IMG/VR virus record: IMGVR_UViG_3300048606_000027
Coordinates: 3,224 to 67,223 of that record
DNA: 64,000 nt
Origin: a virus
Taxonomy: Duplodnaviria; Caudoviricetes
Reading direction: 5' to 3' (one strand)
Positions 1 to 64,000 of the stretch are shown here, one piece after another. Below the pieces are notes generated by a model that searched no databases, was not told the DNA's origin, and saw only the letters and a program-made list of their open reading frames with translations. Numbering within the stretch: the first letter of the stretch is position 1; each line of letters starts with the position of its first letter. The position numbers were made by a program, and so were the translations under genes.

Positions 1-396
1 GGAACCGTCTCGGCCGCTGACAAGGGCCTCGTGCTGAACTCCGGCACTGTCCAAATGATCAACACGGTCACGCTGACCGGGACAGCAGCCGGGACGATCA
101 CCATCGCGCCCACGACCGGCACGCTGGATGTCATCGTTAACCTACCGGCCGCTGGGGGAACCGTGACCGTCGCCGCGGCCCCCACATTCGCCCGGCAACG
201 GGCCGAGGTCGATTTCAAACACGGCGCCACGGCCAGTATCGTCACGCTCAATAGCGGGTTCGCGTTCGGCACAGCGGGAGGTCCCACAAGCTACACCGCC
301 GGGACAGTAGCGAACTCGATTGATCGCTTACTGTTGCTTTCGCCCGACGGAACGAAATGGGCCGTCATGGCGATCAATCAGGGCTTCACCGTCTGA
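1..396 (+). CDS. Tail/tail-fibre-associated structural protein, 5'-partial
   Basis: Frame is open from base 1; Thr/Gly/Ala-rich beta-type sequence; stop overlaps the next ATG (TGATG at 394-398). Confidence 0.5.
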   Translation, partial: GTVSAADKGLVLNSGTVQMINTVTLTGTAAGTITIAPTTGTLDVIVNLPAAGGTVTVAAAPTFARQRAEVDFKHGATASIVTLNSGFAFGTAGGPTSYTAGTVANSIDRLLLLSPDGTKWAVMAINQGFTV

Positions 397-1415
397 TGGC
401 CACTACCGTCATCCTGACATCTGGCACCACATGGGCGGTTCCCGCTGATTGGGTGCAGGCCGGTAGCGAAGTCCATACGATCGGTGGTGGTTCGGGAGGT
501 GGCTCCGGTGCTGGCGTTTTTGCTTATCCGCCGGGTGGCGGTGGCGGCGCGTATTCCAAAGAGATCAATGTAGCTTTCACCCCGTCGTCCACGGTCAATA
601 TGATGATTGGCGCGGGTGGCACAGGAAGCGCGGCTGGTGGTGGAGCGGCTGGTGGTGATACCTGGATCGCGACCAACAATACCGCGACATCGATTATTTC
701 GTCTGGTGTTATTTGCGGTGCCAAAGGCGGCAACCCGGGCGTTCGTAATGTATTTCCAACCAATAGCGGAGGGCCGGGTCTAGGCCAGGGCGGGCAAGCA
801 TCGGCAGGCGTTGGCTCTACGAAAATGAATGGCGGAGATGCTCCCGCCAGCACCGGATTCGCGGGTAATCAGGGAGGCCAAGGAGGCGGCGGTGCGGGCG
901 GCCCGAACGGAAATGGCGCCAACGCAGGGTTGGGGTCTCAATCTGACAATTTGGGTGGAAGCGGCGGCGGCGGTGGCGGCGGCGGTTCGGCCGGCGACTC
1001 GAATACTGGCGGCTCTCCAAGTCAGGCAGGCAAGGTGGGTGGTAATAATTCATCGGCTGCGGGTGGTGGAGCGGCGGGAACCAACGCGCCAACAGCCGGC
1101 GGTAATGGAACCAATGGCGGCGGTGGCGGCGGCGGCGGTTCGAATGGTTCGACCACGGGGACAGTCGGTGGTGATGGCGGCGCAGGCGTTGAGTGGGGAA
1201 CGGCTGGTGCGGGAGGCGGCGGCGGCATGGCCGGGGGAGGCAGTAGCGTCGCTACCAACGGCGGGAATGGTGGCCTATATGGCGGTGGCGGAGCGGCTGG
1301 TCAGGGTGGCGCCGGTGGGCATAGCGGCACAGGCGGGAGCGGCGCTCAGGGTGTTATCGTCATCATCTACACACCGGCTGGGACGGAAACCTCATCCTTC
1401 TTCTTCGGTGCGTGA
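396..1415 (+). CDS. Glycine-rich tail fibre-like protein
   Basis: ATG at 396 coupled to the upstream stop; GGGGGG/GGNGG repeats ending in GAQGVIVIIY, typical of phage Gly-rich fibre domains. Confidence 0.65.
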   Translation: MATTVILTSGTTWAVPADWVQAGSEVHTIGGGSGGGSGAGVFAYPPGGGGGAYSKEINVAFTPSSTVNMMIGAGGTGSAAGGGAAGGDTWIATNNTATSIISSGVICGAKGGNPGVRNVFPTNSGGPGLGQGGQASAGVGSTKMNGGDAPASTGFAGNQGGQGGGGAGGPNGNGANAGLGSQSDNLGGSGGGGGGGGSAGDSNTGGSPSQAGKVGGNNSSAAGGGAAGTNAPTAGGNGTNGGGGGGGGSNGSTTGTVGGDGGAGVEWGTAGAGGGGGMAGGGSSVATNGGNGGLYGGGGAAGQGGAGGHSGTGGSGAQGVIVIIYTPAGTETSSFFFGA

Positions 1416-1456
1416 TGGCGGATGATTATTCCCTGACGATCTGAGCGGGAGGCCGC

Positions 1457-1936
1457 ATGTCCGAGCCTGACAACCCTCTCGGTCGTCTCGTGGAGATCGA
1501 CCGCGAAGCAACGGAGCGAGAGCGAGAGCAGGCGGAATTTCACGCTCTGGCACTGGCCGTGCTCGACGCTTTGCCCGATGCGCTGATCGTGACGAAGGCC
1601 AGCGGCGAGATCGTCTTGTTCAATGACAAAGCGCAGCACTACTGGCGCTACGTCCGGAGCGAGGTGCTAGGCAAGCCAATCGAAATGTTAATGCCCGCGG
1701 CGTATCGCGAAATCCACGTTCGCCATCGGGCAAAATACAACGATAGCGACTTCTCCCCGTTCGGTCGCACCATGGGTATCGGCCTGCAAATCATGGGACT
1801 GCGAAAGGATGGTGTCACCTTCCCGATCGATATAACGTTGTCACAAATGGTCACGCCTGGAGGTTTGTATAACATGGCGCTCGCTCGACGGCCGATCGCC
1901 GAGCTGATCGATCCTGGAATGCCCTTGGATGGATGA
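1457..1936 (+). CDS. Standalone PAS-domain protein, FixL-like
   Basis: DALIV..GEIVLFN..A...EVLGKPIEMLMP..R..H...GIG...GLRKDGVTFPIDITLSQM follows the FixL-type PAS S-box; no kinase or output domain. Confidence 0.85.
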   Translation: MSEPDNPLGRLVEIDREATEREREQAEFHALALAVLDALPDALIVTKASGEIVLFNDKAQHYWRYVRSEVLGKPIEMLMPAAYREIHVRHRAKYNDSDFSPFGRTMGIGLQIMGLRKDGVTFPIDITLSQMVTPGGLYNMALARRPIAELIDPGMPLDG

Positions 1937-2228
1937 TGACACTGAGTATTCGAGTTGGGTTGAGTCCAGAAGGCTGATCATTTCGCAGCTCTCGGCGATG
2001 GACAGTTCGATCCGTGATCTGAGTAACAGAGTTGACCGCTTCAATGACGCGGCGCGTGAGCGATCCATCGAAATGTCCGAGAAGGCCGCCGAAGCCATCA
2101 ATGGCTTAAATATCCGCGTGTCCATGCTGGAACTAAGAGCGAAGCTATGGGGCGGGGCAGTGGGAGCGATCGTCAGCATCGTGGTAACAATCGTCGCTCA
2201 ATTGGTGTTGCGCGGCCTAAAACCATGA
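1929..2228 (+). CDS. Small coiled-coil protein with C-terminal TM helix (holin/lysis-accessory-like)
   Basis: Heptad-like region followed by hydrophobic LWGGAVGAIVSIVVTIVAQLVL; overlaps the PAS stop. Confidence 0.5.
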   Translation: MDDDTEYSSWVESRRLIISQLSAMDSSIRDLSNRVDRFNDAARERSIEMSEKAAEAINGLNIRVSMLELRAKLWGGAVGAIVSIVVTIVAQLVLRGLKP

Positions 2229-2247
2229 AATCACACAGGGGAACGAA

Positions 2248-2559
2248 ATGAAATACACCACCGTCCTATGCGTCGGTCTGCTGGCCGGGTGCACACCCGC
2301 TCAACAAACCGCGGTCGATCGCTTCGTTGTCACGGGTCAACTGTTTTGCGCGCGAGCCACGGTGACCGGTCCGCTCGTGGTCGCGCTCGCGGATGCGGCT
2401 GGCGTTCCGTTCACAGTCACCGGCAAGTCCGCCGAGGTCGTGGCCAGGGCCTGCGCGGTCATCGGCGCCATCCCAACCACGCCCCCGCCAAACCCAGGTC
2501 AGGCGCCCGTCGTGGCCGCACCGATCGTCGTGGCGCCGGTGGTCAAACCAACTTCCTGA
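2248..2559 (+). CDS. Lipoprotein (spanin-like or membrane accessory)
   Basis: Signal peptide with lipobox LLAG-C; Pro-rich C-terminus; RBS GGGGAA upstream. Confidence 0.6.
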   Translation: MKYTTVLCVGLLAGCTPAQQTAVDRFVVTGQLFCARATVTGPLVVALADAAGVPFTVTGKSAEVVARACAVIGAIPTTPPPNPGQAPVVAAPIVVAPVVKPTS

Positions 2560-2663
2560 TCTTTATCGGGAGTCCGCCACGGTCACTCCGCTGGAGGCTT
2601 TTCTGTGCCCTTCGCCAATGCCACCGCAGATGCGCCCACTTCTCCGGCGGACGAAGGGCGTGG

Positions 2664-2864
2664 TCATCCGGCATTTACTTTCCTTTTCGGAAGAGAGACG
2701 GCTCGCAAATCGCGACCTCGTGGCGTCAACCACAACAGACCACGTGATACAGTGACCAGACCAGCCTTAACGGCCGCTGAACGCATCGCCTTGTCGTTCT
2801 CCCTCTTTTGCCACCAGCGAAAGAACACGGATGGATCGGTGATTCTGTCCGGGTCATCCGGCAT
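2664..2864 (-). CDS. Hypothetical protein
   Basis: ATG overlaps the stop of the upstream ORF; starts MPDDPDRITD. Confidence 0.4.
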   Translation of the reverse strand: MPDDPDRITDPSVFFRWWQKRENDKAMRSAAVKAGLVTVSRGLLWLTPRGRDLRAVSLPKRKVNAG

Positions 2865-3765
2865 CGGGGGTCTCCGGGAAGGCGGCTGCAATCGCCTTGG
2901 TCATCGCCGCGAAATCGTGATCCAATCTTAAACGGTCGCAAATAGCGGCTATCGCCACCGCCTGCGCACGAAACAATCCACTCGTCTCCGCTGACCATGG
3001 CGGGAGGGGTGGCGGTTCGCTCGGTCCTGGCAACGGCGAATGCTTCGGCTTGGCCTTTTGCTTCGCCCGAATCCGCTCAACCTTAGTCCAGCACCGCGCC
3101 AGCTCCTTCTCGGCCGCGGCACCAAGATCAAGCCCATGAGGCGTGCACAGCGCAGCCAGCGTATTCATGACGCCGCCAACTTCCTGTGTCGGGTCGCCCA
3201 CCGGCCGGCCGAACACGTAATCGACGAGTTGATACGCCTCACTTTGTGTGCATCCGCAGGACTGGACGAGCTCCAAGGCTTCTTCGAGGAAGCGGTGGTT
3301 GCGCTCGATCTTGTCTTGCGCGATTTCTTCACCGAAGCAGGCAACGACCCATTCATGAACGCGGACTTGAAACGATGCGCCCCCGGCCAGAGCGGCCACA
3401 CCGGGGTCGTGCGTGCTAATATCCGCCGCCGCATCCCGTGGTGCGCTGTCGGACGGCCGCTCTGGCGCTCCGATGTAATCCGAAGGCATCACGTGGTCGT
3501 AGGAACCGGGGTCCGTCGTCTGGCGCGTGATTTTAACATAAACCTGCCCATGTTCCGTGCCGAACTGGAACTTCTCCCACTGGTCCATGTGCTCGGCCCA
3601 TTGGATGGCCGCGCGAACAAAAGCGCCCCAGGCGGCTTCTTCGTCGGTTGGGGCCGGTGTGGCGACCGGGGAGGCGGAATCCAGTTCCGTCAGAAGTCGG
3701 TCTGCGCTCCACGCATCAGCCCTAAGCCAATGCATGGCAGTTTCCTGTCTGGTTTCTTCGGTCAT
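2854..3765 (-). CDS. Protein with C-terminal MazG-like/dNTP pyrophosphohydrolase-type helical domain
   Basis: RFLEEALELVQ...QEVGGVMNTLAALC acidic helical motifs; start reassigned to 3765 (ATGA overlap with the HNH stop). Confidence 0.55.
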   Translation of the reverse strand: MTEETRQETAMHWLRADAWSADRLLTELDSASPVATPAPTDEEAAWGAFVRAAIQWAEHMDQWEKFQFGTEHGQVYVKITRQTTDPGSYDHVMPSDYIGAPERPSDSAPRDAAADISTHDPGVAALAGGASFQVRVHEWVVACFGEEIAQDKIERNHRFLEEALELVQSCGCTQSEAYQLVDYVFGRPVGDPTQEVGGVMNTLAALCTPHGLDLGAAAEKELARCWTKVERIRAKQKAKPKHSPLPGPSEPPPLPPWSAETSGLFRAQAVAIAAICDRLRLDHDFAAMTKAIAAAFPETPDAG

Positions 3766-4415
3766 GCGGCTACTCGGTCCATTGCTTCGAGAACGCAAAG
3801 AAATGCCTCTATTTCCGAGGCTCCATCACGCTTAACAATACGCGCAACTCGGTGCTTTGGCACTTGGAACTTCCGACACGCGGCGGCGCGATGTATTTTT
3901 TCACCGCAGATAGTTAAAAACCGAGTTTGTCGCCGGTTAATTGATTGCTCCGTGAGAGGCAACCATTTACAATTATCCGAGGAATACCCCTTGTTGTTGT
4001 CTATGCGCTCAATGCTCCCTCCCGCTGGGCACTCGCCCATGTCGGCGAAGAAAGTTTCGAAACTACTTTCCCATTGGTCGCAAACAGTAATTCCGCGCCC
4101 TGCGTAACTCTTGTAGTCTGGATGCTCACTGTCTGTCCGAGAGCAGCGTTTCTTTATGTGACACCAGATATTATAAGTCTTCGTGCGCTTCATTCCGTGA
4201 GTGGTATTAGATCGCTTTGTAGCCAGTTCGTTCAGACAACCGCACGATTTCACATGTCCATTCCTAACATCGACACGCCTTAGCGGAAGGGTCTCATTCC
4301 CACACGGACATACACATACGACCGTCCGAACAATCCAACCTCTGCCGTCTCGATACGATTCCCCATCTCTCAATACCGTAAGCGCAGGCCAGTTATCTGT
4401 TAGATCATCACTCAT
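3762..4415 (-). CDS. HNH-type homing endonuclease (SCGC / GRGITVC family)
   Basis: KSCGCL...YAGRGITVCDQW..FETFFADMG..P..SIERIDNNKGYSSDNCKW; AT-richer than flanks. Confidence 0.8.
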   Translation of the reverse strand: MSDDLTDNWPALTVLRDGESYRDGRGWIVRTVVCVCPCGNETLPLRRVDVRNGHVKSCGCLNELATKRSNTTHGMKRTKTYNIWCHIKKRCSRTDSEHPDYKSYAGRGITVCDQWESSFETFFADMGECPAGGSIERIDNNKGYSSDNCKWLPLTEQSINRRQTRFLTICGEKIHRAAACRKFQVPKHRVARIVKRDGASEIEAFLCVLEAMDRVAA

Positions 4416-4749
4416 CGTTGACCTCCCTCACTCGCGCACACGCGGCATTGAGTGCGGCGGCGGGGGTTGGGCCACACTCGAAAATATCATCTCGGCCATC
4501 CTCTGGTTTGGCCCGTAACGTGACTTCCAGGCCATCATCTGGTAGCGCGGCGAGAGATATAAATTCCCATCCCTCCGGCACCCGCGACAAATCCAGTGCG
4601 TTGGCCCGAAGGGTGGCGAGTTCGGTTTCGAGCGCGGTGAGAGCCACCTTAGCATCGTTCCATCGGGCGCCGAACCGCGATCCTCCAGCGCCATCCAATC
4701 GTTGCGCGAGTTCCAATGCCTCGCGGATTATCTCAATGTTCTCGCTCAC
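4408..4749 (-). CDS. Hypothetical protein
   Basis: Coupled to both neighbours; backbone codon usage. Confidence 0.55.
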   Translation of the reverse strand: MSENIEIIREALELAQRLDGAGGSRFGARWNDAKVALTALETELATLRANALDLSRVPEGWEFISLAALPDDGLEVTLRAKPEDGRDDIFECGPTPAAALNAACARVREVNDE

Positions 4750-7091
4750 GTCCGCACCTCAAACGTCGCCATCTTAGCCTGGACGGCACGGCGCATGGTG
4801 CGCCACTCTGCCGGAGCGTGCCGTGCCAGCGTCGCGCTAAGCATCACGTTGTCCTGAACGCCGCCAAGCGCCGCGACCTGATCCTTGGCCGTGCACACGG
4901 CAATCTTCTCCATCATGGCACCGAGGTCCGTTCGTAGCTTCTCCATCGGCGGGGCCACCTCCGGACCATGCGCGGCCGCGGCGATCCGGCCACGCTCCAT
5001 CCGCTCGGCCGCCACCACGCTCTCATAGAGCCAGGCGTCTCCGGCCTTGAGCCGGTCCCAGTCGCGGATCGTGCCGCTGTAGGCTTTATAGGTGTCCATC
5101 TCGGCGATTGTGCCAAATCCCTCCATGTCCAAAATGATTCCGGTCGCCAACAACTCCATCGTCTGAACGGCGCTCTTCGGCGGTGGCGGGCTGATGGCCT
5201 TCTGGGCGGCTTCCACGAGAACCTTGGCCGCGAGACGGCGGGCGGGCGGGAACGCGCTGTAGGTCGCCTCATTCGCCGTCACAACGCGATTGATCCAGTC
5301 CGGCGTGGCTTCCATCGCCAGCACGACTTTGAGCCGTTCCATGTAACTCGTGAACTCGGCGGGCGTGGCCTTCGCCGGCGGCATCACGAACGCGGGATCG
5401 ATCGGCGCGCCGGTCCCATTGCCCATGACGGCCTTGGGTGCGCCTTCGCCGGTATCCTTCGGCGCCAGGATGCGCGCCACCTCCGTGCTGGCGATTTGAG
5501 CGGCGATCAGGCTGTCATGGTTGGCCTTGCGGAAGAGGTCGAGCGTTCCGGGAAACTCGTTGGCCTCCGCTTCTTTGAACGCGCGGGCGAACGCCACCGG
5601 ATCGGTGAATGCCTCCAGCACGCCATCTTCGTCGGGGATTTCGTTGCCCTCGCCGTCCACGAGCCATGCTTCAAACGCCACGGCCCCAGCGGCAGGGTTG
5701 TCATGACCGCCCTGACCGCTGGGTGCCGACGCTGCCGGAACGGCTGGCGCTTCGTGGGCCACGGGGGCCTGTGTCTGTGTGGGTTCCATCAGGCCGAGCG
5801 TTGGCTCTTCCTTGGCCACAACGGGCTGTTGAGCGCTGTCCCGCGCCGCCTGGCGCTCGGCCTCCCAACGGTCCTCCGGGATACCATCTTCCTGCGGCTT
5901 GGCTTGCTCGGCCGCGCGTGCCGCTTCCATCTCGGCCTTGGTGCGGCGCGGCGCGCGTGTCGGCTTGTTCGCTTCGTGCTGCGTTTCCACGCCGGCCCAT
6001 GCACCGTTGGGCGCCGTTGGCCCGCTGTCTCGTGGGGAAAGCCGCGCGATCGTCTCATCCCAGATCGATTGCATCTTCTGGCGGATCGCGTGCGGCGCCT
6101 TCGTGGCGGCCAGCTTCACGACTTCCATCGAGCGAAGATCGGACAGTTCGCCCATCGTCGTGCAGGACATCCCGCATTCGTCCAATAGTTCGATCCATGC
6201 ATCGGGATCAGGCTCATTCATCAGGCGCTCAAAGAGGCTCTTGACGGGCGCGATGGCTCCATTGCCGGCCTGAAAATGCTCCCGCTTTGGTTCAACGGGC
6301 GATACGAAACCAGTCTCAGTGACCGGCGTTTCGTCCAGCATGCGATGCACGATGTCCGACTTCACCAATTCGCAAACCGATTCGTAGTCATAGGCCGATG
6401 GCACGAAACCGAGAGCCGAGAACACAACTTCAGGATACCGCACGTCCATGTTGAAGCTCATCGCCGTGACAACCTGCGTGACGTCGATCCCCGCGATGCT
6501 CAGTTGCCCGCAGTATTTCGCGAGGTTCGGGATGCTCATGACCGGCAGGCGAAGCATCATCGGGCCACCGAGTGCGTTATTCTGAATGTCGCCGGCCGGA
6601 ACCACCGCGATCTTCCGGCCGTCGCGGCATGCCTTCCCCTTCCCTCGCGTGCCATCGTCGGAGATGGCCGACTCGAACTGGTTCTTGGGACAGGTTGAGC
6701 ACAGCTCGGATTGCATGTTCGGCGACGTTGGATCGGGCGTCTCGCCATTGGTCGAAAAGCAGTCCGGCATCAGAATTTTCACGCCAGGCTGAAACGCCTT
6801 CGCATACCACGCCTTGCTGATAGCTGCGGAAATACCGACAATCACGACTTCAAGAGCCCGAACCGGTTCCTCGGGAAGCGGACGGCCAGAATGATCGGTG
6901 CCAGCAGATGCTTTGATGACGGTCTCGACGCCGCGGTGCGTCACGGACCAAATGCGGCCTTCAATTGACACCACCGGGAACGCCAGCCTTACCCCCTGTT
7001 GCGCGTTAGCATTGAGTGATACGGCGTTCGCGTTCGCGAGGATATGCGCGGGCGGCGCGCCGGGTTGAAACAGGATCATCTCGTTGGGCAC
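4746..7091 (-). CDS. Large protein with N-terminal putative ssDNA-binding/recombination domain and long Ala/Pro-rich C-terminal region
   Basis: N-terminal PDCFS.NG..PD...CSTCPKNQF..GKGKACRD.RKIAVV...PMMLRLP motif seen in phage SSB/recombination-module proteins. Confidence 0.5.
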   Translation of the reverse strand: MPNEMILFQPGAPPAHILANANAVSLNANAQQGVRLAFPVVSIEGRIWSVTHRGVETVIKASAGTDHSGRPLPEEPVRALEVVIVGISAAISKAWYAKAFQPGVKILMPDCFSTNGETPDPTSPNMQSELCSTCPKNQFESAISDDGTRGKGKACRDGRKIAVVPAGDIQNNALGGPMMLRLPVMSIPNLAKYCGQLSIAGIDVTQVVTAMSFNMDVRYPEVVFSALGFVPSAYDYESVCELVKSDIVHRMLDETPVTETGFVSPVEPKREHFQAGNGAIAPVKSLFERLMNEPDPDAWIELLDECGMSCTTMGELSDLRSMEVVKLAATKAPHAIRQKMQSIWDETIARLSPRDSGPTAPNGAWAGVETQHEANKPTRAPRRTKAEMEAARAAEQAKPQEDGIPEDRWEAERQAARDSAQQPVVAKEEPTLGLMEPTQTQAPVAHEAPAVPAASAPSGQGGHDNPAAGAVAFEAWLVDGEGNEIPDEDGVLEAFTDPVAFARAFKEAEANEFPGTLDLFRKANHDSLIAAQIASTEVARILAPKDTGEGAPKAVMGNGTGAPIDPAFVMPPAKATPAEFTSYMERLKVVLAMEATPDWINRVVTANEATYSAFPPARRLAAKVLVEAAQKAISPPPPKSAVQTMELLATGIILDMEGFGTIAEMDTYKAYSGTIRDWDRLKAGDAWLYESVVAAERMERGRIAAAAHGPEVAPPMEKLRTDLGAMMEKIAVCTAKDQVAALGGVQDNVMLSATLARHAPAEWRTMRRAVQAKMATFEVRT

Positions 7092-7193
7092 TTCGTTGTT
7101 CCTTACTGGTGTGATCTGGAATAGCGTATTTAAGTTCTTGCGTCGATACGGACGACGCGGGTCATGTGCGTTTCTCCATTAGAACGATTATGT

Positions 7194-7979
7194 TTATCTG
7201 CGCACCATCAGAACCGGTTCATCAACAATTGTCACACCCGCGATGGTTGGGATCGGCGTGCCTGCATTTCCCGCCGCCTGAACGATCAACGCCCTGTCGG
7301 GCAGGCACAAATGGCGAGGAACAAGATGCGCTTCACCGTCGTTGATCGTCACCACGCGCCGATAAGTGTGCGAACTGGTGCCCACATCGCCGCCATGCAC
7401 GCGTGTCAAATCGGCCGCTTTCCCGGTCGCCACCAGCCGCGCGGCGTCGGATGCCTCGGCGGCGGCGATGGCGTCGTCATAGGTCATCGTGCCGCCAGTG
7501 TCAGCGGACTTCTCGGCCATGCGCGATAGTTCGGCCTGACGATTGGCTTCGGCGAGCGCGTCGTCGCGTATCTTCTTTTCCTTCGCGACCTTATAGTTGA
7601 GCGAGGCGCGGTTGACGGCGGACGCGACGGCCTCGACCGAAACCGCGACGGCGGCGAATGGACCCTTTTTCAAGCTCCCGATCGCGTTATCAGCAGCCAG
7701 GATCGGTGCTTTCAGGGCCACGCGCGCGGCCTCGACGCGGCCCGATCCGCTGATGAAGCGCTGCACGACAGCAAGGATTTCAGCCGCGATCCCGTCTTGC
7801 TCATCGGTCTCGATGGTCGGATGCGCGGCCGTAAACCGCTTGCATGAGCCAATCAGTTCCTCGGCCCGCGCCTTTAGTGGCGCGATTTCCGCGTCGATCA
7901 ATGCTTTGATCATCGGAGGCGGGATCAGTTCGGCCAAGGTTGGCGGCTGGTTGTGACCGATGGGAGGTGCGTCGCTCAT
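7194..7979 (-). CDS. Coiled-coil phage protein of the recombination module (Gam/Gp157-like, tentative)
   Basis: Starts MSDAPPIGHNQPP; helical Ala-rich body. Confidence 0.4.
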   Translation of the reverse strand: MSDAPPIGHNQPPTLAELIPPPMIKALIDAEIAPLKARAEELIGSCKRFTAAHPTIETDEQDGIAAEILAVVQRFISGSGRVEAARVALKAPILAADNAIGSLKKGPFAAVAVSVEAVASAVNRASLNYKVAKEKKIRDDALAEANRQAELSRMAEKSADTGGTMTYDDAIAAAEASDAARLVATGKAADLTRVHGGDVGTSSHTYRRVVTINDGEAHLVPRHLCLPDRALIVQAAGNAGTPIPTIAGVTIVDEPVLMVRR

Positions 7980-7990
7980 GGCTGCGTCTT

Positions 7991-8308
7991 TCAAAATGGG
8001 ATAAGCGTGTCCAGATCGATCGCCCGGCGCGGATTGGCCGCGGCGTCGTCGGGTTTGTAGATTTCCGCCCAACGCTTGCGGCCAATGCGATAGGCAACTT
8101 CGTCTGGCGTCGAGGAACGCCCATACCAGTGCACGGTCTCAAGCATTGGCAGGCTCCACGGGTCATACGCCGGACCTTGGTGATGACCGTCTATGGAAAC
8201 GGACCATTGGTTGTCTTCAAACTTGACTTCCGCTCCTACCCACGGGCCTCCTCGGACTAACCTGAGTAGGTAATACCCTGGAGTTGGAATGTCGGACTGT
8301 CTGGTCAT
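7991..8308 (-). CDS. Conserved hypothetical phage protein; 5' end supplied by the HNH cassette
   Basis: PGYYLLRLVRGGPWVGAEV...; AT-richer 5' third and GC-rich remainder. Confidence 0.6.
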   Translation of the reverse strand: MTRQSDIPTPGYYLLRLVRGGPWVGAEVKFEDNQWSVSIDGHHQGPAYDPWSLPMLETVHWYGRSSTPDEVAYRIGRKRWAEIYKPDDAAANPRRAIDLDTLIPF

Positions 8309-8964
8309 GAGGCCCTGGTAGCGTAAAAATTTAGCGCTTGCTGGTGACTTTCCTTGTGATTTCTCATTCTTTTCCAGAGCGCTGAGTGATTAACATTCAG
8401 AACCCTTAAGGCATCATTAAGTATCAAGGGGGTGCCGCGCAACATCACACGGACGTTGTCACGTTTGTTCCTTTGTTGATCATTGGTGGTGGCCCACACG
8501 CAATTATCAGGCCAATATCCTCGCGAATTATTCTTGCGTTCTATGCTATGCTCAGGCGTTGGCCTCTCGCCCATATCAGATAGGAACGCTTCAAATGAAG
8601 CACCCCATCGCGGGTCTACATCCAATCCTCGACCGCCGTAATTTTCATACCCTTGAAAATTAGGATTGCGAATACGTCTAAGCATCCCCTGCCACGTCCG
8701 ATAAACCCCCCGTAGCTCCATTGCTCTGCCGTGCGTTCTATGAAGTGGCGGATCCTTGGCTTCGCATCCGCATGATTTTGTTCGTAAGTTAGTAACCCGA
8801 CTAACACCAACTTTCTTCGGAACGGAGCCGCAGTCGCATTGAACCGTTGCCAAATATCCAGCGGGCACGCTCGACCCATTGGTGATATCTAGAATGGTCA
8901 GTTTCCCAAACACCTGGCCAATCAGCGCCTTGTGTCTCGCTTTATGCGCTAGCGTGATTGCCAC
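8305..8964 (-). CDS. HNH-type homing endonuclease (SCGC / YGGRG family)
   Basis: TKSCGC...NYGGRGLDVDPRW..FEAFLSDMGERP...SIERKNNSRGYWPDNCVW; GTG start after GAAAGGGG RBS; AT-rich. Confidence 0.8.
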   Translation of the reverse strand: MAITLAHKARHKALIGQVFGKLTILDITNGSSVPAGYLATVQCDCGSVPKKVGVSRVTNLRTKSCGCEAKDPPLHRTHGRAMELRGVYRTWQGMLRRIRNPNFQGYENYGGRGLDVDPRWGASFEAFLSDMGERPTPEHSIERKNNSRGYWPDNCVWATTNDQQRNKRDNVRVMLRGTPLILNDALRVLNVNHSALWKRMRNHKESHQQALNFYATRAS

Positions 8965-9137
8965 GATGAAACCCCTTTCTCGACCGCGAACCACCCGTCC
9001 GCTTCGTTGTGCGTGACCAGCGCGGCGACCAGCGGGCCTTTCGGCACCAATTCGACCAGATAGAAGCCGGGTTCGAGATAGATCGAGGCGGCGATCTGGG
9101 CGGAGGGCGGTTCGGGCTGGCGAGGCGGTTGGGTCAT
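8949..9137 (-). pseudogene. Truncated N-terminal paralog of 7991-8308, interrupted by the HNH cassette
   Basis: EPGFYLVELVPKGPLVAALV aligns with TPGYYLLRLVRGGPWVGAEV; ORF runs into the HNH RBS and stops. Confidence 0.55.
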
Positions 9138-9538
9138 TCGTCGCCGGGCAGCAACAACTGAGAGCACGACAGATGGAACTGAACCTCTTGCCCCGAGAAC
9201 CACGCGATCAGACAATCGATGGTCGGGAAGGTGTAGATATCGCTTTCGGTGGCCATCGCGATCCGTCGATCATCTTCGGTCGTATCGAGGTTCAGATACC
9301 GCCAGAAAATAAAAACCAGAGCCTCCTTGGCGTTCGACTTCATCGGGCCGATACCAGGGCCGTAATGCACCGGATCGCCGAGTTTAAGTGATGGACGGGC
9401 GACTTTGGAACGAACGCGTTCAACCACCTGACGCAGCATGTCGGCCTGCGCTTCTTTCATCGGGAACGATGGCTCATCCTCGGTTTGATCAGAAAGCATT
9501 TGCATGAGACTGGCTGGTAATGCGGTGCGGCGGGGCAT
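9134..9538 (-). CDS. Hypothetical protein, first gene of the leftward operon
   Basis: Upstream AGGA-like RBS; no HTH or peptidase signature, so not CI. Confidence 0.55.
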   Translation of the reverse strand: MPRRTALPASLMQMLSDQTEDEPSFPMKEAQADMLRQVVERVRSKVARPSLKLGDPVHYGPGIGPMKSNAKEALVFIFWRYLNLDTTEDDRRIAMATESDIYTFPTIDCLIAWFSGQEVQFHLSCSQLLLPGDE

Positions 9539-9560
9539 TTGGGGGTCCTTGGGTTAGTGA

Positions 9561-9647
9561 TAGGTAATCTCCTACAGTCTCCCTTAACCGTCAAGTGGGA
9601 AATGTAGGAAATCTCCTATTGACCGAAAAATAGGCGTTCGGTAGGGT
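9561..9647. promoter_or_regulatory. Divergent promoter/operator region with two TAGG-N6-CCTA palindromes
   Basis: TAGGTAATCTCCTA (9561-9574) and TAGGAAATCTCCTA (9605-9618); rightward TTGACC-17-TAGGGT from 9619; leftward TTGACG near 9594. Confidence 0.6.
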
Positions 9648-9653
9648 CCGCGC

Positions 9654-9860
9654 ATGATACTCGAACCTGAACTCCTGGCTGATATCGAGGCGCTTCTCGC
9701 CACCACGGGGGAAACGCCAACCGCATTTGGCCGCCGCGTTGCCGCTGATCCATCGCTGGTGTCTGACCTAAGGACTGGCCGGAGCGTGGGACGGCGACTG
9801 CGTGAGAAAATCCAGGCGGCGCTTATCACGATCGCCGCAACTCAACCGACAGAAAGCTGA
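9654..9860 (+). CDS. Cro-like HTH regulator
   Basis: TPTAFGRRVAADPSLVSDLRTGRS, typical small alphaproteobacterial phage Cro. Confidence 0.7.
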   Translation: MILEPELLADIEALLATTGETPTAFGRRVAADPSLVSDLRTGRSVGRRLREKIQAALITIAATQPTES

Positions 9861-9956
9861 TCCATGGGTTGTCCAGATTTGTGGAGTGCTAATTCGCCCG
9901 AGGATTTTGCCCGATTGCTTGACCTGGCACTGACAGCCAAGGGCTTTTGAAGTGCC

Positions 9957-10373
9957 ATGGCTGACGTCGGACCCGATCCGGATCGAAAGATGCTGACCTT
10001 CGTCCTCCCGTTCGCTCTGGACAGCCTCAACGTCCGGGACCGTAAGCACCGCTACGCGCACGGGCACGATAAAAAACAGATGGCGCTTGAAGTTCTCGCC
10101 GCAATCGGTGGGTCCCGTTACAAGCCGTTCCCGCCATGGCCTCGCGTGCGCGTGACGATCGTTCGGTGCTCATCCGGTAAACTCGACCGCGACAATTTGT
10201 GGGGATCGGCGAAAAATCTCTGCGACGTGCTTTGCGCTCAATCGCCTCGGCATCCATCCGGCCTTTCGATCTGTCTTGACGATACCGAAGCCGCCATGGA
10301 TTTGAAGGTCTCGCAGTCGTCAGCGCCGCCAGGAAAGGGTTCGACGGTTGTTCGGGTTGAACCGATTGAGTAA
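9957..10373 (+). CDS. RusA-like Holliday junction resolvase
   Basis: KLDRDNLWGSAKNLCDVL matches the RusA D-x-D-N-x2-K-x3-D motif. Confidence 0.7.
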   Translation: MADVGPDPDRKMLTFVLPFALDSLNVRDRKHRYAHGHDKKQMALEVLAAIGGSRYKPFPPWPRVRVTIVRCSSGKLDRDNLWGSAKNLCDVLCAQSPRHPSGLSICLDDTEAAMDLKVSQSSAPPGKGSTVVRVEPIE

Positions 10374-10428
10374 GACAACCCTTCCCATTCTACTCTCTCC
10401 CCATAGGTCCGCATTCCGCAAGGGTGCT

Positions 10429-10725
10429 TCAAGGATCGGCGCATCGAGCGGCCGCCTCATTAATCAATGATTGAATTTGGTTAATCTGCGAGCGCCGCAG
10501 GTTGAACCATTCTCCATGTCGCCGCTGTTTCCAAAACAGATTGTGAGCTAATTTCTCGACCTGTCGCGCGTGGTCTGAATTTCGACATTTCACCGAACCA
10601 ATGATCCGCAATCTGATCGGAGAACCCGTTTGAAGCTCCATTAGGCGATTAAGAGGGTCGTTCGCCTTGCCGATTTTGATCAGCGTGTTTCGCTTACCTT
10701 CGGCCCCGATGAAGTAGATGAACAC
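10429..10725 (-). CDS. GIY-YIG (T5orf172-like) nuclease
   Basis: FIYFI...IKIGKANDPLNRLMELQTGSP...EKLAH..F...R.HGEWF. Confidence 0.8.
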   Translation of the reverse strand: MFIYFIGAEGKRNTLIKIGKANDPLNRLMELQTGSPIRLRIIGSVKCRNSDHARQVEKLAHNLFWKQRRHGEWFNLRRSQINQIQSLINEAAARCADP

Positions 10726-10773
10726 CTGTCTTTTCCTTGTTTAACGAGTTCAGACCTTGAGCTTCGGCCAGAA

Positions 10774-11373
10774 TTAGCCTGTCTCTCGCCAATCCGTTTC
10801 ATCCCACGCGCCCTTTCCAAGGTTGCAATCTTCGCATAGAACTTGAAGGTTGCTCAGGGAGAGTTTCAATTCTGGGTATTTGCTAATTGGCTTCACATGA
10901 TCAACATGGATCACAGTCCCATCCTTGGCCGATCGACCGCAGCACTGGCACTTCCCTCCATTCTTACGCAGCGCGAGATAGCGCAACTCCCGCCATTCGT
11001 GACTTACATAAAACGCCTGCCGCTCAGAGTTCACGGGAAATCTGGTGACGATCTTGATCGCGGTTACTTTCTTTGGTTTTTGACCGGACGGAGCCTTATT
11101 TGTGTTTTGGCTAATCTGTCCACGCAAGCGGCGAGGAATGGACGCGGCGCCAGCCGTTCGAACAAACTTCAAACCATCTGGGGTGGGGTTGAGATAGTAT
11201 TGGACGCCTCTTATCCCCATACCGCGCCGGACCGCCTTCGAATGATCCTCGGTAAATGTCATCAAACATTCTGGTATCTGCTGATGTTCCGACAGAAGAT
11301 CGCATATCGCTTTCACTTCTGGTATCTCTGCCGATCTATTCCATCTGGCCAGCGTAGTTTTTGCCCTGCTCAT
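10774..11373 (-). CDS. HNH endonuclease (McrA/HNH type)
   Basis: WRELRY.AL...GKCQCCG...IHVDHVKPISKYPEL.L.LSNLQVLCEDCNLGKG. Confidence 0.85.
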   Translation of the reverse strand: MSRAKTTLARWNRSAEIPEVKAICDLLSEHQQIPECLMTFTEDHSKAVRRGMGIRGVQYYLNPTPDGLKFVRTAGAASIPRRLRGQISQNTNKAPSGQKPKKVTAIKIVTRFPVNSERQAFYVSHEWRELRYLALRKNGGKCQCCGRSAKDGTVIHVDHVKPISKYPELKLSLSNLQVLCEDCNLGKGAWDETDWRETG

Positions 11374-11567
11374 ACGACGTGATATCCCCTGTTAGCCAGG
11401 AAACGCACGTGAGGGGGCTTGGATTTCCAGACTTTGGGGGCTAAGTTGTGCCCGTCCGGATCGTGCGAACCCTACTCGGCATCCACGGTAGAGCCCTGGC
11501 AGGCCATCCCGTCTCAGGGACGATAACAGAACGCCTCGCGGGTGCAAGCCTTCGAGGCGTTGCCTTT

Positions 11568-11792
11568 TCAGGGGGCAAACATCTCATCCGCCACGATCGG
11601 CGCTTCGATCCGCCTCACGTCGCGCGAGGGGTGAACCTGATGCGTCTCGAATTTCGCCTGACAGTTCGCGTCACAGAAAAACCGAAACGACTGAACGTAA
11701 TCATCCACCGGGTTGAGTTCGACGCGCCGGAGCGGCTGGTAGCTGTGACAAAACGAACATCGGGACGCATGCGGGATCGTGGTATCGATCAC
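11568..11792 (-). CDS. Small Cys-rich hypothetical protein
   Basis: GTGA overlap with the HNH stop; CSFC...CDANC. Confidence 0.4.
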   Translation of the reverse strand: MIDTTIPHASRCSFCHSYQPLRRVELNPVDDYVQSFRFFCDANCQAKFETHQVHPSRDVRRIEAPIVADEMFAP

Positions 11793-12418
11793 CCGAACAT
11801 CTCTTTTGCCGCCTTCCTCGCCTCGAACCGCCGCATCATCTCCGCGTGGGCGCTTTCTGGCACAGCGCATCCATCACTCCAGAACTCCCCAAATATCACT
11901 TTAGCTGCCTCACAGTAAGCCGCATGAGCTTCATCCGCCGTTGCAAAGCGACCAAGATTTTTCTGCCTGCCGTTCATCTTAATAATCGCTCGGAATCTAA
12001 GTGTTCCGTGATTTAATTTCCGCACACCCTTCATTCCTGACTTATTGCTTCTTCTAAAAGAACTGTTGCCAATGTTCTGATGATCAGTTGCTAATCGCAG
12101 ATTGTCCCAACTATTGTCGAATGGGTTCCTGTTCTTGTGATCGATGAACAATTCTCCCGGATCATCTCCAGTTACCATTCTCCAAATAATCCTATGAGCC
12201 TGAAAATATCGCGTATCCAGAGTTACCTTTAGTCTCATACAACCTGGCACAGGCTTTATTTTTTTACCGGGATTTTGAATATCCCAACTCTTAAACGACG
12301 CCCTGCTGTGAAAATGTCGGACTGGTCTTGATTTCCATGTTAGGTCGCCGGTGACTTTGTCGTATTCGAAGCACTCATTCAAATACTCAGCAGAGGGGAG
12401 TGGCATATGCCTTGTCAT
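11789..12418 (-). CDS. HNH-AP2 homing endonuclease
   Basis: AHRIIW...IDHKNRNPFDN..NLRLAT..QN (HNH) followed by SGMKGV...FRAIIK...LGRFATADEAHAAY (AP2). Confidence 0.9.
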   Translation of the reverse strand: MTRHMPLPSAEYLNECFEYDKVTGDLTWKSRPVRHFHSRASFKSWDIQNPGKKIKPVPGCMRLKVTLDTRYFQAHRIIWRMVTGDDPGELFIDHKNRNPFDNSWDNLRLATDHQNIGNSSFRRSNKSGMKGVRKLNHGTLRFRAIIKMNGRQKNLGRFATADEAHAAYCEAAKVIFGEFWSDGCAVPESAHAEMMRRFEARKAAKEMFG

Positions 12419-12666
12419 GAGAACATGTCCTTGGCCGCTCTTTTGGCTTCAAACCGCTTTATCATTTCTGATTTACAATAAGCTTTCCACTGTGCCGGCC
12501 AATCGGCACTCACGAGGCCGCGGCTGACCAGCGTGAAGACTGCCCATTGAGCATCGTATTCCTCGGGCCTGAACGAAGCCATCATCGCCGTGATCTGCCA
12601 GTTGGGAGGGCGATAGTCGGGCGGGAGAGGTGTGCCAGCGGCTGCGGAGACGGGCTTACGGGCCAT
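12415..12666 (-). CDS. Small DnaT-like/replication C-terminal-domain protein
   Basis: LPPDYRP...SADWPAQWK resembles the phage DnaT-like domain; ATG overlaps the DUF1643 end. Confidence 0.45.
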   Translation of the reverse strand: MARKPVSAAAGTPLPPDYRPPNWQITAMMASFRPEEYDAQWAVFTLVSRGLVSADWPAQWKAYCKSEMIKRFEAKRAAKDMFS

Positions 12667-13156
12667 GGAACGGATCGAACTGCTGATCGGCGCGGACATA
12701 GAGTGGGTGCCGCGGATTGCCGCCCTTCGTTTTTCCAAGGCACCGGAGATTGGCTCCGGCGGCTTGCATGATCGCGATCGGGCGATTGTTCCGGCCGCCA
12801 TGCGCACCCCAGGCGCAGACGATCGGCACACCGTAAGCAGCGGCGGCTTTGGCAACGTCCGTCAGGTGCTGAGCGTTGTCCGGTCCCTCTGGGTCGATTG
12901 CCTTCCACAGATCCACGGGCGATGTGGCGCGGAACGCATAAAGGTTCGTCACCTCGATACCGCCGTACCCCTCCCGGCGCGCGAACCCCATGCACCGGCG
13001 GATCGTCGGATCATCGATCTTCGCATCCGCGATCGACGGATTGAGCATAACGAACGGCAGAACGTAGGCGATCTCATCCCATACGCGACTGAGACGGTAT
13101 CGATATTTGCCGCATTCCGACATGACGGCGCCGGAGCGGATCAGTAAATCAGCCAT
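12656..13156 (-). CDS. DUF1643-family protein
   Basis: YRYRLSRVW..FVMLNPSIADA..DDPTIRRC..F...GYGG...NLYAFRAT.P. Confidence 0.85.
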   Translation of the reverse strand: MADLLIRSGAVMSECGKYRYRLSRVWDEIAYVLPFVMLNPSIADAKIDDPTIRRCMGFARREGYGGIEVTNLYAFRATSPVDLWKAIDPEGPDNAQHLTDVAKAAAAYGVPIVCAWGAHGGRNNRPIAIMQAAGANLRCLGKTKGGNPRHPLYVRADQQFDPFHGP

Positions 13157-13430
13157 CGTCGCGGGCCGGCGTATCGTTCGTCAGGCGCCCGGTGATCTCG
13201 TGCTCGCGATACCAGCGTTCCATCGAGTAAGCGCACTGTTTCGCCTCGGCAATCGCCGCCATATCAGATGATGGTTTAATACCAGCTTCGATCAGCATTT
13301 CTCGAAACACACACCAGAGCCGCACGATCTTTGGTGCGTCAGGATCGCGGGCCAACAGAATGAACATTGGTTCATCTGGCTTGGCGCTTTCGTAACAATC
13401 CCACTTACCCGGATTTAGCTTAGTTCCCAC
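13149..13430 (-). CDS. Conserved phage hypothetical protein
   Basis: KPDEPMFILLARDPDAP motif. Confidence 0.55.
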   Translation of the reverse strand: MGTKLNPGKWDCYESAKPDEPMFILLARDPDAPKIVRLWCVFREMLIEAGIKPSSDMAAIAEAKQCAYSMERWYREHEITGRLTNDTPARDDG

Positions 13431-13692
13431 CTTTTGTTGCCTCCACGAAAAGATGCGGCGCGAACTCTCCGGTCATATCCACCAGCGTCACCATCCCGGT
13501 GAAACCGATCGCCTGGATGCGATGCGTTGGCCCATCGGGCTGATGCCTGAAGCAAACGGGCTTCTGACACAGGGAGATGGCCAGGTCCTTTTGTGCCAGA
13601 TCATCTTCCGACATGAATTCATCGTGCGGGCAGTAAGTCAGGCGGCGCGCATCGTCGTAATGAACAGCGCAATTATCGCATTGAACGATCAT
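13420..13692 (-). CDS. Hypothetical Cys/His-containing protein
   Basis: CDNC...CPH; tightly packed with neighbours. Confidence 0.5.
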   Translation of the reverse strand: MIVQCDNCAVHYDDARRLTYCPHDEFMSEDDLAQKDLAISLCQKPVCFRHQPDGPTHRIQAIGFTGMVTLVDMTGEFAPHLFVEATKGGN

Positions 13693-13693
13693 T

Positions 13694-14719
13694 CTATTCC
13701 CCAAACATGGTATCGGCGAGGACGGGTTCGGGATCGTCCTGGCGATCGAACAGCGTCCCCGCGTTCTTCTCCCGCGCGGCCAGCCGCAGGTTCGCCACGG
13801 CCTGGCGGTAATAGCTGGGCTTCAACTCCGCGCCACAGAACTTCCGATCCATGCCGATCGCCACGTAGCCGACTGTGCCGATGCCGGCGAACGGACTGAA
13901 AATCACGTCTCCGGGGTTGCTCCATAGGTCCAGACAGCGTCGGACGGGCGTAAGTTGCAACGGACTGATGTGCCGCTCATCGTGCTCGGCACGGGCCACG
14001 CGGAACGACAGAGTATCGTTTTGCTTGATATCCATCCAGACAGGCGACGCGTATTTTTGCCATATCTCAATCGATTTATGTTCTTCAAACGTGCGTTTGC
14101 CGTTCGGTTCGTAAGAGCCTCGGGACGCGGCGGTGTGTTCTTCATCCGTCATGTCGTCGCCGTAGTAGGTCTCGAATACCCCGCTCACAGGCTCATCGTT
14201 CACGCCGGGCTTGCGCATATGAATGAGTTGATCGCAGATCCCCATACGGCTCAGTGCGGAGTCCTTCATAATCTGCTTGTGCAGAAGGCCGATGGATTTT
14301 GTCCGCTGCATTGCAACAACGGGGTCTTTCCAGATGATCGTTCTGGAATGGAAAATGAAGCCAACATCTTCGCAGAGCTTCCGGTTGTCAGCGGGGAAGT
14401 CTTTCATGCCGATGAAGCCGTCCCGTGTGATCGACGTGGGGAGGTCCATGCAATGAATGCTGATGTTCCGCCCTGGCTTTAATGCTCGGAACACGCCCTG
14501 CAATACGAAACGATAGTGATCCCAGAATATCCGATCATCGCGGTTATTCGATACGTCGCGCGGATCATCGCTGAACGTGTAAAGCGAGATGAAAGGAGGA
14601 CTGAACGCGGAATACCCTACAGAATCAGGCGGGAGACCTGTCAGTGCTTCGACGCAATCGGCATTCCACAATTTCCAACTTTGACCTTCTTCTTGATCGA
14701 ATACCCTTGGGACGTCCAC
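13694..14719 (-). CDS. DNA methyltransferase (N4-C/N6-A, beta class)
   Basis: Catalytic SPPF precedes the SAM-binding DVIFSPFAGIGTVG; RBS CAGGAG before the GTG. Confidence 0.9.
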   Translation of the reverse strand: MDVPRVFDQEEGQSWKLWNADCVEALTGLPPDSVGYSAFSPPFISLYTFSDDPRDVSNNRDDRIFWDHYRFVLQGVFRALKPGRNISIHCMDLPTSITRDGFIGMKDFPADNRKLCEDVGFIFHSRTIIWKDPVVAMQRTKSIGLLHKQIMKDSALSRMGICDQLIHMRKPGVNDEPVSGVFETYYGDDMTDEEHTAASRGSYEPNGKRTFEEHKSIEIWQKYASPVWMDIKQNDTLSFRVARAEHDERHISPLQLTPVRRCLDLWSNPGDVIFSPFAGIGTVGYVAIGMDRKFCGAELKPSYYRQAVANLRLAAREKNAGTLFDRQDDPEPVLADTMFGE

Positions 14720-15560
14720 GCTTGATTCTCCTGGTGTCTATTGGGGTTGCGAGAAACTCGCCGATGACATTCGCATTGCTGTGAACAAACAGGTGACACG
14801 GACGGCACAATACGACAAGGTTCCACGGCGTAGCGCGAATGTCGCGAATCTCGAATGAGATTATATGATGGACATGAAGTTTTCGACCCAGACGATGTTC
14901 TTGTTTTCGATCCGTTCCGCATCGTTCGCATTTTCCATTCGATCTACCATAAACAATCCGACAAGCATCTCGCCATTCCAAGCTGGCATGAAACGCCTGT
15001 CGATCGGCCGTTATCCCGCCTTTCCAAAACGGCGAGGCAGCGCCGCTCAGTTGTTTATGTCCCTTAAAAGCAGATGGCTCGCCCTTTCTAAATCCTATCT
15101 TTGTGCCACTATAGCTTCCACGAGACCGCGTGGGGATATCAAAGCCCTTCATCCAATTCCAGACGCTCTTGGGATCACGGCCAACCTCGCGCGCTATCTC
15201 AGTGCAGTCGCGGCGCTTCGTGACGTATTCCTCGTATAGCCATTCTCTGGTAACTGGCTTCGATCGTCGCTGCCATGCAGCCTTACATCCGTGATTGCAA
15301 AAGAAGGTCTCGATCGGGGTGTATTTTGCAGGATCAAACAATCTCCGCATAATAATAGCGGAGCATTCTGAGCACTTCACAGAATGGTATGTCCAATCCA
15401 ATTCTGGCCTATCTTTATTTTCAGCCAAGCGTCTAGATCGGTGGCCGCATCGCGGAGAACAAAATCTTGCGGCCGGATATGTCGGGAACGCAGGGCGACG
15501 GAGGAAGTCCTTACCGCATTCCTCACAGATCGCTGGGATCGTCGGTTTCAAATTAACCAA
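14625..15560 (-). CDS. HNH endonuclease with N-terminal Zn-finger/HTH elements
   Basis: CEECGK..FCS.RC; CERCG...LHVHHIISF...NLVVLCRPCH..VH; overlaps the methylase 5' end by 95 nt. Confidence 0.85.
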   Translation of the reverse strand: MVNLKPTIPAICEECGKDFLRRPAFPTYPAARFCSPRCGHRSRRLAENKDRPELDWTYHSVKCSECSAIIMRRLFDPAKYTPIETFFCNHGCKAAWQRRSKPVTREWLYEEYVTKRRDCTEIAREVGRDPKSVWNWMKGFDIPTRSRGSYSGTKIGFRKGEPSAFKGHKQLSGAASPFWKGGITADRQAFHASLEWRDACRIVYGRSNGKCERCGTDRKQEHRLGRKLHVHHIISFEIRDIRATPWNLVVLCRPCHLFVHSNANVIGEFLATPIDTRRIKRGRPKGIRSRRRSKLEIVECRLRRSTDRSPA

Positions 15561-16978
15561 CTCGGCAGTTCCATTAATCGTTCCGCTTGACGATAGCCCG
15601 TCGCATTACGCCCGCCAAGAACATTTTCACGCTGCAAATCTCGCATGTGTTCGCTCATCGCGTCCAGCATCAATTCGAATGCGATCTCTTTGCGTTTCAG
15701 GTTGGCGACGACGTTGCCTTCGAGTTCGGAGGCGATGAAGTAGACATCAACCTCGCGAGTCTGCCCAAACCGCCAGGAACGCCGGATGCACTGGTAGACT
15801 TCCTCGAATGAGTCCGTGAGGCCAACCATTATTTGACGAGCGCAGTTTTGCCAATTCAACCCCCGGCCGGCGATGGAACCCTTCGTAACGATGTGAAGCG
15901 GCTTGCCGTGCGCGAAGCCGAGCAACCGCTCAATTTTAACTTCTGACTTGTCGCGCCCCGCCACCTGTAGCGCATCCGGTAGCAGCTTCTCAATCATATC
16001 GGCTTCAGAATTTAAGTGAGTCCAAACAATCCACGACTCTTTCGGCTCCCGCAGAATGATCTCAGCGGCCTTCGCGACGCGATCCTTGGCTGTATCCCGC
16101 CGCACGCCGATCCGCTGCGCCAGCGTCGAAGCCTGCATCGGAAACAACTCGCCGGCCGTTGGCTTATATTCCGCGGCGACCGTGACCTGATGCAGATTGA
16201 GTGGAGGAAGATCGTAGCCGGGCTCATCGAAGCCAAGGTCGCGCGGATGCCGCACCATGACGCTCCACGAGGCCAGCCATCGCCAGAAGTCCGCGACGGC
16301 GTGGCGTTTCATGCGCCATCCATCATTCCCCTGCGTGGCGTCTCCGGCGCGGATGGAGCCATCGTGCACGAAAAACATCGCCAGCATCTCTTTCGCGTCC
16401 ATGACACCAAGAAACTCCGCATGTTGGCCTAGCTCGGTATAGTCATTCGGTGAAGGCGTCGCGGTGCAGCAGAGTTTCCAGGCAACGTCGCGACATGCCT
16501 CAGTTAGTAGTTTTCGGGTCTTGCCATCATGGCTACGAATGATTCCGGACTCATCCAGGACAATTCCAACGAATTGAGTGATATCGAATAAGTGGAATCT
16601 TTCATAGTTCGCAATTATTATCATCAGGTCTCCGACATGATCCTGATCAGCCGCATATCCCACGCCAGGAACGCCGAACTTAATTGCTTCAGCCACCGTT
16701 TGCTCCGCCACCGCAAGGGGACACAACACCAAAACCCTTCGTCCAGTGGCGATTGTGACAACCCACGCCCAGAGCAATAAAATCAAAGTCTTCCCAAGCC
16801 CGGTTCCAGCGAAAACAGCAGCGCAACCGCGTCTGATCGCCCATCCGGCTATCGCCGCCTGGAAACTCTTAGTGGCTGGAACCATCTTGAACAAGTCTGG
16901 GACTTGCGACAGGCCACTCGCTGGCGCCGATGCTGACTTAGATGCCAAAAATCTTTGATATTCAATGTTATCTAACAT
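15548..16978 (-). CDS. SF2 (SNF2-like) helicase
   Basis: Walker A GTGLGKT, DES box (LDES), TATP motif III, GLNWQ motif V, RRSWRFGQ motif VI. Confidence 0.9.
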   Translation of the reverse strand: MLDNIEYQRFLASKSASAPASGLSQVPDLFKMVPATKSFQAAIAGWAIRRGCAAVFAGTGLGKTLILLLWAWVVTIATGRRVLVLCPLAVAEQTVAEAIKFGVPGVGYAADQDHVGDLMIIIANYERFHLFDITQFVGIVLDESGIIRSHDGKTRKLLTEACRDVAWKLCCTATPSPNDYTELGQHAEFLGVMDAKEMLAMFFVHDGSIRAGDATQGNDGWRMKRHAVADFWRWLASWSVMVRHPRDLGFDEPGYDLPPLNLHQVTVAAEYKPTAGELFPMQASTLAQRIGVRRDTAKDRVAKAAEIILREPKESWIVWTHLNSEADMIEKLLPDALQVAGRDKSEVKIERLLGFAHGKPLHIVTKGSIAGRGLNWQNCARQIMVGLTDSFEEVYQCIRRSWRFGQTREVDVYFIASELEGNVVANLKRKEIAFELMLDAMSEHMRDLQRENVLGGRNATGYRQAERLMELPSWLI

Positions 16979-17486
16979 GAGCCCATGTCTTCCTTGATAT
17001 CGCGGATTGTATCGTTCCAACTGAGACGCCGTGGGCATCAGCGAGTTTCTGTTGAGTAACACCAGAGGCCGCCGCCGCTCTTATTTTTATGACCAGATCG
17101 TCGCGGAGTAGTGCTCCATGGTGTTTTTCTCCAAACCGCCGCGTTCCGTGTCGAGGCATATCACTGAAATTCTCCTTTCTGGTCGCCCATCGTAAATTAT
17201 TTGCTTTGCAGTTAGTTCTGTCTCCGTCCCAGTGCGCCACTTCGTGTTTAGGGGTTGGGCGCGGGCCATGAAATATGGTGCATACCAGGTCATGAAGGTA
17301 TGTGCATCCTGCTTTTACGTCATTTCGTGACAGGTTGACTGAGAGATAACCTACTCTCATGACATTTGGCTTTAGAATGCGACCAACCTTCGCGCCCCGC
17401 GCCTTCCCGGTGCGTCGCACCCTTCCCAATGAACTTATTTCATAGGGATAATCAGGAACTTGGCGCCATTCTTCATCAAACCCCAT
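16968..17486 (-). CDS. NUMOD4-HNH homing endonuclease
   Basis: EEWRQVPDYPYEISSLGRVR (NUMOD4); HDLVC..FHG...EVAHWDGDRTNCKANNLRW (HNH); C-terminal HTH. Confidence 0.9.
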   Translation of the reverse strand: MGFDEEWRQVPDYPYEISSLGRVRRTGKARGAKVGRILKPNVMRVGYLSVNLSRNDVKAGCTYLHDLVCTIFHGPRPTPKHEVAHWDGDRTNCKANNLRWATRKENFSDMPRHGTRRFGEKHHGALLRDDLVIKIRAAAASGVTQQKLADAHGVSVGTIQSAISRKTWAHVR

Positions 17487-17513
17487 CCGGCCATCTCCTG
17501 TAGAGCGGTGCTG

Positions 17514-18023
17514 TCATCTCGATATCCGCCGACTGTCGCCTTGCCTGATTTCTTCGCGGCCCTTGTGACACTCCGCGAGTGTCCTGGCATCGGGATAGGT
17601 CCACGTCGGACGGTCCAGATTGGCTAACCTGGGCTTCGATTCCCAGGATACTCTCTCCGGGTCGTATTCCACGGCACGCATGGCCTGTCGCACGCGTTTA
17701 ACCGTTGTCGCTCTGAGTTCCGCGACTTCCACCAAGGTCTTGCCGCCCTGATGTAGTTTGACGAATTCTCTCCCGTAGCGCACACGTTCATCGTCTTCCC
17801 AGTGGGTAGGCGAAACCGCGATTGGCACAGTGGCCTGAGTAACCCTGGCGGACGCCTCGGGGGCCATCGCCGGATTTTCCCGAATGAAAGCGATCGTCGT
17901 TTGAATATAGGTTCGCGTCTTCCCAGAGGCGGACATGATTTCTTCCGTTGACTGGCCAGCATCGATGGCGGCGACAAAAGCCGCGCCATCCTGAGCCCAT
18001 ATTTTTTGAACGCGGTCGTTCAC
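17514..18023 (-). CDS. Hypothetical protein with two HTH-like segments
   Basis: STEEIMSASGKTRTYIQ and KTLVEVAELRATTVKRVR. Confidence 0.45.
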   Translation of the reverse strand: MNDRVQKIWAQDGAAFVAAIDAGQSTEEIMSASGKTRTYIQTTIAFIRENPAMAPEASARVTQATVPIAVSPTHWEDDERVRYGREFVKLHQGGKTLVEVAELRATTVKRVRQAMRAVEYDPERVSWESKPRLANLDRPTWTYPDARTLAECHKGREEIRQGDSRRISR

Positions 18024-18202
18024 GGCTTCAACCCCCGCAACCGCTCCACGATCGCCTCCATAACCTTGATCTGCCGCTCGGATCGGTCAAGTTTCAGCTT
18101 TCCGCTCGCGACCAGGCGAGGATAAACGCTTCGCCGCAGCCTCACTTCCCGCTCGGCTTCGAGGACCATCTCCGCGAGGCTCGGTTCGAACATGTCGCTC
18201 AT
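18020..18202 (-). CDS. Conserved small phage protein
   Basis: AEREVRLRRSVYPRLV..GKL...QIKVMEAIV. Confidence 0.6.
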   Translation of the reverse strand: MSDMFEPSLAEMVLEAEREVRLRRSVYPRLVASGKLKLDRSERQIKVMEAIVERLRGLKP

Positions 18203-18650
18203 TCGCGTCCTTATTTATCATGCGAGAGGCCCAGTCGCGCATACGCTGCCATCGATCCTCGGGAGTTTCGTTGTTCCAGGAGTTCTCATCATTTTCGAAT
18301 TCTATCTCCTGAACCAACTGATGCGCGATACCAAACGCGGCGGCGATGCTGTCATAATCTTCCGGGTCCAAGGACTTCATATCCACGCCACGCCGGAGAC
18401 CCAGGCTACCGATCGCACACACCGCGGGAGGCGCGACGTTGGTGATTGAAGGCGGAATAAATGCTGGCGGATCGGCTATAAGTTCGTGCCGGATAAGTTT
18501 CTTTTCTGGCATCGCATCCAGTGCCTCGATGAGATCACGCAGGAACGCCTGTCCGCGCCTGCCACGGATCGCGCTGGCGACCTGACCGCGCCACATGGCC
18601 AATTGCCAGTGATCTGCGTCGAAGTCTTCGATATATCCAGACCGGCTCAT
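18087..18650 (-). CDS. Conserved phage hypothetical protein
   Basis: MSRSGY...WRGQVASAIRGRRGQAFLRDL..ALDAMPEKKLI; the 3' tail overlaps the next gene. Confidence 0.6.
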   Translation of the reverse strand: MSRSGYIEDFDADHWQLAMWRGQVASAIRGRRGQAFLRDLIEALDAMPEKKLIRHELIADPPAFIPPSITNVAPPAVCAIGSLGLRRGVDMKSLDPEDYDSIAAAFGIAHQLVQEIEFENDENSWNNETPEDRWQRMRDWASRMINKDANERHVRTEPRGDGPRSRAGSEAAAKRLSSPGRERKAET

Positions 18651-18846
18651 TCCGCGAACGCCCGGAGCGCGGCGACGATGGTGTTCTTTTGTCGCGGCGT
18701 CAGATCATTATCGCTATCAACGCGACCATCGCAATTCCATCGATCGCATTGCAGTTGGTCCGGACCGGTTCCGAGTTCGAACCGCCGCGCCAGTTCCAGG
18801 CATTCCGACCTGGAAAATCCGGGCTCGTGGACGCGGGTGCATGAGG

Positions 18847-19134
18847 TCAGATTGAGCGGCACGATATCGTCCCTTCGTTGGCAAAAATCGCCGCGCCTCT
18901 CGCGATGAACGACCGTGCCTCATCCTCTGTTATCCATCCAGCCGCGTATTGTTCGTCGCTGTATTTCTCGCGATAGGACCAATCGCATTTGTCGCATGGG
19001 TCATCGCCGCCAACCTCCAGAGTCCAATGTTGACCGCGCGCCCGGAAGTAGAATTTATGGCCATTGATCGTGCCGTCGGCCTGGACGGGACAATTGCCAT
19101 AAAGCATCTCGATATCGACGACTGGATCGTCCAT
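18847..19134 (-). CDS. Hypothetical protein
   Basis: GNCPVQADG..FYFRARGQHW motif; backbone codon usage. Confidence 0.5.
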   Translation of the reverse strand: MDDPVVDIEMLYGNCPVQADGTINGHKFYFRARGQHWTLEVGGDDPCDKCDWSYREKYSDEQYAAGWITEDEARSFIARGAAIFANEGTISCRSI

Positions 19135-19143
19135 TCCCGACTC

Positions 19144-19893
19144 CTAACGGAACATCTCATCATCGAACTCAACCATGGGCGGCGCCTGGAACGCGACGGG
19201 GATGGGTCCAACTTCCGCCGCCAGTCCGCCACTGGCGATCCAGCGCAGTTCGTCCAGCAGCGCATCGGCATGTTGCGGCGCATTGACCTTCACGGCCTGC
19301 ACCAGCGCGTTGAAGGCGATGTTCCAGAGCCCGGCCTGTAGCCGGCTCGGCCCTCGGGGGAGGGCCACGAGCTTGCGCACGCGCCGTCGGATACCCGCCT
19401 CATCGTCCCAGTCAGCCATCAACGTCTCTCGCGCCGGCGGCGCCCACTTGCGCCACACCGCGATGTCAGCGGCCCGCATATCGACGCGGACCAGATACGC
19501 GAACGCCTCCTCGGACCGAGACCGGATCAGATCCAACGCGCGGGCGCACTGTTCGTCCTCCGTGGCCCGATACCAGTGCGCGAGCCACTGCTTCGCCTCT
19601 GGACTGACCGGCGCCGTCTCGGCCTCCACCGGCAGTGCGGTGGTGCTCTGAGGGCTGTTGGCGGACTGCCAGGTCTCGAGTGCCCGGGTAACGCCGGCTT
19701 CGTTCCAGAACCGCTCCGTGGCCGCGACGGCATCGAGGCTGGCCTGGCAGTAGGTCTCGGCCGGGAAGCGGAGTTGCATCGCGGGCAGAGACAGCGCGAC
19801 GGCGGCCTTCACGTCGGCCTCGGACTGCGGCGCCTGCCGGGCCATGAGGCTGAGCATCCACTGGCGAACGTGGCGGGCGGTAGCCTTGCTCAC
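19144..19893 (-). CDS. Hypothetical helical protein (replication module)
   Basis: GTG start coupled to the upstream stop; Ala-rich. Confidence 0.5.
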   Translation of the reverse strand: MSKATARHVRQWMLSLMARQAPQSEADVKAAVALSLPAMQLRFPAETYCQASLDAVAATERFWNEAGVTRALETWQSANSPQSTTALPVEAETAPVSPEAKQWLAHWYRATEDEQCARALDLIRSRSEEAFAYLVRVDMRAADIAVWRKWAPPARETLMADWDDEAGIRRRVRKLVALPRGPSRLQAGLWNIAFNALVQAVKVNAPQHADALLDELRWIASGGLAAEVGPIPVAFQAPPMVEFDDEMFR

Positions 19894-20189
19894 CGTGGCG
19901 CTCTTTCCAGTTGATATGCGCGTCCCTGTATCCAGGCGGTGTTCAACGCGAATGCCTGTTCCTGGGCATCGCATTCCGCATCGTCTCCAAACCGCGCGGA
20001 CCCCGCTCCGACGGCGGTAATCAGGTTTATAACTGTCCAGCCGCTCGCGGTGCCGCCACAGCACGGGCACGCTTCGTTGAAAACTCGAATGGCGGCGTAA
20101 GGCCCCTCGCGTTCATCGTCCTCCTGTATCCACTGAGGATCGTATCCGTGCTCACGAAACAAATCGTCAGATGCGCGCTCAATCGGCAT
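19890..20189 (-). CDS. Hypothetical Zn-ribbon protein
   Basis: CPCCGG; RBS GGAGGGA upstream. Confidence 0.5.
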   Translation of the reverse strand: MPIERASDDLFREHGYDPQWIQEDDEREGPYAAIRVFNEACPCCGGTASGWTVINLITAVGAGSARFGDDAECDAQEQAFALNTAWIQGRAYQLERAPR

Positions 20190-20556
20190 TTCCAGGTCCC
20201 TCCAGCACGTTCTCAACCGTCCCGTCGATCAGCGGCCACATCTCGGCCTCGCGGAGCAGGAGTTCAGCGGCCCCGTTGCGCAGGACCGGGCGGACGCGGG
20301 GCACGATCTCATCCTCCCACCTGTCACCGGTCAACCACGTGCTCGGGTGCGGGATCAGTGTCTTCTCCTGCATCCCCTTGCGGCAGGCGTCCTCTTTCAT
20401 GCCGTCGAACACGCCAGCGGCGAGTTGCGCGGCGAGGCCGGCGAGGATGTCAGCGGAGGGTGCCCGGTTGACGGCGGATGCCCACGAGCGGCGCGCGAGC
20501 CCCTTGGCGACCTTGCGGGGGTATTGAGCCCAAAAAATATCGAAATCTGCAGTCAT
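20179..20556 (-). CDS. Phage replication protein, C-terminal-type domain
   Basis: FDIFWAQYPRKVAK..A...IPHPSTWLTGDRWEDE motif of phage replication initiators. Confidence 0.75.
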   Translation of the reverse strand: MTADFDIFWAQYPRKVAKGLARRSWASAVNRAPSADILAGLAAQLAAGVFDGMKEDACRKGMQEKTLIPHPSTWLTGDRWEDEIVPRVRPVLRNGAAELLLREAEMWPLIDGTVENVLEGPGNAD

Positions 20557-21080
20557 GACTTTGCTCCGCTATAAGCGAATTCTCCGTGATGCTTAATCTG
20601 GGCAACGCTACGAGCCGATATGGCTTCCTCCACCGTGTCATAGCGCCCCAAATTCATTCCACGTCCATCGAAACAGATTGAAGCGAACCACTTTCCTCGG
20701 TCGTTATCCCAAGAGACGCCTGTAATTCCTGTTTTGTTGTTAGATCGTGGCGCGACATTGCAACTATTCTGAGACTGAGTAGCTTCACGAAGGTTTATCC
20801 ATTGATTGTCAGATTTATTTCCGTTTATGTGGTCTATCTGATTAACAGGCCACGCGCCTGTTGTTATCACCCACGCTACTCGATGCGCCTTATGCATCTG
20901 ATCGCGGAAACGAATACAAGTATAACCCCATGCATCCACATACCCAGCCGATTTTCCAGCAAATCGCGCGTTGAACCGTCGAGATGTTCTGGGAAGCCAG
21001 ACCAAATCCCCAGTCTCTGGGTTATATCTCAGGATAGTCTGAAGATGCTCAGCCGTAGGAAGATTAGATGAATATGCCAC
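20553..21080 (-). CDS. HNH-AP2 homing endonuclease
   Basis: KAHRVAW..G.WP..QIDHINGNKSDN.WINLREAT..QN plus AP2 KTGITGV.W...W.ASI...LGRYDT.EEA. Confidence 0.9.
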   Translation of the reverse strand: MAYSSNLPTAEHLQTILRYNPETGDLVWLPRTSRRFNARFAGKSAGYVDAWGYTCIRFRDQMHKAHRVAWVITTGAWPVNQIDHINGNKSDNQWINLREATQSQNSCNVAPRSNNKTGITGVSWDNDRGKWFASICFDGRGMNLGRYDTVEEAISARSVAQIKHHGEFAYSGAKS

Positions 21081-21255
21081 GCGACCCCTCCTGGAATTGT
21101 TCGGGGCGCTTGCAACTTATCGTTTCGGCCCGTATTTGTGGCCGGAACGGTCCGTCGCTCCCGCGCCCCAACGCGGTTAGTAGGCTCAAGTGCGAGAGGT
21201 TTGCCGCCTCTCGCCACCGTTTCTCACTCTGCGGCGCGGTCAGGCGCCCGTCAAG

Positions 21256-21519
21256 CTATCGCACCCATTCCATCAGTGCCCAACCAGCGGCGAAGCTGAG
21301 CACGCTCGGGAGAAAAGTGGCCAGCACGAGCCACACGACGGGGTGCACGTGCGCTTTGCGCCGCCAGCTTGGCGTAAAATCGCGGTAGAGGTGGTGGTTC
21401 ATCGGGCGATCGGCTGGCGGCTCGCTTTGATGTCCGGGTATCATGGCTTTGATGTCGGCCTCGCTCATCCCGTTATACCGTAACACTTCAACAATCGTTT
21501 GAGGCCCGCGCATCATCAT
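21256..21519 (-). CDS. Hypothetical membrane protein
   Basis: C-terminal hydrophobic VVWLVLATFLPSVLSFAAGWAL. Confidence 0.4.
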   Translation of the reverse strand: MMMRGPQTIVEVLRYNGMSEADIKAMIPGHQSEPPADRPMNHHLYRDFTPSWRRKAHVHPVVWLVLATFLPSVLSFAAGWALMEWVR

Positions 21520-21604
21520 TCTCCCACAATCCAAATACAAAGCCCGATCGGCAACCCGAGCGTCCAAACGACGGCCACGAGCGCGATCAGGTCGGCGAGG
21601 TCGG

Positions 21605-21796
21605 TCATTCACCGAACATCCCACGGGCGTCGAGTGGCGGGGTGGAATTGACCAGTTTAACGATGGCCATTCGAATCACCTCAGCCCGCGCGAACTTTTC
21701 GCCGGTCACCCGTCGTCCTTCGGCACAATAAGCATCGAGGGCCGCGAGTTCGGTGGGGTCCATTCGAAGCTGGATAGCGGTGGTGAGTTTTGCCAT
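21605..21796 (-). CDS. Ribbon-helix-helix (CopG/Arc-like) regulator
   Basis: AIQLRMDPTELAALDAY...RAEVIRMAI. Confidence 0.75.
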   Translation of the reverse strand: MAKLTTAIQLRMDPTELAALDAYCAEGRRVTGEKFARAEVIRMAIVKLVNSTPPLDARGMFGE

Positions 21797-21840
21797 AGCC
21801 AGCGATTAACATGTTCGGGATATCTTGGATACTCAGTTTA

Positions 21841-21874
21841 TGCATATCCGGTATGTCCATTTCGTGGATATGCA
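21841..21874. promoter_or_regulatory. Inverted repeat in a divergent promoter region (probable RHH operator)
   Basis: TGCATATCC-N16-GGATATGCA between divergently transcribed genes. Confidence 0.5.
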
Positions 21875-21939
21875 AACAATCCGACTTCCGTCATTCCCCC
21901 TCCCAGAGGCCGGGATCATCCGGCCGAGGGGACCACCAA

Positions 21940-22179
21940 ATGAACGATCTTGGGATACACAACGAACAGGTCATTGAATGGTTGGCGGAATCACGTGGAT
22001 TTGTGATGGCCATACAGTTTCCGGCTCAAAATGCTCTGCCATTCGTGCTGCGTTTATCAGAATGGAATGACGCCAGGTCAGCGGCCATCGGCGAACTTGG
22101 TCACGTTGATGTGGCGTCCGAAGGCAGTGCGTCCCTCTCGACCATGGGCGCGATCCTGGGGGCGATCACCAGCGCCTGA
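21940..22179 (+). CDS. Hypothetical protein, first gene of the rightward operon
   Basis: RBS GAGGGG upstream of the ATG at 21940. Confidence 0.5.
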   Translation: MNDLGIHNEQVIEWLAESRGFVMAIQFPAQNALPFVLRLSEWNDARSAAIGELGHVDVASEGSASLSTMGAILGAITSA

Positions 22180-22249
22180 CCCTACGGAGCGGCCTGCGGG
22201 CCACCCGCACCTGATCACCGGGCTTCGACCCCAACACGAGGATGAGACG

Positions 22250-22773
22250 ATGACCCTCGCACCCGAGCACATCGACGATCTGATCCGGATGGAACGGCTC
22301 GATGCTGGCTTCCATCAGATGATGGCCGAGCACTGGCACAAAGCGGCGCGGAGGGTGAAGGCGGAGTTCAGGGAGCCCTACCTCGCCGAGGGTGATGAGC
22401 ACCTGGCCAGCGCGAACAGGTGCCTGGCGGCCGCGATCGGGTGGGCAAGCCGATGAGCGAGCCGAAGCTGAAATGCAGCGAACGCGTTCCCTCCGGCAGG
22501 TTCGGCAGGATACCGTGCTCCAAACCCGTCACCGTGGAACGTGACGGCCATCCCTGCTGCACCATCCACGATCCCGAGCGCATCGCAGCCAGACGCGACG
22601 CCTGGAACAGGGCTTATGACGAGCGGGCCATTCGAGATAACCAGATATACGCCAAGACATCCGCGCGCGCCGCCATCGCCACGGCCGCGATCGAAGCCGT
22701 CAACGACGCGGGGTCGCACGACCCCTGGTTCCGGGTGATCGCCGCGGTCAGGAAATGGGAGAAATTGCCGTGA
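22250..22773 (+). CDS. Two coupled small hypothetical proteins (22250-22456 and 22453-22773)
   Basis: ATGA overlap; the second has a C...C...C..H Zn-binding pattern. Confidence 0.45.
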
Positions 22774-22960
22774 TCGGCGTTCAACTGACGATTTTTGATC
22801 GGCACGGTGAGGCGAGTGTATTCCTGCATCCGTCCGGGGACCATATTGTCATCCGCTATCATCCAGACAAGCGCGGCGGCGAGTATCCCAATATCATAGC
22901 GCACGGCTCGGAGCGTTGGGCACGCGATGTTGAAAAAGCGGAAAGGGCGAGTGTGTTTCT

Positions 22961-23947
22961 ATGAGAACTATTGTCGAGATCAAGTTCGGCTCGCACCTGT
23001 ATGGCACCAGCACACCCGCGTCCGACGTTGATTACAAGTCGGTGTTCGTGCCGCCTGCGGATGACATCTTGTTGCAGCGCGTGAAAAACACAATTACGAG
23101 CCAGCGGGCGAAACAGCCATTCGAGAAGAATGTGGCCGGCGAGATCGACCGCGAGGCATACGCGCTGCACCGATACCTTTCTCTGCTGGCCGAAGGTCAG
23201 ACCGTCGCGCTAGACATGCTGTTCGCGCCACGTTGGGCGATGTCCGGCGATCCCGATCCGATCTGGCACACGATCTGGGATGCGCGCCATCAGCTTCTAA
23301 GCCGTCGCGCGGCCAGCTTCATTGGCTACTGCCGGACCCAGGCCAACAAATACGGGATCAAGGGTAGCCGCGTGCATGCGGTGCGCAACATCGTGGAGTG
23401 GTTCGATCAGGCAATCGCGACGCATGGGCATTTGGCCAAGATGGAGGTCGCCACGGGCACGCTTCCCGCGTTCATCGCTGAGCGCACTCTGGACCATACG
23501 GCCATCATCAGCATACCGCATCCGACAAGGCCGGACGTTGGGCTTCCGCACCTGGAATGCTGCAACCGCAAAGCGCCCTTCACGGTGTCACTCAAGGACA
23601 CGCGGGCGATCTATGCGCGGCTTCTCGACGAATACGGCGCCCGAGCGTTGATGGCGGAACGCAATGAGGGCGTGGATTGGAAGGCCCTATCTCATGCGGT
23701 TCGCGTTGGCACCGAAGCGCTGGAACTGCTGGCGACCGGGCATATCACGTTCCCATTGCCGAACGCGGCGCGCGTGCTTGCGATCAAGATGGGCGAGTTC
23801 CCGTATGCCTTGGTCGCGGAGGAAATAGAGGGCTTATTGGAGCGCGTGGAAGCCGCTGAGAAGGTCTCTTCGCTGCCGCTCGTGCCGAACCAGACCATGA
23901 TCGATGATGTCGTGCGTGATGCCTACCGATCAGCGGTAATATCATGA
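22961..23947 (+). CDS. Pol-beta-superfamily nucleotidyltransferase (T4 NrdC.11 / RlaP-like)
   Basis: FGSHLYGTSTPASDVDYK (GS...DxD) and DWKALSHAVR. Confidence 0.8.
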   Translation: MRTIVEIKFGSHLYGTSTPASDVDYKSVFVPPADDILLQRVKNTITSQRAKQPFEKNVAGEIDREAYALHRYLSLLAEGQTVALDMLFAPRWAMSGDPDPIWHTIWDARHQLLSRRAASFIGYCRTQANKYGIKGSRVHAVRNIVEWFDQAIATHGHLAKMEVATGTLPAFIAERTLDHTAIISIPHPTRPDVGLPHLECCNRKAPFTVSLKDTRAIYARLLDEYGARALMAERNEGVDWKALSHAVRVGTEALELLATGHITFPLPNAARVLAIKMGEFPYALVAEEIEGLLERVEAAEKVSSLPLVPNQTMIDDVVRDAYRSAVIS

Positions 23948-24166
23948 CCCGCCGCATCACCCCCGCCCTGTGCGCCGCCCGTCGTGCCCGCGGCATCCTG
24001 GCGACGCTCCACCCAGGAGAAATCGTGCTGATCCCACTCGATGGCGGACGCTACTGGCAGCGGGAGGGTGGAGCGCGCATCGGCGCCGTCGCGGCACAGG
24101 TGCTTGGGGTTGGGCGCTACACGGTCGATACAGTCTCAACGGAGGGGTTCGCGAAGGTGACGTATC

Positions 24167-24457
24167 GTGCCAGCTAAGCGCCTCTTCACCGCGACCGAGG
24201 ACAATCTGATCATCGCCGCGCGTGCCGATCGCGTCTCGTGGGCTGACATCGCCCTGCGGATCGGCGACGTCGTGCGCGATACCGTCCGGGTGCGCGGCAT
24301 GGAACTCGGGCTGTCCATGCGGGGCTCCAATGGCCGTGACTATGCCAGGACGGAGCCGGTCCACAGCGAGCACCGCGAGCCGCTGCCAGCGCATCATCCG
24401 GTGGCGTGGAGCGCGATTGAACGGGCTTTGAACGATCACAGAAGGGGATATCCATGA
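24167..24457 (+). CDS. Myb/SANT-like DNA-binding protein
   Basis: FTATEDNLII..R...SWADIALRIG...VRVRG..LGL. Confidence 0.6.
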   Translation: MPAKRLFTATEDNLIIAARADRVSWADIALRIGDVVRDTVRVRGMELGLSMRGSNGRDYARTEPVHSEHREPLPAHHPVAWSAIERALNDHRRGYP

Positions 24458-24785
24458 TCACCGGCGCCATCGCCATCCTGATCATCGTGCTCCTGAGCGC
24501 GCTGGCCGGAGGATCGGACGAATGAGGCGTATCCTGATCGTGCGGCCGGACGGGACGGTCAGCGAGGAAGTGGGGCGGTGAAACCAAACGGCCCTCCCGT
24601 CAGGATTGACAGAGAGGGCCGGAGGTAGTTCTGTAGCGTTGTCGCGGCGGAGCTTCCAACTTCCGGACCGCGGTGGATGGCTGTATAGGGCAGCCGAGCA
24701 ATGAAGCCGACGGTTATTTACGTAATCCTCGGATTTCTTGCAAGGCCCCATTCACCATCGGAATTAACCGAGGCGGAGATGGGCT

Positions 24786-25109
24786 ATGACCAGCGAATTA
24801 TCCGGCGAAAAAAGGAAGCGTGTCAGGGCGCAACTCGGGTGGCGCTTCAATCGCCCCGGCCAGGCCGATCCGTGCGGACCATACTGGATCGTCATGAATC
24901 TCTCATGGCACCGGGATCTCCGGTATCGGGGGCCGAATGTTCATTTTCGTCACCCAACAGTGGAAGCCGCGACCGCTGAAGCGGATCGGTTGTCTCGACA
25001 GGAGCGGCATCTTGGCTGGCGCTTCGGCGTGTTCGAATTCACCAATATCACGTGCAAAGTGGAACCGCTTGCTGAGCAATCTGTCGAATTAACGCAGGCG
25101 GCTGAATAA
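24786..25109 (+). CDS. Hypothetical protein
   Basis: HPTVEAATAEADRL motif; preceded by a promoter-like hairpin. Confidence 0.5.
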   Translation: MTSELSGEKRKRVRAQLGWRFNRPGQADPCGPYWIVMNLSWHRDLRYRGPNVHFRHPTVEAATAEADRLSRQERHLGWRFGVFEFTNITCKVEPLAEQSVELTQAAE

Positions 25110-25409
25110 TGGTCATCTGGCACACTGAGCCGGAGGTTTGCGCGTGGTAGGAATTGAGCATTCAGCGGACTGCAACATCAGCGAAAAGCTAAGCAGCACA
25201 TGCTCGTGCGGCGCTGATCTACGCGGATGCTATTACCCCATCGTGGCCGACGCCGGCATGTGCTGCGGCGCCACCCCGTGCGATCTGGAATGGTATCGCC
25301 CGTGCGGAAGTTGTTGGGATTTCAGGACGTGTGGCGATTGCGCCGAACCCGTCTGGCCAGGACCATCAAGCAATCTATGGGCGCGACCTGAGTTTCCGGA
25401 GATGGCGGC

Positions 25410-26063
25410 GTGACCAAGATGAACTGGGACAAAGCGCGACGCCGGACCAAGGGCATCCCCGTGTCTCCGGTTCAGGTCGCCGCTGACCGTCATATCGCGG
25501 CTGAGAAATCAAAATCAACCGATAAGCACGGACGCGCGGCCGCCGATGTGGCGCCGCTCGAAACCCCGATCTGCCCAACGTGCGGGAACGTCGCACGGTT
25601 GTCCGATGGCAAGTTTGGGATCAAGGCCGAGTGCTGCGGATTGTGGTCGTGGGGGCTGAAGTCCCTCGTGAGCCGGGAGACGCACGCCGCCCGTATCGCC
25701 GCTCACACCGCGTTCGACGCACTCTGGAAGTCCGGTAGGATCGAACGCCGCGACGCATACGCCAAGCTGGCCGAACTCATGGGTATGCCGCGGGCCGAAT
25801 GCCATATGAGCCTGATGACGGTCGAGCAGGCTACCCGGGCACGGCGACTGGTGACCGATGGTGCGATCGTCGCTGACCCGCCGCCGCCGTTACCCAGGAC
25901 CACGCGCACGCATCCCGCTCACAGGCGAAATAAGCAGCGTGAGGTGTTTATCACGGTCGGCGCGGACTGCCCCTGGAACACGACACCTGGCGTCCGGCAG
26001 TCTCATCACTTCGAATCGGTCGAGGCCGCGCACCGCGCTGGCTTCACGGCGGTTCGCGCGTGA
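25410..26063 (+). CDS. Zn-finger protein (DUF3268-like)
   Basis: CPTCG...ECCG...R..AH.AFD.LW...R..AY..LA..MG....CH. Confidence 0.65.
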   Translation: MTKMNWDKARRRTKGIPVSPVQVAADRHIAAEKSKSTDKHGRAAADVAPLETPICPTCGNVARLSDGKFGIKAECCGLWSWGLKSLVSRETHAARIAAHTAFDALWKSGRIERRDAYAKLAELMGMPRAECHMSLMTVEQATRARRLVTDGAIVADPPPPLPRTTRTHPAHRRNKQREVFITVGADCPWNTTPGVRQSHHFESVEAAHRAGFTAVRA

Positions 26064-26371
26064 TGAAGGGGCGCTATGACAAGAAATCCGGACGGCTCAA
26101 ACGCTACCGCGATATTCGGCCACCCATGCCACTGTTGAACGCTGAGCAAGCTGGATGGCTACGTCGTTTAATCGAGGGCCCCATGCGGCGGGACGGAAAC
26201 TCTGATCCGCTTCCCTACGGCATGGCGACTATCTTCCTCGATTACCAACTGATCGAGCCATTTACCGAATTCTCGCACGGCGCCGGGATCGTGCGTCAAA
26301 GCTGGCGGTGTTGGAGGATTACCCAATCCGGAGAACAGGCGCTTCGCACGGCGCGGAAGGAGGCCAACTGA
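26060..26371 (+). CDS. Hypothetical protein
   Basis: Coupled start; ends WRITQSGEQAL (winged-helix-like wing). Confidence 0.45.
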   Translation: MMKGRYDKKSGRLKRYRDIRPPMPLLNAEQAGWLRRLIEGPMRRDGNSDPLPYGMATIFLDYQLIEPFTEFSHGAGIVRQSWRCWRITQSGEQALRTARKEAN

Positions 26372-26996
26372 CGCGAACCACCGCGTGACAGACAGGCCCC
26401 ATACCATGCCGGACACCGCGGACGAACGACGCGAAAACCGACACAGCCAGCCGTGCGTAAACCACACCGATGAGGCAGCCGGCCCCGTCGATGCGCCCCG
26501 CCCCCATGTCGGCACATGTGTTCCGCGTATTCGTGGGACCTACGGGGGCATAATATGATTCCGTTTTTGCTTGACGCTCAGGTGCGCCTGAGACCGCAAG
26601 GCGAGCACGCGAGCCTCGCTGAGCCCAACGAGCTGCTGCACCAACAAGCGAGCCTCGCCGCCGGCCGCACCGTCTGAGCCGTATCGAGGTCCGTGCCACA
26701 GGCTCGACCATCGCAAGCGCGATGGCCATTGGTTTTGTTAAGAACAGAAGGTCTCTCTTTGTTGATGGAAAAAAGAAAAGAGGACTGAGTCTCGGACTAG
26801 CAAAAAAACGCCAAAATGTGAGAAAAAATAACATGCGAAAACCGAAAATTCCGCGCGAGCCCTACGCGATCGAACCCTTCGACTTCGAAAGGGACGGAGA
26901 TGCCGCCCGCTGCGTGCCGATAACAAACTTTGTCATCCCGCCATGGCTCGCGCTTCTGACGGACGATCCGGACTGGCAACCGGAGGGGGGGATCGG

Positions 26997-27896
26997 ATGA
27001 GTCTCGAACCCACCTCACGCGGCCAGCCCGAACCGCACGAGCACGGCAGACCGCGAACCAATCCCCTCCGTGAGCCGCACGTCATCGCCCGCCTCCGCGA
27101 GTTCATCGCGACCGAAGGCGCCGGACGGCCCGGCAAACCCGGCAACTCGGAGATCGCCGCGATGGTGTGGCGGGAGTTTAAGATCCCGTGCAACCCGAAC
27201 AAAATCGCCGGCACATTGGGCCGCGAGCGCATTAGCCGAGGCGGCGTGAACAACAGAAATCACGCGCCGATCTGGCCTGAGGATCGCGTCGCTAAACTCC
27301 GCGAAATGTTCGAGGCCCGCGCACCATGGGATGCCGTCGCGGACGAATTCGACGTGACGGTCGAGGCCGCGAAGCACAAATGCTACTCGCTGGGACTGCG
27401 CCGAGATCGCCTGCCGAGCGAGAAGCTGCCATCCAAGCCCACGCAGTCTAAGCGCGCACCGCGTCGTCTCATCACGTCGCCACTGCCCATCCGGACACCG
27501 CTGGCGCCTCACTCGCACGTCCGCGACGATCTGGTGCCCAAGGCGACGTTACCTCTGCCGCCGGCACAGCATCAGATCACGGAAGGCGATGAGGGTCCGG
27601 ATTTTGTCCCGGATTATATCGTCTTTTCGCGCGCCGCATTGTTAGCCCGCGCCAACGCACGACGGCGTGGGCTGATCGCGGGAGAGTTCCCCACCGCACT
27701 CCCCAGACTCCCCGTCCCCACACCGATCCCCAAAGCCAGCGGACGCGTGATCGAATGCCAATGGCTCGATGGGAATGGACCGTTCGTGTCCTGCCCCGAA
27801 CGTTCAGTGCCAGGCGGTGTCTACTGCCGGGACCATGACTGGCGGGCGCACCACCAAACGCGGACTGAAACCACACCGCAACCCGACGCCACGTAG
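26997..27896 (+). CDS. GcrA-like transcription regulator
   Basis: HTH (WPEDRVAKLREM..WDAVADEF) plus C-terminal CQW..G....C.......YC..H motif of the GcrA family. Confidence 0.65.
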   Translation: MSLEPTSRGQPEPHEHGRPRTNPLREPHVIARLREFIATEGAGRPGKPGNSEIAAMVWREFKIPCNPNKIAGTLGRERISRGGVNNRNHAPIWPEDRVAKLREMFEARAPWDAVADEFDVTVEAAKHKCYSLGLRRDRLPSEKLPSKPTQSKRAPRRLITSPLPIRTPLAPHSHVRDDLVPKATLPLPPAQHQITEGDEGPDFVPDYIVFSRAALLARANARRRGLIAGEFPTALPRLPVPTPIPKASGRVIECQWLDGNGPFVSCPERSVPGGVYCRDHDWRAHHQTRTETTPQPDAT

Positions 27897-27983
27897 GATC
27901 GAGCCGTAAACAAGGAATTCAACAATGTCAGTCTCCCTCCAAGGTAAAACTTACCGCGCCGAAATACGGCCCCGGATCGGGCA

Positions 27984-28475
27984 ATGGTGATCGAATTCCG
28001 AGGGCAAATATTCTGGCAAAATGTCTTGATAGGAGACGACGAAGCCTGTTGGCCGTGGAAGGGCTCTGTCCGAGGAAAGGGTTATGGCCAACTTCGTTGG
28101 AAAAACCATAAGGCATCCGCGCATCGTGTCGCTTATTATTTGAACCTGGGAGAAGAGGTGCCTCGCTTGTCGCCGGGAGGATCTCGGGATGCTTTGTTGG
28201 TCATGCATTCTTGTGATAATCCAAGATGCTGTAATCCCCATCATCTAACTATCGGAACAACCAAACAAAACAGCGCTGATTGCTCTGCGAAGGGGAGAGC
28301 CGTGGACAATAGCGGGGAGCGGCATGGGATGGCTAAGCTTACCATTAATCAAGTGAGAGAAATCCGTGAGAGATGTATGCGGGGAGAAACAAAAAGATCG
28401 ATTGCTAAACGACTTGGCGTCTCTGAGTCGGCTATCCACTTGATAACGAACGGAAAGAGATGGAAAAATGTCTAA
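27984..28475 (+). CDS. HNH endonuclease with C-terminal HTH
   Basis: CWPWKG...GYG..SAHRVAY...VMHSCDNPRCCNP.HL..GT..QN. Confidence 0.9.
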   Translation: MVIEFRGQIFWQNVLIGDDEACWPWKGSVRGKGYGQLRWKNHKASAHRVAYYLNLGEEVPRLSPGGSRDALLVMHSCDNPRCCNPHHLTIGTTKQNSADCSAKGRAVDNSGERHGMAKLTINQVREIRERCMRGETKRSIAKRLGVSESAIHLITNGKRWKNV

Positions 28476-28710
28476 CCCTGTTGTTCACCTCAACGGCCGG
28501 ACTTTCTGTTCGGTCCGCACCATGGCCGGCGAACCGCTCGTGATCGTCCAACGCGGTAAAATGTGGCGCGTGGCGAGCGATCGGGATACGGTCAGGGTGC
28601 TCGCTGGACTGAACGTGTGTCCTCTGCGGGTCGTGACACTTGACAAAATGGCTCGGAATTAGGCAATTCGCGATATGGTAACCGGTTACCTCAGAACAGA
28701 TTTATAGCAG

Positions 28711-29031
28711 ATGGCCACGCGAAAAGCGCCATCCACGGCTTTTAAGAAGGGCCAGTCCGGCAACCCCGGAGGGCGACCGAAGATCGTGGCTCACATTAAA
28801 GACCTTGCTCGATTGCGCACTGACGACGCCGTGGCCGCCCTCGTGGCCGCGTTAAAAAATCCCAACGAGCGCGTATCGGCCGCGACGATCCTTCTGGCCT
28901 ATGGCTACGGCCGTCCGCAGCAAACGATCAACGTTCGGAAGATCAAGAGTATCGACGATTTGGACGAAGAGGAGTTGTCGATCCTCGCCGCCACTCCCCT
29001 CGACAGCGACAAGCGGGCGACAAAGCATTGA
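28711..29031 (+). CDS. Putative terminase small subunit (DUF5681-like N-terminus)
   Basis: FKKGQSGNPGGRPK...AATILLAYGYGRP; lies upstream of TerL. Confidence 0.65.
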   Translation: MATRKAPSTAFKKGQSGNPGGRPKIVAHIKDLARLRTDDAVAALVAALKNPNERVSAATILLAYGYGRPQQTINVRKIKSIDDLDEEELSILAATPLDSDKRATKH

Positions 29032-29756
29032 TGGACAACCGCACCCGATACCTGAACCTCCTCGAATCGGTCCTGACCGGCACGCTGACGGAGGACCCGC
29101 CGGCCGATCCTTGGTCGCAGCGGGCTTACGATAAGGCCAAACGTGACCTCGGCCGCGACTGGCCGGCCACGGCGCTGACCATGATCGGCACGGCGCGCAT
29201 GCAGCAACTCCGGCAGGCGTGCGAGGAAGTTCTGGACACCGATGTTCTCGGCGATTTTATCGAGACGGGTGTCTGGCGCGGCGGGGCCTGCATCTACATG
29301 GCGGCGATCCTCAAGGCATGGGGCGACACCGAGCGCGAGGTGTGGGCCGCTGACAGCTTCCAGGGCCTGCCCGAGCCTGTGCTGGCGCAGGACGCGGGCG
29401 ATCGGCACCACACCTATCACGAGCTTGCCGTGAGCCGCGCCGAAGTCGAGGCCAACTTCCGCCGCTTCGGCTTCCACGATTGCGTCAACGTGCTGGAGGG
29501 ATGGTTCCGCGAGAGGCTGCCCACGGCGCCGATTGAGCGGCTGGCGATCCTGCGGCTCGACGGGGACATGTATGGCTCTACGATGGACGCGTTGACCGCG
29601 CTCTATCCTAAATTGTCAGCGGGTGGCATTTGCATAATCGATGACTATTTCCTCGCGCCATGCCGCCAGGCGGTGACTGATTACCGAGCGACGTACTTGG
29701 TCGCCGATGAGATCGTTGACATTGACGGGATGGGCGTGTGGTGGAGGAAGTCATGA
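29028..29756 (+). CDS. TylF/MycF/NovP-family O-methyltransferase
   Basis: GDFIETGVWRGGA..WAADSFQGLP..GWF..LRLDGDMYGST..LYPKLS.GG..IIDDY. Confidence 0.92.
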   Translation: MMDNRTRYLNLLESVLTGTLTEDPPADPWSQRAYDKAKRDLGRDWPATALTMIGTARMQQLRQACEEVLDTDVLGDFIETGVWRGGACIYMAAILKAWGDTEREVWAADSFQGLPEPVLAQDAGDRHHTYHELAVSRAEVEANFRRFGFHDCVNVLEGWFRERLPTAPIERLAILRLDGDMYGSTMDALTALYPKLSAGGICIIDDYFLAPCRQAVTDYRATYLVADEIVDIDGMGVWWRKS

Positions 29757-29901
29757 GCATGTTTTCAGCGGCTGCAGCCGAACATCACAATGAAATTTTG
29801 GCCAAGAAGGCCAAGGAACTGGAGGCGGCGCTCAACAATCGAGACTGGGAAGCGGTCGCGGTCATTTATCAATGGATGGCTAATGGACCGTTCAGTGAAT
29901 A

Positions 29902-31608
29902 ATGCCTGACGGTGACGCACGCACGCTGATCGTCCTCGCGGCGCGGGCCAAGTTGGCGCGGCTGAAACTACTAAAAGCACAGAAGGCCGAGGCCGAGGAT
30001 AGTCTACTCGCGTTCGTGCGGATGTTTTGGAGAGTTTTGGAGCCTGAGAAGCCACTGATTGAAGGATGGTTGCTCGAACTCCTGTGCGACACGTTCATGG
30101 CTGTGACCGATGGGCACCTGACGCGCGTCTGCATCAACGTGCCGCCCGGCAGTATGAAATCCAGCCTTTTGAACGTGTTTCTCCCCGCGTGGGAATGGGG
30201 ACCGCAGAACCTCCCACACAAGCGATATCTTTCCGTCAGCTACTCAACCGCCGTTCCAGAGCGAGACAACATCCGCTTTGCCCGCTTGATCAACGATCCC
30301 GTTTATCAGGCGTTGTGGGGTGACAGAGTTAAATTGGTGCGCGATGGCTCTGAGGTGGTCGAGAACGGCCGCACGGGGTGGAAGCGTGTCACGAGCACCG
30401 GCGGATCGATCACGGGGTTGCGCGGCGATCGTTTGCTTTTAGACGATCTGAACAACCCCTCGAACGTCGAAAGCGAGGACGTGCGCCAGACCGCGACTCG
30501 GTTCGTTCGCGAGATCATGCCTGATCGGCTCAACGATCTGACTGAGAGCGCGATCATCAACCTCCAGCAGCGGACGCATGAGGGGGACGCCACGGGCGTT
30601 TTGATCGAGCACGGGCAAGGCTATGTGTTCGTTTGCGTGCCCATGGAGTTCGATCCGTTGCGTTCGGGACCTGTGGTGCTGCGCCGGCATGAGGATGGCT
30701 CGCCTGACATGGTGTGGCGTGACCCTCGCGGCCTGGACGTGGACGGCAACGAACTGCCCGGCCTCTACAACAATTCCAGGGGCGAACTGAGGGTCGAGGA
30801 TGGCTCTCTGATGGCCCGGGCCGAGGGGGCTCTGTGCTGGCCCGAACGGTTCCCGCCGGCGGCAGTGGAGAAGCTACGGGCTGAGAAGGGTCAATACGCG
30901 TGGGACAGTCAGTATCAGCAGTTTCCAGGCGTTCGCGGTGGCGGCATCATCCGCAAGGACTGGTGGCGGCTGTGGCGCGAGGAAGCGTATCCAGAACTCG
31001 GCACGGTCATCATTTCGGTGGATACGGCCGTCGAGGAAGGAACCCAGAACGATTACAACGCCTGCACGGCCTGGGGCGCGTTCGCGGGGGTGAACGGCGA
31101 GCCGCTGATGTTGATCCTTGATGCGTGGCGTGCGCGGCTCCCGTTGGCGCAACTCGTGGCCCGGATCGCTGAGACATGCCGTCGGCGCAACGCCGATTAC
31201 CTGCTAATCGAGCACAAGACGCGCGGCCGGGACGTGCACGATGAGATCGTGCGGCTGTATCAATCGGCGACGTGGCAGACGATCCTGGTCAAGGCGGAGG
31301 TGTCCAAGGTGTCGCGGCTCAAAGCCGTAGAGCACCTGTTCAGCGGTGACTACCGCAAAGACCCGAACGGGGTTGAAAGCTGGTCTGGTGGCCTGGTTTA
31401 CGCGCCAGACAAGGACTGGGCTGATATGGTGATCAACGAAGTCGCGGCATTCCCCTATGGGCAGTTCGATGACCTGTGTGACACCGTGAGCCAGGCTCTT
31501 GGTTGGGTTCGCAAGAACGGTGTGATCCTACGAAAGGTCGAGTTTGACGACGAAGAGACCGAGCGCGCCCGCTACCGCCGCACCCCGAGCGTTCCCTACG
31601 CGATCTAA
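29902..31608 (+). CDS. terL: Terminase large subunit
   Basis: INVPPGSMKS Walker A, LLLDDL Walker B, C-terminal nuclease ISVDTA...FPYGQFDDLCD. Confidence 0.95.
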   Translation: MPDGDARTLIVLAARAKLARLKLLKAQKAEAEDSLLAFVRMFWRVLEPEKPLIEGWLLELLCDTFMAVTDGHLTRVCINVPPGSMKSSLLNVFLPAWEWGPQNLPHKRYLSVSYSTAVPERDNIRFARLINDPVYQALWGDRVKLVRDGSEVVENGRTGWKRVTSTGGSITGLRGDRLLLDDLNNPSNVESEDVRQTATRFVREIMPDRLNDLTESAIINLQQRTHEGDATGVLIEHGQGYVFVCVPMEFDPLRSGPVVLRRHEDGSPDMVWRDPRGLDVDGNELPGLYNNSRGELRVEDGSLMARAEGALCWPERFPPAAVEKLRAEKGQYAWDSQYQQFPGVRGGGIIRKDWWRLWREEAYPELGTVIISVDTAVEEGTQNDYNACTAWGAFAGVNGEPLMLILDAWRARLPLAQLVARIAETCRRRNADYLLIEHKTRGRDVHDEIVRLYQSATWQTILVKAEVSKVSRLKAVEHLFSGDYRKDPNGVESWSGGLVYAPDKDWADMVINEVAAFPYGQFDDLCDTVSQALGWVRKNGVILRKVEFDDEETERARYRRTPSVPYAI

Positions 31609-32073
31609 GTTGCCTAAATCACAGGCATGTGACTATGGTCCGCGCCGAAGGAGACGCTACTGATGGTCGATTACGTCGCCGCGCCTCGCCGTCCACGATC
31701 TGTTGAGGCTGGTGACGATTACTGGCCAGAGACCTGGGAGACGTTGACGGTTATTATTGATGACAATTCCGCTACCGACACCGGCCTTGTCGATCAGCAT
31801 GGCGTGACGATCTGGCGCAAGCCTGCGCGTCATCCGGTCGGCTTCTGATGGCCTTCGATAAGCAGAGGTCGCAGCGATGATACTCCATGTTGATTGGTAT
31901 CGGGCTCAAGAGGCCGCGTTGGCGAAAGAACGGGATGAAATCTTCAGTCGCGGCAAGGCGTCCCATGAGCAAGTTCTAGACAACATTGTCAAAGCCGATG
32001 AGTTAACGGCCCTTGGTTGGACGCAGGACCCTGATACTTATGAGTGGATGTCCCCGCCGAAAGGCTTTTACTG

Positions 32074-34458
32074 ATGGCCCTCGCCGCCAACCGCTCCAAC
32101 GTCCACATCGTCGATCCCTGGCCGCGTGGCGGTCTGGCCGGCACGACGGGCGCGGAGATCGAAGAGGCGCCGGAGAACGACACCAGCATCGTCACGGTCG
32201 AGGACACGGCGGACGGCGGGATCAGCATCACGATCGGCGGCGACAGCGAGCCCGAGGAAGAGACCGCCCCGGATACCAACTTCAACCGCAACCTCGCCGA
32301 GAGCATGGACAGCATGGCGTTGGCCGCGCTCGCCGGTCACCTGCTGGATGGCATCGACGCCGATATCCAGAGCCGCCGGGACTGGGAGGACACCGCGAAC
32401 CGAGCGGCTGACTTTCTCGGGATCAAGCTGGTCGATCCGTCAACTTCGGTATCGGCTGACGGCACGATCAGCAAAGCGGTGGCCACGACATTACTTGAGG
32501 CGGTGGTTAAAATCTGGGGCACGCATCGGGCCGAGCTTCTCCCGGTAAGCGGTCCGGTTAAGGTTCGGCGCGACGATCCGCCGAAGCCTCAGGTCGGACA
32601 CAACGGCGGGCCGCCGCTCGATGATGAGACTGGGATCGCCGCGTCTCAGGTCGATGCGGACGCGGGGGATGACCTCGGCCTCGCACTCGAAAGCGACATG
32701 AACCATTTCCTGACCGTGACGGATCGGGAATACTACCCTGACTTCTCGAAGATGCTGTTCAATCGCGCGCTGATGGGCCTCGCGTTTCGCAAGGTGTTCC
32801 GAGATCCGTTGAAGCGCAGGCCCGCGAGCGTGTGGGTCAAGGGTCAGGATCTGATCGTGAGCAACGATTGTTCGCACCTGTCCGGCGCCGCCCGTGTCAC
32901 CGAGCGGATCAGGATGCGCCAGTCCGTCATGCGGCGGATGCAGGCGGGCGGGCACTATCGCGACGTGCCTCTGGTGCAGCCGACCGGCGATGCATCGCCG
33001 ACCGAGATGGCGGTGGCCGAGACCGAGGGCGTCTCCGCGATGCCGATGCTCCCCGGCGACTATGAGCACACGGTATATGAGACGAACTGCGAACTGGGAT
33101 CGAGCACCACATCATCGTGGATCGGCGACATTTCGAAGCTGGATCGTGATGAGACTGGCAAGAAGCCCGGCTTTCCGTTGCCCTATCGCGTGTCGATCGA
33201 CCTGGACAGCCGCGAGGTGCTGGAGATCAGGCGCGGGTGGAAACAGGGCGACGAGGACTACCGGCCGCGCAAGCGCTACGTCAAATACGGCTTCGTGCCA
33301 GGGCTCGGATTCTATGACCTCGGGCTGATCCATCTCATCGGCAACCCGACGCAGGCGATCACGATGATACAGCGGTCCTGCACCGACGCCGCGGTGCTGG
33401 GCAACTTTCCGGCATGGGCACGACTGAAGGGGCCTGGCTCTCGGCAGCAGAACACGGTGTTGCGTCCCGGACCGGGCGAGATCGTGGACATCGACGCGGC
33501 TGGTTCGCAGAAAATCCAGGATGCGCTGATGCCGTTTCCTTACAAGGACGTGTCCGCGCAGGCGATGGCGATGGCGGCCAAGCTGGAAGGCGACACACGG
33601 CGGCTGGCGGGGATCATCGAGTTGCCCGTGGGAGAGGGGCGCATCGGGAACACGCCTGTCGGCACGATCATGAGCTACATCGAGGCCGTTTCGCAGGTGC
33701 CCGGTGCCATCGCCAAGGACGATCATGTCGCGCAGCAGGAAGAGTTCGAGATGCTGCGGGAATTGTTCGCGGAAGACCCAGAGAGCCTGATCAAGGGCGT
33801 GAAGCGGCCAGCCAGGAAGTGGCAGATCGCCGAGGAACTGATGGACCCGGAGTTGGTACCGGCGGCTGACCCCAACACGCCGAGCATGGTGCATCGGTTG
33901 ATGAAGCTCCAGGCGCTGGTGACGCTGGGCGGTCTGCCGCAGTTCATGGGCATCGCCAATAACCGTGAGATTTATCGCCATTCGGTGCGCATTCTGGCGC
34001 AGGACAACCCCGATGAGTTCGAGATGCCGGAGGCGCCGCCTTCGAGCGAACCGCCTGACCCGAAGATCATCGCCGCCCAAATCAAGGCACAGGCCGATGT
34101 GAGTAAGGCCGAGGCCGGGGCGAAGCGCGACGAACTGAAGCACCAGGGCGACATGGCCGAGATCGCGCTGTCGGCTCAGCAGAAAGAGGCTGATCGCGTG
34201 GCCGGGCTGGAAAAGGCGAAGATGACCTTGCAGGCGGCGGTGGTGAAGACGGCGCACGACGGGATGGGCGCCCACGCTGGCCGGACGCATGAGGCGGGGA
34301 TGTCGGACGCCGATCGGGCGCACGAGGCACAGCAGAAAGAAGCCGACCGGGCACAGCGGCACGCGCAACACCTGAACGAGATGGCGGTGGAGCGGGAGAA
34401 GAACGCTCAGACCTTCGCGGCTCCGCTGATGGCGCCAGATGAGGGGAAGAAGGAATGA
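32074..34458 (+). CDS. Portal protein (P22-like)
   Basis: ~794 aa after TerL; FRKVFRDP, GFYDLGLIHLIG; coiled-coil C-terminal barrel. Confidence 0.85.
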   Translation: MALAANRSNVHIVDPWPRGGLAGTTGAEIEEAPENDTSIVTVEDTADGGISITIGGDSEPEEETAPDTNFNRNLAESMDSMALAALAGHLLDGIDADIQSRRDWEDTANRAADFLGIKLVDPSTSVSADGTISKAVATTLLEAVVKIWGTHRAELLPVSGPVKVRRDDPPKPQVGHNGGPPLDDETGIAASQVDADAGDDLGLALESDMNHFLTVTDREYYPDFSKMLFNRALMGLAFRKVFRDPLKRRPASVWVKGQDLIVSNDCSHLSGAARVTERIRMRQSVMRRMQAGGHYRDVPLVQPTGDASPTEMAVAETEGVSAMPMLPGDYEHTVYETNCELGSSTTSSWIGDISKLDRDETGKKPGFPLPYRVSIDLDSREVLEIRRGWKQGDEDYRPRKRYVKYGFVPGLGFYDLGLIHLIGNPTQAITMIQRSCTDAAVLGNFPAWARLKGPGSRQQNTVLRPGPGEIVDIDAAGSQKIQDALMPFPYKDVSAQAMAMAAKLEGDTRRLAGIIELPVGEGRIGNTPVGTIMSYIEAVSQVPGAIAKDDHVAQQEEFEMLRELFAEDPESLIKGVKRPARKWQIAEELMDPELVPAADPNTPSMVHRLMKLQALVTLGGLPQFMGIANNREIYRHSVRILAQDNPDEFEMPEAPPSSEPPDPKIIAAQIKAQADVSKAEAGAKRDELKHQGDMAEIALSAQQKEADRVAGLEKAKMTLQAAVVKTAHDGMGAHAGRTHEAGMSDADRAHEAQQKEADRAQRHAQHLNEMAVEREKNAQTFAAPLMAPDEGKKE

Positions 34459-34581
34459 TCCAGTCTCGTCATCCAAGGTGGCCCGATCGCGACAAAATCC
34501 CTCAATCGGGATATTGGTGTGTGAATGTGCCATCCGAGCGATGGTGGCGGCGTCTTTTGCGTTTGTGGAGGATCGTGACCC

Positions 34582-35229
34582 ATGGTTGATACTGCACGCC
34601 AGCGGGCGGTCTCCGCGCTACGGGACAGCGGTTACGCGGGTGGCGGGGGCGTCCATGCCGATGCGGCGCAGGACAAGGCGCAGATCAAGCGGTTGCTCGG
34701 CACGGCTCGGATCAAGCTGAAGGGCGGCGGGGCGGTGCCGGGCAATGAGCCGGCCGATCGCCCTGACCGCAGGGCGCGTGGTGGCCACGTCAAAGGCAAG
34801 TCCAAGGGTAAGACCGTCAATGTGATCGTGATCAACGGAAAGGGTGGGGGTGACAAGCCGACCGCGATGCCCATGCCGCCACCACGTCCCATGGCACCTC
34901 CTTCTGGTCCGCCGCCCGGACCTCCGCCGATGGCCGGTCCTCCCGGCGCTGGCGGTCCGCCGATGCCGCCTCCGGGTGCGATGCCACCGAGGCCGATGGG
35001 GATGGCGCGGCCTCCTGGTGTGAAGCGAGGCGGCGCGGTGCATCGCGCGAACGGTGGCGCGGTGACCTCTGGCAGCAACGATCGCGAGCCGGACCGGGTG
35101 CTCGATAACGACAAGCCGGAGACCGATCGCGAGAACAACGCGCCCCCGTTCAGCGATGCGCAGGACATGGATCGTGGGCTTGAGAAGGCGCGGGACATCA
35201 AGGGGCGGTTCATGGGAGGGGCTATCTGA
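34582..35229 (+). CDS. Pro/Gly-rich head-associated protein with xxGG repeats
   Basis: Follows the portal; LKGGGAV, RARGGHV, KRGGAVHRANGGAV. Confidence 0.55.
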   Translation: MVDTARQRAVSALRDSGYAGGGGVHADAAQDKAQIKRLLGTARIKLKGGGAVPGNEPADRPDRRARGGHVKGKSKGKTVNVIVINGKGGGDKPTAMPMPPPRPMAPPSGPPPGPPPMAGPPGAGGPPMPPPGAMPPRPMGMARPPGVKRGGAVHRANGGAVTSGSNDREPDRVLDNDKPETDRENNAPPFSDAQDMDRGLEKARDIKGRFMGGAI

Positions 35230-36607
35230 TGGTGGCGTTGATCGACCCCGATGCAACTTTTCATTTCGTCTTGGCTCGGGATGGAAGCGGTCCGCAACTC
35301 TGGATGCGAAACAGCCTGAACGACTGGTTCATGGTGCGATTTGGCTGGGGCCCGCGGGCGAACGGCCAGAAGTTCATGCCATGGCGATGAACAGTCCAGA
35401 CAAGTTCCCGATGGGCTACCAATATCTCGGCCCGGCCGTATGGCCTGAGCGGGAGCGAGACAACCTCTGCTCTGAGAACAAAACAAAGCAGGAGATGATC
35501 GACTTACTTTCGGCCCGCTGTCAGATGTGGGCTGATAGGGTGACGCGACTGAAAACGGAACTCGCCGACGCCGAGAACCGCTACGCCACATTGCGCGCCG
35601 CGACCGTTCCTGAACCCCCGAGTCCGGCGCCCAATCCCTTCCGCGACTTCGGCCACGATCCGCGCAAGATGGGACCGCTCTGATGCTCGTGATCTCCTCC
35701 GCGCACCTGAACATGCTCATGCAGACCCTCGTCGAAGCGACGCACGGCATGACCGATACCGAGGGCGAGCGGGCGCGGGTCAGCACGATCGATCCCAGGG
35801 CGCTCCGGAGCGCCGCGCTGGTGGGCTTGCAGGTGGCCACGGGAGAGACGGTCCTGGTGGCCGGCGAGAAGATCACGGTTCGACGCCAGCAATCCAGCGG
35901 CGTCGTGGATGTGGAGGTGCGATGATGGAAACCACGACGGTCGATATAATAAATGCGATTTCGCCAGAAGAATTAGCCGCCGCAACGGAACGCAAGAACC
36001 GTATGATTCGTGCTCTTGGAGTCGGAATGCGAGAAGTGATCGAACAGGCTGCCGCGAATGCGTTTAATACCGCGTTTGAAAAATGTAAGGAAAAATCTTG
36101 ATGGACATGCGGATCACGGTTGGCGGCGATGCCGAGACGGGCTGGCTCGTGGATATCCACGACGGCTTCAAGCAGGGATGTTACTCCCCGCCCGCTGACA
36201 CGCCGGAACTGGCGGCTGTGCTGGCGCTGCAAATTCATGCCGGGATCGCGGGACGGCCGTTTGAGTTTCCCAGGTCGCCGATGGAGGACGATCGCGAGAT
36301 GACGAAGGCGGAACAGAAAGCCGCCGATGAGGCCGAGGCAAAAGCGAAGGCCGACGAAAACAAGAGCGAGCCGATCAAGCCGGCCGATGCGCTTGCCCGC
36401 GCCGGGATCGCGGCTCCGAAGAAGTAGTGTCCGATCACTCCCTCCGCGAGACCCTACGCGCTCGACTGTCCGAACAGGTCAGCATCGAAACCGATCTGCT
36501 GACCGAACGGACCGGCGATAGTGAGTCCCAGATGCGGACGCGGCTCGGGGTCATTCTGGGACTGAAACGCGCCGTCATCATTCTCGATCAGGTATACAGG
36601 GACCTTC

Positions 36608-37102
36608 ATGGCTGACGTGACGCGGCTGCACAAATGGCACCATGACGACTACAACGTGGCCAAGCATCAGATTTATCAGGCGCTGGGCGACTTAGCGGAT
36701 ATCGACATATTCGGCCGCCAGGTGCTCGTGGCCGTTTACGTGCGGCCCGACGTGAACCCCGTTACGGGCGTCTATCAGACCATCGCCGGAATGAAAGAGG
36801 ACTGGTGGCAGGGCAAGTCCGTGCTGATCCTGAAATGCGGCCCGGATGCGTTCGAGGGTGACGCCAGTTACATCGCCGCGACGTTCCCGGCCAACACCAA
36901 GCCTGTCCCCGGCGAGTGGATGTTCGCCAACGCCAACGCGGGCATTCAGATCAGCCTCATGGGCGAGAATGCCGAGAAGGTTATGACCGAGGACCGTCGC
37001 GGCGAGATGGTCCCGGTGTTCGATTGGGACGGCTGGCCGTGCCGGATCATTCCCGACGATCAGTTCCTGGGGCGGATCGCGCGTCCACACTCGGTAATCT
37101 AG
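36608..37102 (+). CDS. GroES-like co-chaperonin (tentative)
   Basis: IFGRQVLVAV...VLILKCGPDAF...VPGEWMF...CRIIPDDQFLG follows the GroES fold pattern; located in the head module. Confidence 0.55.
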   Translation: MADVTRLHKWHHDDYNVAKHQIYQALGDLADIDIFGRQVLVAVYVRPDVNPVTGVYQTIAGMKEDWWQGKSVLILKCGPDAFEGDASYIAATFPANTKPVPGEWMFANANAGIQISLMGENAEKVMTEDRRGEMVPVFDWDGWPCRIIPDDQFLGRIARPHSVI

Positions 37103-37103
37103 G

Positions 37104-37640
37104 ATGAAACACCCACTTACAGCAGAATATGTGCGCGGCATTCTAGCCTATCTGCCGGAGGAGGGCCGCTTGATATGGCGCGAACGTCCCGATATGCGGT
37201 TGTGTTGGAACAGGCGCTGCGCTGGTAAGGATGCGGGCTCACTTGGGAGGGGCGGATATCCCCAAGTGCGGATCGACAGCCATAACTATGATGTTCATCG
37301 CATTGTCTGGTTAATCACGCATGGCGTGTGGCCGAGTGAATTGGATCACAAAGATGGCGACCGGAAGAACTTTCGGTTGAGCAATCTTCGGACAGTAAAT
37401 AGGTCGCAGAATTCACAGAACATCAGAATCCATCGAGACAACCAGACCGGTTACAAGGGTGTGATATTTGATAAGCAGACCAAGCGATATCGCGCTCACA
37501 TACAGGCTCAAAAGAAATCCATGCACCTTGGCTGCTTCGCGACTCCGCAAGAGGCTCATGCTGCTTATTTGCGTGCTGCTGGCATTCTCCATGGCGAGTT
37601 TGCGAACCTGAACCGTGAGGTGAGGGCGATATGGCCGTAA
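37104..37640 (+). CDS. HNH-AP2 homing endonuclease
   Basis: VHRIVW..G.WP.ELDHKDGDRKN..LSNLR plus AP2 TGYKGV...YRAHI...LGCFATPQEAHAAY. Confidence 0.9.
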   Translation: MKHPLTAEYVRGILAYLPEEGRLIWRERPDMRLCWNRRCAGKDAGSLGRGGYPQVRIDSHNYDVHRIVWLITHGVWPSELDHKDGDRKNFRLSNLRTVNRSQNSQNIRIHRDNQTGYKGVIFDKQTKRYRAHIQAQKKSMHLGCFATPQEAHAAYLRAAGILHGEFANLNREVRAIWP

Positions 37641-38143
37641 CAAAAGAATGCCAGGGCTGCGAGTTCTGGCGCAAGGTTCGGGGTGCACCGCAGGGCACCT
37701 GCCATGAGTCGCCGAAGATTCCTGTCATGGTCGGGCAGGCGCAAAATCCCGTGACGCAACAACTGGTTCCCGTGATCTTGTTCTACTGGCCAGAGACACA
37801 GGCACATGAGTTCTGCGGACGGTTCAGACCATCGACGGGCACGCTATCGAAGATCGACCTGACGAAGCTGGCCGATGTGAGTGTGGAGGGACAGGCGTGA
37901 CACCAGAGGAACAACTTCAACCCGCCATCGTGATGATGCACCGTTCCATGGTTGGCGCCGAACAGTTGCCGGACGACTGGGACATCAAGAAGGTATTCGC
38001 CGATCCGGATGTGCTGCCCTACGCCCGCGAGGAAATCGTGAGGCTACAGGCGATCCGCAAGTCTCGACAGGACCATGATCACGAAAGCAAAATCCGCTGC
38101 GAGGCGCTTGAGCGTCTGGTCGCGGCCTATGAGGAAGCAACCA

Positions 38144-39184
38144 ATGCCGGGTGAAACAGTCACGGTCGATACCACGATCGAAGGCCCAGAGCAGCGCCGG
38201 TCTCGCCGCGAACGCCCGGACCGCGAGATGACGCAACCCGAGATCGATCCCGTCACGATCGAGGAAAGCGCCACGTTCTCTCCCGAAGACGCGGTGGCCG
38301 ATGCCGCGCGCAAGCTTCAGGAGAGCCAACGCTCCGTCGAGACGGAACGGGCGGGGCGGTTGGCGGCTGAACGCACAGCGGCCGATGCGCGCCAGCAGGT
38401 GCAGCAGGCCAACGCGGGTCGCACGCAGGACCGGACGGCGGCGGTCGCAGCGGCGGTCGAGGCGGCGAAGTCCGAAGCTGATCTGGCGGAGGCGGCGTTC
38501 GTATCGGCCCGCGAGATGGGCGACGCGGGGGCGGAAGCCAAGGCGCTGCGGGCCATGAGCCAGGCTGACTTCCGGCTCAATCAGGCGACCGGCGAACTGG
38601 CGACAATCCAGGCGAATGGTCAGCGGCAGCAGGATCAACCACGCCAGCAACAGAACGGACCCGGCCCGGCGGCGCAGGCGTGGATCAACCGCAACCCCCG
38701 TTTCAACACGGACACCGCGTTCAAGCAGGCGGCACTGACCGCGCATGCCGAAGCGATCACGGATGGGATTGTCGCGGAAAGCCCGGCCTATTTCCGTCAC
38801 ATCGAAAGCAGGTTGCTGGAGGCCGGCCACGAAGTCAGCGGCGCGCAACCCCAGGAGAGGCAACAGAGAATGGAAGAGCCACGCACGCCACCGCGCCGCC
38901 AGGAGCAGTTCAGCGGGGCGCCTCCCTCGCGCGGAGATGGCGGCGGTGCCTCGCGGGCCAACACGGTGCAGACGTTGCTTGGCCCCGTCACGGTCAACCG
39001 CCGCGCGGATGGCAAGGTGGGCATTCAAATCCCGCAGAACCTCCGCGAGAACTTCGAGGAGGGCGCCAAGATCACCGGCATGACGCTGGCCGAATACGCC
39101 TATGAGCAGGTGCAGGTGGCCGAGGAACGCAAGGCCGGCGGTAACGGCGGCATGATCGAATCCGAAACTCAGACATGGCGGTGA
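38144..39184 (+). CDS. Putative capsid scaffolding protein
   Basis: Long Ala/Gln/Glu coiled-coil between portal and capsid genes. Confidence 0.6.
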   Translation: MPGETVTVDTTIEGPEQRRSRRERPDREMTQPEIDPVTIEESATFSPEDAVADAARKLQESQRSVETERAGRLAAERTAADARQQVQQANAGRTQDRTAAVAAAVEAAKSEADLAEAAFVSAREMGDAGAEAKALRAMSQADFRLNQATGELATIQANGQRQQDQPRQQQNGPGPAAQAWINRNPRFNTDTAFKQAALTAHAEAITDGIVAESPAYFRHIESRLLEAGHEVSGAQPQERQQRMEEPRTPPRRQEQFSGAPPSRGDGGGASRANTVQTLLGPVTVNRRADGKVGIQIPQNLRENFEEGAKITGMTLAEYAYEQVQVAEERKAGGNGGMIESETQTWR

Positions 39185-39188
39185 ATTG

Positions 39189-39878
39189 ATGTCCGAAACT
39201 ATGATCCCCGTTCTCGATCCCCCAGTGTCCGATCGCGTTCGCAAGGGTTGGCCCAAGGGCAAGCCGCGCGGCGAGCGCACCAAGGCCGTTCGCGAACAGG
39301 CGCCCCGCGTGGCGGAATCACGAACGTCTCACGATGCGGCCGATGTCGGAATCGCCTCCAATCCAGGACCGGCGCAGCGTGCCGAACCATCGCGCGAGGT
39401 CATCAGCGACAATGAGCCGCGCACCCGCGTTCGCCGCGAACAGCGTGCCGTTGGCGGGTTCGATCTCCCCACGCATCTGAAAAAGCCGGGATGGGACTAT
39501 CAGTGGCACGTCGATACGGTGCTGGCGCAACCCGTCGATGCGTCCGAGTTCACGCTGCGACACGAAGCCGGATGGCGCACGGAGAAGGCTGGCAACTGGG
39601 TCGGCTATGCTCCGCCGGGAGCGCAGCCGAATGATCTGGTGCAACGGCTTGGACAGACGCTCTACAGCCGCCCGATGCACATGACGATCGAAGCACGACA
39701 AGAAGACATGGACGCGGCCAATCAGCAGGTCAGAGATCGCGTTCAGGGTTCGATTGAAGGTCGGATCAAGGGCGGCGAAGGCATTTCCGACGTGCGCGGC
39801 GTGCGCCCCGCGGCGTTCTCTCTGGAGATCATCGGCGAGGCTGGCACATCGAGCGAGCCAGTCAGGCGACGAGAGTAG
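39189..39878 (+). CDS. Head-module hypothetical protein
   Basis: HLKKPGWDYQW...GW..LYSRP motif; stop abuts the pentamer array. Confidence 0.6.
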   Translation: MSETMIPVLDPPVSDRVRKGWPKGKPRGERTKAVREQAPRVAESRTSHDAADVGIASNPGPAQRAEPSREVISDNEPRTRVRREQRAVGGFDLPTHLKKPGWDYQWHVDTVLAQPVDASEFTLRHEAGWRTEKAGNWVGYAPPGAQPNDLVQRLGQTLYSRPMHMTIEARQEDMDAANQQVRDRVQGSIEGRIKGGEGISDVRGVRPAAFSLEIIGEAGTSSEPVRRRE

Positions 39879-39882
39879 GCCC

Positions 39883-40032
39883 ACACCAAACCATACCTTA
39901 TCCCACCTCGGCAGACCGCGCCCCGCCTGACCACAACCGACCTCGCCCGACCACGTCTCGTCTAACCATGCCTTGCCGTGCCCGATCCCATCGTTCCTCA
40001 CCCAATCCGGCCAGAGCCTACCGAACCGCGCC
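39883..40032 (-). repeat. Phased pentamer array B (GGY-NN x30), putative guide-RNA array
   Basis: Minus strand GGCGC GGTTC GGTAG GCTCT GGCCG ... GGTAT GGTTT GGTGT; 30/30 units start with G, 20/30 are GGY, 29/30 have a pyrimidine at position 3, no phase slip; begins 7 nt after the RAMP-gene stop. Confidence 0.9.
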
Positions 40033-40039
40033 TGATAAC

Positions 40040-40657
40040 TTAGGCGTCGGATACATCAAAGCCGACTATGGAAAACCGGCCATATGTTGGTCGAAAGTCT
40101 CCCAGTCCGCCAATGCGTCCCGCCAATGTGATAACTTCATGAAGAAGGTCTTGTCCGACATATTCCGGCAACGTGACCATCATCCGGAACTCGCAGGACC
40201 AACCAGCACGCATCGCCGGTCGAATGCGATTGATGCCCGCGCGTTGAATGACGACGCGCCGTTTGTCTTCATAGTCCCACTTCTTGACGCCAAGGCTTGC
40301 CAGCGGAGTCAATGAGACAACCGCCGCTTTGAACAAGTCCATGGCAGACTTGCGAGGGCTGCGAGGGTCCTGTTTGAACTTTGCCGCGAGGATCGCCGCG
40401 CCGCGCAGATATTCACCGGGAATGCAGATCATGCCCGTATCGTCCCGGTAAACATAGCTTTCGACATCATCGGTTTTCTTGGCCGCGCTGTTCTTCGCCG
40501 CCTTCGCTTTTGTGTCTACGCTTTCGGCGTTCCAGCGGTGGAACAGAATGTCAGCCGTGCCACGAATTTTAATCGTCGCGACGTAAGGCATCTCTGTTTC
40601 GATACCTTGGCGACCTCCGTTGGTAACATCATCGTTGATCTTTCTTACTTCGTTCAT
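40040..40657 (-). CDS. Solitary RAMP/Cas7-like protein (~205 aa), putative RNA-guided effector
   Basis: N-terminal beta strand YVATIKIRGTADILFH; RAMP-like CIPGEYLRGA; R.RP...W..EF; C-terminal Gly-rich loop AGRIGGLGDFRPTYGRF; RBS GGGAG upstream of the ATG at 40657. Confidence 0.75.
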   Translation of the reverse strand: MNEVRKINDDVTNGGRQGIETEMPYVATIKIRGTADILFHRWNAESVDTKAKAAKNSAAKKTDDVESYVYRDDTGMICIPGEYLRGAAILAAKFKQDPRSPRKSAMDLFKAAVVSLTPLASLGVKKWDYEDKRRVVIQRAGINRIRPAMRAGWSCEFRMMVTLPEYVGQDLLHEVITLAGRIGGLGDFRPTYGRFSIVGFDVSDA

Positions 40658-40667
40658 TTCAAACTCC

Positions 40668-40832
40668 CAAACAAACCCAACCAGACCGAACCTCGGCGAG
40701 CCATGCTCCAGCATGCCGCGCCATACCGAACCTCACACAACCGCTCCGGACCCAACTCGATCCCACCCGAGCCAACCGAACCTTGCCATTCCAGATCATG
40801 CCGGACCGGACCCGACCACACCTTGGCGTTCC
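40668..40832 (-). repeat. Phased pentamer array A (GGY-NN x33), putative guide-RNA array in the 5' leader
   Basis: Minus strand GGAAC GCCAA GGTGT GGTCG GGTCC GGTCC GGCAT ... GGTCT GGTTG GGTTT GTTTG; 20/33 GGY, 30/33 start with G; the next in-phase unit GGAGT is the RBS. Confidence 0.9.
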
Positions 40833-40837
40833 TAACA

Positions 40838-40890
40838 GAATACCGGATACCGCAAATAGGTTTGACCGTCAATAAGGAATACGGTATTTC
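40838..40890. promoter_or_regulatory. Symmetric back-to-back sigma70-type promoters with operator inverted repeats
   Basis: Palindrome TTGACCGTCAA (40862-40872) gives both -35 boxes; leftward TTGACG-17-TATCCG, rightward TTGACC-17-TATTTC; AATACCG...CGGTATT inverted repeat over the -10 regions. Confidence 0.65.
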
Positions 40891-40896
40891 TTTTGT

Positions 40897-41058
40897 ATGG
40901 CACGCGAATTGAAATTACCCGAACACATTCAAGGCAAATTGGCCGAAGGAACGCTGATGCGTTTGGATGCCAAATTGTTGCCAGGGGAAACGCGGGGAGA
41001 ACAATTGCGGCGAGTTATCGAGGAATGGCTGGCCAATAATCCCTTGCCCATTTCGTGA
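40897..41058 (+). CDS. Small ribbon-helix-helix regulator (53 aa, not in the ORF track)
   Basis: MARELKLPEHIQGKLAEGTLMRLDAKLLPGETRGEQLRRVIEEWLANNPLPIS; ATG 7 nt after the predicted -10 box (probably leaderless). Confidence 0.65.
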   Translation: MARELKLPEHIQGKLAEGTLMRLDAKLLPGETRGEQLRRVIEEWLANNPLPIS

Positions 41059-41174
41059 GCATCGGATAAGCAAACAGTCAATCGCCCTTAGCCAAGCGTG
41101 CTGGGAGCCTTCGTTAGACGGATCGCGCGGCTCCCGGCTGGGGCAAGCGCCACGATCCAGGCGGAAGCCCCTCG

Positions 41175-41789
41175 ATGGCGGCCAATCTTCTCGCCCCAAA
41201 TGGATTGTCGATGAGCCGTGCCCGACTCGGCATGGCCGGCGACTATGCGGCGCAGCAATTCCAGATCCTGAAAACCACCACGACAGCGATCGGAATGGGC
41301 GACGCCGTCCAGACCGGCACCGGTGGTAGCACGGGATATGTGATCCTCGCCGCCGACGGTGCCACATCGCTGCTCGGCGTGTTCGCGGGCGTGCTGCCCT
41401 ACTACGACACCTCGGCACAGCAAACGATGCACGGCATCAACGGCGCGTGGCCTGTGAACGGCATCCAGACGCCGGGCACTTACATTAATTGCCTCGTGAT
41501 CGCGGACCCGTTCGCCACCTTCATCGCCCAGGTCAACGGCGGCACTTACGATCCGTCCTGGCGCGGCAAGAACATCGGCTGGCTCGCGGGCAGCAACGGT
41601 GCGCCGAACAGTGCTGGCCGATCGACGCTGGTGCTCAGCTTCGCGTCACTCGACACCACCAACACCCTGCCATTCCGCATCGTCGGTTCCGCTGGCGTGA
41701 CCGGCGGACCGCAAGACCCCGCCAACACCAATCCCTGGATCGAGGTTCGGATGAATACCGCCGAAGAACTCGCTCCAACCGGCATTTGA
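41175..41789 (+). CDS. Capsid decoration/cement-like protein
   Basis: Gly/Thr-rich beta protein immediately upstream of the major capsid gene. Confidence 0.6.
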   Translation: MAANLLAPNGLSMSRARLGMAGDYAAQQFQILKTTTTAIGMGDAVQTGTGGSTGYVILAADGATSLLGVFAGVLPYYDTSAQQTMHGINGAWPVNGIQTPGTYINCLVIADPFATFIAQVNGGTYDPSWRGKNIGWLAGSNGAPNSAGRSTLVLSFASLDTTNTLPFRIVGSAGVTGGPQDPANTNPWIEVRMNTAEELAPTGI

Positions 41790-41804
41790 GGCGAGGGACA
41801 GACC

Positions 41805-42713
41805 ATGGCGATCACCACCTCCCAAATCCCCGCTCTGCTCCTGCCGGGCGTCCGCAAGATCAAGGGCCTGTATCGCGAGATGCCGGTCCAGTGGTCTCTC
41901 ATCTACGCCAAGGGCCAGTCGCACATGGAGGCGGAAAAGACCGTCCATGTGCGCTACCTGCCGCTGCCACAGTTGAAGGTGACCGGAGCGCCCACGCAGT
42001 TCGACAACAACTCCGGTCAGCGGTTCACGTGGAACCACATCCATATCGCGTTCGGTCTTGGCTACTCCTTCACCAAGGAAGCGATGGACGACAACCTCTA
42101 CAAGACCTCCTTCAACGCGGCGAACCTCGGCCTCGCGCGGTCGTTCCGCCAGATGAAGGAAGTCCAGGGCGCGGCCACGCTCAACACCGGAAACGTGCTC
42201 AATCCGCAGATCGGCGGCGACAACCTGCCGCTGTTCTCGACGCAGCATCCGGTTGACGGCTACGTGGTTCCGAACACGCCGACGACGCAGGTTGGCCTGA
42301 ACGAAAACTCGCTGATCCTGGCGAACAACATGACGCGCCGGTTCCGCGATGACGCCGGTCTGCTCTACGGCTCGCAAGGCAAGAAGCTGGTTGTCCCGGT
42401 CGAACTCCGCCACGTCGCCAAGCGGCTGATGGAAACGGAGAAGCGGCCCGGCACGAACAACAACGACGTCTGGTCAGTCAAAGAGAACGACGATCTCCGC
42501 GACGGCTACGTGGTGATGGACTTCCTGACCAGTCCGTATGCTTGGTTTGTATTGTCAGATGCGGGCGGACTGATCTGCCTGGAAAGAAAACCGTTCGAGA
42601 CTTCTATGCAGGTTGACTTTACTACTGACAATCTCATGGTGAAGGCGTATGAGCGTTACTACATGGGTGTTGATGACTGGCGTCTTGGAGTAGGATTTTA
42701 TCCTACAAATTAA
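41805..42713 (+). CDS. Major capsid protein
   Basis: 302 aa; FGLGYSFTKEAMDDNLY, GGDNLPLFSTQHP, DFLTSPYAWFV; position in the head module. Confidence 0.85.
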   Translation: MAITTSQIPALLLPGVRKIKGLYREMPVQWSLIYAKGQSHMEAEKTVHVRYLPLPQLKVTGAPTQFDNNSGQRFTWNHIHIAFGLGYSFTKEAMDDNLYKTSFNAANLGLARSFRQMKEVQGAATLNTGNVLNPQIGGDNLPLFSTQHPVDGYVVPNTPTTQVGLNENSLILANNMTRRFRDDAGLLYGSQGKKLVVPVELRHVAKRLMETEKRPGTNNNDVWSVKENDDLRDGYVVMDFLTSPYAWFVLSDAGGLICLERKPFETSMQVDFTTDNLMVKAYERYYMGVDDWRLGVGFYPTN

Positions 42714-42835
42714 CCATGTAAACAGGAGATAAATAGATCTCTGTTCCTATAGTTAGGCGAAAACAGCGGGTATAGAGCTTGCCTTGATGGTTAAGATGGG
42801 TTATCATCCTGTCCCTAACCACAAGGAACACGAGG

Positions 42836-43933
42836 ATGAACCTATTGGACCGGCTTGAAGCCAATTCGACCTGGATACCGGAGAGCGGATGCCGCGTTTG
42901 GCTCGGCATGATCCACAAGGAGCATGGCCGCATCAAAGTCGCCGGAAAGGCCAGAGACGTTCATCGTGTCGCGTGGGAGATGGAACGCGGACCAATTCCA
43001 AATGGACTATGGGTGCTGCATGATTGTGGCGTGGGGTCGTGCTTCAACGTCGCGCACCTACGGCTCGGAACGAGGACAGAAAACCGCCGTGATCTGAACC
43101 GTCCTGGCGGCTACGATTATTTTTTCCAGCATGGCTCCATGGTGCCGAGATCGCGAGTTCCGGTGACGGATAATCCTCCGGCCAGAAAACCAAAGAGCAA
43201 CGATGCTCCGCTCGACCACGCCGAATTGCTACGGATCATCTCTTATGATCCGGTTCTGGGCGACCTGCGCTGGCGCGCGAGGGATGACCGTGATCATTCA
43301 TGGAACATGAGGTTTGCCGACGAAATTGCCGGATCAGATCAGGCAAACGGTTATCACTACGTTAATTTCAATGGGAAGCTGCGGTTGGCGCACCGTATCG
43401 CTTGGTTCTACATGACCGGCGACTGGCCCGTTGGGCAGATCGACCACATCAACGGTATCCGATCGGACAACCGGTGGCTCAATTTGCGTGTGGTTACGCA
43501 AACGCAAAACAGTGCCAATCAGGGATTGCGCTCGACCAACAGTTCGGGTGTCAAAGGCGTTTCATGGTCGAAGGCAAAGAACCTTTGGCTGGCTACCATC
43601 GTGGTGAACGGCAAGAGCATATTCCTTGGCTACCACAAGACCTTGGATGAAGCCGCTTCAGCCCGCGCGGCTGCGAATGAGAAGTATCACGGCGAACACA
43701 ACAGGGTTGATCCATCTTTTGCCCCGGTGCCGTTCAGCCATCGCAGGAATGACCAATCTGGCGTTAAGGGCGTATCCTTCGACAAGAAGCAGCAGAAATG
43801 GTTCGCTTCGATCACTGCCAAAGGGAAGGCTACCTTCCTGGGCCGGTTCAAGACATTCGAGGAAGCCGCCGCCGCTCGCCGTGCCGCCGAGGCCCTTCAT
43901 CATGGCGATTTCGCCTCTCAGGGAACCCACTGA
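42836..43933 (+). CDS. Tandem HNH-HNH-AP2-AP2 homing endonuclease
   Basis: First HNH (VHRVAW..VLHDC..CFNVAHLRLGT), second HNH (IDHINGIRSDNRWLNLR), two SGVKGV..W.A.I...LG.F AP2 repeats. Confidence 0.88.
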   Translation: MNLLDRLEANSTWIPESGCRVWLGMIHKEHGRIKVAGKARDVHRVAWEMERGPIPNGLWVLHDCGVGSCFNVAHLRLGTRTENRRDLNRPGGYDYFFQHGSMVPRSRVPVTDNPPARKPKSNDAPLDHAELLRIISYDPVLGDLRWRARDDRDHSWNMRFADEIAGSDQANGYHYVNFNGKLRLAHRIAWFYMTGDWPVGQIDHINGIRSDNRWLNLRVVTQTQNSANQGLRSTNSSGVKGVSWSKAKNLWLATIVVNGKSIFLGYHKTLDEAASARAAANEKYHGEHNRVDPSFAPVPFSHRRNDQSGVKGVSFDKKQQKWFASITAKGKATFLGRFKTFEEAAAARRAAEALHHGDFASQGTH

Positions 43934-45208
43934 ATGGCCACCAGCATCATTGACGGACCGTGGCACGTCTCGGGGGCGATGCAGCCTCTCGCGGCGACCG
44001 ATTTCGGTTCCGGCGGGGTTCCGGACCCCAACAACGACGCCAGCCCATCGCTGTTCTATCAAGGCGTCGGCATCCCTGATCCACGCCTCGTCTATTTGAA
44101 GGACAAGGTGACCGGCTACACTGGCGTGGTGCAGGCATTCCAGTCGATGCCCACGCTGCAATCCGTCAATCAGATCCCGGCCGCTCTTGGTGCGGCGCTG
44201 ATCGCGGCGGCCCAGAATGTCGTGATCAACGTGCCGATGACGCTGGCGGTAGCGGCGGTCGGCATCACCCGGAATGTTCCGATCCGGCCATTCTCCGCCG
44301 TGTCCAATGGTGGCACGCCCGTGACGGCTGCCATCGCGCTCGATTTCGGCTTCGCGTTCGGCAATTGCGCGGCTGGCAATCCGACGATCACTGTCGCCCG
44401 CAGCTCGGACTTCGTCGTTGGGATGCCGCTGGTCATTGGTGGCGTGGGCAATTCGGGCGGCACGATTCCGTTGCTTACCCAGGTGGCCAGTCTCGCGTCG
44501 GCGACCACGATCACGGTCACGCCAACCGCCGTCCCACTGGCGACCAATGCCACCGCGCCGATTGGCACCGGCGATCTATGGGGACCGAACCCGAACGGCT
44601 TCCCCGCGCCTCTGGCCGCTTCGCCGTTCATCGCCGGCGGTCCGGGACTGTTCCTTGATCCGCGCCAGACCATCGCCCGCGTGGTGTCGATCTCGTCGGG
44701 GGCGGGTGCGGCGGGCGGCGACTTCACCGTGGCGGGCTGGGATATCTACGGTCAGCCGATGACGGAGACGATCACGGTTGGCGCGGGCGTGGCCACGGCC
44801 TACGGGCAGAAGGCGTTCAAGTATATCGCTTCGGTCACCCCGTTGGCGACGAACGCGTTCAACTATTCGGTCGGCACCGGCGATGCGTTTGGCTTTCATT
44901 TCCGGTCCGATACCTGGGAGGATACGCTGGTCTCCTGGGTCGCCGCGACGCAGGTTGCCACGCAGGGATGGACGGCTGGCGATCAAACCTCGCCCGCGAC
45001 CGCGACCACGAACGATGTGCGCGGCACGATCCAGACGGGGGCGGCTGGCTCCGGAACGGGTATCGGCGCGACCGCATCCAACGGCACCGTATCCGGCCTG
45101 CTGATGAGCGGACGGCGGCTAATGATGGCGCAGCGCATCCCGGTTCAGTCGATGCTGCGGGCCACGCCGAGCGCGCCACAGACACTCTTTGGCGTTAGCC
45201 AGGTCTAA
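43934..45208 (+). CDS. Virion structural protein
   Basis: Ala/Gly/Thr/Val-rich beta protein; G.DIYGQPMTETI motif. Confidence 0.6.
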   Translation: MATSIIDGPWHVSGAMQPLAATDFGSGGVPDPNNDASPSLFYQGVGIPDPRLVYLKDKVTGYTGVVQAFQSMPTLQSVNQIPAALGAALIAAAQNVVINVPMTLAVAAVGITRNVPIRPFSAVSNGGTPVTAAIALDFGFAFGNCAAGNPTITVARSSDFVVGMPLVIGGVGNSGGTIPLLTQVASLASATTITVTPTAVPLATNATAPIGTGDLWGPNPNGFPAPLAASPFIAGGPGLFLDPRQTIARVVSISSGAGAAGGDFTVAGWDIYGQPMTETITVGAGVATAYGQKAFKYIASVTPLATNAFNYSVGTGDAFGFHFRSDTWEDTLVSWVAATQVATQGWTAGDQTSPATATTNDVRGTIQTGAAGSGTGIGATASNGTVSGLLMSGRRLMMAQRIPVQSMLRATPSAPQTLFGVSQV

Positions 45209-45896
45209 TTTGTCAAATCCTTCGATCATATCTCTTGCGCTCCCGGCGCTCGATGCTGACGGGATAAGCCTCTCGCAGACGCCGGGCGCCGCTGGCAACC
45301 TGACGATCACCGGGTCATTCGCAACCGCTGGCGTGGCAACGCTGACGCCAGCCCGGCGAGTGGCGGTGGCCTCGGACGGCAACGACGCGACCAAGACGTT
45401 CACCATCTACGGCACGGACCGCAACGGTAACGCTCAGATCGAGACTATCACCGGCGTCAATATCAGCAGTGTCGGCAGCCAGCTTGATTTCCTGACCGTT
45501 ACCAGGGTTGCCGTCGATGCGGCCACGGCGGGCGCGATCACGGTCGGCACGAACGGCACCGGCTCCACCGAATGGGTGCTCGACAACTATCTGGCGTCGT
45601 CATGGGCTCTCGCCATCGCGGTTTCCACCGGCGGCACTGTCACCTATACGGTTGAAGCCACGTACGATGACCCCAACAAGATCGGCACATCCCTGGTGGT
45701 CATGCCGGAGCAATTCTCCAACGAACCCGGCGGCTACGTCCCGGCCAAGGCGTGGCCAAAGTCCGACATGACCGCGAAAACCGCCGACGCGGTGGCGATC
45801 TACGACAATCATCCGATCTTCGCGCATCGGCTGACGATCACGGAGGGCACGGCGCGGGCTACGATGCAATCGATCCAGGCCGGGATCATAAGCTAA
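45189..45896 (+). CDS. Virion structural protein
   Basis: FTIYGTDRNGNAQIETITG, related to the preceding gene. Confidence 0.6.
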   Translation: MALARSNLSNPSIISLALPALDADGISLSQTPGAAGNLTITGSFATAGVATLTPARRVAVASDGNDATKTFTIYGTDRNGNAQIETITGVNISSVGSQLDFLTVTRVAVDAATAGAITVGTNGTGSTEWVLDNYLASSWALAIAVSTGGTVTYTVEATYDDPNKIGTSLVVMPEQFSNEPGGYVPAKAWPKSDMTAKTADAVAIYDNHPIFAHRLTITEGTARATMQSIQAGIIS

Positions 45897-45909
45897 GGAG
45901 TGCCATGCG

Positions 45910-46179
45910 ATGGCTGGACTGATGACGATGGACGAAATGGGTAAGAAAGACCTGACCGAGAAGCACAAGAAGGGCGGCCGCGTGAAGCGCAAGGCTGGCG
46001 GCATGGTCCCTGGCGATGCGCCGGCGGCACGCCCCGACCGGCGCGCGCGTGGCGGCAGCATCGATGTGAACCCCGTCAGTGCGGCCGGGAAGATGACCAA
46101 GATGCCCTACGAGGCGAACCAGCAGCCGGCGCACGACGTGGGCGGCAAGGGGCCGGACTCGGACATCTACAAGGACTAA
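45910..46179 (+). CDS. Small basic head-associated protein
   Basis: KKGGRV..AGGMVPG..PAARPDRRARGG, shared with 34582-35229. Confidence 0.55.
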   Translation: MAGLMTMDEMGKKDLTEKHKKGGRVKRKAGGMVPGDAPAARPDRRARGGSIDVNPVSAAGKMTKMPYEANQQPAHDVGGKGPDSDIYKD

Positions 46180-46205
46180 GTTGCGTTCACTGATGGAGGT
46201 GCCAC

Positions 46206-46928
46206 ATGGCTGTCGCGCCCGGCCAGACGAGTGGCACCTATGACTGGTTTTTAAGCAACTCCGGGGTTGTGATCGAGGCTTTCGATCGGATCGGTCTGCG
46301 TCCACCCGAACTAACGCGCCATCACATGATGAGTGCACGAAACTCTATAAATTTGGAATGCCTACAATGGGCCAATGTCGGAATAAATTTGTTCAAAGTT
46401 ATCTCCGGCACGATCAATCTCATCGCCAATCAGGCGACTTACGCGCTCCAGGCTGATCTCGTTACGCTGACTGACGTTTGGTATACCACGGTCAATGGCA
46501 ACGGCGCCGGTTACAATCAGGACCGCATCCTGACGCCAGTCACGCGGCAGGAATACGCGATGATCCCGAACAAGCTGCAACCCGGCATCCCGAACCAGTT
46601 CTGGTATGAGATGCTGGCCACGCCAACTATCACGTTCTGGCAACCGCCATCGCAGGGTGCGCCAAACTACGTGGTGAACTGGTTCGGGTTGCAGCAAATC
46701 CAGGACGCGAACCTTGGCGGCGGCGAGCGCCCGGATATCGTCTACCGGGCGATCGATGCGTTGTGCGCCCGGCTCGCGTGGCGGCTCGCGATCAAGTTCG
46801 CTCCGGCGATGACGGCGGCGCGCAAAGACGATGCCACCGAGGCGTGGAACGACTTCGCCACGCGCGACCAGGAGATGGGTGGGACGGTTATCCAGCCGAA
46901 CGTGTCTGGGTATTGGAGGATCACCTGA
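46206..46928 (+). CDS. Head-tail connector / tail tubular-type protein
   Basis: ARNSINL...W.N.GINLF...Y..IPNK...G.P.QFW; position in the tail module. Confidence 0.6.
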   Translation: MAVAPGQTSGTYDWFLSNSGVVIEAFDRIGLRPPELTRHHMMSARNSINLECLQWANVGINLFKVISGTINLIANQATYALQADLVTLTDVWYTTVNGNGAGYNQDRILTPVTRQEYAMIPNKLQPGIPNQFWYEMLATPTITFWQPPSQGAPNYVVNWFGLQQIQDANLGGGERPDIVYRAIDALCARLAWRLAIKFAPAMTAARKDDATEAWNDFATRDQEMGGTVIQPNVSGYWRIT

Positions 46929-47701
46929 TGGCGTTGGGTGACATTCAGGGCCGCGCCAGGACAAGTATTCGGAACCCATCGGCAAAGGGTGAATGCGATC
47001 GGTGCGGCACCTGGAGGCAACTAAATGCGCTGCAACGTCAGTTTGAATGGCGCGGAACATCGCTGGCGGATACTGGATATTTAGTGTGCCAGCCGTGCTT
47101 GGATACGCCATACGAACAAAATAGAACACTCATTCTCCCGCCCGATCCGATCCCGCGCATCAACCCGCGTCCGAGCCACGATATCACGCCGATCGCCTAT
47201 ATCGGTGGCCCGTTGCCGACTTCGCCGAGCACACAAGGCTTCACCCAATACGTGATCAACGCCGCGGTTCCTGGTGCCTACCCAACTGCCAAACCGGCCG
47301 TGCTGTCGGCCATCGCATCGCTATCCGGCATCGCCACGCCAGCGGGTATCGTTGACCGCTCCACCGTCGTCGATCCGGCGAATGCGTCGGTTCCGGTGAT
47401 GGCGCCGAACAGCACGCGCAACTGGCTCTTGCTCTACAATCCGTCCGGCCCGCAGGTGCAGGTGACGCTCGGTCCGACCGCGACGTGGGGGACGATCACC
47501 AACCTGATCATGGGACCGGGCGAGGCGTATTTCTGGGCCGACGCACAGGGTCTCGGAACGACCTACGGCGGCGCGATCTCGATCATCGGCCTGTATCCCG
47601 GGATGGCCTTCTTCGCCTGGGACGTGGCCGAAGGGCAGTTGCTCCTGCAAGACGGTGGCGGGCTGCTTCTGCAAACCGGCGGGGGCTTGTCGCTCGAATG
47701 A
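46928..47701 (+). CDS. Conserved virion-module protein with Cys motif
   Basis: CDRCG...L..QFEWRG...VC..CLD.P. Confidence 0.55.
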
Positions 47702-49494
47702 CCGTCCCCTCGGAACCCCTTCTCGATCTGGACAGCCTGCCACTTCCCGTCGATCAGGACGATTGGCTGTATATCGTCCGCGGCACCGGCCCAACCGGAG
47801 CCACTGGTTACAAGGTGCAAGCTGGCTACGTCGCTGATCTGGGTGGCCCAACCGGACCTTCCGGACCCACCGGACCAACGGGACCCGCCGGCACGGGTGC
47901 CACAGGTCCCACGGGCTTGCGTGGTCCTGGCGGCACGGCCGGACGTGGGGCAACTGGTCCCACTGGTCCCACAGGCACATGCTGCGACGGCGAGACAGGT
48001 CCCACGGGAGCGACCGGACCGTCTGGCGCGGGACCGTTCATGGCGCTGGAAGACGATTCCTCGCCGGCCACGAAGATCAGCGAAATGACGCCCGTCGGGC
48101 CGCCCGATACGACTTTCATCGTGCCGGTCATTCAAAACGGCGATACCGCCAGTAACTACCAGGCGCGCGTCACCACGCTGCTGATCGGCGCCCCGGGCAT
48201 CGATGCCACCAGCGCGGGCGACAATTTCTTTCTGATCGGTGGCGACGACAGTCCGACCGGCGGGGATGGCGCGGGTGGCTTCACCATCCGGGGCGGCATG
48301 GGCGTCTCAGGAGGCGCGGCGGGCGGCGTGACGCTTGAAGGTGGCGAAGGCGCCGCCGGAGGCGTTGGCGGCAGCGTGGTCATTCGCGGAGGCGCCAACT
48401 CCGGTGTCGGCAATGTCGGCACGATCACGATCCTGACCCGGGACGCGGCGTTCGGCTCCGGGAAAAACGGTGGGACCATTGTCGCCAATACCGGATCCGG
48501 CGACGGCGCGGCGCATGGCGGGTCCTGGATCATGGATCTCGGGGATGGTGGTGACACCGGCAATGGCGGTGTCGTCTCGATCGCGACTGGTAGGGGCGGA
48601 TCAACATCCGGCGAGGGTGGGTCGTTCCTGCTCAATTTGGGCGAAGGAGGCGGCACGGGAAACGGCGGGTCATTCGCCGTTCAGGGCGGCGCCGCGGACA
48701 ACGGTGGCGGCGGCCAGATCTCTTTCGTCACGGGAGCGGCGAATACTGGCATCGGTGGGAACTTCACGATCGTTCTCGGTGCCGGTTCGGTGGCTGATGG
48801 GCACCTAATTCTAGGGAACGTTGGCACGACCGATCCCGTTAGCGCGGGCTCGATGTGGAACAACGAAGGGTATCTGTCGTTCTCGGGGGCGGCGCCACCT
48901 GCCTTGCGCGCCGAACAGGCGTTCCTGACCTCTGGCGATTGGGTTTGTCCCGTGGGTGTATACCGGGCCAAGGTGCGCGTCTGGGCGGCTGGAGGAGGCG
49001 GGGGAGGCGGTAATGCCACGGGCGCCGGCGGCGGTGCATCGGGCGCTGGATATGCCGAGGGTATTTTCGCCGTTATTCCTGGCGATAGTTACGCCGTTAC
49101 CGTCGGTGCTGGCGGTGCTGGCGGTTCGGCCAACAATGATGGGGCCGATGGTGGCGATTCGTCGTTCGGCATATTGTGCTCCGCCAGTCCCGGTAATGGT
49201 GGTTTGGGGATCGGCGGGGGTCTGGCGGGCGGCCAGTCAACCGTCGGCGCGGGCACCGGCGGCACACTCAATGTCACGGGCAGCGTGGGATTTGGCGCCA
49301 ATGGTCCGCTCGGCGGCGCGTATCTCGCGGGCGTTGGCGGAGGGTGCTTTGGTTCCAGCACAGTGTTCGGTCCGATCTCATCGACCGGCCAGGTCGGCAA
49401 CATGGGAGCGTTCCCTGGCGGTGGCGGCTCTGGGGGCGCCCTCGTGGGGGGCGGTGGCGATGGCGGCGACGGGCTGGTGATCGTCGAATGGTGA
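47698..49494 (+). CDS. Tail fibre with collagen-like (GPT)n and Gly-rich domains
   Basis: [13 protein letters not shown] repeats followed by GG-rich repeats. Confidence 0.7.
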
Positions 49495-49501
49495 GCGGTT
49501 C

Positions 49502-50251
49502 ATGAGCGCGCTCGATTACTTCTCGCTCCGGGACACGCTGGTCGCGACACTCTCGCAGGCGCCATACCCCTATGTCGTGCTGCCGGACGACTTCAACACG
49601 CTCTACCCGCAAGCGATTACCTATGCCGAGGGCCGCATTTACAAAGACCTCGTGATGCTGGCGACGCGCACGGTGGATACGTCGCTGATCACGGTCAGCG
49701 GCACGCGATCGGTGGACCTGAACGCGATGACGCCGAACAAGATCATCGTTCCCGAGGGCTTCGCGCTCCTTACGCCAGCCGGATCGACACGCCAGACCGG
49801 GACGCAAACGCCGTTCGATGAAGCGTCTCTGGACACCATCGATCAGTTCTGGCCGACGATCGCGACCACGATGGGCCCGGCCGACGCGGACAATATCGGG
49901 CGTTACTGGGCATTGCAGGACGATCATACGCTGGTGTTCAGCCCGACTCCGGATGCCGCCTATACCGCCGTCGTGACGGGATTGTTTCAACCGGTATCGT
50001 TGAGTGAAACGAACACGAGCACGTATTTGTCCGAGGTGTATCCCGAGTTGCTGACTTCCGCCTGCCTTATTTGGCTGTCCGGGGCGCTACTTCGTAATTT
50101 TGGAGCCAGCGCGGACGATCCTCGATCGGCGCTATCGTGGGAAGCCACCTATCAAGCCTTGATGGCAACAGCGAAATACGAAGAAGCGCGCCGTCGCGGT
50201 CTCGTGGTCCCTGATGCGCCGCGTCCCGCTCCGGCACAGGCGGCTGGCTAA
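49502..50251 (+). CDS. Head-tail adaptor-like protein
   Basis: AEGRIYKDL...FSPTPDAAY...TYLSEVYPELL.SACL. Confidence 0.6.
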   Translation: MSALDYFSLRDTLVATLSQAPYPYVVLPDDFNTLYPQAITYAEGRIYKDLVMLATRTVDTSLITVSGTRSVDLNAMTPNKIIVPEGFALLTPAGSTRQTGTQTPFDEASLDTIDQFWPTIATTMGPADADNIGRYWALQDDHTLVFSPTPDAAYTAVVTGLFQPVSLSETNTSTYLSEVYPELLTSACLIWLSGALLRNFGASADDPRSALSWEATYQALMATAKYEEARRRGLVVPDAPRPAPAQAAG

Positions 50252-51702
50252 TGGCGAATGCCTCGCTCGCGGTTAAACCCGGTGTCGATACCCAGGGAAC
50301 TCCGCTGCAAGTTTCTGGCACGGGGATCACACAATCGAGTTTGATCCGATTTAAGAACAATTACACCCAAAAGCTCGGCGGCTGCACACGCCTGATCAAT
50401 GACCGGTTCACCGGCATCGCCTCGTTTCTGCTGCCGTGGGCCGCGTTGAACGGCACCGAATACGTCGGCATCGGCACATCGCGGGCGTTGCAACTCGTCG
50501 CCGGCGGAACGATCGTGGACATCACCCCCATCGGTGGCGTGGGTTCCGGAGACTGGTCGCTCGACAAATGGGGCGAGGACCTGGTTGGAGCGCCAGCCGG
50601 CGGCACGGTCTACATCTGGATGCCTCCGGTCGCGCCGGGCAATATCGCGACTCCGGTCACGAACGCGCCTCCCGTGGTGAACGGCCTGGTTGTCGCCGCG
50701 CCGGCGCAGCAGATCATCACCTGGGGTGCCTACTCTGTCACCCTTGGCGCGCAAGACCCGATGCTGGTTAAGTGGAACGATGTGTCGAACCTGACGGTCT
50801 GGACCGCCGCCGTGAATAACCAGGCCGGGAGTTTCCGCATCCCGAACGGCTCGAAAATCGAGGCGATCCTGTGGTTCGGCCTGTCCGGACTGCTTTGGAC
50901 CGATCTCGATCTTTGGTCGATGACCTATTCCGGCTTCCCGCTGATCTACGGCTTCAACAAGATCGCGCCGAACGCGGGTCTGATCGCGCGCCGGGCCGTC
51001 GCCGCGGTGGGCACGCGCATCGCCTGGATGGCGCAAAACGACTTCTTTCTGTTCGCTGGCGGTCAGGCGCAACCAATGACCTGCACCGTGCGCGATTTCG
51101 TGTTCAACAACCTGGACCGCGATTTCACCGACGCCATTCATGCCGATGCCAACACATACTTCGATGAGATCATGTGGCGGTTTCCGACGATCGGAAGTTG
51201 CGGCTGCTGCGACGGCTACGTGAAGTGGAACGCGACCGAGGACAAGTGGGACTATGGGTTCGGCGCCCCGATCATCTCGGCATGGTCTGATCAGTCCGTC
51301 ATCGGCGCGCCGATCGGTTCGGACTCCGAGGGATTGATCCAGCAGTTCGAAACGGCGATCGACTTCGATGGCGAAGTGCTCCGGAGCTTCTTCGAGACGG
51401 GATGGTTTCAATTGTCCGAGGGCCAGGAATTCCTGTTCCTGGAACGCATCCTGCCGGACTTCCGGTTGAATGGTGGGGGGGAGGTGCGGATCACGGTCAC
51501 CGTGGCGGATGAGATCGCCCAGGATGACATCGACTTCCCGGTCCGGGTCTATGGTCCCTACACGGTCACACAGCGAACGCCTTACATCGTCGTGCGCGCG
51601 CGGGGGCGTGTCGCGAAGGTGCTGATCGAAAGTGTCGCGCCGAACACGTTCTGGCGCTACGGCAAGCCGCTCGCCGTCGTTTCGGTTGACGGGCGGCGCT
51701 GA
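50251..51702 (+). CDS. Tail nozzle / packaged-DNA stabilisation protein (P22 gp10-like)
   Basis: 483-aa beta-propeller-like protein; DPMLVKWND..W..AGSFRI. Confidence 0.65.
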   Translation: MANASLAVKPGVDTQGTPLQVSGTGITQSSLIRFKNNYTQKLGGCTRLINDRFTGIASFLLPWAALNGTEYVGIGTSRALQLVAGGTIVDITPIGGVGSGDWSLDKWGEDLVGAPAGGTVYIWMPPVAPGNIATPVTNAPPVVNGLVVAAPAQQIITWGAYSVTLGAQDPMLVKWNDVSNLTVWTAAVNNQAGSFRIPNGSKIEAILWFGLSGLLWTDLDLWSMTYSGFPLIYGFNKIAPNAGLIARRAVAAVGTRIAWMAQNDFFLFAGGQAQPMTCTVRDFVFNNLDRDFTDAIHADANTYFDEIMWRFPTIGSCGCCDGYVKWNATEDKWDYGFGAPIISAWSDQSVIGAPIGSDSEGLIQQFETAIDFDGEVLRSFFETGWFQLSEGQEFLFLERILPDFRLNGGGEVRITVTVADEIAQDDIDFPVRVYGPYTVTQRTPYIVVRARGRVAKVLIESVAPNTFWRYGKPLAVVSVDGRR

Positions 51703-53060
<1,358 letters not shown>

Positions 53061-53085
53061 TGGCGTCTCCGCGTGGAGAGGCCTT

Positions 53086-53931
53086 ATGCACAATCCCATG
53101 ATTTCCATTCTGATCCCCGAGCGCGGCCGTCCGGCGATGCTGCGGCGGCTGATTGATAGTTTGTTCTGGCATGCACGCGGCGATCAGGGCTTCGAGGTTT
53201 TGGTGGCGATCGACGATGACGATCCCGCATGGCCTGAGCCTTTGGATGATTTAAGAGTGAGAGTATTTGTATGGCCAAGGCCAATTACCTTAGGGGTGAA
53301 GCTGAACCAACTGGCAGCTGAGGCAAGAGGGGGAATAATTCAATTCCTTGGCAACGATCAACGAATGGAGACGCCAGACTGGCCCACTCGGATGCGCGAG
53401 GGTGTGGCGCGTCTGCCGGATGGCATAGGCGTGCCGTTCCTCAACTCTACTCTCAGTCCAGGCGAACCGACCTATCCCGTCATCACGCGGCAGATGATGA
53501 ATATTGTCGGTTACTTTATGGAGCCCACGTATAGTTTTTGGTTTATAGATACGCATTGGGGAGAATGCGGCCGTTTGCTTAATCAGTTGTTTGTAATCGA
53601 TGTAACGGTATCTCCTCAGGAGGGTTCCGGATTAACCCACGGTATGATTGATCTTTCCTTCTGGGTGCATTATTTCGAGGCCATGAGGCCAAGACGCGTG
53701 CGTGACGCGATGAAACTGGCCTGCGCCGCATACCGGGGAGATAGTGTTCAGGCCATGGATGTAATGAGTAACCTGTCAGCGCGCATCGAGGTCTGTAAGC
53801 AGCGGACTGCTCATCTATCCACCGAATGGTTTTTAGTTCGGTGGGGAGGCAATGCGGAATCCCCTCCTTCCCCCCGATATCATGAAGCCAAGGCGAATGC
53901 CGAGCGGATTTTGGTGACGCGCTGTGACTGA
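53086..53931 (+). CDS. Glycosyltransferase (GT2/GT-A fold)
   Basis: ISILIPERGRP..L..LI.SL..EVLVAIDDDD..LNQLAAEARG..IQFLGND. Confidence 0.75.
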   Translation: MHNPMISILIPERGRPAMLRRLIDSLFWHARGDQGFEVLVAIDDDDPAWPEPLDDLRVRVFVWPRPITLGVKLNQLAAEARGGIIQFLGNDQRMETPDWPTRMREGVARLPDGIGVPFLNSTLSPGEPTYPVITRQMMNIVGYFMEPTYSFWFIDTHWGECGRLLNQLFVIDVTVSPQEGSGLTHGMIDLSFWVHYFEAMRPRRVRDAMKLACAAYRGDSVQAMDVMSNLSARIEVCKQRTAHLSTEWFLVRWGGNAESPPSPRYHEAKANAERILVTRCD

Positions 53932-54715
53932 CGGCCTTCGCCTGTCAGGCGTTTATTCTATCCGCAACAAGGTGTTGGGGTTGCAATACGTGGGATCGAC
54001 GATGGTATTCATCCGAAGATGGAACCTTCATAAGCGCGAACTGAAGGAAAACAGACACCATTCCCGACGGTTACAAAAGGCATGGAATACGCATGGTCCC
54101 GATGCCTTTGAGTGGATTATTTTGGAAGTGGTGGCATGTGAAAGTTTGATCGAACGCGAGCAACACTGGATAGACTTCTTTCGATCTGCTGAACCACGAA
54201 TGGGCTATAATATAGCAACTAAAGCCGGATGCCCTCCAAGCCCCATGGGACTGAAACGAAGTGCGGAAATGAAGGCGAAGATTGCCGCCTCTCACATTGG
54301 CATCAGGCCAAACGAGGAAGCGAGAGCAAAAATGCGCGCGGCCGCAGCCAAGAGGATATTCTCAGATGAGACGCGGGCCAGAATGAGCGCCGCCGGGAAA
54401 GCCTGTTTCCGAGGATACAACAAGGGCAAGATTATGTCCGCCGAACAGAAAGCAAAGATCGGTGCTGCGGGGAAAGGCAGGAGGCACACGGAAGCGACCA
54501 AACAAAAACTCAGAGAGCAAAGAATTGGGCGCAAACTATCCCCTGAACATGTTGCGGCGGTTGTCGCCGGACACCTCGCCTCTGGCGCGGCAAGAACAGC
54601 AAATATTCGCCGATGGGCTGCGATGACACCTGAGCGGAGGGCAGAAATAGGACGAAACATCTCCGCTGGTCGCATGGCGAAAAGACTAGCCACTCAGGAG
54701 GGCGTATCGCCATGA
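53924..54715 (+). CDS. GIY-YIG homing endonuclease with NUMOD3-like repeats
   Basis: SGVYSIRN...YVGST..RW..H..L..H.S..LQ.AWN.HG..F.W.ILE; HTEATKQKL repeats. Confidence 0.9.
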   Translation: MTDGLRLSGVYSIRNKVLGLQYVGSTMVFIRRWNLHKRELKENRHHSRRLQKAWNTHGPDAFEWIILEVVACESLIEREQHWIDFFRSAEPRMGYNIATKAGCPPSPMGLKRSAEMKAKIAASHIGIRPNEEARAKMRAAAAKRIFSDETRARMSAAGKACFRGYNKGKIMSAEQKAKIGAAGKGRRHTEATKQKLREQRIGRKLSPEHVAAVVAGHLASGAARTANIRRWAAMTPERRAEIGRNISAGRMAKRLATQEGVSP

Positions 54716-55809
54716 GTCGTCCACCCATCTGCCTTTGCATGATTGTCCGCGACGAGGCCCGCGTGATCCGCCGTCTCTTGGACAGCGTGCGCCCGATCAT
54801 CGACACCTGGCTGATCGTCGATACCGGATCGACCGATGGCACGCAGGACATCATCCGCGAGCACATGCGGGACATCCCTGGCGAACTGGTCGAACGTCCT
54901 TGGGTGGACTTCGCGCACAACCGTTGCGAGGCCCTGACACTCGCCCGTCCCATGGCGGATTACTCGCTGATGATGGACGCCGACGATCCGCTGGCGATCG
55001 CCGCGGACTTCGCGATGCCGAACCTGACCGCGGACCACTACACGCTGGACATCGCGAACGCTGGCACGCGGTATCGACGCACGCAGCTTGTCAAGAACAC
55101 GATCCCTTGGCGCTACCGCGGCGTTCTGCATGAGTTCCTGGAGGGTCCGGGATCAGGGCCGAGCGAGCACCTGCCGGGCCTCACGATCCGTTGCGATAAT
55201 GACGGCGCGCGGCGGCACGATCCCCAGACCTACGCCAAAGACGCGGAAGTGCTGCAACAGGCGCTTTTTACCGAAACCGATCCACTGCTGATCTCGCGTT
55301 ACACGTTCTATCTGGCGCAATCGTGCCGAGACGCCGGACAGACGGCGAAAGCGATTTATTTTTACCGGGCGCGGGTCGAACTGGGCGGTTGGCCGGAGGA
55401 AGTCTGGCGCGCGAAGTTGGAAGAGGCGCGCTGCTATCGAGGGATGGAACGCTGGCCGGAGTTCATCGCCGCCGCTCTGGCCGCGTATCAGTTGCGACCG
55501 TCTCGCGCCGAATCTCTCTATGATCTAACCAAACATCATCGCGAGCGTGGCGAATTGGCTCTGGCCGCGTTGTTCTGCGAACGTGGTATGGGCATCCCCT
55601 ATCCGGCCGACGATTCCCTGTTCATCGAAGGCTATCCTTATTCGGTCGGGTTCGCTGAAGAATACTCAATCATTGGCTACTATCTTGACCCGGCGCGGCG
55701 CGAGATTGGCCATAAGGCGTGCCAGAAACTAGCTGAGCATCCGAGCGTTCCGCCAGCAACACGGAAACTGGCCCGAAGCAATCTGGTATATTATGAGCGC
55801 GCGGCGTAG
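54712..55809 (+). CDS. GT2 glycosyltransferase with TPR-like C-terminus
   Basis: ICLCMIVRDEARVI.RLLDSV..IVDTGSTDGT..FAHNR..MDADD; RYTFYLAQS.RDAG helical repeats. Confidence 0.85.
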   Translation: MSRPPICLCMIVRDEARVIRRLLDSVRPIIDTWLIVDTGSTDGTQDIIREHMRDIPGELVERPWVDFAHNRCEALTLARPMADYSLMMDADDPLAIAADFAMPNLTADHYTLDIANAGTRYRRTQLVKNTIPWRYRGVLHEFLEGPGSGPSEHLPGLTIRCDNDGARRHDPQTYAKDAEVLQQALFTETDPLLISRYTFYLAQSCRDAGQTAKAIYFYRARVELGGWPEEVWRAKLEEARCYRGMERWPEFIAAALAAYQLRPSRAESLYDLTKHHRERGELALAALFCERGMGIPYPADDSLFIEGYPYSVGFAEEYSIIGYYLDPARREIGHKACQKLAEHPSVPPATRKLARSNLVYYERAA

Positions 55810-55839
55810 TGCTATGGAAATAGGCACGGGAGCAACGTA

Positions 55840-57378
55840 ATGCCTTGGTCCGGATCATCGTTTGCCAAGAAAAACCATAGCCTTGATCCGAGGCAGGCCA
55901 GTCATGCCGCGCGCATCGCCAATGCCGTGCTGAAACAGAGCGGCGACGAAGGTCTGGGGATCGCCGTCGCGAACAAATTCTTCCAGAAACACGACGCTGG
56001 CGGCGGTATCGACGTTGACGAGGCCGCCGATGAATATCGCCGATCGCGCGGTGATTGGAGCGACCGCGTTGGTAGCGGCTATGACCCTGGCGACGCGATG
56101 AACACCAATGCCTATGTGCCCGGTTCGGCGGATCGGCACATCATGCGCAAGGCGCCGCCTCCCCGCGACAACAAGGCCACACTGGAACTGGCCAAGGGCG
56201 GCGCGGCCGGCCGATACGACGATGGTGGCGAGGTGGAAGATGGTCCGCCAGACCTGACAGACCAATATAACACACGACTATCGCCGGATCAGGAGACCGC
56301 ATTCCAACGAACGCCGTATGCGCGGGACGTGTATGATTACGATGCGCGCGGCGAGTTTCTGGCTGGGCAGAATCGTGACAATCCTACCGGCCACGGAACG
56401 GACACTTTCAAGAAACCGAACCACCCGACATTCAGCACCAACTCGCGGTATCACGGCGCGGACGGCCATGAGGGCGGCGTCTGGACGGAGATGGAGGGAG
56501 GTCGCTGGCGGTTCACGCCATCACCGACCAACCTCCGAATGACGCGGCCGGAGGCGCTGCGACGTTACTTTCAGGAACGGGAGCAAGGTAACGAACTGGT
56601 CCTTCCCCAACAAGCGAGAGGCGGCATCGTGGGGTATGACGAAGGTGGAGAGGTCGGCGGCATTGCCCCATCCAACGCCACGGCCAATCCGCAGACGCAG
56701 GGTATGATCCAGCGCTACTCGTCGATGCCGCAAGAGAAGCTGGCGCAGCTCGCCGTGATGATGGGCGGCTCGCCGCAGGGTCGCGTCATCCAGCAAATCC
56801 TCGCCCAAAAGCGAACGCAGCCGCAGGAGCAAAGCCGGGGCGGTGTGACGCGGCGCGCGATCGGTGGCCAGATGTCCATGCCGCAATGGTCCCGCACGCA
56901 GCAGGCCCAGGAGGTCAGCGGCCGTGGCGCCTCGGGATACCTGCACGGGTCAACGCCAGGGCGCGCGGACGCGATCCTGACCACGGCGCCTGGGGGAAGC
57001 CATGTCGTGCCCAGCGATGTTTTGGGAGGTCTGGGCGAAGGCAACAGCGCCGCCGGCGCGAAGATCATGGAACGCCTCTTGCGCTCCGGACCGCACGGGG
57101 TCGCCATGCCGAAGTCAGGGCGCGGCATGGGCATGCCCCGAGCGCCAGCGCCGTATCGTGAGGTCGCCACCGGTGGCGACGTGGACGATGACGACAATCA
57201 GACGCCGGTCGCTCTGTCGCACGGTGAATTTGTCGTGAGTCCGGAACAGGTCCGTGCCATTGGCGGCGGCGATCTGAAACTCGGTCACAAAATTCTCGAT
57301 GACTGGATCGTCGCCATGCGTAAGCAGATCATCGCGATGATGAAGGCTTTGCCGGGTCCGGTTCGATCGAAGTCATGA
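55840..57378 (+). CDS. Internal virion/ejection-type protein with GG-delimited modules
   Basis: Repeated xxGG motifs; G.TPGRAD.I..S.VVP.DVL..LG.GN..AG; LSHGEFVV. Confidence 0.55.
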   Translation: MPWSGSSFAKKNHSLDPRQASHAARIANAVLKQSGDEGLGIAVANKFFQKHDAGGGIDVDEAADEYRRSRGDWSDRVGSGYDPGDAMNTNAYVPGSADRHIMRKAPPPRDNKATLELAKGGAAGRYDDGGEVEDGPPDLTDQYNTRLSPDQETAFQRTPYARDVYDYDARGEFLAGQNRDNPTGHGTDTFKKPNHPTFSTNSRYHGADGHEGGVWTEMEGGRWRFTPSPTNLRMTRPEALRRYFQEREQGNELVLPQQARGGIVGYDEGGEVGGIAPSNATANPQTQGMIQRYSSMPQEKLAQLAVMMGGSPQGRVIQQILAQKRTQPQEQSRGGVTRRAIGGQMSMPQWSRTQQAQEVSGRGASGYLHGSTPGRADAILTTAPGGSHVVPSDVLGGLGEGNSAAGAKIMERLLRSGPHGVAMPKSGRGMGMPRAPAPYREVATGGDVDDDDNQTPVALSHGEFVVSPEQVRAIGGGDLKLGHKILDDWIVAMRKQIIAMMKALPGPVRSKS

Positions 57379-58115
57379 GCCGTCACTTCGCCCGCACCGA
57401 ACTTGCCGCTGAGCATGTCCGCAGGCTACCCGATGGATCGTGGTCTCTCGCTGGTGGTCACACGGTTTCGGCCGATGGGACGCTGACGCTCGCTGATGGC
57501 TCTCTGGTGGTCTCTCCGGACCATGCCGCGCGGTTCGGCGATGGCAACCCACGGGCCGGACGGGCGCAGTTACGAGCGATGATCTCGGATGCGGCAGACG
57601 GTCGCGCGATCTACAATGGCCCCACGGAACGGCCTGTGACGGTGCGGATCGCCAGCATCGCGGATGAACCTGCCTTGGTCGAATTGATGGTTGTGGACCT
57701 GAAAGAAAACGCGGAGCGGGTGGCATCGATCGACGAAGAGCGTGTTCTGGATCACGTCCAGGGGTGCACGCGTCGACGCGGCGGGGTCTGCGGTGTCATA
57801 GATGGGCCTGATGGAAAACCCGTGGCCGTCGTCATGCTTCAACCGTTTCCTTGGTGGTTTAGTCGGCAGCTATACTACATGGAAATCATGAATTTCGTTC
57901 ACCCCGACCATCGCCGCTCGCGCCATGCCGCTGAATTACTGCAATTCATGCGCTGGTGGTGCGATGCCATATCGAAAGAATTTGGCTATCGATCGTATCT
58001 GCTGTGTGGGGTGCTGACGGCACGAAGGCTCTACGCCAAGAAGCTCCTTTATAAGCGACAATTCGCCGAAGTGGGCGGGGCCTACCTCTATCCTGCCCCA
58101 AACTGGAAAGAATGA
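57375..58115 (+). CDS. GNAT-like acetyltransferase of the ejection module
   Basis: FVHPDHRRSRHAAELL acetyl-CoA-binding-like motif. Confidence 0.55.
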   Translation: MSRHFARTELAAEHVRRLPDGSWSLAGGHTVSADGTLTLADGSLVVSPDHAARFGDGNPRAGRAQLRAMISDAADGRAIYNGPTERPVTVRIASIADEPALVELMVVDLKENAERVASIDEERVLDHVQGCTRRRGGVCGVIDGPDGKPVAVVMLQPFPWWFSRQLYYMEIMNFVHPDHRRSRHAAELLQFMRWWCDAISKEFGYRSYLLCGVLTARRLYAKKLLYKRQFAEVGGAYLYPAPNWKE

Positions 58116-58118
58116 GCC

Positions 58119-61100
58119 ATGTCAGGCGGCGGCGGGACCAACACCACGACTCAAAGCAGCGCTCCTCCAAAGGAGTTCCTTGACGCATACAGCCGAGTTA
58201 ACGCCCAGGCTCAAAACGTAGCCTCCGTTCCCTATGCGCCCTACCCAGGTCAAACCGTCGCCGGATTGTCGCCCGATCAGTTGGGCGCGATGGACACGAT
58301 CCGGAACAGTAGCGGCATCGCGGCCCCATACATCAACGCGGCGGCGGGGCATCTCGATGCGGCGACGGCGCCGATCTGGAATGATCCGAATGTGCAGCAT
58401 TTCTCGCCCGAGGCGGTAAGCCAATACGAGAGCCCGTATACGAACGATGTCGTGAACGCGACAGCGGCGGACTTCAACAACCAGAACGATATCTCCAACC
58501 AGCGCGTGGTCGGCGACGCGATCTCGCGCGGCGCGTGGGGTGGCGATCGTTCGGCGGTGGCGCAGGCGATCAACGAAGGCCAGAACACGCGGACCCAGGC
58601 GCCGGTGCTCGCCGGGTTGCGCGACAAGGGCTACTCGCAGGCGCTGCAGCAGTTCAACACGCAGCAGGGCGCGCAGCTTGGCGCCACGCAGGCGCAGCGG
58701 TGGCTGGACAGCCAGGCAGCGTCGGGGTTCGGCGCTCTGGGTCAGGAGGCGCTTGGCACGACACTGACCGGGGCGCAGGCGCAACTGGGCATCGGTGGCC
58801 TGGAACAGACGCAGGCGCAGGCCGAACTAAACGTGCCCTACCAGCAATACCTCGCGGCGCAGGGGTATCCGTTCCAAACGACGGGATGGCTGGCGAACAT
58901 CGCCCAAGGGCTCGGCGGCGCGTCGGGTGGAACGGGAACTTCGACTTCGCCGGGACCGAGTGTGGCATCGCAGTATGGCGGTCTCGCGACGGCGGGCGTG
59001 GGGCTGGCTGGCCAGATGGGCGCGTTCGATAGTTGGGGTGGAGGCTCCGGGTGGAACGCTGGCGGTAGCGCTGGCGGCGGTGGCGGCATAGAGGGCTTCA
59101 CAGCCGGGGCATCCGGCGGTGCCATCCCGCATCGGGCCGGGGGCGGCAGTCTCGGCCTCGCCGATATCCCCGACCTGAGCGTCTCCGTGATCCCCGGATC
59201 GACCGGACTGGGCGCGGCGCCCGCGTCGCATGGGCAGTCGAATATCCTGAAGAATTACGGCCAGACATCGACCTCGACGCAAGAGAATGCCGACAGTGAC
59301 TTTGGTAGCCTGTTGAAAACGGCTGGGATGATTGCCACGGCGATTTATGCGCCTTACGCTCTACCAGCGGCGTCGGCCTTCAACTCCAGTGTGCACTTCG
59401 GGCGAGGCGGCGGTATCGGCCCCATGCGGCGCGACGGTGGCGGCAACATCCCTTCTGTCACGCTACAGGACAGCGCCCATGGCGGGATCGCGGTGCCGCA
59501 GTTGAATTTCACCGGCGATGCGCCGGGCGGTGCCGGCGGTGGCATCGCGCCTTCGGTGTCCGATTACTTCGCCTCGCAGCGCGCGGGACAATCGTTCGCT
59601 CCGCCGCCGATGTATGTGCCACCTCCGGCACCTGTCGCGCCCGCTGGCGGGATGAACGGCGTTCCCGAGATCGGACCGTCCGGTTGGCCGATTTACGATC
59701 CCGACCATCCTGTTTTTCCGTCGGAAAGCCGCGAGACCGGAGCGGTTTATGGGAACAACGCCGGGAGCAGCGCGGACAATGGCTGGCGCGGCGGTGCCAT
59801 CGGCCGAGAAGATGGCGGCTTCATTCCCTCCGAAGCACCCGATCCGAACGGTTCCGTCTGGACGCCAGATCCGGAAGAGCCGGAGGAAGCCGCTGATATT
59901 CTGGGCTTCACTGGCACCGGCCCGTCCATTCCAGGCGGCGGTCTGACGGCGGAAGGGGAGCCTAAGGTATCAGCGGCGGGTGACGGCCCGTCCAACAAAG
60001 TGCCAATCACGCATGCCGTCGGCTATATCCCGCCACCCGAGAAATACGCGCCTCTGGTGCAGGCCGCGGCGGAAAAGCACGGAGTCGATCCGAAGCAACT
60101 GGCATGGCTGATCTCGCGCGAATCAGGCTGGAACCCGAAGGCTTACAATCCTGCCTCTGGCACCATGGGACTGGGCCAGTTCAAGGCGGCGACAGCGCGG
60201 GAGGTTGGGATTGATCCGTGGGACCCAGCACAGGCGATCGACGGTAGCGCCGCCTATTTGCGCAAGATGCTGAACAAGACGGGCGGTGACTATGAGCGCG
60301 CGATCGGTCGTTACGGCACATTCTCAACTTGGCAGGGAGCGGGCGCCGATTCGGCGGTGCGGCGGCAATATCACCAGTTCATGGGTGCGGCGCGCGGTGA
60401 TGGGATCATGGCAAGGGCAGATGGTGGCGATCTGCCTTACGGCCCGGACCTTCCTGAATCATTCGATGGCGAAGCCGCCGCTCCTCCCTACGGTCCTGAT
60501 CTGCCAGAACCGTTCGACACCGATGACGGCCCATTGCCGGTTCGGCCAATTCCACCGCGCGATGGCGGGATCGCCGTGAACTCTGGTGCCAGCGACCTTC
60601 CATCGCCACCTCCCTCGCCAACGGAAAGCCCCGGCATCGCCGCCGAAGATGGGGCCTCAGATGGTTCGACGCGATCGAAAATCCCCTGGAACACGATCAT
60701 GAACGTCGGCCTCGGCATTATGTCCGGCACATCGCCGCACGCGTTGACCAACGTGGGACGCGGCGCGCTGACCGGCATTCAGATGGCGGACAAGCAGAAG
60801 GCGGCGACTGAAACGGCGGCTCTGAAGCGCGAGCAACAGAAGTATTTGGCGATGGAGCGGAAGGCGCGGGCGGCGCTGACGGAGGCTAAGACGGCCAACG
60901 AGCCGATCAAGTCGTTGCAGGCGGATCGAAAGCTGGATATCGCGGAGGGACTGGGCAATCGCAAGTTGGACCAAAGCGGCCCGCTGAACGCAGCACGGGC
61001 CGAGTATCTCCAATGGAAGTCCGGTCCCGGTGCCGCGGCGAGTCTGGCGATGCAACAGGCCAAGCTGGATGAGATCGCCCGGCATCATGGCGTGACGGAA

Positions 61101-62102
61101 GGCCAGGGCCAGGCGACCATCGATCAGCGCGGGTTTATTGCCGGTCAAACCGATGTGACGAGAAATCGGGCGATTGACGCTCAGGCAGACCGATCGGCGA
61201 CGCCAACCTATACCTATCAGCCAGGTCTCGGCCCCGATCCGGCGAACCCTGAGAAGCAAGTCTCAGGCGTTTACAAGATGCCGAACCGCGGCGACGAACA
61301 ACCGCAATTCATCCCGGGCGTGGCACTGACACAGAGAGGTGTGCCATCCACCTCTCAGATGCCAGAAGACGTGAAGCGGGCGCTCGCGGAGCAGCTTGTA
61401 ACAGGCGATACGTCGGCCCTGTCTGGTTTGGGCGCGGGAAATGTTGGGTCGCAAAACCGAATCGCGGTGCAGGAAGAAGCCACGCGCATTCGTAAGGAAC
61501 GCGGCATGACCGGTTCCGATCAGGCTGCCGCCACTGCTGGATACATGGGCGAGCGCGCCGGTGCCAGAACGGCCGGAACGCGCGAAGCGAACGTCAATAT
61601 GGCTGTTATCGAAGCGCAGAAATTCATGCCGCTGGCGATTGGTGCCTCTAACAAAGTGGATCGGACGCAGTTTCCAACGATCAACTCGATTATCCAGGCT
61701 TATGAGAAGGGCACTGGCGACGAGAATATCGTGCGCCTCGCGGTGGCGACGAATTCTCTGACGAACGCCTATTCGCGAGCGATCACACCGAGCGGCATAC
61801 CGACCGAGGGCAATCAGACCAGGGCACGCGAACTGTTAGACAGGGCATGGTCCAAGGGCCAATACGCGGCCGCGGTTGATCAGTTGTGGCAGGAAATGCA
61901 AGCGGCGAAAGCGTCCCCTGAACAGGCACGAGAAGAACAGAGAAGCCGTATCTCTGGGCGTCCCGCGCCTGGTGACACGAACGCGGGATCGTCGCCAAGC
62001 AGCCCTTGGAAATACAATGCCGCTGGCCCTGGCGGCATGATGCTGCATTCCAATGACGGCAAGACCTGGCTGAAACCCGACGGAAGCCCCTACGCGCCGT
62101 AA
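58119..62102 (+). CDS. Large DNA-ejection protein with a lytic transglycosylase (SLT) domain
   Basis: AAAEKHGVDP..L..LI.RESGWNPKA..GTMGLGQF..DPAQAIDGSAAYL..L..GGDYERAI..Y. Confidence 0.85.
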   Translation: MSGGGGTNTTTQSSAPPKEFLDAYSRVNAQAQNVASVPYAPYPGQTVAGLSPDQLGAMDTIRNSSGIAAPYINAAAGHLDAATAPIWNDPNVQHFSPEAVSQYESPYTNDVVNATAADFNNQNDISNQRVVGDAISRGAWGGDRSAVAQAINEGQNTRTQAPVLAGLRDKGYSQALQQFNTQQGAQLGATQAQRWLDSQAASGFGALGQEALGTTLTGAQAQLGIGGLEQTQAQAELNVPYQQYLAAQGYPFQTTGWLANIAQGLGGASGGTGTSTSPGPSVASQYGGLATAGVGLAGQMGAFDSWGGGSGWNAGGSAGGGGGIEGFTAGASGGAIPHRAGGGSLGLADIPDLSVSVIPGSTGLGAAPASHGQSNILKNYGQTSTSTQENADSDFGSLLKTAGMIATAIYAPYALPAASAFNSSVHFGRGGGIGPMRRDGGGNIPSVTLQDSAHGGIAVPQLNFTGDAPGGAGGGIAPSVSDYFASQRAGQSFAPPPMYVPPPAPVAPAGGMNGVPEIGPSGWPIYDPDHPVFPSESRETGAVYGNNAGSSADNGWRGGAIGREDGGFIPSEAPDPNGSVWTPDPEEPEEAADILGFTGTGPSIPGGGLTAEGEPKVSAAGDGPSNKVPITHAVGYIPPPEKYAPLVQAAAEKHGVDPKQLAWLISRESGWNPKAYNPASGTMGLGQFKAATAREVGIDPWDPAQAIDGSAAYLRKMLNKTGGDYERAIGRYGTFSTWQGAGADSAVRRQYHQFMGAARGDGIMARADGGDLPYGPDLPESFDGEAAAPPYGPDLPEPFDTDDGPLPVRPIPPRDGGIAVNSGASDLPSPPPSPTESPGIAAEDGASDGSTRSKIPWNTIMNVGLGIMSGTSPHALTNVGRGALTGIQMADKQKAATETAALKREQQKYLAMERKARAALTEAKTANEPIKSLQADRKLDIAEGLGNRKLDQSGPLNAARAEYLQWKSGPGAAASLAMQQAKLDEIARHHGVTEGQGQATIDQRGFIAGQTDVTRNRAIDAQADRSATPTYTYQPGLGPDPANPEKQVSGVYKMPNRGDEQPQFIPGVALTQRGVPSTSQMPEDVKRALAEQLVTGDTSALSGLGAGNVGSQNRIAVQEEATRIRKERGMTGSDQAAATAGYMGERAGARTAGTREANVNMAVIEAQKFMPLAIGASNKVDRTQFPTINSIIQAYEKGTGDENIVRLAVATNSLTNAYSRAITPSGIPTEGNQTRARELLDRAWSKGQYAAAVDQLWQEMQAAKASPEQAREEQRSRISGRPAPGDTNAGSSPSSPWKYNAAGPGGMMLHSNDGKTWLKPDGSPYAP

Positions 62103-63330
62103 TGAACTGTCAGCTAAAGCAGACAGCTTTGCCCTACCGATTAAGCGGCGAGCACGTCAGGGCACATTACAATACCCCTTGCGCGGATCGCCCGTTGCCG
62201 GATGTTCCGCGCTGCGTTCAGGTCGGCATTAACCTCATGGGCGCAGCCGATGCACTTGAAGGTGGCTTGGTTGGGACGGTTCTTCTTATCGATGCAACCG
62301 CACGCGGAACACTCACGCGACGTGTTGCGTGGATCGATAAAGACGACTGGGACGCCAGCGCGCTTCGCCTTGTAGATGACGAACGAGCCGAGTTGCCCGA
62401 AACCCCAGTTACCAAGCCTCGCCCGTTGGTTGCCGCTTCTGGCCGTTACCCTCTGTCGAATCCCCTTGAGTTGTTCAAGTCCGATTCCCCGCGAGGTGCG
62501 TTCAGCATCCAATACGAGCGCCTTCGAAATCACGTGATTCGTGTGCTTCTGGAATCTCCCCTGTGTGGTCGCGAATTTTCGCAGTCTTCGTTTCGCGCCT
62601 CGCGTTCCGCATTTTTGCAAGCCGCGCCGCCGCTTCTGGATGTGTCGCCGTTTTCGTTCAATCACCGCGCCTGTGTGCACCGAGCCGTCGCTATCGGTGG
62701 CGAGCGCGACGATACCAAGATCGACGCCAAGCCAGTCCTCGGCTTCGAACTCCTTGGTTTCCGGAACATCGCATGTCGCCGCCAATATCCACTTGCTGCG
62801 CACAAGGCACAGATCGACTTCGCCTTTCCGGTAGGCCATCAGTCGCGCCTGGTGATCTCCCATCACGATAGGCACGACCATTCGCCCCTGGACCGTCCAC
62901 AAGCTAACGGCGCTGCCGTTCTTCACGAATCGGATAATCCGATCGTCGTAGGGTTGCGCCGCGTCGGGGCGAAAGCGTCGTTGTGTGTCACGGTCTGGTT
63001 TATAGGCATCCGCGACCTTGGCGATGCAGCGGACGGCGGCCTGGGCGGTCAGTCCGAAGCGCGCTCGCGTCTCTGCGTAGCCGATCTTGTGCAGCGCGTA
63101 CTGGCCGAACGTCCGCGTGTTCCACGCCAGTTCGGCAAGCCAGTCGCACGCCTGATTGCATCGCGCGAGCGTCGCCTTCAGACACGCGGCCTGGGTCTCA
63201 GTGGGCAGGAGCTTCAGTGCGGCGACAAGTTTCATGGCCTCAAATATAGAAGAAACTCATTGCGTTTGTCAAGTTTGGCGAACGCTGTTCGCCCCGCTAT
63301 CCCTCCGATGCCTTCAGGCATCGGTTTCTC
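62103..63330 (-). mobile_element. Non-autonomous IS200/IS605-family (IS1341-like) element carrying tnpB only
   Basis: Left-end hairpin CCGATGCC-TGAA-GGCATCGG near 63305-63324; right end finishing ...GCTGACAGTTCA at 62103; sits between the stop TAA (62102) and the RBS GGAGG/ATG (63343) of the next gene; ends inferred. Confidence 0.7.
62141..63235 (-). CDS. tnpB: TnpB RNA-guided endonuclease
   Basis: RuvC-I GVDLG, RuvC-II LEQLKGIR, Zn finger TSRECSACG...CIGC, RuvC-III NADLNAARNI. Confidence 0.95.
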   Translation of the reverse strand: MKLVAALKLLPTETQAACLKATLARCNQACDWLAELAWNTRTFGQYALHKIGYAETRARFGLTAQAAVRCIAKVADAYKPDRDTQRRFRPDAAQPYDDRIIRFVKNGSAVSLWTVQGRMVVPIVMGDHQARLMAYRKGEVDLCLVRSKWILAATCDVPETKEFEAEDWLGVDLGIVALATDSDGSVHTGAVIERKRRHIQKRRRGLQKCGTRGAKRRLRKFATTQGRFQKHTNHVISKALVLDAERTSRGIGLEQLKGIRQRVTARSGNQRARLGNWGFGQLGSFVIYKAKRAGVPVVFIDPRNTSRECSACGCIDKKNRPNQATFKCIGCAHEVNADLNAARNIRQRAIRARGIVMCPDVLAA

Positions 63331-63342
63331 ATGGAGGACCAT

Positions 63343-64000
63343 ATGAGCGAGACCGTCACACCACCCCCTGGGTTCTCTTTGGTTCCGCCGCCCGCCAGCG
63401 ATGCGTCAACCCCACCGCCAGGGTTCACGCTGGTCGGCGGTGCCACGCCACCAGAGTCCACGCATCCCGAAGGTGAGGCTCGCACGGCGGAACTGCACAG
63501 AGAGCTGGCGCCGAAGCCGCGCACGCAGATGGAGGACATTCAACAGGGTGTGGCGCACGGCCTCGTGCAAGGGAGCGCGAGCGTTCTCGGACTGCCCGCC
63601 GATGTCTGGCATTTGCTAAAATCCAGCAACAAATGGGCGCTGACGAAAACGGCCGAACTAGCCGGGCTGATATCCCCCGAGGAAGGGCAGAAGTTACGCG
63701 AAGGAAAGGCGCCGGACCATGATCCGTTCGGTTCGACCTGGATCACGCAGCACGTCCAGAACCTCGCGAAATCAGCGGGGCGCGATGTGTCGCCTCCACA
63801 GACAACAGCGGGCCAATACGCAGAGACGGGCGCCTCATTTGTCCCGATGGCCGCCGCCGTGCCGTTCATGGGAGGCGCCGCCGCCGGGCAGGCCGCGCGA
63901 CAAGTCCCAGCCGCCGTGGCGCGCTACGGCGTGTTCCCAGCGGCCACGAGTGAAACGGCCGGGCAACTGACCAAGGGAACGGCGGCGGAACCCTATGCGC
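63343..64000 (+). CDS. Ejection/internal virion protein, 3'-partial
   Basis: RBS GGAGG then ATG at 63343; PPPGF repeats; frame open to the window end. Confidence 0.6.
   Translation, partial: MSETVTPPPGFSLVPPPASDASTPPPGFTLVGGATPPESTHPEGEARTAELHRELAPKPRTQMEDIQQGVAHGLVQGSASVLGLPADVWHLLKSSNKWALTKTAELAGLISPEEGQKLREGKAPDHDPFGSTWITQHVQNLAKSAGRDVSPPQTTAGQYAETGASFVPMAAAVPFMGGAAAGQAARQVPAAVARYGVFPAATSETAGQLTKGTAAEPYA

What the first reader, a model, noticed from the sequence alone, without database searches (positions are those of the whole stretch)
39883..41058. Solitary RAMP/Cas7-like gene bracketed by phased GGY-NN pentamer arrays: candidate phage RNA-guided system with a non-contiguous guide code
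Seen in sequence: an antisense cassette inside the head operon made of promoter, 33 x 5-nt array, a 205-aa gene, then a 30 x 5-nt array. In both arrays positions 1-3 are conserved (G-G-Y) and positions 4-5 vary freely, with no indel over 150-165 nt. A 5-nt period cannot be a codon effect. The protein has RAMP hallmarks (IPGEYLRGA and a terminal Gly loop GLGDFRPTYGRF). No cas1/2/3/5/6/8/10 or CRISPR repeat-spacer array lies in the window. Established: Cas7-family RAMPs polymerise along guide RNA with a fixed nucleotide period. Inference: each protein subunit binds one GGY and presents the NN, so the NN string is a programmable gapped guide, perhaps against competing phages and probably by binding or repression, since no nuclease is linked. 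This matches my recollection of recently reported VIPR (Viral Interference Programmable Repeat) systems; I cannot verify that citation here.
Basis: partly seen in the sequence, partly recalled or inferred. Interest (0 to 1): 0.97.

Follow-up and report, generated by a model that had tools for sequence, protein, structure and literature searches.

The report
Phage VIPR system: Vipr plus guide arrays
A 67-kb uncultivated phage carries a genuine VIPR system, a Cas7-like protein gene flanked by two arrays of GGY-NN five-base repeats that encode gapped guide RNAs; this CRISPR-related DNA-silencing system was first described in 2026 preprints, so this is a new example of a known kind.

Summary
On the minus strand, a 205-aa gene (40040-40657) is bracketed by two perfectly phased GGYNN arrays: 33 units at 40663-40827 and 30 units at 39883-40032. 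They are the only such runs in 64 kb (run score 14.0 against a null maximum of 3.6).

The protein matches the solved SUSP1 Vipr protein by sequence (PDB 36pp, E 4.5e-7; BLASTP 2e-12). It keeps the GGY-contacting residues and folds as a Csm3/Cas7 RAMP.

Same-strand arrays flank the gene in 85 of the 87 homologous virus and metagenome loci scanned, and in 70 of 73 genome loci. Across this clade, the published 1-nt-skip code gives 203 seed matches, against 8 or fewer for other skip rules or scrambled guides. These include guides aimed at rival vipr genes, the window's among them.

VIPR was published in 2026 preprints, and this scan has met it in at least 11 other genomes. This is therefore a new member of a known kind.

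Local features:
- There is no vap1 homologue and no structured 3' tail.
- The arrays abut the coding sequence.
- A small divergent RHH-like gene shares a palindromic promoter region with the cassette.

Targets of the window's own arrays remain unproven. One candidate exists: 12 units (24/24 bases) in a chromosomal CHASE2 cyclase gene, p about 0.02.

The parts
40897..41058 (+). Small divergent ORF (53 aa), probably a ribbon-helix-helix regulator of the cassette. It may be a vap-like accessory gene, but it is not vap1.
   Evidence: The ORF is conserved at 36-48% identity, divergently upstream of array plus vipr, in the closest relatives (L002-L005, L009, L010, L012), which sit in different genomic contexts. 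The AF2 model shows an extended N-terminus plus two helices, pLDDT 72. The Atlas features search scores 0.92 to a CopG RHH cluster. Foldseek and Pfam give nothing significant.
40838..40896 (.). Divergent promoter/operator region. The palindrome TTGACCGTCAA (40862-40872) supplies a -35 box in each direction. ATACCG/CGGTAT-type repeats lie at 40839-40852 and 40878-40888.
   Evidence: Read directly. Relatives L002, L003, L005 and L012 have the same layout: a TTGACCCGGTCAA palindrome flanked by a different 12-bp inverted repeat, with the array starting about 10 nt after a TAGGCT -10 box. The generic promoter scan does not call it. Function is inferred.
40663..40827 (-). vrRNA array A: 33 GGYNN units forming the 5' leader of vipr. 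The last in-phase units, GTTTG GGAGT, contain the Shine-Dalgarno sequence.
   Evidence: In half of the relatives the upstream array ends 10-28 nt before the start codon.
40040..40657 (-). vipr gene (205 aa), encoding a minimal RAMP/Cas7-like protein.
   Evidence: phmmer against PDB 36pp 'SUSP1 Vipr protein', E 4.5e-7. BLASTP against SUSP1 Vipr, E 2e-12, 28% identity over 191 aa. The AF2 model (pLDDT 80) matches Csm3/Cas7 chains at E about 1e-6, TM about 0.55. phrog_4652, E 2e-16. 7580 homologues.
39883..40032 (-). vrRNA array B: 30 GGYNN units starting 7 nt after the vipr stop codon and ending 5 nt from the stop codon of the convergent gene 39186-39878.
   Evidence: In relatives the downstream array starts a median of 6 nt after the stop codon. 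No structured tail or T-run terminator follows it here (z +0.4). Relatives L002, L003, L005, L006 and L012 end in a GC hairpin followed by a T-run.
39888..39947 (-). Units 18-29 of array B: a candidate 12-unit guide whose NN string matches a CHASE2 adenylate/guanylate cyclase gene under the 1-nt-skip rule.
   Evidence: The metagenome pattern scan gave 5 seed hits. Three of them (L173, L176, L177) extend to 24/24 informative bases. They are in frame with the motif DRVQGAL(E/D)GKIF, with the skip base at the wobble position. My estimate of chance is about 0.02. No second guide converges on these contigs.
40080..40102 (+). Site inside the window's own vipr (the G-loop codons GDFRPTYG, antisense strand) that a guide of a related phage (L009) matches.
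   Evidence: Eight consecutive units, 16/16 informative bases. The same guide hits 36 vipr genes but not L009's own, which uses AGA in place of CGN for the Arg codon.

Best explanation
This is a VIPR system of a tailed phage.

The cassette probably reads: divergent promoter, array A, vipr, array B. It is most likely transcribed as one RNA on the minus strand, antisense to the surrounding head-gene operon. Vipr, a minimal RAMP, polymerises on the GGYNN tracts with one protomer per pentamer. It flips out and sequesters G1, G2 and Y3 and presents the NN bases. The resulting filament reads double-stranded DNA with a gapped code (NN, skip one base, NN) and silences transcription of the bound gene. 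The arrays of 30-33 units have no tails or spacers, so each probably yields two or three guides of about 9-16 units.

What is shown here:
- the arrays;
- homology of the protein to Vipr, with the GGY-contact residues conserved;
- co-occurrence of gene and arrays across about 160 loci;
- support for the 1-nt-skip code in this clade from natural matches.

What is inferred from the SUSP1 work: transcription, processing, filament formation and silencing in this phage. The targets of this phage's own guides are not established.
For: Protein:
- PDB 36pp SUSP1 Vipr, E 4.5e-7; BLASTP 2e-12; tblastn also reaches phiSUSP1 and other Felixounavirus-type coliphages.
- SUSP1 contact residues map to residues that are invariant in this clade, or nearly so (E82): H17 to H40, E71 to E82, R138 to R146, D177 to D187, W178 to F188, R179 to R189.
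- Cas7/Csm3 fold.

Arrays:
-.
- My caller recovers exactly the one upstream and three downstream vrRNAs of SUSP1, as a positive control.

Co-occurrence:
- Same-strand arrays flank the gene in 85 of the 87 virus and metagenome loci scanned (one of the 87 is the SUSP1 reference locus) and in 70 of 73 genome loci.
- Phages with identical Vipr differ by whole-unit blocks in their arrays.

Code:
- I tested 364 arrays against 3.4 Mb of related loci with 8-unit exact seeds.
- The 1-nt skip gave 203 diagonals, 35 distinct guide segments and 38 hits scoring 20 or more.
- Skips of 0, 2 and 3, and shuffled or reversed guides, gave 8 diagonals or fewer. None scored 20 or more, apart from one probable array-to-array artefact.
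- Guides match either DNA strand. The L005 guide is sense-identical and the L009 guide is antisense-identical, which fits DNA targeting rather than mRNA targeting.

Phage context:
- The record has a 127-bp direct terminal repeat.
- It encodes a portal protein and a Mu gpT-like major head protein.
Against: - There are no expression or binding data for this phage.
- 37% of the units depart from GGY, against 22% across the clade. The functional SUSP1 vrRNAs are similarly degenerate.
- There is no vap1 homologue.
- There is no conserved structured 3' tail like the SUSP1 pseudoknot.
- No intrinsic terminator follows array B.
- SUSP1 K33, the backbone contact next to the skip base, aligns to Ala53, although K50, K52 and K55 flank it.
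- No target of the window's own arrays rose above shuffled-guide nulls in its own genome, in 3.4 Mb of related loci, or in 139 vipr genes.
Confidence: 0.93

Rival explanations
1. The arrays are mainly cis-acting. Vipr coats the leader and trailer of its own mRNA. Array A runs in phase into the Shine-Dalgarno sequence, so the repeats would serve translational autoregulation or act as a protein sponge rather than as trans-acting guides.
For: Array A ends in the RBS, and array B starts 7 nt after the stop codon. This tight abutment is conserved in the clade. No significant target was found for array A.
Against: The NN positions are hypervariable between phages with identical Vipr. Arrays of relatives have highly non-random 1-nt-skip matches to other elements, which a purely cis role does not predict. 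The two roles are not exclusive: autoregulation may coexist with guide production.
Confidence: 0.1
2. The cassette is a decaying or inactive VIPR remnant. The gene is intact, but the arrays are drifting and no longer specify live targets.
For: Only 63% of units are perfect, against 78% clade-wide. There is no terminator and no vap gene. No confirmed target was found.
Against: Perfect phase is kept over 150 and 165 nt with no indel. G1 is kept in 60 of 63 units. All GGY-contact residues are intact. The promoter palindrome and RHH-like gene are conserved. A 24/24 in-frame candidate target exists. Failing to find targets for an uncultivated phage with an unknown host is expected.
Confidence: 0.05
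3. It is a solitary CRISPR-type Cas7 (a type III, IV or VII remnant), and the GG-periodic flanks are unrelated low-complexity DNA.
For: The best structural matches in the fold library are Csm3 and type VII Cas7 chains.
Against: The fold library predates release of the Vipr structure. By sequence, the only significant PDB match is SUSP1 Vipr. The Pfam RAMP model does not match. There is no CRISPR array and no Cas1. The flanks co-occur with the gene in more than 95% of about 160 loci.
Confidence: 0.01

Closest known systems
Type II VIPR system of Escherichia phage SUSP1 (Vipr, Vap1, four vrRNAs; bioRxiv 10.64898/2026.04.26.720920 and .720927; PDB 36pp)
   Same: Both have a roughly 200-aa minimal RAMP with the same G-loop, thumb Arg and helix-1 residues. 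Both have GGYNN pentamer guides on both sides of the gene and on the gene's strand. Both are phage-encoded with no cas genes. The 1-nt-skip code is supported in this clade.
   Different: Protein identity is only 28%. There is no vap1 homologue. SUSP1 has discrete vrRNAs of 10-15 units, each with a tail of about 40 nt containing a pseudoknot and spacing between them. Here there are two uninterrupted arrays of 30-33 units that touch the RBS and the stop codon, with no structured tail. A divergent RHH-like gene takes the place of an in-operon accessory gene.
VIPR systems with long 'staggered' vrRNA arrays (same preprint, text and fig. S18 legend)
   Same: Both have long contiguous pentamer arrays without spacers or tails, from which several vrRNAs are thought to be cut. 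Relatives of the window's system reach 146 units.
   Different: vrRNA boundaries inside the window's arrays are unknown. I found no periodic punctuation.
Cas7/Csm3 backbone subunits of class 1 CRISPR-Cas effectors (for example 6xn5, 6ifn, 8z4l)
   Same: Both share the RRM core, glycine-rich loop and thumb. Both polymerise along the guide RNA with a fixed nucleotide period (for Vipr).
   Different: CRISPR uses a 6-nt period with one flipped base and a contiguous spacer. VIPR uses a 5-nt period with three sequestered bases and a gapped code. This locus has no CRISPR repeat-spacer array, no Cas1, and no other effector subunits.
Anti-VIPR vrRNAs (guides aimed at other VIPR systems; 10.64898/2026.04.26.720920 section 8 and 10.64898/2026.10.15.759431 section 8)
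   Same: Relatives L009 and L005 carry short arrays right after vipr that match conserved vipr motifs of other phages: the G-loop GDFRPTYG and WDYEDRRRVV. The window's vipr is among the genes hit.
   Different: The window's own arrays show no such anti-vipr segment. Here the window's phage is the predicted target, not the aggressor.

Membership tests
VIPR | Vipr protein: a minimal RAMP homologous to the published Vipr proteins | tested here: met
   PDB 36pp SUSP1 Vipr, E 4.5e-7. BLASTP E 2e-12 over 191 aa. RAMP fold, Foldseek E about 1e-6 to Csm3/Cas7.
VIPR | Residues that bind G1, G2 and Y3 of the repeat (SUSP1 H17, R138, D177, W178, R179, E71) | tested here: met
   They align to H40, R146, D187, F188 (aromatic kept), R189 and E82. 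All are invariant or nearly so in 29 clade members. K33 is not conserved at the aligned position (A53).
VIPR | Tandem YNNGG/GGYNN repeats (4 units or more) next to vipr on its strand | tested here: met
   33 and 30 units in perfect phase, with a run score 31 sd above the null.
VIPR | GGY conserved while NN is hypervariable among relatives | tested here: met
   Across 84 arrays and 3086 units in the clade, 78% are GGY. NN strings are unrelated between loci. Phages with identical Vipr differ by whole-unit blocks. NN entropy in the window is 1.9-2.0 bits.
VIPR | Minimal locus without a CRISPR array or cas genes, typically in a virus | tested here: met
   No CRISPR-like repeat. No Cas1 or RAMP Pfam hit in the 67-kb record. 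The record is a virus record with a direct terminal repeat and carries portal and major head genes. Only these cas families were tested.
VIPR | Accessory vap gene (described as typical, not universal) | tested here: inconclusive
   No vap1 homologue. A conserved divergent 53-aa RHH-like ORF may play an accessory or regulatory role.
VIPR | Targets obey the 1-nt-skip (NNx) code on dsDNA | tested here: inconclusive
   Met for the clade: 203 seed diagonals against 8 or fewer for controls, with matches on both strands. For the window's own arrays there is only one candidate, 24/24 bases and p about 0.02.
VIPR | vrRNAs are expressed, co-purify with Vipr and silence transcription | not testable with these tools
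   This needs sRNA-seq, pull-down and reporter assays.
VIPR type II (SUSP1/P. fulva clade) | Discrete vrRNAs of 9-16 repeats, each capped by a conserved structured 3' tail, plus vap1 | tested here: not met
   The arrays are contiguous, 30-33 units long. The flank after array B is not structured (z +0.4). There is no vap1. Vipr identity to SUSP1 is 28%.
Class 1 CRISPR-Cas | CRISPR repeat-spacer array and further cas genes (Cas1/2, Cas5, large subunit) | tested here: not met
   Neighbouring genes are head genes and HNH endonucleases.

The most novel reading that the evidence does not exclude
The 3' half of array B (units 18-29, 39888-39947) may be a guide against a chromosomal host gene, a CHASE2-sensor adenylate/guanylate cyclase. 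That would mean this phage uses VIPR to silence a host signalling gene rather than a competing mobile element. The match is 24/24 informative bases. It is in frame with the skip base at the wobble position. It occurs in two organisms whose sequences differ at most third codon positions in the site. The gene sits among housekeeping genes (PFK, AdoHcy hydrolase, Rpe).
Probability: 0.3. Interest if true: 0.6.

Novelty: new member of a known kind. Interest (0 to 1): 0.35.

Why it matters
VIPR is a newly described RNA-guided DNA-recognition system, proposed to be older than CRISPR. Each new well-resolved locus helps map its diversity.

This locus belongs to a very large clade that is strikingly conserved. 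There are 7580 homologues, and identity is still about 60% across loci assigned to Planctomycetota, Pseudomonadota, Bacillota, Cyanobacteria and even an archaeal MAG. The clade differs from the SUSP1 model in architecture:
- The arrays are tail-less and form the leader and trailer of the vipr mRNA.
- Relatives carry up to 146 units.
- A divergent RHH-like gene is present, and its flanking repeats differ from locus to locus.

The clade-level test gives independent in-silico support for the 1-nt-skip code outside Enterobacteria and Pseudomonas. It also shows rival-vipr targeting in which the guide-carrying phages' own vipr genes mismatch the guide, by using AGA rather than CGN Arg codons (plus a Lys substitution in L005).

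None of this changes the category. It is a good specimen, not a discovery of a new kind.

Tried and rejected
1. Self-targeting. A 1-nt-skip scan of the 67-kb genome with both arrays gave best scores inside the shuffled-guide null.

2. Targets in related phage and genome loci (2.4 Mb, then 3.4 Mb). Nothing rose above the null. The best hit, array A units 6-17 on L076 (21/24), was reached by 1 of 40 shuffles and is out of codon phase, so I treat it as chance.

3. Anti-vipr targeting by the window's arrays under skips of 0-3. Not significant.

4. Six exact 9-unit seeds against IMG/VR. They gave 0-9 hits each and none extends beyond the seed. Seeds cover only about 40% of possible 12-unit registers, and mismatches are not tolerated, so this is a weak negative.

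5. The 12-unit array-B pattern with up to 2 or 3 mismatches. No match in the three genomes holding L100, L101 and L105, or in 401 genomes of the order of the closest genome hit, a Sterolibacterium MAG. The host remains unknown.

6. A second guide converging on the cyclase contigs. None found.

7. Rfam families, including hammerhead ribozymes, across 39300-41400. None found.

8. Periodic punctuation of arrays by degenerate GCY units. No preferred spacing.

9. A structured tail after array B, or structure within array B. z-scores were +0.4 and -0.65.

10. Fold of the 53-aa ORF. Foldseek gave nothing with an E-value below 6.

12. The preprint's supplementary tables are not held, so the published type (I-VII) could not be assigned.

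Full report
**What is in the sequence**

On the minus strand the region reads, 5' to 3':
- an intergenic stretch with the palindrome TTGACCGTCAA (40862-40872);
- array A, 33 pentamers at 40827-40663;
- an RBS (GGGAG) and a 205-aa ORF at 40657-40040;
- after 7 nt, array B, 30 pentamers at 40032-39883, ending 5 nt from the stop codon of the convergent plus-strand gene 39186-39878.

In both arrays the register never slips.

| Array | Units | Perfect GGY | G1 | G2 | Y3 |
|---|---|---|---|---|---|
| A | 33 | 20 | 30/33 | 26/33 | 30/33 |
| B | 30 | 20 | 30/30 | 21/30 | 29/30 |

Positions 4 and 5 are almost maximally variable (1.90-1.99 bits). A phase-aware scan of both strands of the whole window finds only these two runs. 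Their score of 14.0 compares with 2.68 +/- 0.36 (maximum 3.6) in 40 Markov surrogates. Tandem Repeats Finder misses them because the units are too degenerate. It shows no CRISPR-like array anywhere.

**The literature**

Three 2026 bioRxiv preprints describe VIPR systems:
- Vipr is a minimal RAMP protein.
- vrRNAs are made of YNNGG/GGYNN repeats.
- One protomer binds per repeat. It sequesters G1, G2 and Y3 and presents the NN bases.
- Double-stranded DNA is recognised with one skipped base between NN pairs (the 1-nt-skip rule), and the bound gene is silenced.
- Natural targets are mostly competing phages, satellites and other VIPR systems.
- Seven types exist with varied array architectures, including long 'staggered' arrays and ribozyme-interspersed arrays, and six kinds of accessory (vap) genes.

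**The protein is a Vipr**

- Pfam finds nothing. PHROGs gives phrog_4652, of unknown function, at E 2e-16.
- Against all PDB sequences the only significant match is 'SUSP1 Vipr protein', 36pp, at E 4.5e-7.
- BLASTP against the SUSP1 gene fetched from NC_028808 gives E 2e-12 and 28% identity over 191 residues. tblastn reaches phiSUSP1 and other Felixounavirus-type coliphages.
- The SUSP1 residues that hold the GGY bases align as follows: H17 to H40, E71 to E82, R138 to R146, D177 to D187, W178 to F188, R179 to R189. These are invariant, or nearly so (E82), in a 29-member alignment of the clade.
- K33 of SUSP1 aligns to Ala53 within a lysine-rich helix.
- An AF2 model (pLDDT 80) matches Csm3 and type VII Cas7 chains at E about 1e-6 and TM about 0.55. 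The fold library predates release of the Vipr structure.

**Gene and arrays travel together**

The family is very large, with 7580 proteins at E of 1e-3 or better. I fetched 6 loci by identity, 80 from IMG/VR and 73 from GTDB genomes.

My caller recovers exactly the published one upstream and three downstream vrRNAs of SUSP1, which serves as a positive control. Same-strand GGYNN arrays flank the gene in 85 of the 87 virus and metagenome loci scanned (one of the 87 is the SUSP1 reference locus) and in 70 of 73 genome loci. Some reach 146 units and had been mis-called as ORFs.

The downstream array starts a median of 6 nt after the stop codon. The upstream array ends 10-28 nt before the start codon in half of the loci. 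In this clade the arrays are therefore the leader and trailer of the vipr transcript.

Phages with identical Vipr differ by insertion, replacement or recombination of whole-unit blocks. This is the hypervariability expected of guides.

**The local cassette**

The closest relatives are L002, L003, L005 and L012. They share a TTGAC-N-GTCAA palindrome flanked by inverted repeats, with the array beginning about 10 nt after a -10 box, then vipr, then the second array. In those four loci and in L006 the downstream array ends in a strong GC hairpin and T-run. Beyond the promoter lies a small divergent ORF.

The window's version of this ORF is 40897-41058 (53 aa). It is 36-48% identical to those of the relatives. 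Its flanking repeats differ in sequence from theirs, as expected if the protein binds them.

Its model has an extended N-terminus plus two helices. A language-model search places it near CopG RHH clusters at 0.92. Pfam and Foldseek are silent. I read it as a probable RHH regulator with moderate confidence.

There is no vap1 homologue in the genome. No Rfam family, including hammerhead ribozymes, matches the region. No structured tail follows array B. No intrinsic terminator follows it either, so transcription probably runs antisense into the neighbouring head gene.

**Genomic context**

The record is a 67,223-bp virus contig with a 127-bp direct terminal repeat and 60.5% GC. It has no close relative among deposited phages. 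Its genes include a portal at 32044-34458, a Mu gpT-like major head protein at 41805-42713, and free-standing HNH endonucleases at 37104-37640 and 42836-43933. Relatives carry the cassette in quite different neighbourhoods, so it behaves as a mobile module.

**Does the gapped code hold in this clade?**

I took all 364 distinct arrays (7538 units) from the fetched loci. I searched 3.4 Mb of those loci on both strands, with arrays masked, using exact 8-unit spaced seeds under skips of 0, 1, 2 and 3. Shuffled and reversed guides served as controls.

| Guide set | Seed diagonals | Hits scoring 20 or more |
|---|---|---|
| 1-nt skip, real guides | 203 (35 distinct guide segments) | 38 (best: 16 units) |
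| Skips 0, 2, 3, and shuffled or reversed guides | 8 or fewer each | 0, apart from one probable array-to-array artefact at skip 3 |

This independently supports the published rule for a clade only 28% identical to SUSP1 Vipr.

Two cases are especially clear:
- **L009.** The 15-unit array directly after its vipr matches the antisense strand of the G-loop codons (GDFRPTYG) in 36 vipr genes. This includes the window's gene at 40080-40102, with 8 consecutive units and 16/16 bases. L009's own gene escapes because it uses AGA instead of CGN for the Arg codon.
- **L005.** Its 13-unit array matches the sense strand of the WDYEDRRRVV codons in about 30 vipr genes. L005's own gene has Lys plus two AGA codons there. 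The window has Lys (AAA) at one unit, giving 18/20.

Sense-identical and antisense-identical guides both occur, which argues for DNA targeting rather than mRNA targeting. Anti-VIPR guides are already reported in the preprints.

**Targets of the window's own arrays**

Nothing exceeds shuffled-guide nulls in its own genome, in the related loci or in 139 distinct vipr genes under any skip rule. Six exact 9-unit seeds against IMG/VR gave only seed-length hits.

One metagenome scan with array-B units 19-28 gave five hits. Three of them (L173, and the near-duplicates L176 and L177) extend to units 18-29, which is 24/24 informative bases. The site is in frame with the motif DRVQGAL(E/D)GKIF of a 977-aa CHASE2-adenylate/guanylate cyclase. 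The skip base is at the wobble position. L173 and L176 differ at most third codon positions in the site (8 of 12) yet keep every NN. The gene lies among housekeeping genes (PFK, AdoHcy hydrolase, Rpe), so it is chromosomal.

From amino-acid frequencies I estimate about one in-frame chance seed hit in a collection of this size. The chance that such a hit extends by the two flanking units is about 0.006. With about three independent events, overall p is about 0.02.

No other part of either array converges on those contigs. The pattern with up to 2 or 3 mismatches is not found in 404 genomes around the closest genome-borne relative. I keep this as a lead at about 30%, not a finding.

**Verdict**

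This is a new member of a known kind.

It is not a type II (SUSP1-like) system. The closest described architecture is the long tail-less 'staggered' array. I could not assign a published type because the supplementary tables are not held.

Noticed in passing
L009:10630-10704 and L005:6630-6694 (related phage contigs); target sites in window 40080-40102 and 40251-40279: Short arrays immediately after vipr in two related phages are guides against the most conserved vipr motifs of other phages (the G-loop GDFRPTYG and WDYEDRRRVV). Each carrier's own vipr mismatches its guide at Arg codons that use AGA instead of CGN; L005's also has a Lys substitution. The window's vipr is fully matched by the L009 guide core (16/16 bases). 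A Lys codon partly protects it from the L005 guide.
   Followed up: yes
L176:6376-9309 (-), L173:3-1625 (+): A chromosomal CHASE2-adenylate/guanylate cyclase gene carries a 24/24 1-nt-skip match to array-B units 18-29 of the window. The match is in codon phase. This is a possible host-gene target of a phage VIPR, with p about 0.02.
   Followed up: partly
L005:6738-7467; L014; L009:10745-11154: Relatives carry uninterrupted GGYNN arrays of 82-146 units (up to 730 nt). Gene callers had annotated one of them as a 249-aa protein. Such arrays are a likely source of spurious ORFs in phage annotations.
   Followed up: partly
L002:1789-1948 and 2497-2726 (minus strand); the same in L003, L004, L010, L012; L005:1881-1975 and 2643-2857: Additional large GGYNN arrays (19-47 units) lie 3-4 kb from vipr on the opposite strand in related phages. 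These are orphan arrays away from the gene. The window has none.
   Followed up: no
Genome-contig loci L100-L172: This Vipr clade keeps about 55-65% identity across loci assigned to Planctomycetota (many Phycisphaerae), Pseudomonadota, Bacillota (Alicyclobacillus), Cyanobacteria, Acidobacteriota, Patescibacteria and a Bathyarchaeia MAG. That is unusually strong conservation for a phage-borne protein. The closest genome hit (84%) is a 1.5-kb contig binned with a Sterolibacterium MAG.
   Followed up: partly
OR003939.1 (Phage DSL-LC04) 22429-23046, locus L008:3983-4600: A 63%-identical Vipr in a deposited phage genome is annotated as 'helix-turn-helix transcriptional regulator'. It has 41 upstream GGYNN units that are not annotated.
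   Followed up: partly
window 37104-37640 and 42836-43933: Free-standing HNH endonuclease genes lie within about 3 kb on either side of the VIPR cassette, inside the head-gene region. They are not conserved next to vipr in relatives, so I do not count them as part of the system.
   Followed up: partly
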